Assembly (NCBI GenBank): GCA_964655075.1
Contig: CAZZLD010000006.1
Span: 21,045 to 85,044, forward strand
DNA: 64,000 nt
DNA from: an uncultured Candidatus Bathyarchaeia archaeon
Lineage (GTDB): Archaea > Thermoproteota > Bathyarchaeia > Bathyarchaeales > Bathyarchaeaceae
Direction of reading: 5' to 3'
Of this stretch, positions 1 through 64,000 are shown in pieces; position 1 is the stretch's first letter, and the number at the start of each line of letters is the position of its first letter. The position numbers and the translations under genes are program-made. The notes under the pieces were generated by a model that saw only the letters and a program-made list of their open reading frames with translations, was not told where the DNA came from and ran no database searches.

Positions 1-747
1 AAAAAGCTTGAGCACGGCAAGATTTACGATGTTAATGCGCATACTTTGAGTGCTGCGGTTTTGGAGTGCGGCGGGGAACCGCTTAACTTAGGCATCATCG
101 AGGACGAGAAGGATCGGCTTGAAGATGCCTTCCGAATGGCGCTTCGACTGGCTGACGTTGTTGTTAGCTCCGGAGGAGTTTCAGTTGGACCTAAAGACCT
201 CGTTCCGTCCATTCTGAGCGGGTTAGGTGAGCCCGGCGTGATTGTTTGCGGGGTTGCCGTTAAGCCTGGAAAACCGTTAACGGTTGCTTTAGTAGACGGA
301 AAGCCTGTTTTCTCTTTGCCTGGGCACCCCACATCTGCGCTTTTGATGTTCTATCTGATCGTTCGCCCTCTTCTCACGCAGATGGCTGGGAAGCTGGAAG
401 AAGACAGCCTGTTCACAGTTGACGCTATTGCCGCAGAGAAGATGTTTCCAGCGAAGGGACGCCGAACTTTCGTCATGGTGAACCTTGCTCCCGACGGGGC
501 AGGGGAGCTGAAGGCTTCTCCGGTTCCTCTGGGTTTGTCCGGCGCCATAACTACGTTGGCGAAGGCTGACGGCTTCGTTGAGATACCTGATGGACAACAG
601 TTCGTTGATGCCGGAGAACCTGTCACGGTGAATCTATTCAACGCGGAAAACTGGGCTAGAGGCGAGATTGGGAGCCCGCGGTTTTCCCTCGGTTCATTTT
701 GTATTTTTGCACAGCCTTCACTGCTTCTTCTCGCTTGTCGGTTTTGA
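1..747 (+). CDS. moeA: Molybdopterin molybdenumtransferase MoeA, C-terminal part (5' end outside window)
   Basis: The frame is open from base 1 (KKLEHGKIYDVNAH...). MoeA-type motifs are present: SSGGVSVGPKDLV, VAVKPGKPL, SLPGHPTSA. The last ~30 aa look non-homologous and overlap the convergent gene at 656-886. Confidence 0.85.
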   Translation, partial: KKLEHGKIYDVNAHTLSAAVLECGGEPLNLGIIEDEKDRLEDAFRMALRLADVVVSSGGVSVGPKDLVPSILSGLGEPGVIVCGVAVKPGKPLTVALVDGKPVFSLPGHPTSALLMFYLIVRPLLTQMAGKLEEDSLFTVDAIAAEKMFPAKGRRTFVMVNLAPDGAGELKASPVPLGLSGAITTLAKADGFVEIPDGQQFVDAGEPVTVNLFNAENWARGEIGSPRFSLGSFCIFAQPSLLLLACRF

Positions 748-886
748 GCAAGATGCGGATTTTAGCGGCGTCCAAGGACATGTGATAGTTGCATCCGAAG
801 CAGAGGGCGGTTTTTTGGCTGGACTCCGCGTATCTTAGCGCTCCGCATCGGGGACACATAACAACCAAGTACCGCTTCCGAAACAT
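656..886 (-). CDS. Small zinc-ribbon protein, DUF1922-like
   Basis: 76 aa with CPRCG...17 aa...CFGCN in the N-terminal half (YLVVMCPRCGALRYAESSQKTALCFGCNY) and a basic tail. The pattern matches archaeal DUF1922 proteins as I remember them. Confidence 0.6.
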   Translation of the reverse strand: MFRKRYLVVMCPRCGALRYAESSQKTALCFGCNYHMSLDAAKIRILLKTDKREEAVKAVQKYKMNRGKTAGSQSRL

Positions 887-1067
887 CCCAAAGTTTCTCC
901 GCTTACACGTTGAGTAGGCGTGTTTTTAGATTTTATTGACATCTATAATGCTTGAACCTAGGGAAGGCGTACTGATGACGCAAAAAGACCCTATAGTTTC
1001 ATTTGTGGTCAAATAGGCTTCAAATATATTAGGGACTTGTTTTGTATGTTTTGTTGGTGATCAAAGG

Positions 1068-2012
1068 TTGCCGAAGGTGGTTATTATCGGCGCGGGTTTT
1101 GTCGGTTCGTCCTTCGCTTATGCGCTTATGATTCGTGGAATCGCATCTGAGATTGTCCTCGTTGATGTTGATAAGAGGCGGGCTGAAGGGGAGGCTATGG
1201 ACTTGAATCACGGTTTATCTTTTGTTCGACCTGCGAAAATTTGGGCTGGAGACTACGCGGACTGTGAGGGAGCAGACATCGTGGTCATCACCGCGGGACT
1301 TGCGCAGAAACCGGGAGAATCTCGCCTAGCGTTGACGCAGAAAAACTTCGAAATTATGAAGCAAATCGTGTCTCAAGTGACGAAGTATAACTCTGAATGC
1401 ATTTTTCTGGTTGCCACCAACCCTGTAGACGCTATGACTTACGCAGTTTTGAAGCTCTCAGGCTTTTCCGCCGAAAAGGTCATAGGTTCCGGCACCATCC
1501 TGGACACTTCGCGCTTCCGATACGTCTTAGGTGAGTACCTCCGGATTGACACTAGGAACGTTCACGCCTACATCATTGGAGAACACGGCGACAGCGAAGT
1601 GCCCGTTTGGAGCTTGACAAACGTGGCTGGAACTAGACTGAAAGATTACTGTCCGCTGTGCGGCGAGAAGTACGACCCTGTATGGCTTAACAGCATGTTC
1701 CAACAGGTGAAGAACGCCGCTTACAAGATCATAGAGCTTAAAGGAAGAACCCATTACGCCATCGGCTTAGGTTTAACACGCATCGTGGAAAGCATCATGA
1801 GAGACGAGAACGCCATTTTAACGGTTTCCAGCTTGGTGCATGACTATCACGGAGTAAGCGACGTCTGCCTCAGCGTCCCCTCCATAATCAACCGAAAGGG
1901 AATAGGAGGCATCCTCAAGCTTCCACTAACCGAAAACGAGATAAGAGCCCTCCACAAATCGGCAAAAGTACTAAAGGACACCATCAGCGCTTTACAGTTC
2001 ACAGCGGCTTAA
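1068..2012 (+). CDS. ldh: L-lactate dehydrogenase (LDH/MDH superfamily, LDH-type specificity residue)
   Basis: TTG start. Rossmann motif IIGAGFVGSS is present. The substrate loop AGLAQKPGESRL has Gln at the Q102 position (LDH-like MDHs have Arg there). LDTSRFRY and NVHAYIIGEHGDSEVPVWS carry the catalytic His. Confidence 0.85.
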   Translation: MPKVVIIGAGFVGSSFAYALMIRGIASEIVLVDVDKRRAEGEAMDLNHGLSFVRPAKIWAGDYADCEGADIVVITAGLAQKPGESRLALTQKNFEIMKQIVSQVTKYNSECIFLVATNPVDAMTYAVLKLSGFSAEKVIGSGTILDTSRFRYVLGEYLRIDTRNVHAYIIGEHGDSEVPVWSLTNVAGTRLKDYCPLCGEKYDPVWLNSMFQQVKNAAYKIIELKGRTHYAIGLGLTRIVESIMRDENAILTVSSLVHDYHGVSDVCLSVPSIINRKGIGGILKLPLTENEIRALHKSAKVLKDTISALQFTAA

Positions 2013-2075
2013 CAACAACTATTTTAACCCTCGCCCCCCGTAAGCAGAAGTAAAGTTAACGGACGGAGATGCCTA

Positions 2076-2465
2076 ATGGAGAAGACCGAAGCAGTGGTTT
2101 ATACATCCACAAAGATACCGAAACCGAGGAAAGGCAGAGGCTTCAGCCTAAAAGAAATCAAAGACGCAGGATTAACACCTCAAGAAGCCAAAACGCTAGA
2201 ACTGCCGCTTGACACACGGAGAAAAACCTCTCACGCCGAAAACGTTGAAGTGCTCAAGAAAGACTATGGAACCGTGGTTCTGCTCACGGACATCAAGGGC
2301 ATAGGCAAAACCGCCGAGAAAAAACTCGTAGAAGCAGGCATAATAGACGCCTCCGATCTAGTTAACGCGAACTTGAGTGATTTAGCTACGAAGGTTCCGT
2401 ACTCGGAGCAGATGCTGCAGAAATGGCGGACTGAAGCTGAAAAGCTTCTGAAGAAACAAAAGTAG
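2076..2465 (+). CDS. rpl13e: Ribosomal protein eL13 (L13e) core fused to a C-terminal helix-hairpin-helix domain
   Basis: KGRGFSLKEIKDAGL...LPLDTRRKTSHAENVEVLKKDYG parallels eukaryotic RPL13 AGRGFSLEELRVAGI...[23 protein letters not shown]. The C-terminus LTDIKGIGKTAEKKLVEAGIIDASDL is an HhH motif. Confidence 0.75.
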   Translation: MEKTEAVVYTSTKIPKPRKGRGFSLKEIKDAGLTPQEAKTLELPLDTRRKTSHAENVEVLKKDYGTVVLLTDIKGIGKTAEKKLVEAGIIDASDLVNANLSDLATKVPYSEQMLQKWRTEAEKLLKKQK

Positions 2466-2564
2466 CTGTCACTGTTAAAAAACACTCGAACCAGCAGTCC
2501 TTTGCTAAACGAGACGAAAACATCGTAAACGTTATGAGGTTGCCCTTGAAATTATGAAAAGAGT

Positions 2565-3950
2565 GTGAGAAAAATCTTGCAAAAATTTGATGTGATTGTG
2601 GTTGGGGCTGGAACCGCAGGGTGTATGGCTGCCAAAACCGTCGCCGAAGCCGGCTTAAAGCTCTGTTTAATTGACCGGAAAGCGAGGGGAGACATCGGCG
2701 AGAAGGTTTGCGGCGACGCTATCGGAAGGCATCATTTTGACAATTTAGGATTAGCTCCTCCCACAGGAAAAGAGTTAGAACGAACAGTTGAGGGCGTTAA
2801 GATTTATCCTCCTGACGTAAATATGGTTTACAGTGTTAAAGGGGCTGGCGTCTACGGATTCATCATCAATCGAAGGCTTTTCGGACAAAGATTATTAAAA
2901 GATGCACTGAACGCAGGTGCAACCCTTCTTGATTCCGTACAGGTTTTAGAGCCCATAATAGAGAAAGGCTTCGTTGTTGGCATCGAGGCGAGAAACCTGA
3001 AAACAGATGAGAAGATAAGGTTAAACAGCAAGGTGGTGGTGGAAGCCAGCGGTTTTTCAGCGGTCTTAAGGACGAAACTGCCCCCTGAACTAGGCATCGA
3101 AACAAACATCGACAAAGAAGATGTAGCAATTTGCTACCGAGAAATCCGTAAACTGAAAGAGCAAATGGATGAACCCGGGTTCGGCGAAATGTACTTTAAT
3201 CAGGAAAAGGTGCCCGGCGGATACGCTTGGATATTCCCCGAAGGAGAAACCAAGGTTAACGTCGGCTTAGGCGTGGCAATGACCAATGGATTTCCAAGTC
3301 CGAAAAAACAGCTCTACAGCTTCATACTAAACAGACCTCTGTTCAAGGTTTCAACAGTGGTAACTGGCGGCGGAGGACACGTCCCAACTCGAAGATCCCT
3401 CGACTGCACGGTTGGAAACGGAATCATCCTAGCTGGAGACGCAGCCACCCAAGGCAACCCCATCCACGGCGGCGGCATAGGTCCCTCCATGATTGCCGGA
3501 ACCCTCGCCGGAAAAACCATAATTAAAGCCCTAGAAAAAGGAGACATAAGCCGAGAAACGCTTTGGCCCTACCACATTAGATACCTGCAAGCATACGGCG
3601 TAAAGCAGGCTGGTCTCGATGTCTTCCGCCTGTTTCTTCAGAGTCTCAGCAACGACGACTTGAATCAAGGCGTGAAACATCAGCTTATCACGGAGGACGA
3701 CCTTTTAAGGGCAACCTTGGGTGAGGAGATCCGCCTCAATGTAACTGAGAAAGCTCTAAGAGCTTTGAGAGGCTTAAGGAACCTTCGCCTTCTCAGGAAG
3801 TTGCGGGATGGGGTCAGTTTAACGGAAAAAGTGAAGGCTTGGTATCAGAAATATCCAGATTCGCCTGAAGGCTTCGACAAGTGGAGAAACAGAACGCAGA
3901 AAATGTTTAAAGAGGCGGAAACAAAGTTTCAAAGAAGCAAAGCAACCTGA
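2565..3950 (+). CDS. Geranylgeranyl reductase family FAD-dependent oxidoreductase (digeranylgeranylglycerophospholipid reductase-like)
   Basis: GTG start. FAD motif FDVIVVGAGTAGCMAA...LIDRK, followed by CGDAI and GDAA motifs typical of archaeal GGR. 461 aa with a basic helical C-terminal extension. Confidence 0.8.
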   Translation: MRKILQKFDVIVVGAGTAGCMAAKTVAEAGLKLCLIDRKARGDIGEKVCGDAIGRHHFDNLGLAPPTGKELERTVEGVKIYPPDVNMVYSVKGAGVYGFIINRRLFGQRLLKDALNAGATLLDSVQVLEPIIEKGFVVGIEARNLKTDEKIRLNSKVVVEASGFSAVLRTKLPPELGIETNIDKEDVAICYREIRKLKEQMDEPGFGEMYFNQEKVPGGYAWIFPEGETKVNVGLGVAMTNGFPSPKKQLYSFILNRPLFKVSTVVTGGGGHVPTRRSLDCTVGNGIILAGDAATQGNPIHGGGIGPSMIAGTLAGKTIIKALEKGDISRETLWPYHIRYLQAYGVKQAGLDVFRLFLQSLSNDDLNQGVKHQLITEDDLLRATLGEEIRLNVTEKALRALRGLRNLRLLRKLRDGVSLTEKVKAWYQKYPDSPEGFDKWRNRTQKMFKEAETKFQRSKAT

Positions 3951-4021
3951 CGGAGAGGATGTAGAAGCCGCAAACTCCTTATTTAAAAGCTGTATAAGAA
4001 TATATTGGGAGCGAACTCTGC

Positions 4022-4480
4022 ATGCCTAGGGCGGTCGTGCTCTATTATAGCCGTTTCGGGAACACTAAGCAAGCAGCGGAAGCTATATGTAGCGGATTAA
4101 GACGAGGCGGAATCGAAACGGAATGCTTGGACATAAAGGGCGTTAAACCCGAAGACTTAACTCAATACGATGTCCTCATCGTCGGAACGCCGACCCACTA
4201 CGGAGACGCAGCCAAGGAGATGCTGGCTTTTATGGATGCACTGGCACAAATTGAATGGACCGATAAGAAAGCAGCGGCTTTCGACACAAGATATGAAAAC
4301 GAGAAAACTGGCGGTCTAAACACGTTAGAAAAATACGTGAAGAAACTCGGCATGCAGCTTATCACGTCTGGCTTACCTGTTATCTTACCTAAAGGCGACG
4401 CTTGGGGTCCCCTCCGCGACGGAGAGCTGAAAAACTGCCGAGATTTCGGTGAAAAAATCGCCCAAAAAATCATCGCCTAA
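4022..4480 (+). CDS. Flavodoxin
   Basis: 152 aa. AVVLYYSRFGNTKQAAEAI resembles the FMN phosphate loop. LIVGTPTHYGD follows, and the protein has short-chain flavodoxin length. Confidence 0.8.
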   Translation: MPRAVVLYYSRFGNTKQAAEAICSGLRRGGIETECLDIKGVKPEDLTQYDVLIVGTPTHYGDAAKEMLAFMDALAQIEWTDKKAAAFDTRYENEKTGGLNTLEKYVKKLGMQLITSGLPVILPKGDAWGPLRDGELKNCRDFGEKIAQKIIA

Positions 4481-4505
4481 AAACTGCTGGATCCGTGTAT
4501 ATAAC

Positions 4506-5180
4506 GTGCGTCTTGCGGCTTTAGTAACTGGCGGGAAGGACTCCGCCTTAGCGTTACATCGAGCGTTGGAAGAAGGTTATGAGGTTAAGTGCTTAGTTAC
4601 TATGATTCCGAAACGAGAAGACAGCTGGATGTTCCACTATCCTAACATTCACTTAAGCGATCTTTTCTCCGAGGCTGTTGGAATACCCCTAGTTAAAGCC
4701 GAAACCTCCGGCATAAAAGAAAAAGAAGTTGAAGACCTTAAGGAGGTGCTTTCCGCTCTGAAGGTGGACGGGGTGGTCAGCGGAGCCATAGCGTCGCAGT
4801 ACCAGAAGAAGCGAATTGACAGAATCTGCCAAGAGCTGGGCTTGAAGTCCATCGCGCCGCTTTGGCAAGAAAACCCGGTGGAACTGCTGAAGGAACTTGT
4901 CGAGTTGGGATTCATCGCGGTTATCATGGGGGTTTACGCCTACGGCTTCGATTCAAGCTGGCTCGAGAGAAAAATCGACGCAAAAACCGTGGAAGCCCTC
5001 ATCGAGCTAAACCGAAAATACGAAATCTCTCCCGTGGGCGACGGAGGCGAATACGAAACCCTAGTGCTCGACGCACCCTATTTCAAAAAGGAAATTCGAT
5101 TGCTTGAAACCGAGAAGAAATGGGAAAACCACAGCGGATACCTGCTCGTGAAAAAAGCTGAGCTGAAAAACAAACCTTAA
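4506..5180 (+). CDS. dph6: Diphthine--ammonia ligase (Dph6/MJ0570-type ATP pyrophosphatase domain)
   Basis: LAALVTGGKDSALAL PP-loop-like motif. GAIASQYQKKRIDRICQELGLKSIAPLW and GEYETLVLDAP are present. I chose the in-frame GTG at 4506 because the track start at 4449 would overlap the flavodoxin gene and add a low-complexity KKSPKKSSPK leader. Confidence 0.8.
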   Translation: MRLAALVTGGKDSALALHRALEEGYEVKCLVTMIPKREDSWMFHYPNIHLSDLFSEAVGIPLVKAETSGIKEKEVEDLKEVLSALKVDGVVSGAIASQYQKKRIDRICQELGLKSIAPLWQENPVELLKELVELGFIAVIMGVYAYGFDSSWLERKIDAKTVEALIELNRKYEISPVGDGGEYETLVLDAPYFKKEIRLLETEKKWENHSGYLLVKKAELKNKP

Positions 5181-5358
5181 CCAAGCAACTTTTTCAGAAT
5201 GAATAAAACAGTGAAAAAGGCGCCCATGCGCACAATGTTATGTTTGTATCACTACCGAAGCGAAGTTTCCCCTTAATATATTATGTTGTTAATAAGGTTT
5301 ATGGGTTGTCGAAAAGATTTTTATCAAGCATGAGAATACCTAATCATTCTGATGATTT

Positions 5359-6195
5359 ATGAAATCTAGCTATGCCAATGCGTTAAAAGATCTCGATCCA
5401 GAATACAGAAAGATTCTCAAGAGAATTCCTAAGAAAAGCATGCATCCCCGACTTCCTTCAGACTGGCTTCACTGGCAAGTCCTTGAAAGGTTCGCTGTTC
5501 TGAAATACGCTGATATCCATGAAGGAATGACGATTCTTGAGGTTGGTTGTGGCCCTCATGCAATAGCTACAATGGCTTTAGCAGCATTAGTTGGTGAGAA
5601 AGGAAGAGTCTTGGCTCTTGATATTGGTAGATGGAAAGATTTCTGGATAATAGCAAAAGAGAGCAGCATTGCATTCAGGATAATTCCTATACAAGAGGAT
5701 GCAAGGGAATTGCCGTTTCCATTTCCTTGTTTTGACTTGGTAACTTGCGTCCATGGTGTGAGAAGCTTCGATAGCAGAGAATCCATATTGAAAGTCATGA
5801 AAGAGATGTTAAGGGTCACGAAGGAAAGAATTTTCATTGCAGAAAGTTCTCCCATAGCAAAAACCAAGGCTCAAGAAGCTCATCTGGCAATGTACAATTT
5901 AAGACATTCAATTTTCTCAGCTTTAGGACATCCAGAATATGGTGGCATTCACTATTTAACACCAGAAGAACTGAGAACCATTGCCAAGGAAGCAGGAGCA
6001 AAGAAGATAGTTATGGACATAATAGATGTTAGGATGCCTCACCACTTAGCCTATCTTCCGCTTGACTACATTAGAAGGATAAAAAATAAGACAATTCGAG
6101 AAGACCTAGAGAAAAAATGGCATCAAGCTCTCAGAATGTTGGATGAGTATGGCGAGGAACATCCACCTGTAATTTTAATTACTTGCTGGAAGTAA
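5359..6195 (+). CDS. Class I SAM-dependent methyltransferase
   Basis: Motif I ILEVGCGPHAIA and the post-I acidic residue in VLALDI. 278 aa in a visibly AT-richer segment. Confidence 0.7.
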   Translation: MKSSYANALKDLDPEYRKILKRIPKKSMHPRLPSDWLHWQVLERFAVLKYADIHEGMTILEVGCGPHAIATMALAALVGEKGRVLALDIGRWKDFWIIAKESSIAFRIIPIQEDARELPFPFPCFDLVTCVHGVRSFDSRESILKVMKEMLRVTKERIFIAESSPIAKTKAQEAHLAMYNLRHSIFSALGHPEYGGIHYLTPEELRTIAKEAGAKKIVMDIIDVRMPHHLAYLPLDYIRRIKNKTIREDLEKKWHQALRMLDEYGEEHPPVILITCWK

Positions 6196-6388
6196 TACGC
6201 GCGCATTCAATGAAAGCTCAGAATCGTTTTTAACTATGGATAACAATTTGTTTGATTGTAAATGTTTCTTGACCTAAAAGGAACCAGCCCATTGTTTTTC
6301 CTCTAAGATCAAGGGCTTAACTCGGTCAAGATTTCTTGATAAAAAAGGTTTTCTTATAGTGTTTACCACGATATCTTGGTAGAAAGCG

Positions 6389-7276
6389 ATGTCCGGTTTT
6401 GAGGAGGAGCCCTATTCAATCATATTCGCGTCTTTGAAGCATCCTGTTCGCCGTAAGATACTGAGAATGCTGTCAGAGAAGCCGAGGAACTTCTCTGAGC
6501 TACTTGAAGCCCTTGGAATATCTAGTTCCCATTTAACGTATCATCTTGAGAACCTTGGAGAACTCGTTTCCAAGACGGCTGATGGAAAGTACAAGTTATC
6601 CGCATTCGGAGAAGCTGCTGTGACAACCATGAGTAAAGTTGAGGAGGTGCCAAAAATAGCGAGTTCAAAATATTCACCATCATTACCCATAAAGTGGAAA
6701 TCCTTTCTCGTGGTGCTCATGATCGGGCTTGTCATCTTAGCAGGCGTAAGCTATATCCAATATCAGTCTTTGAACAGAGTATCTGCGGAATATGAAAAAC
6801 TAAAGGAGTTAGTTGAACTCGCAGAGACCGAAGGCGTATCGCTGCAATCTAAGTACACTCTCAGAGTCGAAGTTGATAAGGCCGATTTGCAGAGTGAAAT
6901 CCACGGTAACCCGTTCTGCTCTATATACAGTCCATACGATAATTTCACATTGGATCTAGTTTTATCAATAAACAACTCTGAGACGCGTGTGAACGTCCCT
7001 GTGAGCGTGCAAGAGGGAAACGTGTTCGACCGCGGAACCAGTGAGACAGGACCCGTAATTTGGAGTGCAAAATCACTTGAGAATAACACATATTCGGTGC
7101 TGTTACCTTCAAAGGGATGGTATACCATCAGTCTAGTCGGTCCAATAACAAAGTCTGGATATAACGCAATGCTCGTTAAGATGCCGATCACTGAGGACGT
7201 TTATTGTTGGATGTCATTAAGAATAATATACGAAGGAAAATATTCCGCCTTCGTTGTAATACCTACCATCTTCTAA
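6389..7276 (+). CDS. Membrane-tethered ArsR-family wHTH regulator with extracytoplasmic beta-rich domain
   Basis: The N-terminus FASLKHPVRRKILRMLSEKPRNFSELLEALGISSSHLTYHLENL is ArsR/SmtB-type wHTH. A single TM segment (WKSFLVVLMIGLVILAGVSYI) follows, then ~170 aa with no recognisable motif. Confidence 0.7.
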   Translation: MSGFEEEPYSIIFASLKHPVRRKILRMLSEKPRNFSELLEALGISSSHLTYHLENLGELVSKTADGKYKLSAFGEAAVTTMSKVEEVPKIASSKYSPSLPIKWKSFLVVLMIGLVILAGVSYIQYQSLNRVSAEYEKLKELVELAETEGVSLQSKYTLRVEVDKADLQSEIHGNPFCSIYSPYDNFTLDLVLSINNSETRVNVPVSVQEGNVFDRGTSETGPVIWSAKSLENNTYSVLLPSKGWYTISLVGPITKSGYNAMLVKMPITEDVYCWMSLRIIYEGKYSAFVVIPTIF

Positions 7277-7399
7277 ACGTTCTCACCTATCATATCCGTA
7301 GGCGGGCGTTCAGTAGGAACCTCCACAGAGTGACCAAAGCATAAGTAAACATTAATGCATGCGCAGAATGAAACAGACAAATATGAAAAATCTGATTTA

Positions 7400-8764
7400 C
7401 TATTTTCCGTGGATTTTTTCTAGGATTTTTCTTTCCGCAAACTCTGTTAACTGTCTAAGCTTTTCTTTGGTTTTGGCTTCCGCTATCATCTTGATCTGCG
7501 GCTGCGTGTTTGAGGCTCTGATGAGGACCCAGCCTTCCGGTTCGATGATTTTAACTCCGTCTAAGGTAACGGTTTCGTAGCCCGTCCGCCTGATTTCTTC
7601 AGTTAGCTCGTCCACAACCTTGAATTTCCGTTCGTCCGGGCAATCATAAACCTTAACGGGTGTTGCAGGATATCGCGGAATGGAATCCACCAGCTCAGAC
7701 AGGCGCTTATCGGTCTTCGACAGAACCTCAGCCAGCTTCAATGTAGCGAACAGTCCGTCGTCGAAACCGTAAATCTCGGAAAAGTAGAGGTGGCTGCTGA
7801 TTTCTCCTCCAAGCGCGATGTTTTCCTTAATCATTTTGTCCATGACGTAGGCGTGCCCTATGCGGCTCAGAACAGGTTTTCCGCCGTGGGCTTTAACGAC
7901 CTCAGCTACGCTGGAGGAACACGCGACATCGTACAGAATTTTGGCGCCCCTATGCTTCTGCAGGTGATAACGGGCAAGAACAGTCAGTGTGACGTCACCT
8001 GAGAGCACCCTTCCCGTGTTGTCCACGAAAAGCGCGCGGTCACCGTCGCCGTCGTAGCCCACTCCGAAGTCAGCCCCGTTTTCCACTACAACTTTCTTGA
8101 GTTCCCTCAAAGATTCTTCAGTGGGCTCAGGGGAACGCGATGGAAAACTACCGTCAGGCTCAGCGTTTATAGCAACAGCTTCAAGCCCGGCATCCTCGAA
8201 AAGTTCGGGAACCAACAAAGCGCAGGCTCCGTTCCCCGGGTCAAGAGCAACTTTTAGCTTCCTTTCAACTTCCACCTTGCTGAGCACAAACTTGGAATAA
8301 TCGGCGAGAACTTTGCCATACTTCTCCATCTTGCCTCGGACACCAACTTTAAGTTGCCCACTGAGGACTGCTTCCTTAACTTTCTCCATGCCCATGCCCT
8401 CCGCGCACAACAGGCCCTTTTCGCGGCAAAGTTTGAACCCGTTCCACTCTGGAGGGTTATGCGAAGCGGTGACCTGAGCCCCGCCGTCCTTGCCGTAATG
8501 GACTATGGCGAAATAGAACACTGGAGTCGGCAGCATCCCGATTTCCTGCACATTGCAGCCTGCGGAAAGCATCCCTTCGATGAAGGCTTTCTCCAGCACT
8601 TCGCCGCTTAGCCTAACGTCTCTTCCGACCACAAAATCTTTTCCTGCGCCATTCATACACGAAGCGAAAGCGTGACCGATTCTTGTGGCGGTTTCTTCTG
8701 TGAGGTCCTCACCGTAGATTCCTCGGATGTCGTAAGCCCTGAAAATATGCTCCGGAATCTTCAT
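7400..8764 (-). CDS. Phosphoglucosamine mutase / phosphomannomutase (alpha-D-phosphohexomutase family)
   Basis: Active-site loop TASHNPPEWNGFK, metal loop GYDGDGDRALF and sugar loop GGEISSH. 454 aa. Confidence 0.9.
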   Translation of the reverse strand: MKIPEHIFRAYDIRGIYGEDLTEETATRIGHAFASCMNGAGKDFVVGRDVRLSGEVLEKAFIEGMLSAGCNVQEIGMLPTPVFYFAIVHYGKDGGAQVTASHNPPEWNGFKLCREKGLLCAEGMGMEKVKEAVLSGQLKVGVRGKMEKYGKVLADYSKFVLSKVEVERKLKVALDPGNGACALLVPELFEDAGLEAVAINAEPDGSFPSRSPEPTEESLRELKKVVVENGADFGVGYDGDGDRALFVDNTGRVLSGDVTLTVLARYHLQKHRGAKILYDVACSSSVAEVVKAHGGKPVLSRIGHAYVMDKMIKENIALGGEISSHLYFSEIYGFDDGLFATLKLAEVLSKTDKRLSELVDSIPRYPATPVKVYDCPDERKFKVVDELTEEIRRTGYETVTLDGVKIIEPEGWVLIRASNTQPQIKMIAEAKTKEKLRQLTEFAERKILEKIHGK

Positions 8765-8900
8765 GCATATCCCTCATTAGAAATGCTCCTCTTCCATTAT
8801 TAAAATATCGAAATAAACGCTGAAAACAAAAACCGAGTAGAACTGCGGATATTAAGGCTTTTATACAGACTATTGCATTCATACTGTATTCAAACTTTGG

Positions 8901-10535
8901 GTGAGCGGCGTGACCAAATACGTTTTTGTAACCGGCGGCGTGCTTTCTTCGGTTGGTAAGGGCATTGTAACTTCTTCTATTGGGAAGATGCTTCAGGTTC
9001 GAGGTTTAACGGTTACGGTTATCAAAATTGACCCTTACGTGAACGTGGACGCGGGAACCATGAATCCCTACATTCACGGCGAAGTTTACGTGACGGAGGA
9101 CGGAGGCGAAACAGACCTCGACCTCGGCGGATACGAACGGTTCCTCGACATCAACCTTCCAAAAGACAACAACATCACAACGGGGCAAATATATCAAGCG
9201 GTCATCGACAAAGAACGCCGAGGCGACTTTCTGGGAAGATGCGTTCAAATTGTGCCCCATGTCACTGACGAGATCAAAGACCGCATCCGCAAGGTTTCGA
9301 AGCGGTCGAAGGTTGATGTTGTTTTAACCGAGGCTGGAGGAACAATCGGCGACATAGAGGGCTTACCGTTCCTTGAGGCCATGAGGCAGATGCGGTTAGA
9401 GGAAGGCTTTGGCAACACGCTGTATGTTCACCTTGCCCTAGTTCCGATTCTTGACGTAACAGGCGAAATGAAGACGAAGCCCCTCCAGCACAGCGTGAAC
9501 GAACTGCGCCGCATCGGAATCCAACCGGACACAATAGTCGCCAGATGCGAAAAGATGATTGATACTGAAGCTAAGAGAAAGATAGCCCTGTTCGGTACGA
9601 TTCCGGAAAACGCCGTGTTTTGTTCCTACACTGTTCCCTCAATTTATCAGGTTCCGTTGATCTTGGATGAGCAGGGCATGGGCGATTACATCCGCGCACG
9701 GTTAAACTTGCCGGAAAGGAAGCCGAACTGGAGCGAGTGGAAAAAGTTTGTTGATGCGGCTACCCACCCAAAACACGAAGTTAAAATAGCGCTGATCGGC
9801 AAATACGCGACTTTGGCAGACAGCTACGTTAGTATGAACGAAGCGCTGCGACATGGCGGAGCCGCCTGCGAAACCCGCGTTTCGATCACCTACATCGAAG
9901 CCGAAACACTGGAGAAAGACACTAAGACGATAGAGGTTCTCAAAAACTATGATGGAATCTTCATCCCATACGGTTTCGGACCGAGAGGAACAGACGGAAA
10001 AATAAAGGCGATTCGATATGCGCGTGAAAATGGCACACCGTTTCTAGGCATATGCTACGGCTTTCAGTTGGCAGTGGTTGAGTTCAGCCGTAACGTATGT
10101 GGCCTAAAGGACGCGAACAGCACGGAGATAAACCCTGAGACTCCGCACCCGGTGATCGATCTGATGCCTGAACAGCGAGGCGTCAAATATAAGGGGGCAA
10201 CCATGCGCCTAGGCGCCCACGACGTAATAATCGAGAAAGGAACAATAGCACATAAACTATACGGAACAACAAAAATTCGTGAACGCCACCGCCACCGATG
10301 GGAAGTTAACCCAGACTACTGGAACACCCTGCAACAACACGGCTTAGTGTTCTCGGGTAAAAGCCCTGACGGGCGGAGAATGGAAATCTTGGAGTTGCCT
10401 GACAAGTTCTTTTTCTTCGCGGCGCAGTTCCACGGAGAGTTCAAAAGCCGACCGGGAAAACCGGACGCGGAATACTACGGCTTCGTCAAGGCGTGCCTAG
10501 ATAAGAAGCTGGGAAAAGCGAAGCCTGAGTTCTAA
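8901..10535 (+). CDS. pyrG: CTP synthase
   Basis: GTG start. VTGGVLSSVGKGI is present. The glutaminase Cys lies in GICYGFQ, followed by HRHRWEVN. 544 aa. Confidence 0.95.
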   Translation: MSGVTKYVFVTGGVLSSVGKGIVTSSIGKMLQVRGLTVTVIKIDPYVNVDAGTMNPYIHGEVYVTEDGGETDLDLGGYERFLDINLPKDNNITTGQIYQAVIDKERRGDFLGRCVQIVPHVTDEIKDRIRKVSKRSKVDVVLTEAGGTIGDIEGLPFLEAMRQMRLEEGFGNTLYVHLALVPILDVTGEMKTKPLQHSVNELRRIGIQPDTIVARCEKMIDTEAKRKIALFGTIPENAVFCSYTVPSIYQVPLILDEQGMGDYIRARLNLPERKPNWSEWKKFVDAATHPKHEVKIALIGKYATLADSYVSMNEALRHGGAACETRVSITYIEAETLEKDTKTIEVLKNYDGIFIPYGFGPRGTDGKIKAIRYARENGTPFLGICYGFQLAVVEFSRNVCGLKDANSTEINPETPHPVIDLMPEQRGVKYKGATMRLGAHDVIIEKGTIAHKLYGTTKIRERHRHRWEVNPDYWNTLQQHGLVFSGKSPDGRRMEILELPDKFFFFAAQFHGEFKSRPGKPDAEYYGFVKACLDKKLGKAKPEF

Positions 10536-10622
10536 GAATATTGCAGATGCTGTTTTTGTCTAAAAATATAATACATAAGTAAACGCTATTTTGCCTTGTC
10601 TTTGCCCTAAGGTGCCTTGTGA

Positions 10623-11669
10623 ATGATTCCGGAGAAGCGTCTGTCGCTGAAGAAAACGGTTCCTCTTTTGTTAATCGGCTTACTGATCTTCTTTTTGTAT
10701 CTCTATTTCTTAGGCTTCAAATCCATCGCGAAGAGCCTTCAAAGTACAAACTTGATCTATTACTCGCTGACGTTCGTCGTTGTTGCGTTTGACGTGCTCG
10801 TCTATTCTCTAGCTTGGCTGTATTTCCTGCGTCCCCTTTCAGTTAAAGCCTCCCTAAAAGACGCGTTCCTGTTTGTGTGGATCGGAAACTTCGTTGACAT
10901 TTTGGTTCCGGCGGAATCCATTAGCGGCGAGGTCTCTAAGGCTTATCTCATGTCCAAAAGGTCTGGGGGGAACACGGGGAAGGTTGTGGCTTCTGTTGTA
11001 GGTCATAGGGTTCTTAACATGACGATAACTTTAACCGCGTTAATCATCGGCTCAGTGCTTTTCATCGTTTATTATCCCGTGGAAATCTCAGGCTTCGCTT
11101 TGTTTCTTTTATTCGCTGTAACCGTCGGAACAGCCATTGCCGTGATTTTCTTAATCATCTTATGCACAAAAGAAAGCATGACCCGGAGGCTTAGCGATTG
11201 GATTTTGCGGTTTGCCGCGTTCATTTCTAGGGGGCGTTGGCAGCTAACCAACCTGCGGTCAAGAACCCAAGAGATGTTGAGCACCTTCCATCAAGGAATC
11301 AAAATCCTCGGCAAAAACCCGAAGGCTCTAATCCTGCCGGTTGTTTTCACCATAGCCGCCTGGGTCTTCAACCTCCTAGTGCCTTTCTTGGTCTTCGTCT
11401 CCCTTAAGCATCTCGTTGGTTTAAGCGTGATAATAATCGTTTATTCCCTCAGCTTCGCAATTCGAGCTATTCCGGTCGGAGTTCCCGCCGACATAGGTTT
11501 AGCAGAATCCGTCATGACCGGCTTCTACATATTGCTCGGCGTACCAGCAAACATCAGCGCAGCAGCAACCATTCTAATAGCAATCTCAACCATCGGATTC
11601 AAACTTCTCGTGGGCTACATGGCAGTCCACTGGGTAGGCGTCAAAATCCTGACGAATAATAACCAATAA
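10623..11669 (+). CDS. Flippase-like / lysylphosphatidylglycerol-synthase-TM-region family membrane protein (UPF0104/TIGR00374-like)
   Basis: 348 aa with about 8 predicted TM helices and a basic loop in the middle. The family assignment rests on overall topology and recollection only. Confidence 0.5.
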   Translation: MIPEKRLSLKKTVPLLLIGLLIFFLYLYFLGFKSIAKSLQSTNLIYYSLTFVVVAFDVLVYSLAWLYFLRPLSVKASLKDAFLFVWIGNFVDILVPAESISGEVSKAYLMSKRSGGNTGKVVASVVGHRVLNMTITLTALIIGSVLFIVYYPVEISGFALFLLFAVTVGTAIAVIFLIILCTKESMTRRLSDWILRFAAFISRGRWQLTNLRSRTQEMLSTFHQGIKILGKNPKALILPVVFTIAAWVFNLLVPFLVFVSLKHLVGLSVIIIVYSLSFAIRAIPVGVPADIGLAESVMTGFYILLGVPANISAAATILIAISTIGFKLLVGYMAVHWVGVKILTNNNQ

Positions 11670-11753
11670 CTGCCAACAATTGTCTACTTAAAACGTTTTT
11701 ATCCGAGACGCCCAAATAAAGAGAAGGGAATATCGTCCTCGGAGTCCTCTGCC

Positions 11754-13157
11754 ATGACAAACTTGCACTGCAGCCAATGTTCAGCAATTTTTGAGCCAAT
11801 TCCCCCTCAAGCCAGATGCCCAAAATGCGGAGGGCTCCTAGAATACATCTATGATTTTGACCGCCTGAAGAAAGCTGAACTCGCGGGTTCCCTCAGTTTT
11901 TGGAGGTATAGGCCTTATCTCCCCGAGGTTAAAAACGTGGTTACCATGGGAGAGGGTGGAACGCCCTTGCAACAAGCTAAACGCCTCGCGGGCGCAGTGG
12001 GTCTGAAAGCGGTTTATCTGAAGGATGAAACACGGAATCCCACGGGCAGCTTCAGAGACAGGTGCACGGCGCTGATGGTTTCAAACGCAGTTGACCACGG
12101 TTACGAATCGGTGGTTTGTGCCTCAAACGGAAACTTAGGCGCCTCCCTAGCTGCTTACTGCGCAAAATCGGGGCTTCTCTGCCACATCGTTGTTCCCGAA
12201 TTGGTGGACATGGGCAAGTTAGCCCAGATGCTGATTTACGACGCCGTAATAGAGGAACACGGCGAAACCGTTGACCGCTCTATTGAACGGGCGGAAGCTT
12301 TAGCGAAGGAAACGGGCTGGTATCAGGCTACTGCTGAACTGAATCTACTCGCAGTTGAAGCGCAAAAAACCATCGCCTACGAAACCGTTGAGCAACTTGG
12401 CGTTCCCGACTGGTTCATAGCTCCCATGGGAAGCGGCGGAACCCTCTACTCCATCTGGAAGGGCTTCAAAGAGGCGCAAACACTAGGGCTCATCGATAAG
12501 ACGCCGAAAATGGTCGGAGTTCAAGCTGAAGGATGCGCCCCCATCGTCGAAGCGTATCTAAAGAAGGAAAATAAGCCCTCGGAGGTCTCTAGGTCTGCAA
12601 CTCACGCCTTAGGCATCCTCGTGGAAAAACCTTTGAACGCGAAATGGGCTGCGGAAGCAATATCAACCTCTAAAGGGACTGCTGTTTCAGTGGCAGACTC
12701 CGAAATCATCGAGGGCGAACAGGAAATTGCGAGGCTTGAAGGCGTCTTCGCGGAACCAGCGAGTTCAGCCACCATAGCCGCGCTAAAAAAACTGGCAGGT
12801 CAAGGCGACGTAGACAAGCAGGACAGCGTGGTTTGCCTGATAACCGGGAGCGGACTGAAAGCCACCGATGTGCTTCAAGCTTTGACTAAGAAGCGGAAAA
12901 CCGCCGTCGTCGGCTTGGAACTGAGCACAAAGGAGAAAATTCTGCGGATTCTGAGCGAAAAGGAAACCTACGGCTACGACCTGTGGAAAAAACTGGGCAA
13001 AAACATGACGCGAGCCGCTGTTTACCAACATCTGAACAACCTTTCAGAGAGAGGGCTAGTGACGATCTATAAAAAAGAAGGGAGAAAGTACTTCACGGTT
13101 ACCGAGCGGGGAAAAAGAGTGTTACACGCCATTTCTGAACTGAAGGTTCTGCTTTAG
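11754..13157 (+). CDS. Threonine-synthase-fold (PLP fold type II) protein lacking the Schiff-base Lys, with N-terminal zinc ribbon and C-terminal PadR-like wHTH
   Basis: The N-terminus is CSQCS...CPKCGG. The ThrC core has GEGGTPL, ETRNPTGSFRDRC (canonical NPTGSFKDRG), CASNGNLGASLAAY and MGSGGT. The C-terminal ~75 aa ETYGYDLWKKLGK...VYQHLNNLSERGLVTIYKKEGRKYFTVTERG is PadR-like. Confidence 0.8.
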   Translation: MTNLHCSQCSAIFEPIPPQARCPKCGGLLEYIYDFDRLKKAELAGSLSFWRYRPYLPEVKNVVTMGEGGTPLQQAKRLAGAVGLKAVYLKDETRNPTGSFRDRCTALMVSNAVDHGYESVVCASNGNLGASLAAYCAKSGLLCHIVVPELVDMGKLAQMLIYDAVIEEHGETVDRSIERAEALAKETGWYQATAELNLLAVEAQKTIAYETVEQLGVPDWFIAPMGSGGTLYSIWKGFKEAQTLGLIDKTPKMVGVQAEGCAPIVEAYLKKENKPSEVSRSATHALGILVEKPLNAKWAAEAISTSKGTAVSVADSEIIEGEQEIARLEGVFAEPASSATIAALKKLAGQGDVDKQDSVVCLITGSGLKATDVLQALTKKRKTAVVGLELSTKEKILRILSEKETYGYDLWKKLGKNMTRAAVYQHLNNLSERGLVTIYKKEGRKYFTVTERGKRVLHAISELKVLL

Positions 13158-13223
13158 TAAAATTTAAATAGTAAAGTTGTAACTATACTATTTTTGTTTT
13201 CATAAGACTCGGAGAGAGCCAAC

Positions 13224-13763
13224 ATGCAAAAGAAGCCGATGAGCAAAAATAAAACCGTGGTAACTTCAGCATTTTGCGGCGTCATGGCGGCCCTCGTTTT
13301 CGCGGCAACCACAATTGTCCAAATACCCGTTCCAGCGACAGGAGGCTACATAAACGTTGGAGATTTAATGGTCTTTGTATCAGCTCTTCTCTTCGGTCCT
13401 ATTGTTGGAGGGTTCGCTGGAGGCGTCGGGTCAGCCCTCGCCGATTTGCTTAGCCCTTTTTCATTTTACACCCCTTACACTTTGGTTATAAAAGGTGTAG
13501 AAGGAATTATTGCAGGGAAAATTGGAAAGAGTGGAAAAACGTGGATGCCCATCTTGGCGGTAATTATTGCTGGAATTGAAATGATCACGGGGTACTTCAT
13601 TTTTCAGGTCTACTCATTCGGTTTAGGAGCAGCAGTTACTGAGCTCCCAGGAAACATATTTCAGGCAAGTTTTGGGGCAGTTGTAGCACTTCCATTATAC
13701 CTCGCAGTAAAGAAGATGCTTCCGACGACTTTTGAAAACCTGAAAAACATCATCAAAGGTTGA
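13224..13763 (+). CDS. ECF-transporter S-component-like membrane protein
   Basis: 179 aa with about 5-6 TM helices. YINVGDLMVFVSALLFGPIVGGFAGGVGSALADLL resembles ECF S components (PF07155-like). The substrate is unknown. Confidence 0.55.
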   Translation: MQKKPMSKNKTVVTSAFCGVMAALVFAATTIVQIPVPATGGYINVGDLMVFVSALLFGPIVGGFAGGVGSALADLLSPFSFYTPYTLVIKGVEGIIAGKIGKSGKTWMPILAVIIAGIEMITGYFIFQVYSFGLGAAVTELPGNIFQASFGAVVALPLYLAVKKMLPTTFENLKNIIKG

Positions 13764-13849
13764 GACTTCGTACCGTAGGTCACATAGAAAACGTCGACTT
13801 CGAAGCCCTTTTAATTACTTGTTGATAAGATGAAATCAGGGAAGAAACT

Positions 13850-14581
13850 TTGATTGTTCCTGTGAATTTGGAATTTGCTGCGAAGGATGTAGTTAAGGCT
13901 GTTCAAAGAGGAGACGTAATAATTGTCATTGACGTTTTAAGGTGCTCCTCCACCATCATCGTGGCGTTAACAAACGGCGCGAAGGGCATAATTCCGATTG
14001 AAACCGTGGAAGAGGCTCGAGGTCATCGCCAAGACCACCTTGATTTCATCTTGGCGGGTGAAAGAAAGGGACTGAAACCTGAAGGGTTTGATCTTGGGAA
14101 TTCGCCCCTTGAATTTTCGCATGAGAAAGTGAGCAGAAAGCACATTGTCTTAACCACCACAAGCGGCACACGGGCTATCTCGAAGTCCAAGGGGGCAAAG
14201 TGGGTTCTGATAGGGGCGTTTCTAAACGCTGAGGCTGTTGCTGACGCCGCCTTGAAACTCTCAGGGAAAGAACACGCCGGAATCTCCTTTGTGCTAGCTG
14301 GTAAAAAAGGAAGTTTTTCTCTGGAGGACTTCCTCTGCGCTGGGGCGATTGCAAACTATTTTCCAGCCGACAGGGTTGAGTTTTCTGATGGGGCTTCAGC
14401 GGCAGTTTTAGCCTTTAAACAAGCTCAAATCTCCTTAGAAGAGGCTGTTCAGCGCGGAGGTCACGCGCAGTACCTTGAGAGGCGGGGGCTAGGCGAGGAT
14501 GTGAAGTTTTGTTCGCGGATGAATGTTTTAATGGTTGTCCCGGTTCTTAAGGAAGGCAAGATCGTTCCACTTGAGGTTTAG
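13850..14581 (+). CDS. comB: 2-phosphosulfolactate phosphatase family protein (ComB)
   Basis: TTG start. VIDVLRCSSTII and AGERKGLKPEGFDLGNSP match ComB family hallmarks. Confidence 0.8.
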   Translation: MIVPVNLEFAAKDVVKAVQRGDVIIVIDVLRCSSTIIVALTNGAKGIIPIETVEEARGHRQDHLDFILAGERKGLKPEGFDLGNSPLEFSHEKVSRKHIVLTTTSGTRAISKSKGAKWVLIGAFLNAEAVADAALKLSGKEHAGISFVLAGKKGSFSLEDFLCAGAIANYFPADRVEFSDGASAAVLAFKQAQISLEEAVQRGGHAQYLERRGLGEDVKFCSRMNVLMVVPVLKEGKIVPLEV

Positions 14582-14649
14582 CTGGGTTTTAGGTAAAGTA
14601 ATAAATTGTTTCTATGCCGATTTAAGTTTGTGAAGGCGAAACAGCAACC

Positions 14650-15657
14650 ATGAAGAACAATAGATTCCAGCCGACGGTTTCCATTGTGGTTCCCGTTAAG
14701 AATGGGGAGACAACCATAGGTAGACTTCTGGAATCTCTTAAGAACGTAGCTTACGACCCGGAGAAAATTGAGGTAATCGTGGTTGATGGAAGCTCAACTG
14801 ACAGAACCAGAGAAATCGTTGTAAAATACCCAGTTAAGCTGCTTATCGAAGAACGGAAGGGACTAAACGCGGCGAGAAACACGGGAATGAAAAATAGCAC
14901 AAGCGAGATCATTGCTTTCACAGACGCAGACTGCGTTGCGCCGAGCGACTGGGTCAACAAAATCGTTGAGAACTTTAAATCCTCCAAGGTTGGTTGTGTG
15001 GGGGGAAACGTTAAGGGCTATGCCAGTGATCTCCTCTCGCAGTACGCGGACATCAGCATCATGCCTGTAATGAGAATCTTTAAGAAACGAAAAGTTCTAG
15101 ACATGATAAAACTGTTTTTCAATTATCCAGCTGGTTGTAACATGGCATTTCGTCGTAAAGTTGTCGATGAGATTGGATGCTTTGACGAGAATCTACATTA
15201 TGGTGCGGATGACTTGGAATTTATCGAGAGGGTTGGGAAAGCCGGCTACAAGATAGTTTTGGACCCTGATGTCCTCATTTTGCACAAGCACAGGTCCACC
15301 CTTAGGGGGCTTCTAAAACAGACATTTAACTACGGGAGAGGAGGGGCGCTCCTATTTAGGCAAAAGGGAACGGGAAGCGTTTTTTCAAGATGGCACATTT
15401 TAAATTTAGTGAGTTTTTTTGCAAGTCTTGCAATTATTATCTCCTTGATCTTTTTCACACTTACAACAAGTTCAATCATTTTCCCCCTACTTCTGATGGT
15501 AATTGTGGGTGTGCCTCTTCTCAGCCTCATGGCATTTTACGCAGTTACAAACCAGAAAAAAGCAAATTACAAGGGCATAATTGTTTTTCCTATCATAGAC
15601 TTCCTTAGAGTGATTGCATTCTGCATAGGCGAAGTTTATCAACTATTCAAGGATTAA
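14650..15657 (+). CDS. Family 2 glycosyltransferase with C-terminal TM helices
   Basis: VSIVVPVKNGE...IEVIVVDGSSTD and FTDADC (DxD-like) motifs. The C-terminal ~90 aa are hydrophobic. Confidence 0.85.
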   Translation: MKNNRFQPTVSIVVPVKNGETTIGRLLESLKNVAYDPEKIEVIVVDGSSTDRTREIVVKYPVKLLIEERKGLNAARNTGMKNSTSEIIAFTDADCVAPSDWVNKIVENFKSSKVGCVGGNVKGYASDLLSQYADISIMPVMRIFKKRKVLDMIKLFFNYPAGCNMAFRRKVVDEIGCFDENLHYGADDLEFIERVGKAGYKIVLDPDVLILHKHRSTLRGLLKQTFNYGRGGALLFRQKGTGSVFSRWHILNLVSFFASLAIIISLIFFTLTTSSIIFPLLLMVIVGVPLLSLMAFYAVTNQKKANYKGIIVFPIIDFLRVIAFCIGEVYQLFKD

Positions 15658-15706
15658 TTCGTGTCTACAGGGAAAGGAAGAAGACGAGCTTTGCGGTGGA
15701 TATTAC

Positions 15707-16507
15707 CTATATATAAGAATGAAGCTTCAGTCTTGTGTAGGATTTTCGTGGTCTCTTAAACGAGTTAATTCTCTTGCGAATTCTATACCACACCAAATTG
15801 GTCAGTATAATTTCTGGCAGTGTGTAACCGTGGGAATGATAAACGTTAAACCTCGGCTCCACTACAATCTTGTATCCTCTCGCCATCATTTCTTGTGCCC
15901 AATCGTGATCCTCTCCTCCGTGCGTATGCGCATAAGGCAAATTCTCTTCGAAGGGATATTCTACCCATAAGGATTTTCTGATAATGCAGTTTATAGTTGA
16001 AAAGTGCCCCTCTTTCATGTACACTCTGCTTGTTTCTTTAAAGTTAGACCACAGTAAACCGTGAACAAGTTTCTCCCAAACAGACCCATCTTTGTTGGAA
16101 ACAAAATACCCACTAACACCTGCAACGCGTGGATTCCTGAAGTGCTTTATGCCGTTTGCAAGCCAAAAAACAGAGGTAGGCAGAGCGTGCCCATTCGTAA
16201 TGCAAACCAACTCGTTATGTGCAGCGTTGACTCCTAAGTTCGTGGAATACGGATGGGAAAATTCACTGTCGCTGACGGGAATCAATTTAACTGGAATTTG
16301 ATTGCCAAAATATTTCGCTCTAAAACTGGGTAGGGCGTCCCTAATATCTTCTAATTCCTCTTTTGAAGAAAAATTATCAACGACTATTATTTCTGACGGC
16401 CTCAAAGTTTGGCGAGATAATTCCTGTAAAAGGCGACGAAAATGTTTTTCCGTATTTCTAGTACGAATTACGACAGAAACTCTTATGTTCTTAAAGATCC
16501 CGGCCAT
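15707..16507 (-). CDS. Family 2 glycosyltransferase
   Basis: VSVVIRTRNTEKHFRRLLQELSRQTLRPSEIIVVDNFS is a GT-A N-terminal motif. 266 aa. Confidence 0.8.
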   Translation of the reverse strand: MAGIFKNIRVSVVIRTRNTEKHFRRLLQELSRQTLRPSEIIVVDNFSSKEELEDIRDALPSFRAKYFGNQIPVKLIPVSDSEFSHPYSTNLGVNAAHNELVCITNGHALPTSVFWLANGIKHFRNPRVAGVSGYFVSNKDGSVWEKLVHGLLWSNFKETSRVYMKEGHFSTINCIIRKSLWVEYPFEENLPYAHTHGGEDHDWAQEMMARGYKIVVEPRFNVYHSHGYTLPEIILTNLVWYRIRKRINSFKRPRKSYTRLKLHSYI

Positions 16508-16622
16508 AGCTTTATCGAGACCCGTTAGGCTTTGCTTTATTTAAAAACGTAACTATTTACATGTTAGTGCGCGTTTTCTTCGCAAGTGAAACGCATATGC
16601 TCTTTAAGCTAATAATTAATTT

Positions 16623-17267
16623 ATGCCTATGCACAAAGAGAAAAAAGGGCAAGAATTGCGTAAGTTCGACGATGCATATTATAAGAAAGCGTATCGTTGG
16701 GGATACGACGGGTTTCTAACAAAGATAGGTTACCGAATAAGATTCAGGAGGGCAATTTCCCTGATTAAACAGCATAAAACTGATGGCAAGCTGTTGGACG
16801 TAGGCTGCTCCTTCGGGTTTTTCGTGAAGGTAGCGTCGAACAGAGGTTTTGCGGCGGCTGGAATAGACGTATCCGAATTCGCGATCGAAAACGCGAAGAG
16901 ATTACACCCTGATCTAAAGTTCTTCCTCATGGACATTCAGAAAAAGACAGGCTTCGATGATGGAGAATTTGACGTAATTACAGCTTTTGAGCTTTTAGAG
17001 CATCTTGAAAACCTAAGTTTCGCACTAAACGAGATCAAAAGAATTCTGAGCGGTGAGGGCATGCTGTTAGTGTCGGTGCCGATAACGGGCATTCACGACA
17101 CGAGAGCCGACAAAACCCACGTGCATCATTTAAACTTAGACGAGTGGATTCGCGTACTTTCTCAGTTTTTTCACGTTGAAAAAATCGATTTTCTGTTCAG
17201 GAGGCTATCTCAACTTAATCGTGAATGGTGCACTGTTTTTATCGTTTGCCGAAAATTAGGTGCCTAG
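16623..17267 (+). CDS. Class I SAM-dependent methyltransferase
   Basis: LLDVGCSFGFF motif I, GIDVSEFAIENAK and AFELLEHL are present. Confidence 0.8.
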   Translation: MPMHKEKKGQELRKFDDAYYKKAYRWGYDGFLTKIGYRIRFRRAISLIKQHKTDGKLLDVGCSFGFFVKVASNRGFAAAGIDVSEFAIENAKRLHPDLKFFLMDIQKKTGFDDGEFDVITAFELLEHLENLSFALNEIKRILSGEGMLLVSVPITGIHDTRADKTHVHHLNLDEWIRVLSQFFHVEKIDFLFRRLSQLNREWCTVFIVCRKLGA

Positions 17268-17355
17268 CCTCAAGGACCCACAACAAAACTTAAAATCCTC
17301 GTTGTTACTTACCATGTCCACATAAGCAAGATGCTTCAACCTGTGAGGATACGAA

Positions 17356-18426
17356 ATGGTTCCGTCTTCGCAAAAAAGTCTCAGCATACTTAGGCGTTCC
17401 TTGACTCCTAGCCGTCCCTATCATGTGCAGTGGTTCTTGACGCGGCGATGCAACTATCGGTGTAGGGGATGCAACGTTTGGCGGGAAAAAGTAGACGAGA
17501 AGGAGTTATCCGCTGACGAGATCAAGGACGGGTTAGACGTAATTCGAAAACTCGGCGCAATAGAAGTAGTTTTTTCTGGTGGAAACCCCCTGTTGCGGGA
17601 TGACATCGATGAAATTCTGGGATACGCCTCGAAATACTTCATAACAACAGTATACGACAACGGCAGTTTAGCAGCGAAAAAAATCGACGCCCTACGGAAC
17701 GCGGATTTTGTCGCCATTTCTTTAGACACGCTAGATGCAAAGCTGAATGACTACGTTAAAGGAGTGCCTGGATCTTGGAAGAAAGCCATCGAATCCGTTG
17801 ATAAACTGCACAAAGAAGGAATTTCCGTGACGGTTTCTCCCACCATCTCCCAGCTTAATCTACATGGAATCGTCGATTTTACTAGGCACTTTACTGATCG
17901 TGACATTCCAGTTTGGTACTGTCTCTACAGTTACGATACCTTAGATAAAGACCGACTGTTTTCGATAGGAAAGAAGGACGACGAGTTCGAACTCGTTGAC
18001 AGAGAATCCTTAGTGAAAGTTTGCGACACGCTCATGGAGATGAAAAAGGAGCGAAACGGAATCCTCATCACGAACAGAACGTTGACTGCACTAAGAAACT
18101 TCTTTCTAACCGGAAGGAGAACGTGGAAGTGCCAAGCGCTTAACGGGTTCTTTATGGTTGATCACCTTGGCAGAGTTGCGGGGTGCCACTGTCTCAGTCC
18201 AGTGGCTTCAGTGTTTGAGCTTCCTGACGTTTGGGACAGCCCGAAGTTTGAGAAGCTTCGAAAGGAATACAGCGCCTGTGACCGATGCTCTTACCTATGC
18301 TATATTTTCTATTCGCTTCACTCTAGCGTGACGGGCAACATAGAGGTCATTCGCGATCAGTGGAAGAACGCTAAGATGTTGTTGCCTCAGGTTCGCGCGA
18401 AAGCCCATCATAAAGCAGCTGCTTGA
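17356..18426 (+). CDS. Radical SAM protein with C-terminal Cys-rich (SPASM-like) region
   Basis: The CNYRCRGC (CxxxCxxC) cluster motif is followed by FSGGNPLL. C-terminal cysteines are CQALNG...GCHC...CDRCSYLC. Confidence 0.8.
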   Translation: MVPSSQKSLSILRRSLTPSRPYHVQWFLTRRCNYRCRGCNVWREKVDEKELSADEIKDGLDVIRKLGAIEVVFSGGNPLLRDDIDEILGYASKYFITTVYDNGSLAAKKIDALRNADFVAISLDTLDAKLNDYVKGVPGSWKKAIESVDKLHKEGISVTVSPTISQLNLHGIVDFTRHFTDRDIPVWYCLYSYDTLDKDRLFSIGKKDDEFELVDRESLVKVCDTLMEMKKERNGILITNRTLTALRNFFLTGRRTWKCQALNGFFMVDHLGRVAGCHCLSPVASVFELPDVWDSPKFEKLRKEYSACDRCSYLCYIFYSLHSSVTGNIEVIRDQWKNAKMLLPQVRAKAHHKAAA

Positions 18427-18499
18427 AAAGAGATACTTCGGTTTATAAAAATAGATAAGGAAAGAGACGTTTACAACATAGACGGAGATGTGAGGCGTA

Positions 18500-18982
18500 A
18501 TGGAGCTTAAAGTGGTAAAGATAGAAATGCCTAAAAACTGCAACGTAGTTCTGGGCATGGCACACTTCATCAAGACTGTGGAAGACCTATACGAGGCTTT
18601 GGTTGGTTCTGTTCCAAACGTCAAGTTCGGTTTAGCCTTCTGCGAAAGCTCCGGAGACTGTTTGGTGCGAGTTGAGGGAACAGATGAGGAGTTGAAAGCA
18701 GCAGCGGCGAAGAACATGCTGAACCTCGGTTGCGGCCACTCCTTCCTCATCTTCTTACGCGGCGCCTATCCGATCAACGTGCTAAATGCGATAAAGCGCG
18801 TGCAGGAAGTTTGCACAGTTTACGCTGCTACGGCTAACCCCCTACAGGTTGTTGTTGCAGAAACCGACCAAGGACGAGGCATTCTCGGCGTAGTTGACGG
18901 GTTAAAGCCGAAAGGCATCGAAGACGAGAAGGGCGTGAAGTGGCGGAAAGAACTGCTTAGAAAAATAGGATACAAAAAATAG
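18500..18982 (+). CDS. Adenosine-specific kinase family protein (PF04008/DUF355-like)
   Basis: 160 aa. [20 protein letters not shown]...[10 protein letters not shown]...GCGHSFLI...[10 protein letters not shown] matches my recollection of this archaeal family. Confidence 0.65.
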
Positions 18983-19128
18983 CATCGACAATGCTACGTA
19001 TATAGCGCCTTTTATCACAAGCCCAGAACTGGTTTTGCGTGGTCCTGAAGACCATGATTTCAGGAATCTAATGAATGCCGATGAAAGTAAGAGGCGTAAC
19101 GCTACACCTTATCGTTCTTTTGTGTCAA

Positions 19129-20085
19129 TCAAATTTCGGTGAGTGTTGCTTGAAAAAGAACATACAGTAGAATTAATAGGATGCCGCCCCATTTAGGTAT
19201 TCCACCCTTCGTCAGAAAACGCCATAAAAGAAGCGTTGTTATTAAGAGAAAAGGAAGGATTTCTGTGAGGATAGTTAAGTTGACTGTAAAGGGTGCCGTT
19301 ATAAGAATAAATCCTAGAATTAAGGCTATATTTGTAAGATTAGAGCCAATTGCGTCTCCTATTGCAAGGCGAACTCGTCCCCGCCTTACCGCGGTCACAT
19401 CCAGCGCCAACTCAGGTAGTGATGTGCCTATCGCCACTATCTTTGCCCCTATGAGGATCGGAGGAATTCCCAGAATGGTTGCAATGCCGGATGCTGACCA
19501 GACTGTGAACCTTGCAGCGAGGATGACAACGGCTATTCCTCCAACCACTTTCGCCATGATAACGGTTTTAGTCTTTCCATCTCTTGAGTTCCTCTTTTGA
19601 TCAACTGGCGGCGTCTTCCGTGTCTTTGCCATCGCATAAATGCTGAAGATAAAAACTCCGATAAGTGCTGCGCCGACGAGAGGACCAATTTGGAAGAATG
19701 CTGAAAAGAGAGGGATTACCAGAAGAATGGGGATTGCCGAAGAAAAAAATAGGATGTCTACCATCTCTACTAAGAAGTCTGACTTAACGTTTTCAAGAGG
19801 GCCGATTATCGCCATCACGCCTATCACTATCCCGATGTTGAACATGTTGGAACCCAATATGTCGCCAACACTAATTCCTGGAGTACCTTGAATTACTGAG
19901 AAAGTTGCCACTATCATCTCAGGTATGGAGGTCATAACCGAAAGGATAACAAACCCGGCAGAGGCTTCGCTGAGCCTAGTAAGTTTGATCAAAGCTTCTA
20001 TAGACTCTATGGCCCAATGACTAGCCTTCGCGAGAACAGCTAGCGAGACTACTAAGATTATCCCTAAGGTTATTGGATCTATCAT
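19129..20085 (-). CDS. Ca2+/cation antiporter (CaCA/YrbG family sodium:calcium exchanger)
   Basis: Two alpha-repeat motifs are present: GDILGSNMFNIGI with MTSIPEM, and GTSLPELA with GDAIGSNLTNI. About 10 TM helices. Confidence 0.9.
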   Translation of the reverse strand: MIDPITLGIILVVSLAVLAKASHWAIESIEALIKLTRLSEASAGFVILSVMTSIPEMIVATFSVIQGTPGISVGDILGSNMFNIGIVIGVMAIIGPLENVKSDFLVEMVDILFFSSAIPILLVIPLFSAFFQIGPLVGAALIGVFIFSIYAMAKTRKTPPVDQKRNSRDGKTKTVIMAKVVGGIAVVILAARFTVWSASGIATILGIPPILIGAKIVAIGTSLPELALDVTAVRRGRVRLAIGDAIGSNLTNIALILGFILITAPFTVNLTILTEILPFLLITTLLLWRFLTKGGIPKWGGILLILLYVLFQATLTEI

Positions 20086-20154
20086 CGTGAATGTCCTCTC
20101 TGGCGGACAACTGGAGGAGCAACATACTTCCGTGGCTTGTTGCCTTCCTCTCTT

Positions 20155-20228
20155 TTAACATTAATTTAAGTGGTATTAACGTTTTAACTAATTATACCGA
20201 TTTAACATTTATAAACATTCATAATGTT
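20155..20228. promoter_or_regulatory. Cluster of TTAAC(A/G)TT / AACATT motifs in the divergent CaCA-ArsR intergenic region (candidate operator)
   Basis: TTAACATT occurs at 20155-20162 and 20202-20209, and TTAACGTT at 20176-20183. AACATT occurs at 20213-20218, with inverted AATGTT at 20223-20228. The cluster lies about 40-110 nt upstream of the ArsR-family gene start. Confidence 0.35.
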
Positions 20229-20266
20229 ACTTAAACCTGAGCGCACAATGGAATGGAGACGAAAAT

Positions 20267-20827
20267 GTGTCTGAGCCTAGGAAAGCCGTCTACATCGTGG
20301 ATGCCCCCGAGAGCATCAGCTTGCTCGCTGACTTCACGCGGACAGAAATCCTTCGGTTGCTAAACAAAGGTCCAATGACGGAAACTCAGCTCTCTGAGCA
20401 GCTTGGGCTGACGAAGGCCGCTGTCGGCTACCACCTACACCTACTCAAGGACGCGGGGCTCATAAAAATAGACAAGGTTGAGGCGGAGAAACACGGCATC
20501 CTACAGAAATATTACACTCCCATAGCGATTTTGCTCATCATTGACCCCGATCGCATACCAAAGGACGTTCAAAGATACTTTATACGGACCCAAATAGAGC
20601 ATCTGAGGGGCATGTTCAGCACCTTCAAATTGTACCATCACGCTTCCGAAGTTTCGTCAAGAACCCTAGAAAAATTGGCTGTAGCAATGTTAAAACAGCT
20701 CAAAATTGTTGGACAAAAGCACACGAAAGATGTGGCACCGAAAGAAGCTGAAGCCTTAAGGATAAAAATCTACGCTGAAGCTCTTACCAACCTCACTCAA
20801 CAGAAGGAGTGGCGCAGCCTATTTTGA
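20267..20827 (+). CDS. ArsR-family wHTH transcriptional regulator with helical C-terminal domain
   Basis: GTG start. LADFTRTEILRLLNKGPMTETQLSEQLGLTKAAVGYHLHLLKDAGLI is ArsR-type wHTH. Confidence 0.8.
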   Translation: MSEPRKAVYIVDAPESISLLADFTRTEILRLLNKGPMTETQLSEQLGLTKAAVGYHLHLLKDAGLIKIDKVEAEKHGILQKYYTPIAILLIIDPDRIPKDVQRYFIRTQIEHLRGMFSTFKLYHHASEVSSRTLEKLAVAMLKQLKIVGQKHTKDVAPKEAEALRIKIYAEALTNLTQQKEWRSLF

Positions 20828-20900
20828 ACATGAGGAGAATTACATACCTGCTAAATCTTTAAGAGGGGTTCGTCCTCTCCTACTTTAAGGATGCAGGAGT

Positions 20901-21194
20901 ATGAAGAAGCGTCATATATCTAAGGAAGAAGTTGAGCACATTGCGTGGCTTGCACGCGTAGAACTTTCTGAACAAGAAAAAGCCCGCTTCACTGAGCAGT
21001 TCAACCGAATTCTTGACTACTTTAAGAAAATCGACGAGGTGAACGCCAAAAATGTTCCGCCGACCTACCACGTTTTGGAGCTAATCAACGTTTACCGCGA
21101 GGACAAAGTGACACCTTCTCTCCCTCCGAAAGAGATTCTTAAAAACGCGCCTAAGAAAGAGAAGCGGTTTTTCAAGGCGCCCAGAATCGTGTAG
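20901..21194 (+). CDS. gatC: Asp/Glu-tRNA amidotransferase subunit C
   Basis: 97 aa. VEHIAWLARVELSEQEKARFTEQFNRILDYFKKIDEV is typical GatC, and the gene sits directly upstream of gatA-gatB. Confidence 0.9.
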   Translation: MKKRHISKEEVEHIAWLARVELSEQEKARFTEQFNRILDYFKKIDEVNAKNVPPTYHVLELINVYREDKVTPSLPPKEILKNAPKKEKRFFKAPRIV

Positions 21195-21210
21195 GAGCAC
21201 GTGTACGGCC

Positions 21211-22680
21211 ATGCCTAAGTTAAATGAGTTGACGGCGCAAGAACTCGCACAAAAAATATTGAGGCGCGAAGTAACCGCCGAAGAATGCGTGTTATCCTGT
21301 TTTGAAAGAATGCGCAGAGTGGAAAGCACGGTTCACGCCTTTGTCACACTGGTTGAAGAAGAGGCGGTTAAAAGAGCCAAGGAAGTTGATAAGAAGATCG
21401 CAGTTGGCAAACCAGTTGGAAGACTTGCCGGCGTCCCCATAGTCATTAAAGACAACATATGCACTGAAGGCATCCGCACCACCTGTTCTTCGCACATGCT
21501 TGCAAATTTTATTCCTCCCTACGACGCCACGGTTATTGAGAAAATCAAGCAGGAGGACAGCGTCATCATCGGCAAGGCGAACATGGACGAGTTTGCCATG
21601 GGCTCCTCTACGGAAACCAGCTGTTTTGGGGCGACGCATAATCCTTGGGACCCCTCAACTGTTCCCGGGGGTTCTTCTGGGGGAAGCGCGGCAGCCGTTG
21701 CTGCTGACGAGGCGGCTCTGGCTTTGGGTTCGGATACAGGCGGCTCCATCAGGTGTCCAGCGAGCTACTGCTCTGTGGTAGGGCTGAAGTCGACTTACGG
21801 GTTGGTGAGCCGTTACGGACTGATCGCTTACGCCAACAGCCTTGAGCAGATTGGACCGCTCGCGAAGAGCGTGTATGACTGCGCCCTGTTATTCAGCGTT
21901 CTATCTGGTTATGATCCTAGGGACAGCACGTCCGTGAAAACGGAGGGGAAGGATTACCCGCGGTTTCTCAAGGCGGATGTCAAAGGCTTGAAGATCGGGG
22001 TGCCTCGGGAGTTTTTCGGCGAAGGAACCAGCAAAGAGGTTGAGAAGACGGTTTGGGGGGCGGTTCATAAGCTGGAGGATTTGGGGGCTGTTCGCAGTGA
22101 GGCTTCGCTTCCGAGTTTGGAGTACACGATTCCCACTTACTATTTGATAGCTATGTCGGAGGCAAGTTCCAACTTGGCACGTTACGACGGTCTGCGTTAT
22201 GGTTTCCGAGTTAAGCAGGACAGCGGAGACTGGTCAACTGTTTATTCAAAGGACAGGCGAAAGGGCTTCGGGGACGAGGTTAGGCGGAGGATCATCTTGG
22301 GCACTTACGCTTTGTCCGTTGGCTACTACGACAAGTATTATTTGAAGGCGCTTCAGGTTCGAACTTTAATTCGCAGGGACTTCGAAAAAGCCTTCAAAAG
22401 CTTCGATGTGCTGGTTGGACCTACCATGCCTGTTCCGCCCTTCAAAATCGGAGAGAAAATCGAAGACCCATTGGCGCTGTACATGTGCGATGTGCTCACG
22501 GCTCCCGCAAACCTCACCGGGTATCCGGCCCTCTCCGTGCCCTGCGGCTTCACCAGCAACAAACTGCCTGTGGGCATGCAAATAACTGCCCCGCCCTTCA
22601 GAGAAGACCTAACGTTTCAAGTGGGCTATGCCTTCGAACAAGCCACAGAATATAAGTCTCAAAAACCACCGTTAAGGTGA
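21211..22680 (+). CDS. gatA: Asp/Glu-tRNA amidotransferase subunit A
   Basis: Amidase signature GGSSGGSAAAVAA...GSDTGGSIRCPAS. 489 aa. Confidence 0.95.
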   Translation: MPKLNELTAQELAQKILRREVTAEECVLSCFERMRRVESTVHAFVTLVEEEAVKRAKEVDKKIAVGKPVGRLAGVPIVIKDNICTEGIRTTCSSHMLANFIPPYDATVIEKIKQEDSVIIGKANMDEFAMGSSTETSCFGATHNPWDPSTVPGGSSGGSAAAVAADEAALALGSDTGGSIRCPASYCSVVGLKSTYGLVSRYGLIAYANSLEQIGPLAKSVYDCALLFSVLSGYDPRDSTSVKTEGKDYPRFLKADVKGLKIGVPREFFGEGTSKEVEKTVWGAVHKLEDLGAVRSEASLPSLEYTIPTYYLIAMSEASSNLARYDGLRYGFRVKQDSGDWSTVYSKDRRKGFGDEVRRRIILGTYALSVGYYDKYYLKALQVRTLIRRDFEKAFKSFDVLVGPTMPVPPFKIGEKIEDPLALYMCDVLTAPANLTGYPALSVPCGFTSNKLPVGMQITAPPFREDLTFQVGYAFEQATEYKSQKPPLR

Positions 22681-22681
22681 A

Positions 22682-24151
22682 ATGCCTATGGCACCGCCTA
22701 GAATTAAGATCGGTCTTGAAGTTCATGTGCAGTTGACGAGCTTGAAGAGTAAGCTTTTCTGCGGTTGCTCTTCGGATTACCGGGGTAAAGACCCGAATCT
22801 GATGGTTTGTCCCGTTTGTCTCGGCATTCCAGGCTCGCTTCCTGTGGTTAACAGCCGCGCGGTGGAGTTCGCGGTTATGGCGGCTCTAGCCCTAAACTGC
22901 ACGGTTTCGGAGCGCATGTTCTTCTTCCGCAAGAACTACTTTTACCCGGACATGCCGAAAAACTTTCAGATTTCCCAGTATGACCGCGCCGGCGGCGTAC
23001 CCCTAGCCGTAAACGGGCACCTCTACATCGAGGTGAAGAAAAAACGGAAACTCGTCAGGATCGGCCGCGTCCACTTGGAGGAGGACCCCGGCAGGCTGGT
23101 GCACTTGGGAGCCATCGACCAGTCGCCTTACACGCTGGTGGACTACAACCGGGCGGGCGTAACGCTGCTGGAAGTTGTGACGGAGCCCGACTTGGACTCG
23201 CCAAGAGAAGCTAGAGTCTTCCTTCAGAGGCTTAGGTCGATTTTAGAGCACTTGGGCATCTTCGACGGCAGCTTAGAGGGCGCCATGCGATGTGACGCAA
23301 ATATTTCTCTTGCAGGCGGAACCCGCGTTGAAGTAAAAAACATCTCGTCCTTCAAGGAAGTGGAACGGGCTTTAGGCTTCGAAATTATGCGGCAGAAGGA
23401 CTTGGTGGACAAGGGGCTTGCAGTTAAGCGGGAAACTAGGCACTGGGACGAAACTAGGCGAATAACCATCAGTCTCCGCACTAAGGAGGAAGAGCAGGAT
23501 TACAGGTATTTCCCTGAGCCGGACCTAGTTCCCATCGAGATAAGCAGAGACTTCGTTGAAAAAGTTAGGACGGGGATGCCGGAGCTGCCCGTTGCTCGAA
23601 TAAAGCGGTTCGTGAGGGAATATGGCATACCGCGTTACGACGCTGGGGTGCTGGTTGGCGACAAGGCGCTGGCAGACTTTTTCGAGGAAAGCGTCAAACG
23701 GTATGATAAGCCGAAGGCGATAAGCAACTGGATGATGAGCGATCTCCTGCGGAACCTGTATGAAAATAACTTGGAGCTTTTGGAGTCGAAGATCACGCCA
23801 GCCCACCTAGTTGAAATGATCAAACTCATCGATGAAGGCGTCATAAGCGGAAAAATCGGCAAATACATCATGCCGAAGATGGTGCTAACTGGGAAACATC
23901 CGAAACAGATCGTCGAAGAAAAGGGACTGAAGAAAATCGCCTCTCGGAAAGAATTGGAGAAACTGGTGGATAAGATCTTCGCCGAGAACCAGAAGGCAGT
24001 TAAGGACGCTTTAACTGACGACAAAGCAATGCACTTCCTCGTCGGTCAGCTCATGAAGGCAACAAAGGGAAAGGCAGACCCTGAACTAGCCAACGAGATA
24101 ATTCGCGAGAAACTGGGAAACATGAAGAGAGCTGAAAAACAGGGCGTTTAA
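22682..24151 (+). CDS. gatB: Asp/Glu-tRNA amidotransferase subunit B
   Basis: IGLEVHVQL, CPVCLGIPGSLP and DYNRAGVTLLEVVTEPD are present, with a C-terminal YqeY-like tail. The gene starts 1 nt after the gatA stop. Confidence 0.95.
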   Translation: MPMAPPRIKIGLEVHVQLTSLKSKLFCGCSSDYRGKDPNLMVCPVCLGIPGSLPVVNSRAVEFAVMAALALNCTVSERMFFFRKNYFYPDMPKNFQISQYDRAGGVPLAVNGHLYIEVKKKRKLVRIGRVHLEEDPGRLVHLGAIDQSPYTLVDYNRAGVTLLEVVTEPDLDSPREARVFLQRLRSILEHLGIFDGSLEGAMRCDANISLAGGTRVEVKNISSFKEVERALGFEIMRQKDLVDKGLAVKRETRHWDETRRITISLRTKEEEQDYRYFPEPDLVPIEISRDFVEKVRTGMPELPVARIKRFVREYGIPRYDAGVLVGDKALADFFEESVKRYDKPKAISNWMMSDLLRNLYENNLELLESKITPAHLVEMIKLIDEGVISGKIGKYIMPKMVLTGKHPKQIVEEKGLKKIASRKELEKLVDKIFAENQKAVKDALTDDKAMHFLVGQLMKATKGKADPELANEIIREKLGNMKRAEKQGV

Positions 24152-24828
24152 GGTTTCACTTCTTCTTTAATCAAACGCAGGAAAATAATCAAACCAGCCG
24201 TGAACGAAGCTAAGCCGATGGGAACGCGGACTATATACGGAACTTCCAGCTTTTGAAGAAACAAAAGCACGTAGGTGGGTCCACCGAATATAAGAAGCGC
24301 CGAAACAGGAATCATTACCGCCCATATGAGTCTCTTCTGTTCCTCCTTCTTTAAGACGAAGAAAGCCAGGATTATGCCTACCAACGTTAAGGCAGCAACG
24401 GACCCAGAGAGAGGCATCGTGTTCGCAAACTGCGAAATTATTGTTCTAGTAGAAGTATCGGCGGGGCTCCGCCACCAAATGAGCGCCAGAGAGACGACTG
24501 CAACACCTATACCTAAAAACATGAGAATTGGAGTTTTTCCAAGCATTTTCCGTTTGTTTCCCGCAGGCAAACTACGGTATTGAAGCCAGAATGAAGCAAC
24601 AACTAAAACGAGGAACGCAGGGAATATGGCGGGGTTACGTCCCACGCTGTCAAAAACCTTTACGGACATGGGCGTCTTGAAGCCCTCTTGGGACCAGAAG
24701 GCCAACATGGAGACAATTGGCACCAAAACTGCCACGATCAACAGCGCGTTCGAAAACTTCGGGTTATTCAAAATTGATGCATCAAACTTAACCGGAACAG
24801 CAGCCTTTCTTTTTTTCTTCGTCGTCAA
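24148..24828 (-). CDS. Hypothetical polytopic membrane protein
   Basis: 226 aa with about 6 hydrophobic segments and no recognisable motif. Its stop shares the TTAA tetranucleotide with the convergent gatB stop. Confidence 0.6.
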   Translation of the reverse strand: MTTKKKRKAAVPVKFDASILNNPKFSNALLIVAVLVPIVSMLAFWSQEGFKTPMSVKVFDSVGRNPAIFPAFLVLVVASFWLQYRSLPAGNKRKMLGKTPILMFLGIGVAVVSLALIWWRSPADTSTRTIISQFANTMPLSGSVAALTLVGIILAFFVLKKEEQKRLIWAVMIPVSALLIFGGPTYVLLFLQKLEVPYIVRVPIGLASFTAGLIIFLRLIKEEVKP

Positions 24829-24872
24829 CTAACATCCCTTCTAATGGCAAAACCGTAAAGGATGACTCCTTC

Positions 24873-25664
24873 TTAACGCTTTCCCTCGTCCTGTTTAACT
24901 GCCTTGCGTGCGGAGGTGATGTATCCGGTATGCCCAGTCATAAGCGTTTCAGGTCGCGTTTTTCCCCGTTCAATCTGCATTCCCCGCATGAGACACTCAA
25001 CGGTTCTAACGTCCACGAAGCCGTCTGCCTTTAGCGCTTCAACAGTTTTTACCACCTGATCCATGGTTGGGCTGAAGGAAACCAGAGCGCCGCTTCCCTT
25101 CAACGCGGAATAGGCGTGAGGCACAACCAGCCACGGCGTCGCCATGTCCAAAATCACAGCATCCACATCTTTTTCTTCGATGCCTGCCGTTATGTCCTTG
25201 TTTTTCAGTTCCACCCACTCGGACACTCCCGCTCTTTCCACATTTTTTCGAGCGAGTTCCATGAACTGCTCACGGATTTCGTAACTGTAAACTCGCCCTG
25301 ACGGCTTAACGTAGAACGCCAACGCGCTGGTGAGGGCGCCAGTTCCGGTTCCCGCTTCGACAACTCGGCTGCCTGGACCCGAGCCGCTGAACATGACGAT
25401 GAGCGCTATGTCCTTCGGATAGGTTATCTGGGTTTTTCTGAGCATTTTGAATATGTAATCTCGCACGTTTGGTTTTAGAGCTACAAACTGGATTCCCATG
25501 GTGCTCGTTATTTGAGTGCCGTATTCCTTGCCGATCAGTTCGCTCAACTGCACGATTCCTTTGTGGGTGTGAAAGCTTTTCTCCTTTTCCGCTTTCACCA
25601 GATAGGTTCTTTTTTGATCCAGATAGAGGAGAACATCGTCTCCTTCGCGGATAGCCTCAGGCAA
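24873..25664 (-). CDS. trmI: tRNA (adenine-N1)-methyltransferase TrmI/Trm61 (GCD14 family)
   Basis: The N-terminal beta domain is EGDDVLLYLDQKRTYLVK. SAM motif VVEAGTGTGALTSALA is present, and the length (263 aa) is typical. Confidence 0.85.
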   Translation of the reverse strand: MPEAIREGDDVLLYLDQKRTYLVKAEKEKSFHTHKGIVQLSELIGKEYGTQITSTMGIQFVALKPNVRDYIFKMLRKTQITYPKDIALIVMFSGSGPGSRVVEAGTGTGALTSALAFYVKPSGRVYSYEIREQFMELARKNVERAGVSEWVELKNKDITAGIEEKDVDAVILDMATPWLVVPHAYSALKGSGALVSFSPTMDQVVKTVEALKADGFVDVRTVECLMRGMQIERGKTRPETLMTGHTGYITSARKAVKQDEGKR

Positions 25665-25780
25665 ATCTGTCCCTCATTTTCGTCTAAAAAGGTTAGAGGC
25701 AACAATAATAAATATATCTGATCTTACCTAAACCTATTTAATGACACACTTATATTAGGAACAAAGCATACAAAAACAGG

Positions 25781-27424
25781 GTGGAAAATGTGACGGAAGA
25801 GGCATCTAGGCTTTTTCTTCCCTTCGCAGTCCCTGCTGGAGATCGGGAGACGTTTACGCTTGAGATGGAAATAGCAACTGTTTTTTGTTTAGCCGAATCA
25901 GACAGAGAAAAAGGTGGAGGTGTAATTCTAAAAAAGGCTCCCGAAGAGTTAACTTTTGTCGCTGAGATTCACTATCCTCTGTGGTTGGTCCCTTGGAGAA
26001 GGAGAAAATTTCTGTTTGACGGATTCGGTATTTCAACGCACACCTTGTCCTACGATGTGCTGCCTGACATACATGCTTTCACTAACGAAATTCGTGGAAG
26101 CGCAGAATCCCGTGAAGCCTACTCTGCTTATCTCTCCCACCACCTGAATTACTTCGAAGCCTTCGCAGGAAAAGAAGAAGAAACAATAGAGGGGCTTATC
26201 ACAAATCCGCAGTTCATACAAGACTTCGTAAAATATCTTCCAGAAGCTAAGAGAACCGAAAAATCCACAGTTGAAAAGGTGATTTTGGAGCCGACACTTG
26301 ACGAGGAGACAATTTCATCTTCGCTTCAAGAACTGTCAAGCCTTAGAGCCGCGTTGAAAAAGGATGTTCTCAGCCTCAGTCAAGCTATGAAACTTCTTAA
26401 CACTACAACTCAAAAACAGGTAAAAACGATTAGTAAAACAATCAAAATCACTCAAAAAGATTTTGACAAGAAAATCGCGGTTGCCACAGCCTCCGCTTTG
26501 AAGGAGACCCGCAAAATCCAGAAAAGATACGATAAACAGATCACTGGGGTTTCCAGAAAGTTCGAGAAGCAGCTTCAAGCCCTCCATCAGGAACAGGTTA
26601 AAGCCGAACAAACCAGTAGTCGGTTAACTGCCGAAGCAGAACAGTTTGAAGTTGAAAGAGAAACGTGCAGATCCCGCAAAAATGGGAAAGGAGAAGCCCA
26701 CTGGAAACAGAAAATTGAAGAAGCGAAGAAGGAACTTGCGACTTTAGAAAAAACCATGGGTGATTTGAATAAAAAAATTGAGGAAGTTAACGCTGCCAAG
26801 AAATTTGAGATAACCAAACTTAAAACGGAATACGAAAGCCAAGCTGAAAGGACGAAAGCTAAGGTAAGAGACTTAGAGGCCTCTCGCGAAGCTGAAGTTC
26901 GACTGAAGCAGGAGGAAATGCAGAAGATGGAGGAGATGTCGCATTCTATTGTGGATCAGATGAACCGTTTGTTGGAGTTGAAGAGGGTGGCGCTGAAGGA
27001 AATCGAGAGTGAAGGCATAACCGGCGGAGGAAAGAGGTATACCATGGTTCATGTGCCCTTCTATTTGGCTTGTTACCAGAAGGAAATGAAGAAAAGATAC
27101 GTGGTTGTTTCGCCTTCTTACGCGAGAGGTATGAGAGGACTAACGAGGCTTAAGGGAGTTTTCGGCGCGGCGAAGATAAAGTCTCTATTCCAAAACCGCT
27201 CTAAATCAATAACGGACTTGCTTGATCAGCTCGTAACTCTGGTTCAGCATAACCCAGTTTTCGAAAAGGAAATAATTGACGCTGGTTTCCGCGCTAACAT
27301 CCTGCGAACTAAGGAATCCAAGGGAAAAGTGAAAGAAGGCTTAGAACAATTAAAAGATGAAGAGTGGCTTTCTGAAAACGAATTTCAAATATTTAATGAA
27401 GCCTTAAAACAGCCAGTTGCATAG
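25781..27424 (+). CDS. Hypothetical 547-aa protein: N-terminal globular domain, ~250-aa coiled coil, C-terminal globular domain
   Basis: GTG start. The central K/E/Q-rich heptad-like region spans roughly aa 180-400. I recognise no catalytic or family motif. Confidence 0.7.
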   Translation: MENVTEEASRLFLPFAVPAGDRETFTLEMEIATVFCLAESDREKGGGVILKKAPEELTFVAEIHYPLWLVPWRRRKFLFDGFGISTHTLSYDVLPDIHAFTNEIRGSAESREAYSAYLSHHLNYFEAFAGKEEETIEGLITNPQFIQDFVKYLPEAKRTEKSTVEKVILEPTLDEETISSSLQELSSLRAALKKDVLSLSQAMKLLNTTTQKQVKTISKTIKITQKDFDKKIAVATASALKETRKIQKRYDKQITGVSRKFEKQLQALHQEQVKAEQTSSRLTAEAEQFEVERETCRSRKNGKGEAHWKQKIEEAKKELATLEKTMGDLNKKIEEVNAAKKFEITKLKTEYESQAERTKAKVRDLEASREAEVRLKQEEMQKMEEMSHSIVDQMNRLLELKRVALKEIESEGITGGGKRYTMVHVPFYLACYQKEMKKRYVVVSPSYARGMRGLTRLKGVFGAAKIKSLFQNRSKSITDLLDQLVTLVQHNPVFEKEIIDAGFRANILRTKESKGKVKEGLEQLKDEEWLSENEFQIFNEALKQPVA

Positions 27425-27471
27425 CCCGCAATCTTCTGGAAAAGGTTAATGGGAAGCACTGGGAAGCTAGA

Positions 27472-27660
27472 GTGCTTTATCCTTATGTTGGGAATGTTCA
27501 CGGTCACAGGTATGAGAACACTTACTGTCCTAAATGCGGCGAGCCACTGATTAAACGGTTCAGCTACACTGTGGTCAGATGCAAAATAACGGGTGACAAA
27601 AGATGTCCTAAGTGCCGCCACCCTATCCCAATAACAGGAAGCTACATTAGAAAGCAGTAA
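27472..27660 (+). pseudogene. Orphan 3' remnant of an AmmeMemoRadiSam-type (PflA-like) radical SAM gene: zinc-ribbon tail only
   Basis: LYPYVGNVHGHRYENTYCPKCGEPLIKRFSYTVVRCKITGDKRCPKCRHPIPI matches the conserved C-terminal tail (YVYxGNVxG...NTYCPxCGxxLIxR...CxxCGxxIP) of these ~330-aa enzymes. No radical SAM core lies upstream. The frame is open back to 27400, with no start before the GTG at 27472. Confidence 0.5.
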
Positions 27661-27663
27661 CGT

Positions 27664-27912
27664 CTAAGGCGGCAGTTGTCTTGTCGCTAGGATTTTTTCG
27701 ATTTTCGCTAGCCGTTTTTCTATGGCGTCTAGTCTATCCAGTATTTGTTTGAGCACTCTGCCTACGTCTTCGGCTGGAACCGCGGGTAACGGAAGCGGCG
27801 AGGGCCATCTTCCTTCTTCAGGTTTTTCTGGTAGTCTAGGTGTTAACGGCGGAGGTTGAAATGCCGCTTTTTTCTTATCTTCGTTTCCATCCATTTTCTG
27901 TTCCCTTTTCAC
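27664..27912 (-). CDS. Hypothetical small protein (Pro-rich N-terminus, C-terminal coiled-coil helix)
   Basis: 82-aa ORF with C-terminus VLKQILDRLDAIEKRLAKIEKIL. No homology recognised. Confidence 0.4.
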   Translation of the reverse strand: MKREQKMDGNEDKKKAAFQPPPLTPRLPEKPEEGRWPSPLPLPAVPAEDVGRVLKQILDRLDAIEKRLAKIEKILATRQLPP

Positions 27913-28244
27913 CTAAAAGATTGTGTTGCAAGTTATTTAAAGGAAACGCAGGACGGGATGTTTTACTTTCTTTTAGGTTTGCCTTCCGCGTCGTAGGTTA
28001 CGGACATAGAATATCCTGAGTCTCCTTCAGAGAGTTCTCTGTCAAAGGGAAAATCCTCATCAGTAAAACCGAAAAGGTCAAAAAAACCGCCTCTTTCGGC
28101 TTCTCTCAGACACCCGTATGCACCAAAAAAAACGGCTGAAGAACTGAATTAAAAATTTATCCCCAAACCCAAACTGATCTACCGATGATCGAATCCTAAT
28201 TTTGGACGATACTTTTTTATTCAGAATAATACATATGAAGATTT

Positions 28245-28604
28245 ATGCAGTCCCAACTTGGAAGAATGATGGGTTCAATATTGGGAGTTTTGGGGCTCAT
28301 ATTTCTCGCTGGCGGAGCTTGGATATGGTTGAACGTCGAAGGATATATGGGTTTAAGGGGTTGGCTACAATATTACGAATACAGCGGATACTCAGTACCT
28401 TTATTGATAGTCGGTATATCCTTTCTTGTAATTGGCATCGCTTTCAGAAGGTACGAAACGCAGGAAGTTATGAAAACCCAAGTATTACCCAAGCCTGAAT
28501 CTGGTGCTTCTGTGAGTCCAAAGAGGTTCTGCACAAACTGTGGAACTCAAATACCAGCTAATGCCAAATATTGCCCAAGCTGTGGTCAGAAAATTCAATT
28601 ATGA
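28245..28604 (+). CDS. Small membrane protein with C-terminal zinc ribbon
   Basis: Two TM helices are followed by FCTNCGTQIPANAKYCPSCGQKI. Confidence 0.6.
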   Translation: MQSQLGRMMGSILGVLGLIFLAGGAWIWLNVEGYMGLRGWLQYYEYSGYSVPLLIVGISFLVIGIAFRRYETQEVMKTQVLPKPESGASVSPKRFCTNCGTQIPANAKYCPSCGQKIQL

Positions 28605-28772
28605 GTTATGTTATAGATTTGCGATTCTTGGATTCCATGATTCCTTTTCGTTCCTCAAGTATTTAGCGAACAACAAAGCCTCTTCATCTCTGATAAAAAC
28701 TACATCTAGTGGTGCATGAATGCTTGTTTTCATTTTTGTGTTTTTTCTTCGTGGTTGTCACTATTTTTTCGT

Positions 28773-29180
28773 TCAATCCTTCTCCATGAACTTGAAAATG
28801 CCTTTCTTCTTAAGCCAAAACCAAAGCCCCATGTAAAGTAACAGATAACCCGTAATGCTTCCTCCAAAGACTATGGGTTCGATTCCTCTGCTGACTGGAA
28901 ACATGCTGACGACCATAAGCACGCCAACCCCAACAAATGGAGCGGCGAGGAAGCCCGCGGAAAATATGAGAAGAAAGGCTATAATCCCTCGAACTCGAAT
29001 TTTCTTCTCTGAAATGAGCGTGCCTATAAACACCCCAAGCAAGATTAAACTAATTGTTGTCACCCACCCTATCAGGAGGTTATATTCGCTTCCTAGAACA
29101 TTAAATAATCTAAGAAACCACAACAACAAAAAGACCGAAAAGGCACACACAGATGCCCAATACGCCTTTCTTACGCTCAT
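28773..29180 (-). CDS. Hypothetical membrane protein (4 TM)
   Basis: 135 aa, strongly hydrophobic, in an AT-rich segment. The antisense ORF at 28855-29193 is less protein-like. Confidence 0.5.
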   Translation of the reverse strand: MSVRKAYWASVCAFSVFLLLWFLRLFNVLGSEYNLLIGWVTTISLILLGVFIGTLISEKKIRVRGIIAFLLIFSAGFLAAPFVGVGVLMVVSMFPVSRGIEPIVFGGSITGYLLLYMGLWFWLKKKGIFKFMEKD

Positions 29181-29375
29181 CTGTCTTCTCTAAGAAAAGT
29201 ATAGTGGTGAATTATTTAAGAATTCGCTTTCTATCAACTTATGTATGTTTTCCGTCTCATAGCGCAAACGGGAATTAGATTTAGATTGAAACGCCATTAA
29301 GAATCAAGATGTGAACCTGTTGAGGCCCTCAGATGTGCTTCTAGGCGACCTTTGTTGCTTAGCAAAGGGAAGAGC

Positions 29376-30752
29376 TTAGTGGTGCATGAGCTTCTCTTCG
29401 TACTTTCGTAGGTGTTCTGCTGCTTCACCTATGTCCATGAAGAGCTTGTCCACGCGTTCCACGTCATTCACGGTTACTTTTTCATGTTTTGCCGTTCTCG
29501 CGTTTTGAGCTGCCAAGCTTAGAAGCTGCACACAGTATCTCAAGGAGCTTTTCGCACCGATTTCTGTAAGTTTCTGCAGAGCTTTAGGTTCGATTTTGGC
29601 CTTTTCTTCAACAGCACGGAGTTTCAAGATTTCCTTGATGCTTTCAGCGTCGTATTCTTCTGTGCCGATGATGACGCTTCGGTCTATGAGGTCTAAGGGG
29701 AAACCCAACAGGCTTTTCACGTCTGTGCCGCGGATGGTAGTTATGCCCCTGTTTGTAGCAAGAATTATAATGGGAACAAGTTCGCTTTCTATGGCGCGCC
29801 CTAAGAAGCTGAAGGCTTCTAGGTCTAGGAGGTGAGAGTCGTCAATGAAGAAGACGCCGGGGTGAATGAAGGCCTTGCCTTCGTCTACGAGTTTTTTTAC
29901 GGATTCGTCGACCATGGTGCGGATTTCGGTGTTTATTTCCTTGGTTTCTGCTCCTCCGAAGAACACACTCATGATGCCGCCTCCTGCGCGTCTTCGAGCG
30001 TTGATTTCGTCCATGTCAGCTAATGTGAGCGTGTAAACGAACTCCTTTTCTTTGTAGACTTTTCCATCGGGTCTAGGAATTTTTCTGCTCACATCCACAT
30101 CGAAGGTTTTTCCTTTCTGGCTTTCGAGGCTTAGGCCGAGGTTGGCTACGCGGCCCGTTTCTTTATCGATCTGGATAACGTTTCCTTCGGTTATGTTCTC
30201 TTGCATGATTTGTTGGGCAATAGGCGCGCCAGCTTCGATCGTCTTTTCTTCTTTGGCGGTTTTCAGCGTTATGCGTATGCTTTCTGGTACCTTCTGGTAG
30301 GGGTTGTAGGGGTGAGGCGCAGTTTTTATGTCCAGTCCAGTTATTTCACCTTCGTAGACTTCGCGCATTTCGTGGATTTCTACGCCTATGCACTTCCGAA
30401 TGGCCTCGTAGAGAATCTCGGTTTTCTTTCGTTCGCTGCTGTAGATTTCGCTTCCACTCATCTGAATAAACGGAACATTTGCACCTAGTTCTTTTGATAT
30501 AGCAACTGCAATAGCGGTTTTTCCGGTTCCTGGAGGGCCAGCCAAGATCATGGTCTTTCCGCTGAGCTTTCCTTCCTTTATCATCTGGACAATTAGGCCT
30601 GCAGCTTCTCGAGCTTTCTGTTGACCCACCATGCCGTCTTTAACGCGGACGGCCTTCATGTTTTTGTCTAAGCCCAAGCCTTTGATGTGGGTGTGTGCTC
30701 CTATACGTTCGAAACGTTTGGTTTTAGCGGGAACCTCCCTTATCGAAGCCAT
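29376..30752 (-). CDS. TIP49 / RuvB-like (RuvBL1/2, Pontin/Reptin-type) AAA+ ATPase
   Basis: The N-terminus is RIGAHTHIKGLGLD. Walker A is LAGPPGTGKTAIA and Walker B is GVFFIDDSHLLD. An inserted domain of about 120 aa between Walker A and B is typical of RuvBL. 458 aa. Confidence 0.9.
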   Translation of the reverse strand: MASIREVPAKTKRFERIGAHTHIKGLGLDKNMKAVRVKDGMVGQQKAREAAGLIVQMIKEGKLSGKTMILAGPPGTGKTAIAVAISKELGANVPFIQMSGSEIYSSERKKTEILYEAIRKCIGVEIHEMREVYEGEITGLDIKTAPHPYNPYQKVPESIRITLKTAKEEKTIEAGAPIAQQIMQENITEGNVIQIDKETGRVANLGLSLESQKGKTFDVDVSRKIPRPDGKVYKEKEFVYTLTLADMDEINARRRAGGGIMSVFFGGAETKEINTEIRTMVDESVKKLVDEGKAFIHPGVFFIDDSHLLDLEAFSFLGRAIESELVPIIILATNRGITTIRGTDVKSLLGFPLDLIDRSVIIGTEEYDAESIKEILKLRAVEEKAKIEPKALQKLTEIGAKSSLRYCVQLLSLAAQNARTAKHEKVTVNDVERVDKLFMDIGEAAEHLRKYEEKLMHH

Positions 30753-30936
30753 AAACCATCAACTCATCCAAAGACCGCATTGCAAAACAAAAATATAAAA
30801 ATAACGCATTTAGTGCTTTAGGAAATAATTCTAACCAGCCTAGTTGTTAGCAACATTTAATCTATTTAGAATATTACGCAAGACTTTACGTAACTTTGTT
30901 CCATAAGGTTTAACTATTTTAGGTTCAACAACTATA

Positions 30937-33375
30937 ATGTACATACGCGTTCAATCGGGAAGAAGAGGGGCAGTCCTATTGCCAAACGAGGAAAGGAGAA
31001 TCGTCAGGTCATTTAGGAGACCGAAAAGGCTAGATTTACGCACCATCATTTTCCTTGCCGTTTTCCTTCTATTCCTCTCTTGTTATATTGCTCCACTGCA
31101 TGCTGCTGAACCCCCTCTGACAGACATTTTGAGTAATTTGGGCTTTACGAACGTGGCTGTGGCGTCGGTTGAGACGTTTCCAGCGGGCACGTATAACATT
31201 ACTTTGTACGCTGAGTTCGCTGGATATTGCGATGAAAACGAGCTTAGCTATTATCAGGTTGGCACAAGCGTATTCCATGTAATTTTCTCAGGACCAGAAG
31301 GTGGTTCAGGATACATTTCTCCGCCGCTAACTAAGACGTTTAACATTGGTTACGAATTCGGCCTTTCAATGCTTTCACCAGAACACAGGTACTTCACCGA
31401 AAGCGCCAGAAACCCTGACACTCCTGAACAACACGCGAAAGTATACAAGAACTTGGATTCCCCCAGCATGTTCCTTATTGGGTTCGAGAACCTCTTTGGA
31501 GGTGGAGATAGAGACTACAACGATATGGTATTCTCCCTTGAACTACAATACTATTTAGACGTAGTTTCGCCTTATGACACTCCAAGCGGCGATGGCTGGT
31601 ATAATAACGGTACGAACGCTTTTGCCTCTCTAACTGATGACGTTGTCGATCATGGAAATGGTACTCGCAGGGTGTTTACGCACTGGAGCGGAGATGCGTC
31701 GGGCACAAACTATGCTCAAAGTAACCCGATTCTCGTGGACGGTAACAAGACCGCCATAGCTAATTGGAAGACGCAGTATTTGGTGACGTTCGCCCAGATG
31801 CAAATGGATGCCGATGCTACAGACACTGTGGTTACGGTTAATGGATCGCCGAAGAGTTTTGGTGATCTTCCGTTTAGTCTTTGGGCTGATGAGGGTTCTG
31901 TGGTCACCTACAGCTACAGCGATATAGTTTCAAGCAGCGTCACAGGCAAAAGATTCTTCTTAGACAGGATCGCCAGTCCGACCTCGCCCTTCACAGTAAC
32001 AGGCCCCGAGACAATTACAGGAATTTATGAGGTACAGTACTACTTGACCGTGACCTCACCCTACGGCACCCCCGGAGGCACGGGATGGTACAACGCAAGC
32101 GACACGGCATACGCCACGGTTACTCCGTTAGTTGTGGCTGGTCCAGCGGGCGTTCAATATGTTTTTACTGGCTGGAGCGGCGACGCGTCTGGGTCCAGTT
32201 CACCCAGCGACCCGATAACCATGGATGGACCTAAGACTGCTGTTGCCGACTGGAAGACCCAGTATTTAGTCACTTTTAATTATACTGGTTTGGACGTTAA
32301 TGCCACGGGCACCGTGGTAACAGTTAATGGTTCTGCTAAGACCTTCGGTGGCCTTCCGTTCACGTGGTGGGTTGATAATGGCTCTTGGGTCGAATATTCT
32401 TATGGCGCCATAGTTTCAAGCTTTGACCCCAATCAGAACTTCACTTTAATCGATGTCGCTGGTCCAGCTTCACCGTTCCAAGTGGGAAGCCCTGTGACGG
32501 TTACAGGGAACTACCAAAGCCAATTCCGGTACTACCTAGCCGTTTCCTCCGACTACGGAACTCCTGGAGGCATAGGATGGTATGATAATGGGACCACCGC
32601 TTACGCTACTCTGGACACAGGTATTATTGACCACGGAAATGGCACCCGCAGGGTGTTTACCCACTGGAGCGGCGACGCGTCGGGCACAAACTATTCCCAA
32701 AGCGACCCAATTCTCGTGGACGGCAACAAAACAGCCATAGCGAACTGGAAGACGCAGTATTATTTGACCGTGACTTCGCCTTACGCTACGCCTGGCGGCG
32801 AAGGTTGGTATGATTCTGGCTCCACTGCCTATGCCACTATATCCGTCAACATTGTGAACCACGGTAATGGTACTCGTCGGGTGTTCGTCAATTGGGGTGG
32901 CGACGCAACAGGCACAGGCACAACCTCAGACCCAATAACTATGAGCGGTCCTAAAACAGCCATAGCGAACTGGAAGACGCAGTACTATCTTACTGTCTCC
33001 TCGCCTTACGGTACTCCAGGCGGCGTGGGCTGGTATGATGATGGTGACACTGCTTATGCCACTCTGAGCACGGGTGTGATTAGTTATGGTAATGGTTCTC
33101 GTCAAGTGTTCACCAATTGGAGTGGAGACGCTTCGGGGACAAACTACGCCCAAAGTGATCCGATAACTATGGATGGGCCTAAAACAACTATAGCAAATTG
33201 GCTGTTTGAACAGACTTCTCCTGGTCCTGTGGGCGGCGTCATACTCACCCTAAATACACCTGAATCACCGTCCCTTTGGGTAGGTTTAACCTCGGCTCTC
33301 ACAGCCATCATGATCCTAGCGGCTGTCCTAGTGGGACACAAAAACAGAAAAATGTGTACGCACAAAAGAGTTTAG
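30937..33375 (+). CDS. Secreted/surface-anchored repeat protein: signal/TM, DUF4114-like domain, five B-repeat-like modules, C-terminal TM anchor
   Basis: The N-terminal hydrophobic segment is IIFLAVFLLFLSCYIAPLHA. GGGDRDYNDMVFSLE is the DUF4114 hallmark. A ~76-aa module repeats five times (YYLxVxSPYGTPGGxGWY...FxxWSGDASG...DGxKTAIANWKTQ). The C-terminus is VGLTSALTAIMILAAVLVGHKNRK. Confidence 0.85.
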   Translation: MYIRVQSGRRGAVLLPNEERRIVRSFRRPKRLDLRTIIFLAVFLLFLSCYIAPLHAAEPPLTDILSNLGFTNVAVASVETFPAGTYNITLYAEFAGYCDENELSYYQVGTSVFHVIFSGPEGGSGYISPPLTKTFNIGYEFGLSMLSPEHRYFTESARNPDTPEQHAKVYKNLDSPSMFLIGFENLFGGGDRDYNDMVFSLELQYYLDVVSPYDTPSGDGWYNNGTNAFASLTDDVVDHGNGTRRVFTHWSGDASGTNYAQSNPILVDGNKTAIANWKTQYLVTFAQMQMDADATDTVVTVNGSPKSFGDLPFSLWADEGSVVTYSYSDIVSSSVTGKRFFLDRIASPTSPFTVTGPETITGIYEVQYYLTVTSPYGTPGGTGWYNASDTAYATVTPLVVAGPAGVQYVFTGWSGDASGSSSPSDPITMDGPKTAVADWKTQYLVTFNYTGLDVNATGTVVTVNGSAKTFGGLPFTWWVDNGSWVEYSYGAIVSSFDPNQNFTLIDVAGPASPFQVGSPVTVTGNYQSQFRYYLAVSSDYGTPGGIGWYDNGTTAYATLDTGIIDHGNGTRRVFTHWSGDASGTNYSQSDPILVDGNKTAIANWKTQYYLTVTSPYATPGGEGWYDSGSTAYATISVNIVNHGNGTRRVFVNWGGDATGTGTTSDPITMSGPKTAIANWKTQYYLTVSSPYGTPGGVGWYDDGDTAYATLSTGVISYGNGSRQVFTNWSGDASGTNYAQSDPITMDGPKTTIANWLFEQTSPGPVGGVILTLNTPESPSLWVGLTSALTAIMILAAVLVGHKNRKMCTHKRV
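31549..33201 (+). repeat. Intragenic tandem repeat array (A-X-A-X-A-A-A module order) inside the surface-protein gene
   Basis: 31651-31780 and 32632-32761 are about 85-90% identical at DNA level in my by-eye alignment. Modules 3-5 are contiguous copies of ~228 nt. Confidence 0.85.
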
Positions 33376-33630
33376 GAAACACGCAGTTCAGCGCATGCCC
33401 TTCCTCCTTCCCTTAACGCGTAGCTACGCGTTTTCGCATAGACCTGATGGTTCTTAAGCTGAGCAAAGTATGTCTGTCATGTATGAAAGCCACGTTTTGT
33501 TTATTAAAAATCTAATGGGTCTTAAATACTCTATAATTCAGTTTCAGAAGCTTTAATTACCGTGAATCTAGAGACTTTGAACATGTGCACTTGTCAACGC
33601 GGGAAGGCACAGAAGAAGGTTTATTTCTAA

Positions 33631-34662
33631 ATGAACGAGAGATCTAAGAAAAGAAAGAGGAAGACTTTTTTCAAGCGTAGATCCGCCCAAGGGATAATTG
33701 CCGCTGTTTCCGTAATTCTCTTATGTGTCATTCTCTATTTCGTCCTCTTTCCTCCTCCTAATAACTCTAACGTATTTCATTTTAAAGCTGCAATAGTTGA
33801 CCAGCTGGGCGGCGGACACATAAACGCGCAACCCAATCAGACTTTCATCCAAGCCGCCGAAGAAATCTTGAATGCCTCAGGTTTCGAAGTGGATTACATC
33901 GAGGGTGCCAATGTCACCGTAGACTTCTACAGAAACCTTTCGTCGCAAAATTACGGTTTGATAATTCTGAGAGCCCACTCAGCAACTTCCCGCAATGAAA
34001 CCAATCTAATAGCCCTCTTCAGTTCTGAACTCTTCAACGAAAGTAGGTATCAGAAGCTCAAAGATGATGGAGTGGTACCAGTAGCCTTCGCCCCTTATGA
34101 AGAGGGAGATCCCATATACTTCGGGGTTTCTCCAACGTTTGTCAGAGACAACATGAATGGCAGCTTCGAGAATACCATAATCATTATGACGGGATGCAAC
34201 GGGCTTAGTAGTGACCCTCAAATGGCGAAGGCATTCATCGCGAAAGGCGCAAAAGCATATTTCGGTTGGAGCGGGCCTGTAATGGCGTCTTACACTGACA
34301 ACGCAGCTACCCGCTTGCTTCAACACCTGATCGTGGAAAAGAAGTCTATAAAAGCAGCGCTAGCGGCTACGTACCAAGAGGTGGGTGGAGACCCAAGTTA
34401 TGACAGTGTGCTGGGATTTTATCCAAGGAGTGCTGGGGATTACGTTATCCCGAATGCTACAGACAATAGTGCTGTTCAAAGCATCGTTTTGCAGCAGACA
34501 TGTCAACATTCTAGAAATCTAGGGCGTTTAACGTTGCAATTCATAGCGACAACCGTTTTAGGCTGTTATCCGCCTAGGGTAGTGCGAGCTTTTCACTCTT
34601 TACGTCATGGGAAATTAGGGGTCCACAATAATAGATGGAAGGGAATGTTAATACCTTTATAA
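33631..34662 (+). CDS. Hypothetical N-terminally anchored extracytoplasmic protein (possible His/Cys-dyad hydrolase fold)
   Basis: The N-terminus is basic with a TM segment (IIAAVSVILLCVILYFVLF). A beta-strand-then-His (GLIILRAHS) and a beta-strand-then-Cys (TIIIMTGCNG) are arranged as in clan-CD-like peptidases. This is speculative. The last ~55 aa look non-protein-like. Confidence 0.55.
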   Translation: MNERSKKRKRKTFFKRRSAQGIIAAVSVILLCVILYFVLFPPPNNSNVFHFKAAIVDQLGGGHINAQPNQTFIQAAEEILNASGFEVDYIEGANVTVDFYRNLSSQNYGLIILRAHSATSRNETNLIALFSSELFNESRYQKLKDDGVVPVAFAPYEEGDPIYFGVSPTFVRDNMNGSFENTIIIMTGCNGLSSDPQMAKAFIAKGAKAYFGWSGPVMASYTDNAATRLLQHLIVEKKSIKAALAATYQEVGGDPSYDSVLGFYPRSAGDYVIPNATDNSAVQSIVLQQTCQHSRNLGRLTLQFIATTVLGCYPPRVVRAFHSLRHGKLGVHNNRWKGMLIPL

Positions 34663-34964
34663 ACGAAAGAATGGGGCTCCCCGATTTTTTCGGCTGAGCG
34701 AGCCACGCAGGCAAGGAAAGGAGATGAGACAAAATGCCTAACTTTTACATGACCCGCCAGCCACCTGAATATAACACATCCCTAATATTTATTTTTTTCT
34801 TTTTTCTGAAAAAAATGTGTATAAAAAAGCGAAAAATATGAAACAATGTGTGCATTATATATCTAAGATTCGATGCTTTTTTCTTTTTTCAGAACAAGTT
34901 TCCGACGTTTTGCGTTGGCTTAACTGCCTCCTCACCCCTCTTAATGCGCGCGGATAGTAGACTA

Positions 34965-36197
34965 TCAGGAGTCTATTAGTTTAATCTCCCGCAAAATCTT
35001 TTCAAATTCTTCCTCTTTCAGGGAGGCCTTTCTGCCTTCTGCATAAATCTTTTTTATTTTACTTATAACCTCTTGAAGTTGCTGGTCGCTTATGGTTATT
35101 CCCATTTTTTTTATCTTGTGTCTAATAACCGCCTTCCCAGACTGCTTCCCAATGGTGAGCCTCCTCACGTTTCCAACAAGTTCAGGGGCATATGGCTCAT
35201 ATGTAAGAGGATTATTAAGCACTCCGTGGGTGTGTATTCCAGACTCGTGGGCAAAAGCGTAGCCGCCAACTATAGCCTTGTTCGGCGGGACCACATAACC
35301 CGCTGCACTACCTATGTAATTGGCAATCTCCGTTAATTTTCCCAGCCCTTTTTCATATTTCCTGACGCCGTGATGCAGATACAGGTTCATCATAACCTTC
35401 TCCGTTTCAGCGTTTCCTGCGCGTTCCCCTATTCCCAGAAAAGTTGTGCTGGCATAAATTCTATCAAGAAGACCCGAGGCTGCCCTGATCGCCGCCATTG
35501 TGTTCTCAACAGCGTTCCCGAGGTCATCGTGGGCGTGAATTTCGATATCCTTGATCTTTGTTTCTTCTTTTATTTTTCTAATCTTAGCTGGAATTCCATT
35601 AGGCAAAGGTGCGTCTGGACTAGATGATCCAATCCCAACGGTGTCGCAGATTCGGTAAACCTCTGCTCCAGCGTCAGCAACAGCGTTGATAAACCTCTTC
35701 TCGAACTGCCAGTCCGCCCTCAAACTGTCCTCTCCGTGGACAAACACTCTTAACCCGTGATCCTTTGCAGCATACTCTACGGTGTCCACGACCCTCTCGA
35801 GAAGTTCCCCGTTAGTCTTCTCTGGCCATTTAGCCTTTAAGTGAATGTAGGAAACAGGATGAGAAATTCCAACCTCTCTAAAATCGCACGCTAGTGCATC
35901 GTCTATGTCGGCTTTTAGGGCTCTGCACCAGCCAGCGAGCCTAGCGTTCAAGCTCATGTCTTGAATCAGCTTTATAGCCTCTTTGTCTGGTCTTTGATAG
36001 TGGTGAAGCTCTATTCTCTCAACTCCGATGGAATCAAGAAGATAGGCGATGTGCGCCGCTTTCTCAGGGGAAGCCGCTAAGCCAGGCATCTGCACGCCGT
36101 CTCTCAGGGTCGTATCGTCGATTATGGGCTCTACTTTCAAAGGCAATATAGGAAAACGAAATTCAACATCAGCGTTACTTGTTAGATGTCCTTTCAT
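34965..36197 (-). CDS. HMGL-like (DRE-TIM) family synthase: homocitrate / 2-isopropylmalate / citramalate synthase homolog
   Basis: IIDDTTLRDGVQMPG, EIHAHDDLGNAVENTMAAI and HESGIHTHG are present. 410 aa. Substrate specificity cannot be read from the sequence. Confidence 0.8.
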   Translation of the reverse strand: MKGHLTSNADVEFRFPILPLKVEPIIDDTTLRDGVQMPGLAASPEKAAHIAYLLDSIGVERIELHHYQRPDKEAIKLIQDMSLNARLAGWCRALKADIDDALACDFREVGISHPVSYIHLKAKWPEKTNGELLERVVDTVEYAAKDHGLRVFVHGEDSLRADWQFEKRFINAVADAGAEVYRICDTVGIGSSSPDAPLPNGIPAKIRKIKEETKIKDIEIHAHDDLGNAVENTMAAIRAASGLLDRIYASTTFLGIGERAGNAETEKVMMNLYLHHGVRKYEKGLGKLTEIANYIGSAAGYVVPPNKAIVGGYAFAHESGIHTHGVLNNPLTYEPYAPELVGNVRRLTIGKQSGKAVIRHKIKKMGITISDQQLQEVISKIKKIYAEGRKASLKEEEFEKILREIKLIDS

Positions 36198-36319
36198 TTT
36201 TCATCGCTTTTCTTATGTTCGTTATTTACGGGCCGTTTGGACGCGTTGGTAGCATCCACCTTATTTTAAGGGTTAAAGAAAAAGGTTTTTGTTTTCAAAA
36301 GCGGGGTGGTGAGGTGTGT

Positions 36320-36616
36320 TTAGGGTGTTTCTGGGGTTATCGGGTGGAAGATGGATAACAGGGTCTCAGTGTGGACCACGTTGGGCTGTTGTTCAACCAT
36401 TTCATATATTATCTTTCTGAGCTCTTCGAGGTCATCTGCCTCTATCACCACCACTGCATCGAATCTACCTAAGACTGAGTTGGCCATCTTCACGCCCTTG
36501 ATGCGTCTTGATTCGACGATGTCTTGGGATGTGCCGGGTTTCACGGTGACCATGACGAAGGCTCTCAATGGTTTTTTGCGTAGGTCCTTGGTTTTAGACA
36601 TTTTTTCTCTCTCCAT
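36320..36616 (-). CDS. Stand-alone Lrp/AsnC-type RAM (ligand-binding) domain protein
   Basis: 98 aa. AFVMVTVKPGTSQDIVESRRIKGVKMANSVLGRFDAVVVIEADDLEELRKIIYE...VVHTETL is the AsnC_trans_reg fold pattern, with no HTH. Confidence 0.75.
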   Translation of the reverse strand: MEREKMSKTKDLRKKPLRAFVMVTVKPGTSQDIVESRRIKGVKMANSVLGRFDAVVVIEADDLEELRKIIYEMVEQQPNVVHTETLLSIFHPITPETP

Positions 36617-36846
36617 TAGAATAGGGTTAACGATGTTTCAGTGTGGATGATGTTGGGATCCTTGCCAACTATCTTGTAGACGATTTCATTGATTTTTTCG
36701 ATGCTAGGCGCCTCTATGACCACTATGGCATCGTATCTGCCGTAGACAGAGTCCGCGTTCAGAACGCCTTTAACTCGACCTTTTATGGCTTTAACGACCT
36801 TCTCAGATGTACCGGGCTTCGTTTCAATCAACAGGTATGCTTTCAT
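36616..36846 (-). CDS. Stand-alone Lrp/AsnC-type RAM (ligand-binding) domain protein
   Basis: 76 aa. KAYLLIETKPGTSEKVVKAIKG...VYGRYDAIVVIEAPSIEKINEIVYK...IIHTETS. It is a paralog of the downstream gene. Its last base is the first base of the downstream gene's start codon at 36616. Confidence 0.75.
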   Translation of the reverse strand: MKAYLLIETKPGTSEKVVKAIKGRVKGVLNADSVYGRYDAIVVIEAPSIEKINEIVYKIVGKDPNIIHTETSLTLF

Positions 36847-36877
36847 TCTTTTTCACCTCTCACATACTCATTTTCAT

Positions 36878-38335
36878 TTAATAGTCCAAGTATTTCATAA
36901 TTTCCCATGGGGTGACGTAAAGGCAGTATTGGTTCCAGTCGTTGGTTTTGTACTCTATGAAAGCGTCAAAGATGTGGCTTCCGAGGGTCTTCTGGACGAT
37001 TTCGTCGCTTTTCATTTCCTCTAGGGCGTCTTTCAGCGTCGTTGGAAGTTCCTTGATTCCGAGCGCCCGCTTCCTTTCTGCTGGCAGTTCATACACGTCT
37101 TCGTCGACTGGATCACCTGGGTCGGTCTTTTTCTTCACGCCGTCGAGTCCCGCCATGAGGATACACGAATACGCTAAGTAGGGGTTGCAGGATGGGTCAA
37201 CACAACGAACCTCCGCACGTTTATGTGAAGCAAATTTAGGTCCTTTGAAGTAGACGGGAACCCTCGCTAAGGCTGATCTGTTGCGTCGTGACCACATTAT
37301 GTAAATCGGAGCTTCAAAGCCGGGTACAAGCCGCTTGTAAGAGTTTACTGTTGGGCATGTCACAGCAGTAATAGCCCTCGCGTGCTCCAAGACTCCTCCA
37401 ATAAAGTATCTACCTGTTTGGCTTAGCTCCGCGTACTCGTCATTCTTATCATACATCGCGTTTTCTCCGTCCTTCCAAAGGGAACTGTGAACGTGCATTC
37501 CGCTGGCGTTGTCAAGATAAATCGGCTTAGGCATGAAGGTAGCGATCATCCCGTATTTTTTTGCCACGTTTTTAGCCACGAACTTGTAGTACATAGTCCT
37601 ATCGGCAGTTTTCACCAGCTCACCATAGTGAAAATCAATCTCCAACTGACCGGCTGTAGCCACCTCGTGGTGATGCATCTCAACTTCGAAACCAAAGTTC
37701 TCCTCTAGAACTGAGGCAACCTCGTTGCGGTACTCAACGGTTGTGTCCTCTGGAGGAGGCCTAAAGTACGCTTCCTTGGGTCTGAGGGTGAAGCTTCCAG
37801 GCGTAATCTCCGGCGACTCTGGCACGACTCTTGGCGCCCCCCAAGAGTCTCCTGCGCCTCCCTTTGGGCTGACCCAGAGGTCCCATACTAGTTTCGTTGG
37901 ATCAATAGACGTAAAGACGAAATACTCCAGTTCAGGGCCGAAGCGACCGGTGTAACCCATGTCTTTTGCTGCTTTAACGGCTCTTTTTGCAACGTACCCC
38001 CTTGGACACACGTCGGAAGGTTCTTTGCTACCGTAAGCCTCGTAGATATCGCCTATGATGATGGCGCTCTTCTGCTTTTCATCACTGGTCCACGGAATGA
38101 TGGCTAGGGTCTCCGGGTCCGGCATGAAAATCATGTCGGATTCCTCGATGGATTTGAAGCCTCTGATCGATGAGCCGTCGAAGCCGATTCCGGAAGTAAA
38201 AGCTGGCCCCTCCGTGTACTGTTTTGCGGGTATAACCACATCTTGCATTAGACCACGGATGTCCACGAAAGATGAGTGCACCCATCGGACCTTGTGCTCC
38301 TTTAAGGACTCAACGGTTTTCTTTAAAGTCTCCAA
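36878..38335 (-). CDS. glnA: Glutamine synthetase, type I
   Basis: FVDIRG, GIGFDGSSIRGF, ATFMPKPIY, SGMHVHSSLW and NSYKRLVPGFEAP are present. 485 aa. Confidence 0.95.
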   Translation of the reverse strand: METLKKTVESLKEHKVRWVHSSFVDIRGLMQDVVIPAKQYTEGPAFTSGIGFDGSSIRGFKSIEESDMIFMPDPETLAIIPWTSDEKQKSAIIIGDIYEAYGSKEPSDVCPRGYVAKRAVKAAKDMGYTGRFGPELEYFVFTSIDPTKLVWDLWVSPKGGAGDSWGAPRVVPESPEITPGSFTLRPKEAYFRPPPEDTTVEYRNEVASVLEENFGFEVEMHHHEVATAGQLEIDFHYGELVKTADRTMYYKFVAKNVAKKYGMIATFMPKPIYLDNASGMHVHSSLWKDGENAMYDKNDEYAELSQTGRYFIGGVLEHARAITAVTCPTVNSYKRLVPGFEAPIYIMWSRRNRSALARVPVYFKGPKFASHKRAEVRCVDPSCNPYLAYSCILMAGLDGVKKKTDPGDPVDEDVYELPAERKRALGIKELPTTLKDALEEMKSDEIVQKTLGSHIFDAFIEYKTNDWNQYCLYVTPWEIMKYLDY

Positions 38336-38429
38336 TGTCGCACACCTATTTTTTTATTCAATTGAAGCTCTAAATATTGGATATTTGTATATAAAGCTTT
38401 CGTTTTTTGAGAGAAACATTTATATAGAA

Positions 38430-38454
38430 ATTCATTAAATGAATGTGTATTCAT
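38430..38454. promoter_or_regulatory. Triple half-site palindrome ATTCAT-N3-ATGAAT-N4-ATTCAT just downstream of a TATA-like box in the glnA/lrp divergent intergenic region
   Basis: ATTCAT is at 38430-38435, ATGAAT at 38439-38444 and ATTCAT at 38449-38454. TTTATATA is at 38419-38426. A second TATA-like element (GTATATAAAG, ~38383-38392) faces glnA. Confidence 0.5.
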
Positions 38455-38487
38455 GAAAAACGCTACGCATTTTCGTGAAATCGCTGA

Positions 38488-38976
38488 ATGCGAAAATTGG
38501 AGGTAATTAAACTGGAAGCTGATTTGCCTGAAAAAGTTGACGAGGTTGACTTCCAAATTATCAATTTGCTCCAAGAGGACTCTAGGCTAAGTTTCAATAA
38601 GATAGCCACCAAACTCGGAATAGCCGTCGGAACCGCATACAACCGTGTTAAAGCTTTAGAGGATAAAGGAATTTTGAAGGACTACACAATAATGGTGGAT
38701 ACAGATAAACTCGGATACAACCTGACAGCAATCATATTAATTCAAGCCGAAGGAGGGCATCTCCCTGAGGTTGAGAAAGAAATTGCAAAGCGGGATAACG
38801 TTATCTGCGTTTACGACATAACCGGGGACTTTGATGCTGCGGTAGTAGCGAGATTTAAGGATAGATCCAGCCTAAACAGTTTCATTAAGAATCTATTAGC
38901 CACTCCTTATGTGAAAAGAAGCGTTACAAACGTCGTCCTCAACGTCGTCAAGGAGGACTTCAGGATTAAGCTTTGA
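38488..38976 (+). CDS. lrp: Lrp/AsnC family transcriptional regulator (HTH + RAM domain)
   Basis: DFQIINLLQEDSRLSFNKIATKLGIAVGTAYNRVKALEDKGIL is the HTH_AsnC region. It is followed by the RAM domain LTAIILIQAEGG...VICVYDITGDFDAAVVARF. Confidence 0.9.
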   Translation: MRKLEVIKLEADLPEKVDEVDFQIINLLQEDSRLSFNKIATKLGIAVGTAYNRVKALEDKGILKDYTIMVDTDKLGYNLTAIILIQAEGGHLPEVEKEIAKRDNVICVYDITGDFDAAVVARFKDRSSLNSFIKNLLATPYVKRSVTNVVLNVVKEDFRIKL

Positions 38977-39064
38977 GGCTTTATAAGATGGAGAAGAACA
39001 TGTTCACGTCTATCTTGAATTTAACATATGTCGTTACTAAGATTATACAGGTTGGGATTTTCTG

Positions 39065-39607
39065 ATGAAGAATCCAACAAGAATAACCATAGCCCTTGAC
39101 AACGAAACAAGCGGTTTAATTGAGAAAATGAAAAAAGAGAAAAAAGTCTCTCAAAGCGAATTGGTAAGGCGGTCTCTACTATTTTATCACGAAAATGAGG
39201 ACCTTGCCGATGTCTCGGTGAGGAAAAAACTTCGTTTCTATATGGATATGCTCCTTTCAGGCGAACATATAATCTTGGATGTGGACCACTGGCTGCTCTT
39301 CCTGAGCCTTGCTGAATCTCTGCCCGAAGAGGAATATTTTTGGGAAAAATGCAGAGAGGTGGCTAGATCCCACGCAGAACAGCTGGAAAATAAAGTCAAC
39401 TCAATTGAAGACCTATTTGAACGACTAGAAGCCTGTAATTTCTTCAAAGCGACTAAAAACTCTCAAAACGACTTCACTTTAGTGTTGGGGTCCGAAACTG
39501 CAAGGAAGTTCGTTAAAACCTTCATTGAAGAGTTTCTTTTAACCATGGGACTAAAGCCGGAGATCAAAGAAAACATCACTAAGATAAGGGTTACAATCAA
39601 AAGCTAA
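39065..39607 (+). CDS. Ribbon-helix-helix (CopG-like) protein with ~130-aa uncharacterised C-terminal domain
   Basis: The N-terminus is TRITIALDNETSGLIEKMKKEKKVSQSELVRRSLLFY (beta strand plus two helices). The C-terminal domain is not NikR-like and has no His cluster. Confidence 0.6.
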   Translation: MKNPTRITIALDNETSGLIEKMKKEKKVSQSELVRRSLLFYHENEDLADVSVRKKLRFYMDMLLSGEHIILDVDHWLLFLSLAESLPEEEYFWEKCREVARSHAEQLENKVNSIEDLFERLEACNFFKATKNSQNDFTLVLGSETARKFVKTFIEEFLLTMGLKPEIKENITKIRVTIKS

Positions 39608-39622
39608 TTTGTTCAATTTTTA

Positions 39623-39946
39623 ATGATTGTTTTAGACGTTTTTGCGTGCCACTGTGTTAGTGGAGTATGGGGGTCACTGGCAACCGGTTTGTTTGCAGCG
39701 GCAATGATAAACAACGTGAACGGTCTATTCTACGGTAATCCTCAACAACTAATTTTTCAGGCAGTAGCGGTCATTGTTGTTGCGGTCTACGTGTTCCTCA
39801 GTTCATACTTCATATTGAAATTGACTGACATTTCCTCACCAATAAGAGTGAGTCCAGAAGAAGAGGAGAAAGGCCTTGACCAGAGTCAACATGGAGAAGA
39901 AGCATACTGTCCCGCTAGAGCTTCTCCAATTAAACGGCCAACATAA
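39623..39946 (+). pseudogene. amt: Ammonium transporter (Amt) 3' remnant: last two or three TM helices and cytoplasmic tail only
   Basis: LDVFACHCVSGVWGSLATGLFAA...QLIFQAVAVIVVAVYVFLSSYFILKL...IRVSPEEEEKGLDQSQHGEEAY matches the Amt C-terminus (DVFxVHGVGGxxG...LRVxxEEExxGLDxxxHGExAY). About 300 N-terminal aa are absent. The upstream gene ends at 39607. Confidence 0.8.
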
Positions 39947-39956
39947 GTCCAGTGGA

Positions 39957-40193
39957 CGTAGAGCACTCTATTTCGCGTTAGCAGGAATCAAAAGCCTCTT
40001 CAGCGACCTTAAATTCGGTATCGCCATCATTCTTGTCCTTGTTGGAATAAGGATGGGGCTCTCCGCCATCTGCAAGTTTTCAATAGGCATGGTTCTATGT
40101 GTTACAGCAGGCGTACTCACGGTCTCCACATTAACCTCTGTTCTCAGACGACACAAAAACCAGCTAAATCATCAGCAATATGCTGCCTTCTGA
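39957..40193 (+). pseudogene. TerC-family membrane protein 3' remnant
   Basis: RALYFALAGIKSLFSDLKFGIAIILVLVGIRMGL matches the TerC C-terminal motif (LRALYFLLAG...YLKxGLAxILxFIGxKMLL). Only about 80 aa of a ~300-aa family are present, lying in ORF 39876-40193. Confidence 0.7.
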
Positions 40194-40266
40194 CCACGCT
40201 CTCTAACGCCATGATTTCGGCAAAGTTTATTTTTATCCAATCTGAACAATAAAAAAAGACGGAGAA

Positions 40267-41007
40267 TTGACCAAGTTGATCATCGACGCCCACAACCATG
40301 TTGGAGGACCAGACAGGGGCGACGGAGCTCGCCAGTCCCCAGAGGAAATTATTGCTAAAATGAATAAAGCGGGCATAGACAAGGCGGTTATCTTCCCGTT
40401 TAACGAAATCAATCCCGGCGTTTCCTTTTCTAAAGCAAACGATGGTATAGCGTCTGCCGCAAGAAAATATCCCGATAGGCTTGTCGGTTTTGCAAGATTA
40501 GACCCGAACTTTGGAGAGAAAGCCCTACTGGAACTGGAAAGGGCGATAAACAAGCTCGGGTTAAGGGGCGTTAAACTGCATCCCAGCAGCCAAAACTTCT
40601 CCTTAGATAACCCCCATGTTTTACGCATTATCCAACGAGCTTCTGAATTGAGGATACCCGTGATCTTTGACTCCGGAAAGCCCCTTTCTCCACCGGAAAA
40701 AATCGGAACGCTCGCTAAGAAAGCCCCAAGCGCGAAAATTATCATGGCCCACATGCAAGGTCCCAAATACCTAGAAACCACGGAGAAATTCGGCAATGTG
40801 TATCTCGGCACTACGGGGATGTTCAACATGTCTAAACTTCAAGAAGCCCTTCAAAGATTAGGAGCTAAAAAGCTGATCGCGGGTTCAGACTCCCCTTACA
40901 TAGAGCAAGAACGCGAGATTAAAAAATTCGATTTGATTCCAGAAATAAAAGAAAGAGAAAAAGCCCTGATTCTCGGGGAGAACATGAGGAAGCTTTTAGA
41001 ATTGTAA
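40267..41007 (+). CDS. Amidohydrolase-family metal-dependent hydrolase (TIM barrel, amidohydrolase_2-like)
   Basis: TTG start. The N-terminus IIDAHNHVG is the HxH metal site. GVKLHP, IMAHMQG and GSDSPY are present. The long antisense ORF at 40233-40829 was rejected. Confidence 0.75.
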   Translation: MTKLIIDAHNHVGGPDRGDGARQSPEEIIAKMNKAGIDKAVIFPFNEINPGVSFSKANDGIASAARKYPDRLVGFARLDPNFGEKALLELERAINKLGLRGVKLHPSSQNFSLDNPHVLRIIQRASELRIPVIFDSGKPLSPPEKIGTLAKKAPSAKIIMAHMQGPKYLETTEKFGNVYLGTTGMFNMSKLQEALQRLGAKKLIAGSDSPYIEQEREIKKFDLIPEIKEREKALILGENMRKLLEL

Positions 41008-41023
41008 ACAGGTAGAGGTTAAT

Positions 41024-42745
41024 TTGATGAGGAACCCAAAAAGAACCACTGAGCCTTTAGCGGTGAAACCGCGGAGCCGTTTGATGCGCGTGCAAGTGGC
41101 CATGGCACAAATTAACTCTACTGTTGGTGATTTAAAGGGAAATTCTGAAAGGATAAAGCATTATGTGCAGAAGGCTAAGGAAAAGGCAGTCGATCTAGTT
41201 GTCTTTCCGGAATTGGCTATAACGGGTTATCCTCCCCAAGACTTGCTCTACGAAAACAACTTCGTTCAAGAGAACAAGGCGTGGTTGAACAAAATCGTTG
41301 AAGAAAGCAGAGGCATCACTATCGTAGTTGGCTTTGTCGATTTTGATCCAAAAATCAGGGGCAGCGACGGGACTGAGGTGAAATATAATGCTGCGGCTGT
41401 GATGCGTGATGGCAGATTAGTTGGGGTCCAGTACAAGACTTTGTTGCCGACGTACGACGTTTTCGATGAGGACAGATATTTCGCACCTGCAGTTGAACAC
41501 AGGGTTTTTGACGTCAAAGGCGTAAAATTCGGCGTTGAAATCTGTGAAGACCTGTGGGACGAAAGTTATGATGTCAAGGTCACGAAAATACTCGTGGATA
41601 AAGGGGCTCAATTTATTCTGAATCTTTCAGCTTCCCCTTTTTATGCGGGTAAAAGATTGGAGAGGCAAAGACTGCTATGTAAACAGGCTAGAAATAACAA
41701 AGTTCCAATCTTCTATGTGAACGCTGTGGGTGGACAAGACGAATTGGTTTTCGACGGTCAAAGTCTAGCTGTGGATAAAACAGGAAAATTGATTGCACTA
41801 GGTAAACAGTTCGAGGAGGACTTAACCGTCACAGAGATAGACCCAGAAACAAAACTTGGGAAAAAAGTCAAAGCTCCTAAATATAACCGAGAGGCGGAGA
41901 TTTTCAACGCACTAGTTCTGGGAGTCAGAGATTACTTCAGGAAAACTGGGTTCAAGAAAGCAGTTATTGGCCTAAGCGGCGGCATAGACTCTTCTCTAGT
42001 TGCAGTAATAGCGACGGAGGCTCTGGGTAAAGAAAACGTTCTGGGTGTTTCCATGCCGTCCCGATATTCGAGTCAACATAGCAAAGAGGACGCGAGACAG
42101 CTCGCGGAAAACTTAGGAATCCCGTATAAAGTGATCCCTATTGAAACAGTCTTCAAAGCTTTTGAAGAAACTCTCCGGGAAGAATTCGCTGGTTTAGAAC
42201 GAGACGTCGCGGAAGAGAACATTCAAGCGAGGATAAGGGGCATGATTCTGATGTCCCTCTCTAACAAGTTTGGTTATCTGGTTTTATCCACGGGAAATAA
42301 GACCGAGCTGGCGTTAGGCTATTCCACTTTGTATGGAGACATGTGTGGCGGTTTAGCAGCCATCAGCGATGTGAGCAAAACGGAAGTATATGCGCTTGCC
42401 CGATATGTAAACGAAAAAGCTGGGCGTTTTATCATTCCAAAAAGTTCCGTTGAGAAGATTCCGTCAGCTGAGTTAAAAGAGGATCAATTTGATCCCTTTG
42501 ATTATGATGTGATCAGCCCCTTAGTTGACGAAATAATCGAGAACAGAAGAGGGAAAAAAGGACTCATCCAGATGGGTTACAAAAAAGAGGATGTGGCAGG
42601 TACAATGAAAAGGGTAAAAACAGCAGAGTACAAAAGGAGACAGGCTCCTCCTGGGATAAAGATTACGCGGAAGGCTTTCGGCATAGGCAGAAAGATGCCG
42701 ATTGTGAACAGATATTTGTCGAAGGGCTTTGAAACTCGGCATTAA
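41024..42745 (+). CDS. nadE: Glutamine-dependent NAD+ synthetase (CN-hydrolase domain + NadE)
   Basis: The nitrilase domain has FPELAITGY and the catalytic Cys in VEICEDLW. The synthetase domain has PP-loop GLSGGIDSS. The true start may be the ATG at 41027 or the Met of MRVQVAMAQIN at 41084. Confidence 0.9.
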   Translation: MMRNPKRTTEPLAVKPRSRLMRVQVAMAQINSTVGDLKGNSERIKHYVQKAKEKAVDLVVFPELAITGYPPQDLLYENNFVQENKAWLNKIVEESRGITIVVGFVDFDPKIRGSDGTEVKYNAAAVMRDGRLVGVQYKTLLPTYDVFDEDRYFAPAVEHRVFDVKGVKFGVEICEDLWDESYDVKVTKILVDKGAQFILNLSASPFYAGKRLERQRLLCKQARNNKVPIFYVNAVGGQDELVFDGQSLAVDKTGKLIALGKQFEEDLTVTEIDPETKLGKKVKAPKYNREAEIFNALVLGVRDYFRKTGFKKAVIGLSGGIDSSLVAVIATEALGKENVLGVSMPSRYSSQHSKEDARQLAENLGIPYKVIPIETVFKAFEETLREEFAGLERDVAEENIQARIRGMILMSLSNKFGYLVLSTGNKTELALGYSTLYGDMCGGLAAISDVSKTEVYALARYVNEKAGRFIIPKSSVEKIPSAELKEDQFDPFDYDVISPLVDEIIENRRGKKGLIQMGYKKEDVAGTMKRVKTAEYKRRQAPPGIKITRKAFGIGRKMPIVNRYLSKGFETRH

Positions 42746-43028
42746 CTATCAGCCGAAAATTCCAAAAAGAATATTTTATGACCGAAAATAACATTTTGGG
42801 AAAGATTTTTAAGCAAGTTTTGTTATGGCATACGGTTGCCGACGTCCGTATGTCAGTGGTAGTGAGAAAATTGAACGTTAAGTTCTGCAGTAATCGTTAC
42901 AACTTTGAAGACCGAAGGGACTTAGACAGATCTATGGTCTGCGCTGGGGGACACCCCATAGAAGGCAACTGCGAGGATTTTATTGACAGAAACCAGAAGC
43001 TACGCACATGCGCTCAAGGTCGATAGGG

Positions 43029-43475
43029 ATGAGAAGAATCGTCGTTAAGGAAGAAGTCTGCATGGGCTGCGGGCTCTGCGAAGTCTACTGCCTAGTGCAG
43101 CATTCTAAGTCCAAAGACATCATCAAGGCCTACAAAAAGGAGCACCCTAAACCGCTCAGCCGAGTAAGAGTGGAAAGAGACAAGCCGTCTTCGTTTGCCG
43201 TGCAGTGCCGACACTGCGAAGACCCGCCATGCGTTGTTGCCTGCCTCTCCGGTGCCATGCGTGTGGACGAGGAAACAGGGCTGGTGGTTCACGATGCGGA
43301 AAAGTGCATGGGCTGCTGGACCTGCATCATGGTGTGCCCCTACGGCGCTGTTACAATGGACGTTTCGGGCCGCAAGGTTGTAGCAAAGTGCGACTTTTGT
43401 CCAGATTTGGAAGTCCCTGCGTGCGTTGCCAACTGCCCAAATGAAGCCCTCGTGTATGAAGAGGTGAAGCCGTAA
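43029..43475 (+). CDS. 4Fe-4S dicluster ferredoxin-domain protein, first gene of the glutamate synthase operon
   Basis: CMGCGLCEVYC, CRHCEDPPC and CMGCWTCIMVCPYG cluster motifs are present. I prefer the ATG at 43029 (MRRIVVKEE) to the track start at 43008. Confidence 0.8.
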   Translation: MRRIVVKEEVCMGCGLCEVYCLVQHSKSKDIIKAYKKEHPKPLSRVRVERDKPSSFAVQCRHCEDPPCVVACLSGAMRVDEETGLVVHDAEKCMGCWTCIMVCPYGAVTMDVSGRKVVAKCDFCPDLEVPACVANCPNEALVYEEVKP

Positions 43476-44755
43476 TGTCGAAGTACGTAATCGTCGGCGG
43501 CTCAGTAGGCGGCATCGGAGCCGTTGAGGCTATAAGAGAAGTAGACCCGGTAGGCGAGATCACGGTTGTTTCAGAGGAGCCTTTCTCTCAGTATTCCAGA
43601 CCCATGATCGCTGATTTGCTCAGCAAAGAAGCCGATTTGGACAAGATGAAGTACCGTGGCGACCGTTTCTGGAAAGAGAACAGGGTTCAGGCCCTCACTG
43701 GAAGAAAGGCGGTGAGAATCAACTTAGGCGAGAGGTATGTGGAGCTGGACGGAGGAGATAAAATCAGCTTTGAGAAGCTCCTTATCGCCACTGGAGGAAA
43801 GCCCTTTGTTCCCCAGATGGAGGGCGTAGAAAAGGAAGGAGTATTCACCTTTACGAAGCTTTCCGATATAAACTCCATAGCGAAGAGGACCAAGAAGGCG
43901 AAAAAAGCGGTAGTTATCGGCGGCGGTCTCATCGGGGTCAGCGTCACTGAGGCGCTGGTAAAGCTTGGAATAGAGGTGACCCTGGTGGAGCTCAAGGACA
44001 GAATCCTAAGCCTAATCCTAGATGAAACAGCCTCAGAGATTATAACAAAGGTCATTGAGAAGACGAGTGTTACCGTTGTCACTGGCCAAACAGTGAAGCG
44101 AATACTTGGAAGGCGTGATGACGAGGGTGCTGTAGGCGGGGTTACGTTAACCGACGGCAGGGAAGTGCCGTGTGACTTGGTGGTCATCGCCATCGGCGTC
44201 GTTCCTCAAACTGAGCTTGTTGCTGGAACGGAAATAAAAGTGAACAGAGGCATCGTTGTGGACAGGTTCATGCGCACAACCGTTCCAGACGTGTACGCCT
44301 GCGGAGACGTAGCTGAAGGGTTCGATTTCGTGGTAGGCGAGAGCCGTGTTCTGCCCTTGTGGCCAGTTGCTCACATGGGTGGAAGAGTAGCAGGCTACAA
44401 CATGGCAGGCAAGAGAACAGAATATCCGGGCGGGACCTCTATGAGCGCCTTGCCATATTTCGGCCTCCCAACCATTACCGTGGGCATAGTGGACCCGAAG
44501 GAAAATGAGGGTTGTGAAGTGTTAACTAGACATGATGCTGCGAGGAATGTTTACGAGAAGATAGTTCTCAAGGACAACGTGATCGTCGGCTTCATCTTCG
44601 TTAATGACATCGAGAGAGCTGGGATATTCTTCCATCTCGTGAAGAACCATGTGGATGCGAGCAGCTTCAAACAGAAACTGTTGGCTGAGGACTTCGGTCT
44701 CATCAGCCTTCCGCAACCGCTGAGAAAAACAATGCTTCTGGGGGAAGTGGCGTGA
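43475..44755 (+). CDS. FAD/NAD(P)-dependent pyridine nucleotide-disulfide-family oxidoreductase
   Basis: YVIVGGSVGGIGA and AVVIGGGLIGVSVTEAL dinucleotide folds are present, with GDVA. The start overlaps the upstream stop (ATGT context at 43475). Confidence 0.85.
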   Translation: MSKYVIVGGSVGGIGAVEAIREVDPVGEITVVSEEPFSQYSRPMIADLLSKEADLDKMKYRGDRFWKENRVQALTGRKAVRINLGERYVELDGGDKISFEKLLIATGGKPFVPQMEGVEKEGVFTFTKLSDINSIAKRTKKAKKAVVIGGGLIGVSVTEALVKLGIEVTLVELKDRILSLILDETASEIITKVIEKTSVTVVTGQTVKRILGRRDDEGAVGGVTLTDGREVPCDLVVIAIGVVPQTELVAGTEIKVNRGIVVDRFMRTTVPDVYACGDVAEGFDFVVGESRVLPLWPVAHMGGRVAGYNMAGKRTEYPGGTSMSALPYFGLPTITVGIVDPKENEGCEVLTRHDAARNVYEKIVLKDNVIVGFIFVNDIERAGIFFHLVKNHVDASSFKQKLLAEDFGLISLPQPLRKTMLLGEVA

Positions 44756-45879
44756 AGAACCTAAGCAAAGTGAACAATCCCTACGGGGAAGACAAAGTCA
44801 TCGATGCCTGCTCCATATTCGGAATGATGAATCTCCAAGGCAAAAGGTTCTCCTCAAAGGATCCAATTAGAGCCATAGCTAACATGCATGAGCGAGGGAA
44901 CGGGTTGGGCGGCGGCTTCGCCGTTTACGGGCTCTATCCCGACTACGAGGACGCCTACGCTTTCCACGTTATGTACTTGAGCAAAGAGGCGAAGAAAAAA
45001 ACAGATGAGCTACTTAAAGAGAGCTTCGAGGTTCTCTTTGACGAGGAACTACCTACCCGCGAAGCTAACGTCAGAGACCCTCCGCTGGTTTGGCGATACT
45101 TCGTTCAACCTAAAAAGTCGAAATTGGGTACGCAGCCAGCGGACGACTACGTGGTGCAGAAGGTGATGAGGGTCAACACGGAGACCGGTAAAGCCTTCGT
45201 GTTCTCCAGCGGAAAAAACATGGGTGTATTCAAGGGTGTAGGGTTCCCTGAGGACATAGCGGAGTACTTCTGCCTAGAGGAGTATGAAGGCTACATGTGG
45301 GTCTGCCACGGCAGGTTTCCAACCAACACTCCGGGATGGTGGGGAGGCGCTCACCCCTTCAACATCTTAGACTGGACAGTAGTTCACAACGGCGAACTCT
45401 CCTCTTACGGCACTAACCATCGCTACCTCGAGATGCACGGTTACAAATGCACAATGCAAACCGACACGGAAGTCTTGGCTTATGCCTTTGACCTTCTTAT
45501 GCGGAAACAGGGTCTACCCATCGAAGTGGCTTCTCAGATTCTAGCTCCGCCCTTATGGGATGAGATAGACTCTATGGGCCCAAACGATAGGCATGTTCTT
45601 GCGGCACTAAGGCAGACGTATGGTGGACTCTTGATGAACGGGCCTTTCTCAGTCGTGGTCGCCCACCAAGGAGAGATGATCGGGTTAACTGACAGAATAA
45701 AGTTACGACCCCTCAGCGCAGGAATCAAAGGAGACCTTCTCTTCCTGTCCTCCGAGGAATCCGCCATGCGCCTTGTCTCTCCTGGCCTAGATAAGGCTTG
45801 GAGTCCTAGGGGCGGTGAGCCTGTTGTGGGTAGACTAGGCTCTCGAAAGGTTGTGGAGGTCCTAGCAAGGCAGAGGTGA
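44752..45879 (+). CDS. Glutamate synthase, class-II glutamine amidotransferase subunit (GltB domain 1 homolog)
   Basis: ACSIFGMMN contains the N-terminal nucleophile Cys. HGRFPTNT and VVHNGELSSYG are present. GTG start overlaps the upstream stop by 4 nt. Confidence 0.85.
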   Translation: MKNLSKVNNPYGEDKVIDACSIFGMMNLQGKRFSSKDPIRAIANMHERGNGLGGGFAVYGLYPDYEDAYAFHVMYLSKEAKKKTDELLKESFEVLFDEELPTREANVRDPPLVWRYFVQPKKSKLGTQPADDYVVQKVMRVNTETGKAFVFSSGKNMGVFKGVGFPEDIAEYFCLEEYEGYMWVCHGRFPTNTPGWWGGAHPFNILDWTVVHNGELSSYGTNHRYLEMHGYKCTMQTDTEVLAYAFDLLMRKQGLPIEVASQILAPPLWDEIDSMGPNDRHVLAALRQTYGGLLMNGPFSVVVAHQGEMIGLTDRIKLRPLSAGIKGDLLFLSSEESAMRLVSPGLDKAWSPRGGEPVVGRLGSRKVVEVLARQR

Positions 45880-45887
45880 AATAGACA

Positions 45888-47399
45888 GTGAAGAGCTATC
45901 TGCCTCCGGAGTACGTTGTAGAAAGAGACGATGAGCGCTGCATCCGATGTAAGGTGTGCGTTAACCAGTGCACTTACGAGACCCATTATTACGATGCTGA
46001 GGATGACGCCGTCTACAGCCGAGACGAAAACTGCACCAACTGCCAACGCTGCGTCGTCTTCTGCCCAACTCAAGCCATAACCATAAGGAAAAACCCTAAT
46101 GCTTATCGAGAGAACGACAACTGGACCCAAGAAGCAATAATGGCGGTTAAGAAACAAGCTGAAACTGGAGGAATAATCCTCACAGGCATGGGCTGCGACA
46201 AACCCTACTTCACCTACTGGAACCGACTTGTCTTGAACGCCAGCCAAGTAACCAACCCCTCCATCGATCCGCTAAGGGAGCCCATGGAACTCAGAACGTA
46301 TCTGGGAGCAAAACCCGACAAGCTTGAGCTAGAGTTGGAAACAGGAGACATCGTACTGAAAACAAAGCTCGCCCCCCAACTTCACCTCGAAACACCCATC
46401 TTGTTCTCCGCCATATCCTACGGCGCAGTAAGCTTCAACGTCCACGAGGCCCTTGCCCGCGCCGCCACCGAGTTCGGCACATACTTCAACACCGGCGAAG
46501 GAGGCTTAGACCCGAGACTGTACGAATATGGAAACCACACCATTGTCCAGGTGGCTTCTGGCCGCTTTGGAGTACACCCCAAATACCTTGACGTTGGAGC
46601 CGCTGTTGAAATCAAGATTGGACAGGGAGCAAAGCCCGGCATAGGCGGGCATCTTCCAGGCGAAAAGGTGGTCGAAGATGTCTCTAGGACGCGGATGATC
46701 CCCACAGGCACTGATGCTCTGTCCCCGGCTCCTCAACATGACATATACTCCATAGAAGACCTCCGCCAACTAATATACGCGCTGAAAGAAGCCACAGACT
46801 ACACTAAACCAGTTTCCGTGAAGATCGCAGCTGTTCACAATTCAGCCGCCATCGCCAGCGGAATGGTCCGAGCGGGAGCCGACATCATAGCCCTAGACGG
46901 CGTCAGAGGAGCCACAGGAGCCGCGCCGAGAATCATCCGAGACAACGTTGGCATACCCATCGAAATGGCCATAGCCTCCGTAGATCAGCGTTTGCGCGAA
47001 GAAGGAATCCGCAACAGAGCCTCCATCATCGCGGCAGGAGGCATAAAGACCAGCGCCGACGTAGTTAAAGCCGTTGCTTTGGGCGCCGACGCTGTTTACA
47101 TCGCCACCGCAGCTTTGGTAGCCATGGGATGCACGGTGTGCCAGAAGTGCTACACTGGAAAGTGTCCTTGGGGCATCGCAACAACCGATCCGTGGATCTC
47201 CAAGAGGATAAATCCAGACATCGCCACAAGGAGGCTAGTTAACCTTCTTCGAGGTTGGAGCTTAGAAATAAAGGAGATGATGGGCGGCATGGGTATCAAC
47301 GCTATCGAGAGCCTCAGGGGAAACCGCGATCAGCTCCGAGGGGTCGGCTTAACGGACACTGAACTGAGAATACTAGGCGTAAAGATGGCAGGAGACTGA
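45888..47399 (+). CDS. Glutamate synthase FMN-binding subunit (GltB domain 2 homolog) with N-terminal 2x[4Fe-4S] ferredoxin module
   Basis: CIRCKVCVNQC and CTNCQRCVVFCP are present. The GOGAT hallmark is KIGQGAKPGIGGHLPG. GGIKTSADVVKAVALGADAV is also present. Confidence 0.9.
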   Translation: MKSYLPPEYVVERDDERCIRCKVCVNQCTYETHYYDAEDDAVYSRDENCTNCQRCVVFCPTQAITIRKNPNAYRENDNWTQEAIMAVKKQAETGGIILTGMGCDKPYFTYWNRLVLNASQVTNPSIDPLREPMELRTYLGAKPDKLELELETGDIVLKTKLAPQLHLETPILFSAISYGAVSFNVHEALARAATEFGTYFNTGEGGLDPRLYEYGNHTIVQVASGRFGVHPKYLDVGAAVEIKIGQGAKPGIGGHLPGEKVVEDVSRTRMIPTGTDALSPAPQHDIYSIEDLRQLIYALKEATDYTKPVSVKIAAVHNSAAIASGMVRAGADIIALDGVRGATGAAPRIIRDNVGIPIEMAIASVDQRLREEGIRNRASIIAAGGIKTSADVVKAVALGADAVYIATAALVAMGCTVCQKCYTGKCPWGIATTDPWISKRINPDIATRRLVNLLRGWSLEIKEMMGGMGINAIESLRGNRDQLRGVGLTDTELRILGVKMAGD

Positions 47400-47403
47400 A
47401 GAA

Positions 47404-48165
47404 ATGAAAGAAGGAAAAACGAGGGACAAACAGGTAGCAAAGATAGATGCTGGAGGGCTCTATTATCGAGACCTAAACGCGCTTATGAGAAGCTTTAATG
47501 GAAACGGCGTCAAAAAAATGGAACTCAGCAACGTCTATGGGCAACGATACATAGGCACTGATTTGGACGGGAACACTGAAATCGAAATCTTCGGCACTCC
47601 AGGAAACGACCTTGGCGCGTTCATGAAGGGGCCAAAAATTATAGTTCACGGAAATGTCCAAGATGGATGTGGCAACACGATGGATCAAGGAGAAATCGTT
47701 GTCTTTGGTCGCGCTGGGGACATAGCGGGGTACTCTATGCGGGGAGGAAAAATCTTCATTCGTGACAGCGCGGGCTATCGAGTCGGAATTCACATGAAAG
47801 AGTATGGAGACAAGAAGCCTTTCTTGGTGATCGGCGGAACCGCTCAAGATTTCCTCGGCGAGTACATGGCTGGAGGCGTGTTAGTTGTGCTCGGCTTGGG
47901 TCTAAAGGATGGAGAGCCGCATAAAGCACGGTATGTGGGCACTGGAATGCACGGCGGAGTTATGTACATCCGAGGCGAAGTGAAGCATTTAGGGAAGGAA
48001 GTCGACAAAGTGAGCTTTGAAAAGGAGGATGAGCGGCTTCTTCGCCAGTTGGTTGATGAGTTTTGCGCCTACTTTGGTTTCAACGCTGACGAGATTATGA
48101 GCCGAGAGTTCACAAAACTTGTTCCTGTTTCGTATCGACCTTACGGGACGCTGTACGCCTACTAG
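47404..48165 (+). CDS. Glutamate synthase GXGXG-repeat subunit (GltB domain 3 homolog)
   Basis: Repeated G-x-G beta-helix motifs are present: GTPGNDLGAFMKGPKIIVHGNVQDGCGNTM, VFGRAGDIAGYSMRGG, IGGTAQDFLGEYMAGG. Confidence 0.85.
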   Translation: MKEGKTRDKQVAKIDAGGLYYRDLNALMRSFNGNGVKKMELSNVYGQRYIGTDLDGNTEIEIFGTPGNDLGAFMKGPKIIVHGNVQDGCGNTMDQGEIVVFGRAGDIAGYSMRGGKIFIRDSAGYRVGIHMKEYGDKKPFLVIGGTAQDFLGEYMAGGVLVVLGLGLKDGEPHKARYVGTGMHGGVMYIRGEVKHLGKEVDKVSFEKEDERLLRQLVDEFCAYFGFNADEIMSREFTKLVPVSYRPYGTLYAY

Positions 48166-48187
48166 GTGAGTTGGCGCATCTCTATTT

Positions 48188-48419
48188 TTCACGACTGTAG
48201 GTAAGACAAAAACAGGTCGGATAGACTTGAAACTAAGTCCCCGTTTTTATCTCCAGCACAGTTCTCGTGAACAGAGTCGCCAAAGGCTCAAGAACATAAT
48301 TTTTACGAGTGTTTCTTATATTTTTTTATTGCAGATTTTCGTGTTTCTCGTTTCGTGTTTGCTCCGAAAATGCTAACGGAAGTTATTAATTCTCCTAGCT
48401 CTATCTCTTTCGTGAACAG
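48188..48419. repeat. TCGTG-core repeat cluster flanking an AT-rich stretch upstream of GINS-MCM (candidate origin-like or operator region)
   Basis: An exact 10-mer TCGTGAACAG occurs at 48265-48274 and 48410-48419. TTCGTGTTT occurs in tandem at 48338-48346 and 48352-48360. An inverted TCGTGAA lies at 48188-48194. An AT-rich tract lies at ~48295-48335. Confidence 0.45.
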
Positions 48420-48441
48420 TCTCGAATCGAGTTGAAGTTTA

Positions 48442-49011
48442 ATGTCATTGGCAAAACCTTTAATGTCTATTGAGGATGCGGATTTTGAGTTTGAAAACTC
48501 TTCGGTTCAAGTCGTCGCGAGCAGAAATTGTCCTGAAATTGAGCTCGCAGGCTTGAAGGTTGGGCCTTTCGAGGAGGGAAGAGAGTACGAGGTGCGTTTT
48601 TGGGTGGCTCAGGAGTTGAAGCAAGCCGGAATCGCCCGTTTCCGAGAGGATGAGCTTCTGGATGCGGTGAGTCTTCATAAAATCCATTGGAAAGAGCGGG
48701 TTCAATCCGTTAAGCGGTTGTCCTCCTTGCCTGAAGATTTTTACGCTAAGTTGCGGCGTTATTTAGCTGGTTTAAAAGCGGAAGCAGCGAAGAGCGCTGA
48801 AAAGATGAGAGAATATGAAAAGTCGGTTAGACTCGCCCACGACATCATAAACTGCAGATTGAAAAAAATTGTTTCCCTCTCCTCGTTTCCAGAAAAAACA
48901 AATCAGTTCCTTCAAGGTCTCGCGATGGAAGAACGCGTCCTTTACGATCGCCTACACCGATTTATCGGCGAGTGGCGGTCCGACATCCTGAAAGGGGGAA
49001 GCGAGCCTTGA
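48442..49011 (+). CDS. GINS subunit, Gins23-like (B-domain-first order)
   Basis: 189 aa. A small beta-rich N-terminal domain is followed by the helical domain LPEDFYAKLRRYL...INCRLKKIV. It sits directly upstream of, and is translationally coupled to, mcm, as in Sulfolobus gins23-mcm. The assignment comes from architecture and context. Confidence 0.65.
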   Translation: MSLAKPLMSIEDADFEFENSSVQVVASRNCPEIELAGLKVGPFEEGREYEVRFWVAQELKQAGIARFREDELLDAVSLHKIHWKERVQSVKRLSSLPEDFYAKLRRYLAGLKAEAAKSAEKMREYEKSVRLAHDIINCRLKKIVSLSSFPEKTNQFLQGLAMEERVLYDRLHRFIGEWRSDILKGGSEP

Positions 49012-51044
49012 CTGAAGTTGAAATTTCTGTTGGAGACCCTCAGGAACGGTTCCAAGACTTTCTGAAGTCAGATAAATACCGTCGAAGATTCTCTCAGATG
49101 GCACTTGCAAACAGCACATCATTAATAGTGGACTTTGAAGACCTCTTAACTGTAGATTCTGCCCTAGCGGAAGCCGTAATAGAAAAGCCCGACGATTATT
49201 TGAGGCACGCCCACAGCGCCGCATACGCCCAACTCAAGATGGAAGAGCCTGAATACGCTGACAGCGTCGAAGAGGTCACGGTTCGAATTAGGGGTCTGCT
49301 TGAAACTGTTCCGCTGCGAACCTTGGGGTCTGAGCACATTGGAAAACTGAAAATGCTTGACGGCATCATAGTGCGTGCTACGCCGGCGAGGCCCTTAGTT
49401 ATACGGGCGGCTTTTCGGTGCAAAAGATGCGGGACCACCAACAGCATTGAACAATCTGGTCCATTCTTGCGGGCACCCTTCGTATGCGAGAACCCCTCTT
49501 GTAGAAGCAAGGGTCCCTTCGACTTTCTTCAAGAACAATCCGAATTCATTGATTCCCAGGAAATCCGCATTCAAGAGCGTCCTGAGGACCTTCCGCCAGG
49601 TCAGCTCCCGCGGTGGATAAACGTTAAGCTCGTTGGAAGGGACATCGTGGGCGTTGCGAGACCGGGCGACTTAGTTTCCGTAGTGGGGGTCGTTCGCGCG
49701 GAGGCTCCAACCTTTCCAAGAGCTGGAAAACTTCGGTTGTTCCTGTTGCATCTCGACGCGAACTTCATAGACATCGCGAGTAAGGAGCATGAGACTGAGG
49801 CCATCTCGCCTGAAGAGGAAAAACAAATTCTTGAACTTGCCAAGGATCCGTGGGTTCACCGCAAGATAACCAGGTCAATAGCGCCTTCCATCTACGGCTA
49901 CGAACACATCAAGGAGTCAATAATGTATCTTCTCTTCGGCGGGGTTGCGAAGTTTCTCCCTGACATCAACATTCGAGGGGACATGAACGTTCTCTTCATA
50001 GGTGATCCTGGAACCGCCAAGTCGCAGTTGCTGCAGTACGTTACGAGGATTGCTCCAAGAGGGTTGTACACTTCCGGTAGGGGAACCACAGCCGCTGGGT
50101 TGACTGCCGCTGTGCTTCGAGCCCAGGAGGGGATGACGCTTGAGGCTGGAGCCCTAGTGTTGGCTGACAAGGGCGTAGCCTGCATAGACGAGATTGATAA
50201 AATGCGTCCTGAAGACCGAGTGGCAATTCACGGGGCCATGGAGCAGCAGGTTGTCTCAGTTGCGAAGGGCGGCATCGTGGCAACCCTTAACGCTCGAACC
50301 TCCATTCTGGCAGCGGCTAACCCCGCCTTGGGAAGATATGATCCGTATCGGACGGTTGCCGAGAACATTTCTCTTCCCGTGACGATTCTTTCGCGGTTTG
50401 ACCTCATTTTCGTGTTGAAGGATGTTCCTGAGCGGGAGGTGGACGAAAAGTTGACGGAGCACATATTGCAGCTTCACAAGACTGGTGCGGTTCCGGTGGA
50501 GCCTCCTATAACGGCGGATCTTCTCCGCAAGTATGTGAGTTACGCTAAAAACGTGAAGCCGACGTTGACCGCTGAGGCTTTGGACCGCTTGAAAGAGTTC
50601 TATTTGGCTATGCGTTCAGCTAGCGAAACTGAGGGGACGCCGATAGCTATAACCGCTCGGCAGCTTGAATCCCTCGTTAGGATGGCTGAGGCTAGGGCGC
50701 GGTCGGCTCTTCGGGACAAGGTTTCGGCTGAGGACGCTGAGGCTTCGATTGCTCTGATGAGGCGGTCGCTTGAGGAGGTTGGAATTGACATTGAATCTCA
50801 GAAGATCGACATCGATGTCATCATGACGGGTAAGCCTAAGAGCCTGCGGGATCGGCTGCATATTGTCCTAGACACTCTTGTTTTAATGGAGAAGGAGACA
50901 GGCATGGTTGAAAAGTCTGAACTCGTGAGTAAGCTCGAGACCGAGCACGGCGTATCACCTGCTGAGGCTGAACGGCTCATAGGACAGCTCGTAAAGGAAG
51001 GAACCCTATACTCGCCGAAAGAAGGCTACCTAAAGAAGACTTAG
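49008..51044 (+). CDS. mcm: Replicative helicase MCM
   Basis: Zinc finger CKRCG...CENPSC, Walker A GDPGTAKSQLL, Walker B ACIDEIDKM, Arg finger SRFDLIF and a C-terminal wH domain are present. I prefer the TTG at 49008, which overlaps the GINS stop (TTGA); the track start is the GTG at 48972. No intein-sized insertion is present. Confidence 0.95.
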   Translation: MTEVEISVGDPQERFQDFLKSDKYRRRFSQMALANSTSLIVDFEDLLTVDSALAEAVIEKPDDYLRHAHSAAYAQLKMEEPEYADSVEEVTVRIRGLLETVPLRTLGSEHIGKLKMLDGIIVRATPARPLVIRAAFRCKRCGTTNSIEQSGPFLRAPFVCENPSCRSKGPFDFLQEQSEFIDSQEIRIQERPEDLPPGQLPRWINVKLVGRDIVGVARPGDLVSVVGVVRAEAPTFPRAGKLRLFLLHLDANFIDIASKEHETEAISPEEEKQILELAKDPWVHRKITRSIAPSIYGYEHIKESIMYLLFGGVAKFLPDINIRGDMNVLFIGDPGTAKSQLLQYVTRIAPRGLYTSGRGTTAAGLTAAVLRAQEGMTLEAGALVLADKGVACIDEIDKMRPEDRVAIHGAMEQQVVSVAKGGIVATLNARTSILAAANPALGRYDPYRTVAENISLPVTILSRFDLIFVLKDVPEREVDEKLTEHILQLHKTGAVPVEPPITADLLRKYVSYAKNVKPTLTAEALDRLKEFYLAMRSASETEGTPIAITARQLESLVRMAEARARSALRDKVSAEDAEASIALMRRSLEEVGIDIESQKIDIDVIMTGKPKSLRDRLHIVLDTLVLMEKETGMVEKSELVSKLETEHGVSPAEAERLIGQLVKEGTLYSPKEGYLKKT

Positions 51045-51112
51045 CTCCATAGACGAGAAGAAACCAAGGACAATTAGAGACAGGTCATAAGGGGAAAGGG
51101 TTATATGTTGTT

Positions 51113-51370
51113 ATGTCGTTACATAGTTATGTGGTGATGGTCTTGGGAAAATATGCGACGATTTCGGTTCCCGTTGCGGTGAAAAGGGTTCTGGCGGAGG
51201 CTAAGGGCGGGGATGAGTGGGGCAGGTTCCTCCTTAGTTTGTATGCTGAGGTTAAGCGGTTAAGGGGTAAGAGGGCGTTCGAGGAGCTGGCAGGCACGCT
51301 TACTGATGAAGACTTTGAGGCTATTATTGAGTCTAGCAGAGAGTTCAGGGAAAGGTTTGCATTTAGATGA
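51113..51370 (+). CDS. vapB: VapB-like antitoxin
   Basis: KYATISVPVAVKRVLAEAKGGDEWGRFLLSL resembles archaeal CopG/VapB-type antitoxins. The gene overlaps the PIN gene by 4 nt (ATGA). The start may be Met-9 at 51137. Confidence 0.65.
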   Translation: MSLHSYVVMVLGKYATISVPVAVKRVLAEAKGGDEWGRFLLSLYAEVKRLRGKRAFEELAGTLTDEDFEAIIESSREFRERFAFR

Positions 51371-51726
51371 ACATGCTCGACACGGACAAAATTTTAGAGT
51401 TGCTGCGGGAGAAAAGATACGAAGTTGGAAGCATCTCAATTGTAACTCTTATCGAAGTTTTGAGGGGACTGGAAGCCAAGAAGAGACCTAAAGTTAAGGC
51501 GTTGCTTGAAGAAAGCTTTGACATACTGGGCATAGACAACAAGGTTATTGAAGCCTACTGCAGCTTGTACCGCATGCTCAGGAAGGAAGGAGTGTCGATA
51601 CCCGATGCTGACCTAATCATAGCTGCAACAGCCATGTCCAATAATGTGGTGCTGAAAACAGGGGACGAGCACTTTGAAAGATTAAGAAAGCTTGGCTTAA
51701 AGCTAGCCCAGGCACCAAAAAAGTAG
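51367..51726 (+). CDS. vapC: PIN-domain toxin VapC
   Basis: 119 aa. The N-terminus is MLDTD (first acidic residue). Downstream are E in TLIEVL, D in IPDADLIIAATA and GDEHF. Confidence 0.8.
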   Translation: MNMLDTDKILELLREKRYEVGSISIVTLIEVLRGLEAKKRPKVKALLEESFDILGIDNKVIEAYCSLYRMLRKEGVSIPDADLIIAATAMSNNVVLKTGDEHFERLRKLGLKLAQAPKK

Positions 51727-51930
51727 ATGTGTGTTTTGCGGAGGATGTGCTCTCGGAGGCACTAGAGAGGGGGGGCTATATATAGGGACATCTGCCTAGT
51801 TTCCCAACCGAGCTTCCATCCTAGCTTATTTGACTAACAATAGACCTTGGCCGTCCACTCCGGTCATGAGCATCTTTACGAATAAGAGTAGATAATTAAA
51901 GATAAAGAAAAAGAGCGCTCGCTTCAATCT

Positions 51931-52476
51931 CTAAAATCTGTAAATTGGCCCTAAAAACAATAATGCCCGTCCTCCTAATCCTAACATATTTAGGTAAAAA
52001 TGCATAAATTGTGTGATTTGTGGAATCGGCATCTCAATGTTTTCTTTGTGAATATTTAGCATGTTAATGATCCATTCTGATTGTTCTCCAATAATTCTCC
52101 ACACCTCCTCAATCTCTTCATTTTTTATTATAGATTTATCGATACCCGTAATTGATTCGAGACGATGTTCTATAGGGCGTGTCATAACGGAGTAATTCGG
52201 AAGCGATTCACGAAAATCTTTAGGTTTTACATCCTTCTTAAGTGCAACCCTGATGTGAAAATATAGATTGTTGTCATCTTTAGTTGTTGGAACTCCACTC
52301 TCTCTATCGTGTACCAAAAAATGATACCAATTTATGGCCTTCCTCTGCTTTAAACCATAAATCATAGGATGTACCTTAGATCGGATTATGTGGATAATTT
52401 GCTGCAAAGATGTCTTTTGAGGTATCCCAATTTTGATGAAAGTTTCCCACATTCGATCTAAATCGGGTTTTTCCAT
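51931..52476 (-). CDS. Hypothetical protein (181 aa)
   Basis: I prefer Met-100 of the track ORF (MEKPDLDRMWETF...). The upstream 99 codons are low-complexity and antisense to a better ORF at 52589-53014. AT-rich, with no family recognised. Confidence 0.5.
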   Translation of the reverse strand: MEKPDLDRMWETFIKIGIPQKTSLQQIIHIIRSKVHPMIYGLKQRKAINWYHFLVHDRESGVPTTKDDNNLYFHIRVALKKDVKPKDFRESLPNYSVMTRPIEHRLESITGIDKSIIKNEEIEEVWRIIGEQSEWIINMLNIHKENIEMPIPQITQFMHFYLNMLGLGGRALLFLGPIYRF

Positions 52477-52588
52477 TCTTATCCCTCTTAAATAAGTTCC
52501 TATTGAGAACAGAAATTTAAAACTACTCTGACATAACCAAAAAAGATTAATGCGGTTGCTTGTTGCTTTTACAGTAGAGTGAACACCC

Positions 52589-53014
52589 TTGAGTGGTTTG
52601 ACAAAACAACAAATGATAAATATTGTAGATGAAAAGAAAGAGGAAATACGTATAGCCGCCGACGAATTATCTGAAGCTATCCATGGTTTAAAAATCGGAG
52701 AATTACTCGATGACGAAAAGACAATTCTTGTAAAGAAAAAACTACGTGAGATAATGTCAAAGCTTAGTTTCATAGGTGGATTTTGCGATCAACATTCAAA
52801 GAATTGGATTATCAAAGTATCAAATATTGTTGCCGCGATGACGGCGTTGTCGCATTATGATTACACATCGGCTATACCTCTAAACTTTTTCGCTACAATG
52901 GCAAGTAGCCAAATAATAGATTTTACCAAAACTCCATTCAGATTTTCGGGCGAGTTCAAGGCTCGGTTTTCTCAATTTGAAGCGAAGGTCAAAGCCGCAA
53001 TGAATAGAAAATGA
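52589..53014 (+). CDS. Hypothetical helical protein (141 aa)
   Basis: TTG start, divergent from 51931-52476. The composition is helical and charged. No family recognised. Confidence 0.45.
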   Translation: MSGLTKQQMINIVDEKKEEIRIAADELSEAIHGLKIGELLDDEKTILVKKKLREIMSKLSFIGGFCDQHSKNWIIKVSNIVAAMTALSHYDYTSAIPLNFFATMASSQIIDFTKTPFRFSGEFKARFSQFEAKVKAAMNRK

Positions 53015-53251
53015 GGTGTATGATTAACTTTATATTTAATTATGTTCTCATACAGTGTAACTCTCGGCGGCGAGGTCAAGCGTGGATAGCTGCCCCACAC
53101 GCATGTGCGCTACATGCGCCCCAGCGGCATCGCTTGCCTCTCACCTTTACCGATTCTATGTTTCTTTATAGACAAACATTCATAGGTATAGGCAATACCT
53201 TTATATATCTTTCGCAAAATATGGGATAAAGAAAATGTGGGGTGCTGAAGA

Positions 53252-53842
53252 TTGGAAGATGCTTTAAGTTTGCTCGAGAACCCTACCTACGTAGAAGTTC
53301 TACTTTGTATTATTAGCGGTAAAAACTACGCCACAGCAATATCAAGAATCTTGAAAAAGAAGCAACCGACAGTTACGGAACAAATCAAGCAATTAGAGAG
53401 AGCAGGGTTAATTAAGCCTCTAAAGAGAAGAAAAGCCCAAAAGTATGAGGTAGACTGGGGTTTGTTGTTAGACGTATTCTATAATGTCGTTAGGGATGTT
53501 ATAAAATTAAGAGAAGAATTCCTTGAAAGCGAAGACTTGAAAGAAATCGAACGAACCAATCTGCAGGAGATAATACCAAAGGCTCTTGTTGAGGGGTTCT
53601 TGAAAGAGTATTTTGATACTCTCAGAGAATTAGGTGGTAAAAGGAAAGGATTCGATGAGATAATCTTTTCATTCTTTAGTGCGATGAATAAATTGGATAA
53701 GTTCAACTGGAAAAGACTTGTTAAGAGCTTCAGAATTGATAAGAAGATTTTAGCAGATATAGCCAATGCATTAGAATTTGAAATTTATGGAATAGAACAA
53801 ACAGCATTAATGACTTATCTGGATCTCTACGGGCGGTCTTGA
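53252..53842 (+). CDS. wHTH (ArsR/MarR-like) DNA-binding protein with helical C-terminal domain
   Basis: TTG start. YVEVLLCIISGKNYATAISRILKKKQPTVTEQIKQLERAGLIKPLKRRKAQKYEVDW is wHTH. Confidence 0.6.
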   Translation: MEDALSLLENPTYVEVLLCIISGKNYATAISRILKKKQPTVTEQIKQLERAGLIKPLKRRKAQKYEVDWGLLLDVFYNVVRDVIKLREEFLESEDLKEIERTNLQEIIPKALVEGFLKEYFDTLRELGGKRKGFDEIIFSFFSAMNKLDKFNWKRLVKSFRIDKKILADIANALEFEIYGIEQTALMTYLDLYGRS

Positions 53843-54121
53843 GGGCAAAACGACACTATCTTTTCAGTTTCCGCTTTTTTCAAGAAACTTGCTTTTCATG
53901 GTTCTCTAAATATTCTCTTAGAGCCTAGGCTTCTTTGGTTTCTGTTTCTAGTAGTAGGTTTATGAGGGTTTTTTGGTCTACTTCTGCTCGGGTTCTCCAG
54001 TCTAGGTATAGTGTCCCCCCTAGTATCGAGAGTATGCAAGGGAGGCAAGAAGAGCTTGACCAAAAACTAGAAATCAAACACCCAAGGACTATTACTCAAA
54101 TCTAGCTAGAAAAGGGCGTAG

Positions 54122-56356
54122 ATGTTGGAAATTAAGGCTCTATCAGTGCCGGAATCCGTTAAAGCGGTCATAGTCAAGTCGGGAGTCACAGAGCTTTATC
54201 CTCCGCAAGTGGACGCAATAAAAGCCGGAGTCCTAAAAGGTAAAAACCTTGTTTTGGCGAGTCCCACGGCTTCAGGCAAAACCCTCATCGCTGAGCTTTG
54301 TGCCTTAAAGCACGTTTTGGAAAAAGACGGGAAAGTTCTTTACTTATCGCCTTTGCGGGCTTTAGCCAATGAGAAGTTTGAGGAGTTTAAGCGTTACGCG
54401 GCTGTTCGCAAGGGAGATGGAAGGCGGTTTCGCGTGGGCATAAGCACTGGCGACTACGACAGTAGCGATTCGTGGCTCGGCAGATACGACGTGATCGTCA
54501 CAACCAACGAGAAGGCGGATTCGCTTCTGAGGCACCGTGCGCGGTGGATGGACGACATCTCCCTAGTGGTTGCAGACGAAGTGCATCTGCTTAATGACGC
54601 CGACCGCGGACCGACATTGGAGGTGGTTCTCGCCCGCCTTATGCAGATTAACCCCGCTGTTCAGTTGCTGGCTCTAAGCGCCACGGTGAAGAACGCGGAG
54701 GAGGCGGCTGAATGGCTGAAGGCTGGCTCGGTTACCACCGACTGGCGCCCCGTTGTGCTCAAGGAAGGAGTGCTGGTCCACAACGAGGCTCAGTTTAAAG
54801 ACGGAAGCGCCTTGAAGATCGAAGGAACCACGAGGAATCCTGCTATAAACTTGGCTTTGCACAGCGTACGTCACGGCGGTCAGGCACTCATTTTCGCGGG
54901 GACCAGACGGAGTGCGGTTGGCTTAGCTCGACAAGTCTCTGGGGCTTTAAAGGGGTTTGTTTCCAAGTCGATGAAGCGGGCTTTAACTCGGGTTTCTGAA
55001 AGGGTTTTAGCGGCAGGCGAAAGGACGCGGTTTAGCGAGTTGTTGGCTGAGCTTGTCCAACATGGGGCGGCTTTTCATCACGCTGGGTTAGGCGGCGCTC
55101 ACAGAAGGATAATTGAAGATGCCTTTCGGGAGGGCAAGATTAAGGTTTTGACTGCTACTCCCACTCTAGCTTTCGGCGTTAACTTGCCCGCTCGGATGGT
55201 GGTTGTCTCCAGTTACAGGCGGTATGAGCCCGGCTACGGCTATTATCCAATCGCGGTTTTGGAGTATAAGCAGATGGCGGGGCGGGCTGGGCGTCCTCGC
55301 TACGACAAAACCGGGGAGGCTCTGCTTGTCGCTAAGACCGAGGATGAACGGGATTACCTGATGGAAAGCTACGTGTTAGCTGAGCCTGAGCGAATTTGGT
55401 CCAAGCTGGCTGTAGAGCGCATTCTCCGAGGTCACGTTTTGGCCACTGTCGCCGCTGACTTTGCACACACGGAGCAGGGAATCTACGAGTTCTTCGGCAA
55501 GACGTTCTATGCGTATCAGTATGATCCCCGCGCCATTAAGGAGGTCATCGCGAAGATTCTACAGTTTCTCTACAAGGAACAGATGATCGAAGTGGAGAGC
55601 AGGAATGTTTTGGCTACCGATTTTGGTCGCCGCGTCTCCGAGTTGTACCTCGATCCCGTTTCGGCAGTCATGATCCGCGAGGCTCTGTTCAACCGAGCGC
55701 CAGAACTAACCCCTCTAAGCTTTCTGCACATGATCGCCCACACGCCGGACATGTTTCCTAAGCTTCGTCCATATCAGAGAGAAACGGAGAATCTCAGTTT
55801 GTTTATGGATGAACATCGGAACGAGTTTATGTTCGAGGTGCCTGACGAGTGGGCGGACATGATGGCTTACGAGGAGTTCCTCGGCGAAGTTAAGCTCGCG
55901 TGGGTGCTAAATTCTTGGATGGAGGAAGTGACGGAGGACGAAATCATTGAGCGGTTCCGTGTTCAGCCCGGCGACTTGTACCGCCTCATAGAGACCGCCC
56001 GCTGGCTCCTGTACGGATCGCACGAGCTTAGCCGCCTTCTTGGGCACAAGGATCTTCTGCGTCCTTTGGCTAACTTGACAGAACGCGTTAAGCGAGGCGT
56101 GAAAGCTGAACTTCTTCCGTTAGTTAAGCTGAAGGGCGTCGGCAGGGTCAGGGCGCGGGTCCTCTATAATTCGGGTTTGAAGTCCATAAGCGATTTGAAG
56201 AAGGCGCCTCTAGAAAAGCTGACCACGCTTCCTTTGATTGGACCTAGGCTCGCTAAGAGCATTAAGGAGCAGGCTGGCGGGTACATCAAGTCCAAGGACT
56301 GGAAGAAGCTGAAGAAGGGAGACGAGTGGGCGCAGCAGGCTTTAACCGAGTACTGA
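54122..56356 (+). CDS. hel308: Ski2-like DNA helicase Hel308 (Hjm)
   Basis: Walker A ASPTASGKT, DEVH box VADEVHLL, LSATV and QMAGRAGRP are present. The C-terminal ratchet and HhH domains include VKLKGVGRVRARVLYNSG. 744 aa. Confidence 0.95.
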   Translation: MLEIKALSVPESVKAVIVKSGVTELYPPQVDAIKAGVLKGKNLVLASPTASGKTLIAELCALKHVLEKDGKVLYLSPLRALANEKFEEFKRYAAVRKGDGRRFRVGISTGDYDSSDSWLGRYDVIVTTNEKADSLLRHRARWMDDISLVVADEVHLLNDADRGPTLEVVLARLMQINPAVQLLALSATVKNAEEAAEWLKAGSVTTDWRPVVLKEGVLVHNEAQFKDGSALKIEGTTRNPAINLALHSVRHGGQALIFAGTRRSAVGLARQVSGALKGFVSKSMKRALTRVSERVLAAGERTRFSELLAELVQHGAAFHHAGLGGAHRRIIEDAFREGKIKVLTATPTLAFGVNLPARMVVVSSYRRYEPGYGYYPIAVLEYKQMAGRAGRPRYDKTGEALLVAKTEDERDYLMESYVLAEPERIWSKLAVERILRGHVLATVAADFAHTEQGIYEFFGKTFYAYQYDPRAIKEVIAKILQFLYKEQMIEVESRNVLATDFGRRVSELYLDPVSAVMIREALFNRAPELTPLSFLHMIAHTPDMFPKLRPYQRETENLSLFMDEHRNEFMFEVPDEWADMMAYEEFLGEVKLAWVLNSWMEEVTEDEIIERFRVQPGDLYRLIETARWLLYGSHELSRLLGHKDLLRPLANLTERVKRGVKAELLPLVKLKGVGRVRARVLYNSGLKSISDLKKAPLEKLTTLPLIGPRLAKSIKEQAGGYIKSKDWKKLKKGDEWAQQALTEY

Positions 56357-56478
56357 ACTGATGGTGAGACTGGACCCTATAGTTCTATTTGCTATTAACT
56401 AGGCTCCAAATATAAAGGGATAAAAAAATAAGAAAAATTGGGAGAATGTTAACGGATGATCGTTATCGGGTTGTTCTT

Positions 56479-56592
56479 CTATCGTCTTCTATGTTTCTGG
56501 TAGCATTCTCTACAGTAGATCGGTCGCCCTTCCGTAGGTTTGAACGGAACTTCGCATTCTTCGCCGCAGTCGCTGCAAACGGCTTTGTACAT
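56479..56592 (-). CDS. CxxC-x17-CxxC zinc-ribbon mini-protein (37 aa), absent from the supplied ORF track
   Basis: My translation of the minus strand gives MYKAVCSDCGEECEVPFKPTEGRPIYCRECYQKHRRR. This matches the conserved C..CG....VPF.P...RP.YC..CY domain (TIGR04272-like, from memory). The plus-strand track ORF at 56446-56682 is its antisense. Confidence 0.7.
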   Translation of the reverse strand: MYKAVCSDCGEECEVPFKPTEGRPIYCRECYQKHRRR

Positions 56593-56809
56593 CTTTCGGG
56601 GACCGAATCCGCGTCTTTCATAACTCAACTACTTTTCACCACTTTTGCTCTAGTTATACATTCGACCCTACCTGAAAAGTAGAATCTAACTGTATACTGC
56701 CTACAACGTAACGAAACAACCCCTAAATAAACCTATGCCTATCAAAATCGGGTTACAAAATAAAGAATTTGTTTTAGATTCACCAATGCAAGTTTTGACT
56801 AGAGCGCCC

Positions 56810-57517
56810 CTATAGTCCTTTGAATTCCTTAATAATCTCGTTAATCTTGCATGCTGCTGGCTTCAGCTCTTTTTCTGGGCAGTAACCCAACATCACACAC
56901 GAAGGACCCGCATCCTCAAAAATCGCAGGAGCCACCCGTTTCACCTGCTTAAGCATTTCCATCGCCATCTGCCGTATCTCCCACTGAGCCCTCCTGCAGC
57001 ACCGCAAGTTGAAGAAGTGGCGCAGTTCTCGGGCGTTCATAGTTATCAAAATGTTGGTTTTCGCCGCGTTAGGCAGAACATACCGTGCGTCCTCCTCCGG
57101 CACGCCTCGCTTTAGCAATCCTTGATAGGCATCCGTTATTTTCGCCAATGTTTCCTCCAACATCTTTCTAGTTTCTGCGTTTTCCCGGATGCTTTCAGGA
57201 ACCACGTAATGGTTTAACGCGCTGTATGGAACATACCGCTGGCTCTGCTGTGTAAAAGTTGCAATGCGGTGCCTAACTAGCTGGTGGGTCAAAGCCCGCG
57301 AAACGCCCTCAACGCTGAAGGTGAAAGAAGCATGTTCTATAACCGACAGATGACCGTAACCCATAACCCGCCTAAGCGTTCTACGCGCCTTCTCTAGGTC
57401 CAGCTTCTCAATCAGCTTAGAGGTCCCATCGCTTTTGTAGGAGGTTTGAGCCGCCGCAGCGCAAAGCAGTTCAGGATCAGGCGTAAACTGCAAAAGTTTA
57501 ACCTTCAAGCCATTCAC
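56810..57517 (-). CDS. thyX: FAD-dependent thymidylate synthase ThyX
   Basis: ThyX motif RHRIATFTQQSQRY is present. 235 aa. Confidence 0.95.
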   Translation of the reverse strand: MNGLKVKLLQFTPDPELLCAAAAQTSYKSDGTSKLIEKLDLEKARRTLRRVMGYGHLSVIEHASFTFSVEGVSRALTHQLVRHRIATFTQQSQRYVPYSALNHYVVPESIRENAETRKMLEETLAKITDAYQGLLKRGVPEEDARYVLPNAAKTNILITMNARELRHFFNLRCCRRAQWEIRQMAMEMLKQVKRVAPAIFEDAGPSCVMLGYCPEKELKPAACKINEIIKEFKGL

Positions 57518-57652
57518 ACTTCCGCTCTACCTTGTTGCTGAAGCTAATAAAAAGCCTTCTCGACCTTAAAAAACCCGTTCTAACACATACCGCGGGTATA
57601 ACAGAGAAAAACTAATAGTTAAAGAACCCGAACAGTCGGCGTGTAAATTTTT

Positions 57653-57787
57653 TTACCATTGCGACTTTTCGTATTTCTCGTACTTCTCCCTTGGAACGTG
57701 CTCCGGTGCACCCACGGGGGTCCCGCACTTCGGACAGAAGCGGGGGTCTTCCGGCAACTTGGTTCCACATTTAGCGCAGTAAGGCAA
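57653..57787 (-). CDS. Small zinc-ribbon protein (~44 aa), absent from the ORF track
   Basis: My translation of the minus strand gives (TTG)PYCAKCGTKLPEDPRFCPKCGTPVGAPEHVPREKYEKYEKSQW. The start is uncertain; another in-frame TTG lies 27 nt upstream. Confidence 0.5.
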   Translation of the reverse strand: MPYCAKCGTKLPEDPRFCPKCGTPVGAPEHVPREKYEKYEKSQW

Positions 57788-57922
57788 CCCTAAATCACCA
57801 ACTAAAAGTAACAACCATGCACATATAAAGAACTATCGCTTGCAACAAACCACCTAACATGCCTCAAACAAGCAAGTTTAAAAACCCTAATTTATGTTAA
57901 CAGTAGTGGAGAGAAACTGGAT

Positions 57923-58462
57923 TTGAGTGAGAAAAAAGGCTTATACGAGAAAGCGAAGGATGAAAGGTCGCTTTTCGAGAGGATTCTATCGGTGCTTCCT
58001 GGCTTCCGAGGGTACAAAGAAAAGGAGCTGCGGAGAGAATCTGATAAGCTTATCCGAAACCAAATTTATGGAGAACTGGAGAAAGCCCGAGCGGACCTGA
58101 AAGACACCTTCCAGAAGCTTTCAACCCAACATATAGATGAAGTCCTAACGGACATGGACCACCTCATCATGAGGTTCGACCGAGTGGCGGAAAAAATAAA
58201 CCACGCTTCATACGGTTACGCCGGGTTCTTTGACATCCTGAAAGTTCAAGAGGAAAAGCTTGACAAAATGGTTGCTTTCGACAGCGGTCTCATCAACCAA
58301 GTGAAGGAGATCGTTGACGAATCGGAATCCCTTAAAAAGGAGGCTGTGAAAGGCGTCTTTGAACACGCGAAGGAGCGTCTTCAAAAAATACAGGAACTGC
58401 TAGACTCACTAGAAGAAACTTTTGATGAAAGAGAAGAAATAATCTTAGGAGTGAAGGAGTGA
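57923..58462 (+). CDS. Hypothetical all-helical protein (179 aa), first gene of the YdjI-like operon
   Basis: TTG start. Charged heptad-like sequence with LPGFRGYKEKELRRESDKLIR. No family recognised. 8 nt upstream of the SPFH gene. Confidence 0.6.
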   Translation: MSEKKGLYEKAKDERSLFERILSVLPGFRGYKEKELRRESDKLIRNQIYGELEKARADLKDTFQKLSTQHIDEVLTDMDHLIMRFDRVAEKINHASYGYAGFFDILKVQEEKLDKMVAFDSGLINQVKEIVDESESLKKEAVKGVFEHAKERLQKIQELLDSLEETFDEREEIILGVKE

Positions 58463-58469
58463 ACGCAAG

Positions 58470-59444
58470 ATGGCTCAAGTAATCGAATGGAAGAACCCCA
58501 CGTCCGAGGATGTAGTTTGGAGATATCCCGTAGAAGATATAACTTGGGGCGCTCAACTCATCGTCCACGAGTATGAGGCCGCGGTCTTCTTCAGAGACGG
58601 AAAAGCCTACGACGTGTTCGGTCCTGGAAGGCACACGCTTACGACCCTGAATCTGCCGTTGCTGACCAAAGTTCTCTCCCGCATCGCGGGCTACAAGGAA
58701 ACTCCGTTTAAGGCATTCGTCATCTTCATATCAACCCGCATCTTCGCCGGGAAATACGGAACCCAAGCGCAAACAACCGAGCTGGCGCCGCTGCAAGTCC
58801 ACGGGGCCTTCTGGTCCAAGGTGGAGAACCCCCAGCTGTTCGTTATGGAAGTCGTCGGCGGGCAGAACGCCTACACCACAAGCGACATAAACAACTACCT
58901 CCGCGGGTTCCTGAACGAAAAAATAATCGACGAACTTTCGAAGTATGACCTGCTCACGGTTTTCACGAAGCTGGACGAAACCTCCGTCACAGTGAAGAAC
59001 GCTGTTTTGGACGCCTTCAGAAGAATCGGGCTTGACCTCACGGACCTCCGCTTCGAGGGAATCGACACAACCGAAGAATACCGCAAGATGCTGTTCTGGC
59101 TCAAAACTGGGCGCGTCCCACCTGAAGAAGTCCTACGCATGAAGACAGGCGTAGAAATCTCTAAGGAACTCGCCAAATCGTCAGGAGCAGCAATAGGAAC
59201 CGGCATGGTCCTCATACCTCAGATCATGTCGCAAACCGGAGTAGGCACCGCTCCCGTGCCAGCCGCCGCCCTAATCGTCTGCCCCAAATGCAACGCGCGG
59301 GTACCCGCCGCATCAAAATTCTGTCCAGAATGCGGAGCCACAATAGCGGCACCGATAACTACGACTAAGAACTGCCCGAAATGCGGGCACTCGGTGCTGA
59401 CAACCGCCAAGTTCTGCCCAGAATGCGGAGAGAAACTCCAATAA
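58470..59444 (+). CDS. SPFH (stomatin/prohibitin)-family protein with C-terminal double zinc ribbon (YdjI / COG4260-like)
   Basis: The N-terminus IEWKNPTSEDVVWRYP...GAQLIVHEYEAAVFFRDGKAYDVFGPGRHTL is typical of COG4260. The C-terminus is CPKCNARVPAASKFCPECG...CPKCGHSVLTTAKFCPECG. Confidence 0.8.
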   Translation: MAQVIEWKNPTSEDVVWRYPVEDITWGAQLIVHEYEAAVFFRDGKAYDVFGPGRHTLTTLNLPLLTKVLSRIAGYKETPFKAFVIFISTRIFAGKYGTQAQTTELAPLQVHGAFWSKVENPQLFVMEVVGGQNAYTTSDINNYLRGFLNEKIIDELSKYDLLTVFTKLDETSVTVKNAVLDAFRRIGLDLTDLRFEGIDTTEEYRKMLFWLKTGRVPPEEVLRMKTGVEISKELAKSSGAAIGTGMVLIPQIMSQTGVGTAPVPAAALIVCPKCNARVPAASKFCPECGATIAAPITTTKNCPKCGHSVLTTAKFCPECGEKLQ

Positions 59445-59460
59445 CCATGGAGGAACGGTA

Positions 59461-59805
59461 ATGGCGAAGGACTCGTCAGTGCTTTCAATAGGCGTCTTCA
59501 TCATAATCCTAGCGCTTTCCATAGCCGCCTTCGCCACTGGACTCATCACATTCATCGAAATCGTTCCGATGGTCTTCGCTCTCTTCGGCGGTTGGATCAT
59601 GATCCTCGCGGGAATCAGCGCCTCAAAACCACAAAAATACGCGCCGAGCCCCTTCAGCACCTTCGCATGGGGCACCCTAGTCATGGCAGTCGGCGTTGTG
59701 TGGCTTCTAGCCTCTCAAATTGGCATCCTCTATTCAATCGTGGCACTGCTGCTGATCTTAGGGCTCCTAGTAGTGGTTGCAGTGCTCCGCCCACAGAAAA
59801 AATAA
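59461..59805 (+). CDS. Small membrane protein (4 TM), third gene of the operon
   Basis: 114 aa, almost entirely hydrophobic. 17 nt downstream of the SPFH gene. Confidence 0.6.
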   Translation: MAKDSSVLSIGVFIIILALSIAAFATGLITFIEIVPMVFALFGGWIMILAGISASKPQKYAPSPFSTFAWGTLVMAVGVVWLLASQIGILYSIVALLLILGLLVVVAVLRPQKK

Positions 59806-59862
59806 GCGATTGCTTTAAGGCTCTAAGACGTGTGTATTAAAGCCTAAGCAGAGGAGAAACAA

Positions 59863-60009
59863 GTGAAAGACATCTGTGGCTGTGAATGGGAAATTAAAGG
59901 CGGCGTCTGGATTAGAACTCACACATGCGCAGAGCACCGTAAACCCAAGCCTAAACGACCCAAAAGACCAAAAGCAGAATGCATGCGAAGCGGCGGAGCA
60001 TGGGACTAA
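59863..60009 (+). CDS. Possible Cys/His-containing basic mini-protein (48 aa)
   Basis: The GTG at 59863 is preceded by GAGGAG 6 nt upstream. My translation is MKDICGCEWEIKGGVWIRTHTCAEHRKPKPKRPKRPKAECMRSGGAWD. It competes with track ORF 59876-60094 in another frame. Neither is verified. Confidence 0.3.
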   Translation: MKDICGCEWEIKGGVWIRTHTCAEHRKPKPKRPKRPKAECMRSGGAWD

Positions 60010-60350
60010 TCCTAAACTTATCTGTTTTCCAGACAGGCGTTTATATTTGTTCTGCGGGAACTCCTTCAGGCGTGTAAGCCGTATAATAACTTAAGCCACT
60101 TTTTATCCGTCTCTTAACCCTTGGATAATCCGGAAGACTCTCAGAAAAGAACCCTAAGTATAGGACTCATGTAAGAAGAACCTCTAAGGCTTTGAAAAGA
60201 TTAGAGTTTAACATATTTTGGGTCTATGAGAATGAAGATGTCAGACTACAAGATTTCTCATGAACTTTCCGATGTTTAACTATGATTCAAACGTTATATA
60301 TTTAAAGAATTTTACATAGATGAAAAAGAAGCATTTAATATAAGAACAAT

Positions 60351-60767
60351 ATGAAGGCATTTCTTATGAGTGTAACCATATTGGAAGGGATAGTTATTGG
60401 CGGTGTGGGGGGAGCTATCGCAGGTTTAACAATATGGCTCGTCCAATTGTTAAAGGAAAAAGTAACGGAGAACAGACACAAAAAAAGATTATATAACTGG
60501 TTATACAAAAAAACAGAACAGCATAAGCGGTTAACTGTTGGCGCACCTAATGATCCACGATGGGTATCCACAATAGAAATAGCTAGCTATACTAATTTAA
60601 CCCCCGATAGAGTTCGATATATTTGTAGTGCCCATAAAGAGATTAGGCTCAAGATGGAAAATGATACTTGGAGAGGCGAATCTTTGGAAGAGAAATGGGG
60701 TATACGTGAGTTCGTCGATAAGAGGGTGGAGACAAATCAAAAGCAACATAAGAGAAACAACTTATGA
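60351..60767 (+). CDS. Hypothetical protein: N-terminal TM helix plus HTH-like C-terminal region
   Basis: The TM segment is ILEGIVIGGVGGAIAGLTIWLVQLL. WVSTIEIASYTNLTPDRVRYICSAH resembles a helix-turn-helix. The segment is AT-rich. Confidence 0.55.
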   Translation: MKAFLMSVTILEGIVIGGVGGAIAGLTIWLVQLLKEKVTENRHKKRLYNWLYKKTEQHKRLTVGAPNDPRWVSTIEIASYTNLTPDRVRYICSAHKEIRLKMENDTWRGESLEEKWGIREFVDKRVETNQKQHKRNNL

Positions 60768-60776
60768 GGTGTTAAA

Positions 60777-61472
60777 ATGTCAGAATCTGAAATTCATTGC
60801 AATATAAAGAAAGCGTTAGCTGAAATGGTGCATGGAATTATCGAGGAAGGCATACTCAATTTACCGTTTGAGTATATACCAGATGTAATGGCCATAAGGA
60901 AGGGCACGCTTCATTTATTTGAAATTGAAACTTTGAAGAGCTATCAGAATAAAATTGATAGAATAAACGAAGTTAAGAAACGTCTAGGAGCTAAAAGCAT
61001 TGTTGTCATACCCGATTATTACAAGACAATTGATGAATTGTGGTTATGGAAACAGAAACGTGAATTATCCACAACTGCTGGTGAGGTTTTAGAGCCTTTA
61101 AGACTAGACGGTAAGTATAGGGCGTATAAACTGCCTTACCGTAAGGCAGATGAAGAAAAAGGTGGCTGGATTAAAGCACGTGGAGTAATAGAAGGGGAAA
61201 AAATAGGTGAATTTACTCAGTTAAAAAACTGGGTTCAATATATGAGTGGTATACAAGAATCGGAACATGTTGACACGGTTGAACGTTATAACATCTTCGT
61301 TGGTATAAACAAATACAAAGGTAAAACGTATGTATTTATGGCGAAAGTAACCGATAAGGGTTTCGTTGGTCAGTTCTTTATGCAAACTCCTGAGCTTTGG
61401 GTCAAATCAATTTCAGCGTTGCATAAATACATCAAACAGTTTCAAGAGGACCCAAGTTATATAGAATCCTGA
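60777..61472 (+). CDS. Hypothetical protein (231 aa), possible PD-(D/E)xK-like N-terminal domain
   Basis: 9 nt after the upstream gene. The N-terminus has helix-E (ALAEMVHG), IPDVMAI and LHLFEIETLK, laid out like a restriction-endonuclease fold but without a clean ExK. The C-terminal 130 aa are unknown. Confidence 0.55.
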   Translation: MSESEIHCNIKKALAEMVHGIIEEGILNLPFEYIPDVMAIRKGTLHLFEIETLKSYQNKIDRINEVKKRLGAKSIVVIPDYYKTIDELWLWKQKRELSTTAGEVLEPLRLDGKYRAYKLPYRKADEEKGGWIKARGVIEGEKIGEFTQLKNWVQYMSGIQESEHVDTVERYNIFVGINKYKGKTYVFMAKVTDKGFVGQFFMQTPELWVKSISALHKYIKQFQEDPSYIES

Positions 61473-61682
61473 GCTTTTTAGGTCTTAGTTATGAGAAATA
61501 GCTTAATTTTTCTTTATAGTTTTTGTCTGCTCATGCTTCTCGAACCACAAGCTTTTCAATCGCCTTGTACCTAGCAACCGCATCGTATAACGACAAACCA
61601 GCGACCCTATCAATGCTGACTGCGAAAACATTAATGGTGAAACTGTTTTATTTACGCCTAGAGAATTATTGTAGCGGAACTG

Positions 61683-63305
61683 ATGGAAAAGGAAACTTCG
61701 GCTATGACGGAGAAGATCATCGGTCACGGCACATGGTACGACAAGATGGCTGCGAAGATAGTTAAGCGAGAGCAGAAGCTGGGCAGAAGCCTAGACTTAA
61801 TCCGAACCGAGATGGGCATAGCTGCTTCTGGTTTTCCTCACATCGGTAACTTAAGCGATGCAGCTAGGTCTTTTGCTGTGACTTTAGCCCTTAGAGAACA
61901 GGGCTATAATTCTGAGCTTGTTGCTTTTGCTGACGATAGGGATGGATTAAGAAAGGTTCCCGTCGGCTCGCCGAAATCTCTAGAGAAACATCTAGGTCGC
62001 CCTGTAACAGACATTCCAGACCCTTATGGGTGCCACAAAAGCTATGGTGAACACATGACCTCCTTGCTTCTCGAAGCCTTAGACAAGTGTAGAATCGAAT
62101 ACAAATTCATGTCAGCCACAGAAGTTTACAGAAAAGGACTGTTCAACAAAGAAATCAAGGCTATACTTCTGAGCGCAAAGGAAATAGGAAAAATAATCAA
62201 GGAAGAGGTTGGACAGGAAAAGTTTCTGGAAGCCCTCCCCTATTTCGCTGTATGCGAAAACTGTGGACGCATATACACTACTAAAGCCTACGATTTTCTG
62301 CCAAAGGAGAACAAAATCCTCTACCTATGCGAAGGAATGGAAGTCAAAAGGCGGTGGCTGGAAGGATGCGGCTACAAAGGCGAAGCAGACTATACGAAAG
62401 GGGAAGGAAAGCTGAGTTGGAAGGCTGGAGAATTCGCTGTCAGATGGAAAGCTTTAGACATAAGGTTCGAAGCCTACGGAAAAGAAGTCGCCGATTCAGT
62501 GCGGGTAAACGACCGCATATGCCGAGAAATATTCAACTGGGAACCGCCGTCTCATGCGAAATACGAACTGTTCCTAGACAAAAGCGGCAAAAAACTTTCA
62601 AAATCAACTGGGAGAGTATTCACCCCGCAAACATGGTTCAAATACGGATCCCCGCAGTCCCTCCTGCTGCTCATGCTTAAGAGATTTGTTGGGACCCGCG
62701 CGCTTTCCGTAACCGACATACCGCAGTACATGAATGAGCTCGACGAGTTGGAGGACGTATACTTCGGGAAGCGGAAGGTTCCGGACGAACGGGAAAAAGC
62801 GAAGCTTAGCGGTCTGTACTTGTACTGTTGGGGGCTGAAGCCGCCATCTCAGCCGAGTGTTCACGCGCCCTATAACCTCCTCGCATACTTAGCCAAGGTG
62901 GCTCCGAAAGGGTCGGAAAACGAGTTTATAGCCGAAAAACTCCGCGACTACAGGTACTTAAAGGACGGGTTATCCGAGGACCTGAAGAGCCGTGTTGAGT
63001 ATGCGCGGAACTGGGCGCGAGACTTCGCGGAAATAAAGGAACAGGCTGTGGAGCTGAGCAGTGAGGAGATCGATGCGGTTAGGGAGCTCATCCAAGTTCT
63101 GCAGACGGAAGCAGACGAAGAGGAGATTCAGGGCGCCATCTTCGACACGGCGAGAAAACACGGCGTCAAACCGAAACGGTTCTTCAGGCTCCTATACACC
63201 GTGCTCTTAGGCGCATCCTCAGGACCGAGGCTGGGACCCTACATCGTCGCCATGGGAAGAAAAAACGTAATCAACGCGCTGGAACGAGCAGTAAAGAAAC
63301 CCTAA
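61683..63305 (+). CDS. lysK: Lysine--tRNA ligase, class I
   Basis: The class-I signatures are PHIGN (HIGH-like) and KLSKS (GKKLSKSTG). 540 aa. The start may be Met-8 (61704). Confidence 0.95.
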   Translation: MEKETSAMTEKIIGHGTWYDKMAAKIVKREQKLGRSLDLIRTEMGIAASGFPHIGNLSDAARSFAVTLALREQGYNSELVAFADDRDGLRKVPVGSPKSLEKHLGRPVTDIPDPYGCHKSYGEHMTSLLLEALDKCRIEYKFMSATEVYRKGLFNKEIKAILLSAKEIGKIIKEEVGQEKFLEALPYFAVCENCGRIYTTKAYDFLPKENKILYLCEGMEVKRRWLEGCGYKGEADYTKGEGKLSWKAGEFAVRWKALDIRFEAYGKEVADSVRVNDRICREIFNWEPPSHAKYELFLDKSGKKLSKSTGRVFTPQTWFKYGSPQSLLLLMLKRFVGTRALSVTDIPQYMNELDELEDVYFGKRKVPDEREKAKLSGLYLYCWGLKPPSQPSVHAPYNLLAYLAKVAPKGSENEFIAEKLRDYRYLKDGLSEDLKSRVEYARNWARDFAEIKEQAVELSSEEIDAVRELIQVLQTEADEEEIQGAIFDTARKHGVKPKRFFRLLYTVLLGASSGPRLGPYIVAMGRKNVINALERAVKKP

Positions 63306-63603
63306 GGTTTAATGGCTGGAAACCCGCACTATTCACTGGGGGATGATGCTGCCGTCCCAGACAGACCTTGAGCAGGAATGAAGACACCTGGAGTAGCAGA
63401 CCCCTAAAACATCTAGCCGACCGAGAAACAACCGAAAGCCTAGCCCATTTTGTAACTCCATCATACAAAATTCTGAAGCAACAAAGACAGAAAAAACGGA
63501 TACTAATAATAAAATAAGCTTACTTTTCCCTAACCTGTTTGAAGGCAAATAGAGAGAATAGAGCAGTAACCGTGTGCAAGTTACCTACAAAGACAAGAAA
63601 TTA

Positions 63604-64000
63604 TCATTTATAGCCGAAGAACTTCAGGATATCGATAGGACTAGTCCAGCTTTGGGTCAATCTATGCATTATCGCTTCATAAAACAATGTAAGATTTATT
63701 TCAGGCTTATGGGCTTTGTATCCGAGCTGGCATTCAGGGTCTGGAGGAAAACAAATTTTACCGCTTTTCGGATTAAAGTGAAATAACAATCCTTTTTTGA
63801 GAACACAAACAAGGTCTACTTGATGTTCAAGATTTAATCCTTTTTCTTCATTTGTTTTTTTCCATAACAACAATAAATCTTCCAACTTGCTTGAATCAAA
63901 GGAGAATATGACTCCTAAAGTTGGACAGTATTTCCACTGTTTGCCGTACGCTCGTATGTCTGTACCAAAAGGAGACAGTTTTTCATAATACGCCTCCTTA
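63604..64000 (-). CDS. Hypothetical protein, 3' part (5' end outside window)
   Basis: On the minus strand the frame of track ORF 63604-63885 stays open to the window edge (...KEAYYEKLSPFGTDIRAYGKQWKYCPTLGVIFSFDSSKLEDLLLLWKK...). AT-rich, no family recognised. An SD-like AAGGAGG plus ATG at ~63986 is in a different frame and terminates after 23 codons. Confidence 0.5.
   Translation of the reverse strand, partial: KEAYYEKLSPFGTDIRAYGKQWKYCPTLGVIFSFDSSKLEDLLLLWKKTNEEKGLNLEHQVDLVCVLKKGLLFHFNPKSGKICFPPDPECQLGYKAHKPEINLTLFYEAIMHRLTQSWTSPIDILKFFGYK

Follow-up and report, generated by a model that had tools for sequence, protein, structure and literature searches.

Archaeal transcription factors that join a winged helix to a domain from cofactor enzymology include ThiR, which contains a ThiN-like domain and is devoted to thiamine, and RbkR, which contains a riboflavin kinase and is devoted to riboflavin. 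A typical PadR protein has only about 110-180 aa, carries its winged helix N-terminally and responds to phenolic or toxic compounds. In regulators of the MocR type a GntR-type winged helix at the N-terminus is joined to an aminotransferase-like domain of fold type I that keeps the PLP lysine, and these regulators are reported to be absent from Archaea (PMC5320631). The bacterial PdxR regulon has pdxST and pdxU as core members and also includes pdxK (PMC5320631). An earlier note on the DNA considered here proposed that a ThrC-type enzyme fold has been reused as a ligand-sensing transcription factor, similar to MocR/PdxR but built on fold type II, and did not know such a regulator as a described class. 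In the full-text literature, with subscription journals largely uncovered, we found no paper describing a regulator made of a ThrC fold and a PadR domain, nor one on any archaeal B6 regulator. The comparative analysis supports the proposal as a prediction: with a probability of about 0.68 the gene encodes a B6-responsive transcription factor, a repressor, that derives from a zinc-ribbon threonine synthase and is not itself a threonine synthase.

The window, that is the whole 64-kb stretch of DNA that was analysed, contains this gene, called REG in the following, with these parts:

11754..13157, + strand: whole gene of the predicted regulator (REG), an ORF of 467 aa from ATG to TAG
11769..11828, + strand: N-terminal Cys4 zinc ribbon (C6, C9, C22, C25), read from the sequence
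11940..12848, + strand: fold-type II PLP-enzyme domain, PALP, residues 63-365 (Pfam E 2.3e-75)
12054..12056, + strand: AGA codon for Arg101 at the position of the PLP Schiff-base lysine, by alignment to solved ThrCs
12870..12920, + strand: basic linker, residues 373-389, containing KKRK, predicted to be disordered yet strongly conserved
12939..13127, + strand: PadR-type winged helix-turn-helix, residues 396-458 (Pfam PF03551 match)

From the N- to the C-terminus REG consists of a Cys4 zinc ribbon, a ThrC fold and a PadR-type winged helix, an architecture established by the ORF together with the Pfam matches to PALP and PadR (PF03551: E 2.5e-11, 43.9 bits with a cutoff of 27) and in agreement with the earlier description of a ThrC-like core with an N-terminal CxxC...CxxC ribbon and a C-terminal PadR-like wHTH. 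No match to GntR or Aminotran_1_2 domains was found in REG. In the AF2 model (mean pLDDT 90.9) the winged helix is predicted at a pLDDT of about 90 with three helices, a two-strand wing and a C-terminal helix, which follows the winged helix and extends to residue 466. The linker has a pLDDT below 50 in the same model, yet its mean conservation among 120 close homologs is 0.93 compared with 0.82 overall. Foldseek returned ThrC structures as best matches to the model (6NMX, 2D1F, 2ZSJ and 1V7C; TM(target) 0.85-0.89), with about 35-38% identity across the aligned catalytic domain, and the closest solved relatives by sequence are likewise threonine synthases (2D1F and 2ZSJ, E ~1e-62). The PALP domain is proposed to be the sensor domain. 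A winged helix encoded by a separate ORF, which the earlier note had named as a sign against the fusion, was not seen among 120 related proteins and 80 genome loci. The zinc ribbon, in which C6, C9 and C25 never vary among 41 diverse family members and C22 reaches a conservation of at least 90%, had also been taken for a fused module. It is indeed present, but since it is common to the winged-helix proteins and to Lys-bearing relatives that have no winged helix, it is an inheritance from the ThrC subfamily and not a new fusion.

The motif NPTGSFRDR of REG aligns through SFRDR with SFKDR of 2D1F and 2ZSJ. The arginine and its AGA codon had been read correctly, while the position given for it (about 12052-12054) was off by 2 nt, the real codon lying at 12054-12056. 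Lysine is absent at this site in 119 of 120 homologs (68-91% identity), arginine being found in nearly all, and the arginine is encoded by five different codons in related loci (AGA 23, AGG 19, CGA 6, CGC 1, CGT 2), so that the loss must be an old, selected state. A sequencing error or a recent K->R exchange is ruled out by the same 119 homologs and by the mixture of AGA, AGG and CGN codons. A survey of co-occurrence between lysine loss and wHTH fusion, suggested beforehand, gave a near-perfect association: among 150 diverse relatives, taken as cluster representatives, 69 of 71 winged-helix proteins were without the lysine and 75 of 77 proteins without winged helix had kept it. Across the winged-helix clades the lysine is replaced by R, L, I, V, M, F, T, A or N. 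Six Lys-bearing proteins with an apparent winged helix turned out to be spuriously aligned ThrCs of NC10 bacteria with a LeuA_dimer allosteric domain. Lys-bearing winged-helix subclades do exist, and lysine loss is therefore usual in the family without being a defining trait; these subclades may have a different mode of action or residual activity.

What is left of the active site? Across the 69 Lys-less relatives the cofactor-side motifs are kept (N95, P96, T97, S99, D102, R103, G126, N127 and K155, and also Q158, P224, G226, G228, T364, G365, G367 and K369), and their conservation equals that in the Lys-bearing proteins. Two other segments differ from the ThrCs 2D1F, 2ZSJ and 6CGQ: STGNTSAS has become SNGNLGAS, and NSVNPxR[IL]EGQKT has become AELNLLAVEAQKT. 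Lacking the Schiff-base lysine, the ThrC-fold domain is predicted to have lost catalysis. If the residues are sorted into contacts to the cofactor and contacts to the substrate (phosphate/carboxylate) as they presumably are in ThrC structures, the domain also has a remodelled substrate side next to preserved cofactor-binding motifs.

The database annotation implies instead that REG remains active as a threonine synthase, or as some other PLP enzyme, to which a DNA-binding or dimerisation domain was appended. REG indeed scores 211.6 bits against TIGR00260 (thrC), above the cutoff of 167.1, and 420.2 bits against NF004170 (PRK05638), only 0.8 below the curated cutoff of 421, and fold and cofactor motifs are intact overall. 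Still, an internal aldimine is not formed without the lysine, for which L, I, V, M, F, T, A and N are chemically no substitute, and the substrate-side residues of solved ThrCs are altered. Moreover, the genomes have a separate canonical ThrC, which bears the lysine, lacks the winged helix, scores 367 bits on TIGR00260 and adjoins the REG gene in several of them. A role as enzyme is consequently very improbable. The match to NF004170 aligns residues 4-460 with profile positions 2-441 of 442. This profile is in fact an end-to-end model of the Thermococcales members of REG's own family in the broad sense, which have an identical architecture; the Thermococcus protein P0134 reaches 799.6 bits. NCBI (under NF004170) and JGI both label the family "threonine synthase", and on NF004170 this name is most likely a misannotation, because the lysine is absent, STGNT and NSVNPxR are altered, a DNA-binding domain is added and a true ThrC is encoded separately. 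In a rough NJ tree the winged-helix proteins form one clade nested within Lys-bearing zinc-ribbon relatives of ThrC. With members in Bathyarchaeia, Asgard archaea, Thermococci, Nitrososphaerota and further groups, this appears to be a widespread, undescribed family of transcription factors, most likely sensing B6 and controlling B6 uptake and synthesis as judged from sequence comparisons.

Immediately downstream of REG lie the elements on which the regulatory reading depends:

13158..13170, + strand: A/T-rich TATA-box-like element TAAAATTTAAATA, presumably the promoter of the downstream gene
13168..13191, no strand: predicted operator, a 24-bp dyad ATAGTAAAGTTGTAACTATACTAT, a conserved palindrome at target promoters
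13224..13763, + strand: predicted target gene, ECF-transporter S-component, PF07155 (E 2e-39)

The TATA-like element overlaps the left edge of the predicted operator, and in related loci TATA-like elements (TTTAAA, TTTTTAATA or TTATTAAATA) also stand immediately before the palindrome, for which the family consensus is ATAGTATAGTTGCAACTATACTAT. Within the 64-kb window the operator matches once, where no match is expected, and no further site was found there. In 1.15 Mb of related loci there are 29 copies of the core TATAGTTNNAACTATA, as compared with 0.8 in shuffles; of these 29, 28 lie just upstream of an S-component gene and the remaining one upstream of pdxS(-pdxT). All 16 occurrences of the Asgard variant TATAAGTTNNAACTTATA precede an S-component gene, and in L007, an operon of the L-type, a matching dyad lies upstream of the regulator-pdxST operon. 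A scan of metagenomes with the DNA pattern alone matched 120 contigs; an S-component gene was directly downstream in 102 of these and pdxS in 1 (103/120 together). Thirteen of the 120 matches were away from either gene, next to LexA-like, integrase or DUF285 genes or inside fumarase genes of contigs with 30% GC, and were judged to be chance occurrences in unrelated genomes. A purely enzymatic role of REG would leave this linkage of regulator, operator and target, which is established across the related loci, unexplained.

Alternatively, the palindrome might not be the site of REG. It might terminate transcription of the upstream gene, form an RNA hairpin in the transporter leader or be bound by another regulator, with the winged helix serving some other role. 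The dyad does lie just past the stop codon of the regulator gene and is followed in the window by a T-rich run. This run is not kept in other loci, and the site accompanies the S-component or pdxS gene where that gene is located away from the regulator (L011, L019 and L038) or is convergent to it, on which grounds a terminator was rejected. An RNA hairpin or riboswitch was likewise rejected, as the arms of the palindrome show no covariation (0.068 compared with 0.070 in shuffles) and positions 11600-13900 have no Rfam match. In addition, the motif comes in versions that follow the clades of the regulator, Bathyarchaeia, Asgard archaea and the L-type each having their own, and altogether it is quite improbable that the palindrome serves something other than REG. 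The interpretation of REG as a transcription factor, put forward in the earlier note, hence gains support from several sides, namely the co-occurrence of lysine loss and winged helix, the nested clade, the separate ThrC and a conserved operator at a conserved target.

Which ligand does REG sense? A gene for a PF07155 S-component adjoins REG in about 62 of 88 loci from several phyla, in co-directional, convergent or divergent layout. The only PDB sequence match of the S-component in the window is 4HZU_S, that is HmpT/PdxU2 (E 2e-16), and RibU is not matched even at E<=10. HmpT was initially predicted as a hydroxymethylpyrimidine carrier, and its ligand is pyridoxamine (PMC4860826). PF07155 includes both PdxU and PdxU2 (PMC9997740). 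By its family and by this single, distant solved homolog, the S-component is a candidate for a pyridoxamine-type vitamin B6 uptake protein. Compared with the six conserved residues of the HmpT pocket (E41, H84, Q87, Y120, N140, Q143), three residues of the S-component are identical (Y124, N144, Q147), one is changed conservatively (E41->D47) and two differ (H84->K90, Q87->E93). PF07155 is named for riboflavin transporters and includes some. The genes pdxS-pdxT follow directly 3' of the regulator gene in L007 and L031, and the operator precedes them in L031 and L118 and, via the operon promoter, in L007; among some 200 loci surveyed, only about 3 have pdxS-pdxT as the target. REG's predicted regulon, as tested through operator positions, thus comprises pdxST and a PdxU-type S-component. 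An AIR-synthase-family gene often comes after the S-component gene. It resembles ThiL and HypE and could for this reason hint at thiamine over B6. The 64-kb window itself contains no pdxS, pdxT, AIR-synthase-family gene or canonical ThrC. Thermococcal members have neither S-component nor pdxST nearby, the neighbourhood in Thermococcus holding only a small membrane protein and RpiA, and are therefore uninformative on B6.

It could be imagined that REG acts on the same operator in response to a ligand other than a B6 vitamer, which the S-component would import. Candidates would be O-phosphohomoserine, threonine, phosphoserine, the thiamine precursor HMP or riboflavin. To our knowledge there are no amino-acid transporters among the ECF S-components of the PF07155 family. 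The sensor domain descends from an enzyme that uses O-phosphohomoserine, the name of PF07155 comes from riboflavin transporters, the ThiL-like similarity of the AIR-synthase-family gene in the operon would fit thiamine, and hydroxymethylpyrimidine was the first predicted cargo of HmpT (PMC4860826). Against such a ligand speak the same operator in front of pdxS-pdxT, the changes relative to solved ThrCs, which affect the substrate side and spare the cofactor motifs, and the match of the S-component to HmpT/PdxU2 and not to RibU. We consider a ligand other than B6 rather unlikely.

How would a B6-responsive REG work? A phosphorylated B6 vitamer, likeliest PLP, would be bound reversibly and non-covalently by the ThrC-fold domain, the occupancy of which would report the level of free B6. 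Given that both ThrC enzymes and PadR proteins dimerise and that the site has dyad symmetry, REG probably acts as a dimer. Its pair of PadR-type winged helices would then sit on the 24-bp palindrome and cover the TATA box of the neighbouring ECF S-component gene together with its start region, and in some genomes pdxS-pdxT would be under control of the same site. In the direction that seems most plausible, vitamer-bound REG blocks transcription initiation with B6 as co-repressor, so that uptake or synthesis would be shut off when B6 is plentiful. A wider proposal, which we regard as evenly poised between right and wrong, is that of a pan-archaeal B6 regulon under a Lys-less ThrC-fold pseudo-enzyme that reads PLP reversibly and represses, through its PadR-type winged helix, both a B6 ECF importer and PLP synthase, with the product of the AIR-synthase-family gene acting in B6 salvage as a new enzyme, such as a kinase that is not related to PdxK.

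If REG is such a B6-responsive repressor, its family would fill a gap in Bathyarchaeia, Asgard archaea, Thermococci, Nitrososphaerota and other lineages, as no description of archaeal B6 control was found and MocR/PdxR are absent. It would be the first transcription factor family built on a fold-type II PLP enzyme and a natural case in which removal of the covalent lysine turns a cofactor site into a reversible cofactor sensor. Owing to the misnaming as "threonine synthase" in NF004170 and at JGI, threonine biosynthesis is predicted too often for uncultured archaea. For a large group of orphan ECF S-components from archaea a role in B6 supply becomes probable, and the AIR-synthase-like gene becomes a candidate for missing B6 salvage steps. 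The predicted 24-bp operator offers a directly testable system, and genetic tools exist for Thermococcus.

Compared with the described systems, REG has in common with MocR/PdxR a PLP-enzyme-like domain, here the proposed sensor, fused to a winged helix and operators of repeated boxes, and with PdxR a predicted regulon of pdxST and a PdxU-type ECF S-component (PMC5320631). It differs from MocR in its fold-type II ThrC-like domain, its C-terminal PadR-type winged helix, its N-terminal zinc ribbon and the usual loss of the lysine; as neither domain is homologous to its MocR counterpart, the resemblance is one of functional convergence. With ThrC (TIGR00260; 2D1F/2ZSJ/1UIM/6CGQ) REG shares the fold and the cofactor-binding motifs, whereas it lacks the Schiff-base lysine, has altered STGNT and NSVNPxR motifs and has gained a DNA-binding domain. 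PadR proteins resemble it in the winged helix, which scores above the Pfam cutoff and has the predicted topology, and in the palindromic (predicted) operator, but in REG the winged helix is a C-terminal appendage on an enzyme-derived sensor of 390 aa. Like ThiR and RbkR, finally, REG would be an archaeal transcription factor that combines a domain of cofactor enzymology with a winged helix and acts on biosynthesis or transporter genes of the vitamin, with another sensor fold, another vitamin and the DNA-binding domain at the opposite end; and whereas the sensors of ThiR and RbkR come from cofactor-making enzymes, that of REG comes from a cofactor-using one.

The earlier note proposed that an enzyme fold has been repurposed as a ligand-sensing transcription factor, and this reading is supported by a triad of regulator, dyad (the predicted operator) and target gene that is conserved across Archaea. 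That the window protein works as a transcription factor at this dyad is given a probability of about 0.85. The features concerned are:

11754-13157 (+): regulator gene, encoding 467 residues
residues C6, C9, C22 and C25: N-terminal cysteines, seen in the sequence
residues 63-365: PALP, fold-type II PLP-enzyme domain (Pfam, E 2.3e-75)
residues 396-458: C-terminal PadR-type winged helix (Pfam, E 2.5e-11, exceeding the curated cutoff)
13168-13191: predicted operator, 24-bp dyad ATAGTAAAGTTGTAACTATACTAT, between the regulator stop codon (13157) and the S-component ATG (13224)
13224-13763 (+): ECF-transporter S-component gene (Pfam PF07155), predicted target
13850-14581: gene of the ComB-like 2-phosphosulfolactate phosphatase family

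The reading frame is genuine, and the ribbon cysteines, the threonine synthase (ThrC)-like core and the terminal PadR-like winged helix were recovered as originally described. Among solved structures, 2D1F and 2ZSJ come nearest (E about 1e-62); both are threonine synthases, and their S-F-K-D-R aligns to S-F-R-D-R of the window protein; the AGA codon was correctly read as arginine but lies at 12054-12056, 2 nt off its estimated position. An AlphaFold2 model with 41 diverse relatives as input (mean pLDDT 90.9) comprises a ThrC-like body joined by a low-confidence linker (residues 373-389) to a winged helix that is well formed and followed by a C-terminal helix, and Foldseek ranks ThrC structures first (TM 0.85-0.89 on the target). 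The basic linker (12870-12920; pLDDT <50) is predicted to be disordered, carries a KKRK patch and is the top-conserved segment among 120 close homologs (0.93 versus 0.82 overall); it may contact DNA or transmit the signal.

Is the missing Schiff-base lysine (Arg101) a property of the family? A search against 5.8 billion proteins returned thousands of matches, and in all of the best 120 (68-91% identity, mostly Bathyarchaeota) both domains lie within a single protein of ~467 residues, so that the winged helix is not a separate reading frame, a case the earlier note had considered. Lysine is absent from 119 of these 120, nearly all of which have arginine. In related genomic loci this arginine is encoded by AGA (23), AGG (19), CGA (6), CGC (1) and CGT (2), which shows long-term selection for arginine and not one recent AAA-to-AGA change; together, the homologs and the varied codons rule out a sequencing error or a one-off substitution. 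Moreover, 150 diverse relatives, obtained by searching 1.84 billion cluster representatives exhaustively with HMMER, bear out the suspected link between lysine loss and winged-helix fusion: 69 of 71 winged-helix proteins are without the lysine (L 19, R 15, I 14, V 6, then M, T, F, S, Y, A and N), while 75 of 77 relatives without a winged helix keep it. The true exceptions, a Bathyarchaeia and an Asgard subclade, combine the winged helix with a retained lysine, and in them PLP may be held covalently as in MocR proteins. Six apparent lysine-bearing exceptions were dismissed as bacterial ThrCs of candidate division NC10 (P0212 and five similar proteins, 610-633 aa), in which the same enzyme has something else attached at its C-terminus, a LeuA allosteric/dimerisation domain (PF08502). 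Another relative, P0265 (519 aa), has valine at the lysine position and no C-terminal winged helix; its ~118-residue N-terminal extension has no Pfam match (E<=1e-4) and is possibly a different output domain. In a rough NJ tree one clade holds all winged-helix proteins, nested within zinc-ribbon, lysine-bearing ThrC relatives; one branch of it is hydrophobic at the lysine position and the other has arginine, with the lysine subclades nested inside. The family occurs in Bathyarchaeia, Odin-, Jord-, Hermod-, Hod-, Thor- and Promethearchaeia, as well as in Thermococci, Baldrarchaeia, Nitrososphaerota, Methanomethylicota and others.

The cofactor-side motifs (N95-P96-T97-x-S99-F100-[x]-D102-R103; G126-N127; K155 and Q158; the glycine loop P224-x-G226-x-G228; T364-G365-x-G367-L368-K369) are equally conserved in 69 lysine-less winged-helix proteins and 69 lysine-bearing relatives, replacement in the former being limited to the lysine. 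We take these motifs to contact PLP (phosphate loop, ring nitrogen) in ThrC structures. Two segments that presumably contact the phosphate and carboxylate of O-phosphohomoserine, STGNTSAS and NSVNPxR[IL]EGQKT of the ThrCs 2D1F, 2ZSJ and 6CGQ, align to SNGNLGAS and AELNLLAVEAQKT in the window protein. Judged from sequence, catalysis would thus be lost and the substrate side remodelled, with the cofactor side retained. In several Bathyarchaeia genomes a separate ThrC of 409-425 residues, with lysine and without winged helix, adjoins the regulator gene and scores higher with TIGR00260 (367 bits versus 211.6 for the window protein), which identifies the winged-helix protein as a paralog and not the housekeeping enzyme. 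In one Bathyarchaeia subgroup this canonical ThrC, which has the zinc ribbon, is encoded upstream of the regulator and on the other strand (L018:155-1432 (-), L019:5882-7141 (-), L021, L027, L028-L030 and L051). Origin by tandem duplication is consistent with this arrangement.

What is regulated? The S-component gene directly follows the regulator also in homologs with differing upstream neighbours, and a PF07155-like gene adjoins the regulator in about 62 of 88 loci from many phyla, co-directionally in Bathyarchaeia, convergently in Asgard archaea and divergently in Thor-, Nitrososphaerota- and related lineages. In the Baldrarchaeia locus L007 and in locus L031, pdxS and then pdxT (PLP synthase) lie directly downstream instead. 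PF07155/COG4720 includes the B6 transporters PdxU and PdxU2/HmpT (PMC9997740), and in a comparison with PDB sequences up to E<=10 the window S-component has a single match, 4HZU chain S (E 2e-16); this chain is HmpT, a demonstrated pyridoxamine carrier (PMC4860826). Three of six conserved HmpT pocket residues are identical in the candidate S-component, one is conservatively replaced and two differ. The predicted targets, a candidate B6 importer and PLP synthase, belong to B6 uptake and synthesis.

Further genes recur nearby. An AIR-synthase-family protein of ~335 residues (AIRS + AIRS_C), HypE-/ThiL-like and under both curated cutoffs, comes after the S-component gene at many loci of Bathyarchaeia (for example L002:8048-9067) and pdxS-pdxT in L031 (L031:11042-12049); its gene is present in 73 of 120 operator-bearing metagenome contigs and was not found in the 64-kb window. 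Its role may lie in B6 salvage, as an enzyme so far unrecognised, e.g. a kinase. Other loci, too, have a ComB-like gene a few positions downstream of the regulator and S-component genes (L001:9764-10477; L002:9162-9884; L011), followed by a family-2 glycosyltransferase gene and in some loci a radical-SAM gene. In Thermococci the lysine-less regulator precedes a 107-123-residue membrane protein and ribose-5-phosphate isomerase A (L071:7940-8998; L074:9339-10438; L073), ribose 5-phosphate being a PLP-synthase substrate. Immediately past the regulator gene there, a TATTTTAAA element precedes a different perfect palindrome, CCTAAACTAAGTTTAGG. L031 (DATHCJ010000024.1) is titled 'Candidatus Limnocylindrales bacterium'; its regulator, which shares 60% identity with the window protein, and its operator are of Bathyarchaeia type, and the contig is probably mis-binned.

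Across the family the dyad has the consensus ATAGTATAGTTGCAACTATACTAT, a perfect palindrome. In the window it lies right against, or overlaps with, an A/T-rich TATA-like element and ends 32 nt before the S-component ATG, so that the start region would be covered. It matches once in the 64-kb window (0 expected). Its core TATAGTTNNAACTATA (<=1 mismatch) has 29 sites in 1.15 Mb of related loci versus 0.8 in shuffles, 28 just upstream of the S-component gene and one upstream of pdxS, and it stays with the target where this does not adjoin the regulator (L011, L019, L038). In Asgard loci, where the S-component gene is convergent to the regulator, a related dyad, TATAAGTTNNAACTTATA, is present and often repeated in tandem, and 16 of 16 copies still lie upstream of the S-component gene. 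The Leu/Ile/Met-type clades use a third variant (TATAGG...CCTATA), which is located in their divergent intergenic regions and, in L007, upstream of the regulator-pdxS-pdxT operon. Scanning a metagenome collection by DNA pattern alone returned 120 contigs, with the S-component gene immediately downstream in 102 and pdxS in one; four are cut at the contig end next to the regulator, and in the remaining 13 the match is unrelated (LexA-like, integrase and DUF285 genes; intragenic in fumarase genes of 30%-GC contigs). Three near-identical contigs of the latter kind have exact matches within class-I fumarate hydratase genes, in the 5' part of the coding sequence (L125:2083-2104; L132:1372-1393; L157:435-456); these are put down to chance, the lineage being unrelated and AT-rich. 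A role as terminator or RNA element was rejected, since the dyad has no compensatory changes (covariation 0.068 versus 0.070 in shuffles) and no Rfam match, and the T-run following it in the window is not conserved in other loci. The dyad is accordingly read as a protein-binding DNA site.

The earlier proposal can be narrowed to a model in which the protein responds to B6 and represses the genes for a PdxU2-like importer and for PLP synthase. A dimer would bind the dyad through its two PadR-type winged helices, occluding TBP/TFB or polymerase. The ThrC-fold domain would bind a phosphorylated B6 vitamer non-covalently, its occupancy tracking the free pool; that the signal is a B6 vitamer is probable, if less so than action at the dyad. 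The liganded form would repress, the logical direction for uptake and synthesis genes.

Records of JGI and NCBI name family members "threonine synthase". The NCBIfam model NF004170 (PRK05638) bears this name too; its match to the window protein runs end to end, winged helix included (420.2 bits, cutoff 421), as does that to P0134 of Thermococcus chitonophagus (799.6 bits). This curated 'equivalog' in fact models the lysine-less winged-helix family, and consequently the regulators are systematically annotated as ThrC. In the full-text literature searched, which leaves most subscription journals outside, no account of such a regulator class or of any archaeal B6 regulator was found. The archaeal regulators ThiR and RbkR follow a similar design principle; the present family is apparently new, with domains not homologous to their MocR counterparts, and uses a known principle. 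Its functional analogue is bacterial PdxR/MocR: the PdxR regulon includes pdxST, pdxK and pdxU, and the MocR family, stated to be absent from Archaea, joins fold-type I to GntR and retains the lysine (PMC5320631), whereas the window protein joins a lysine-less fold-type II to PadR.
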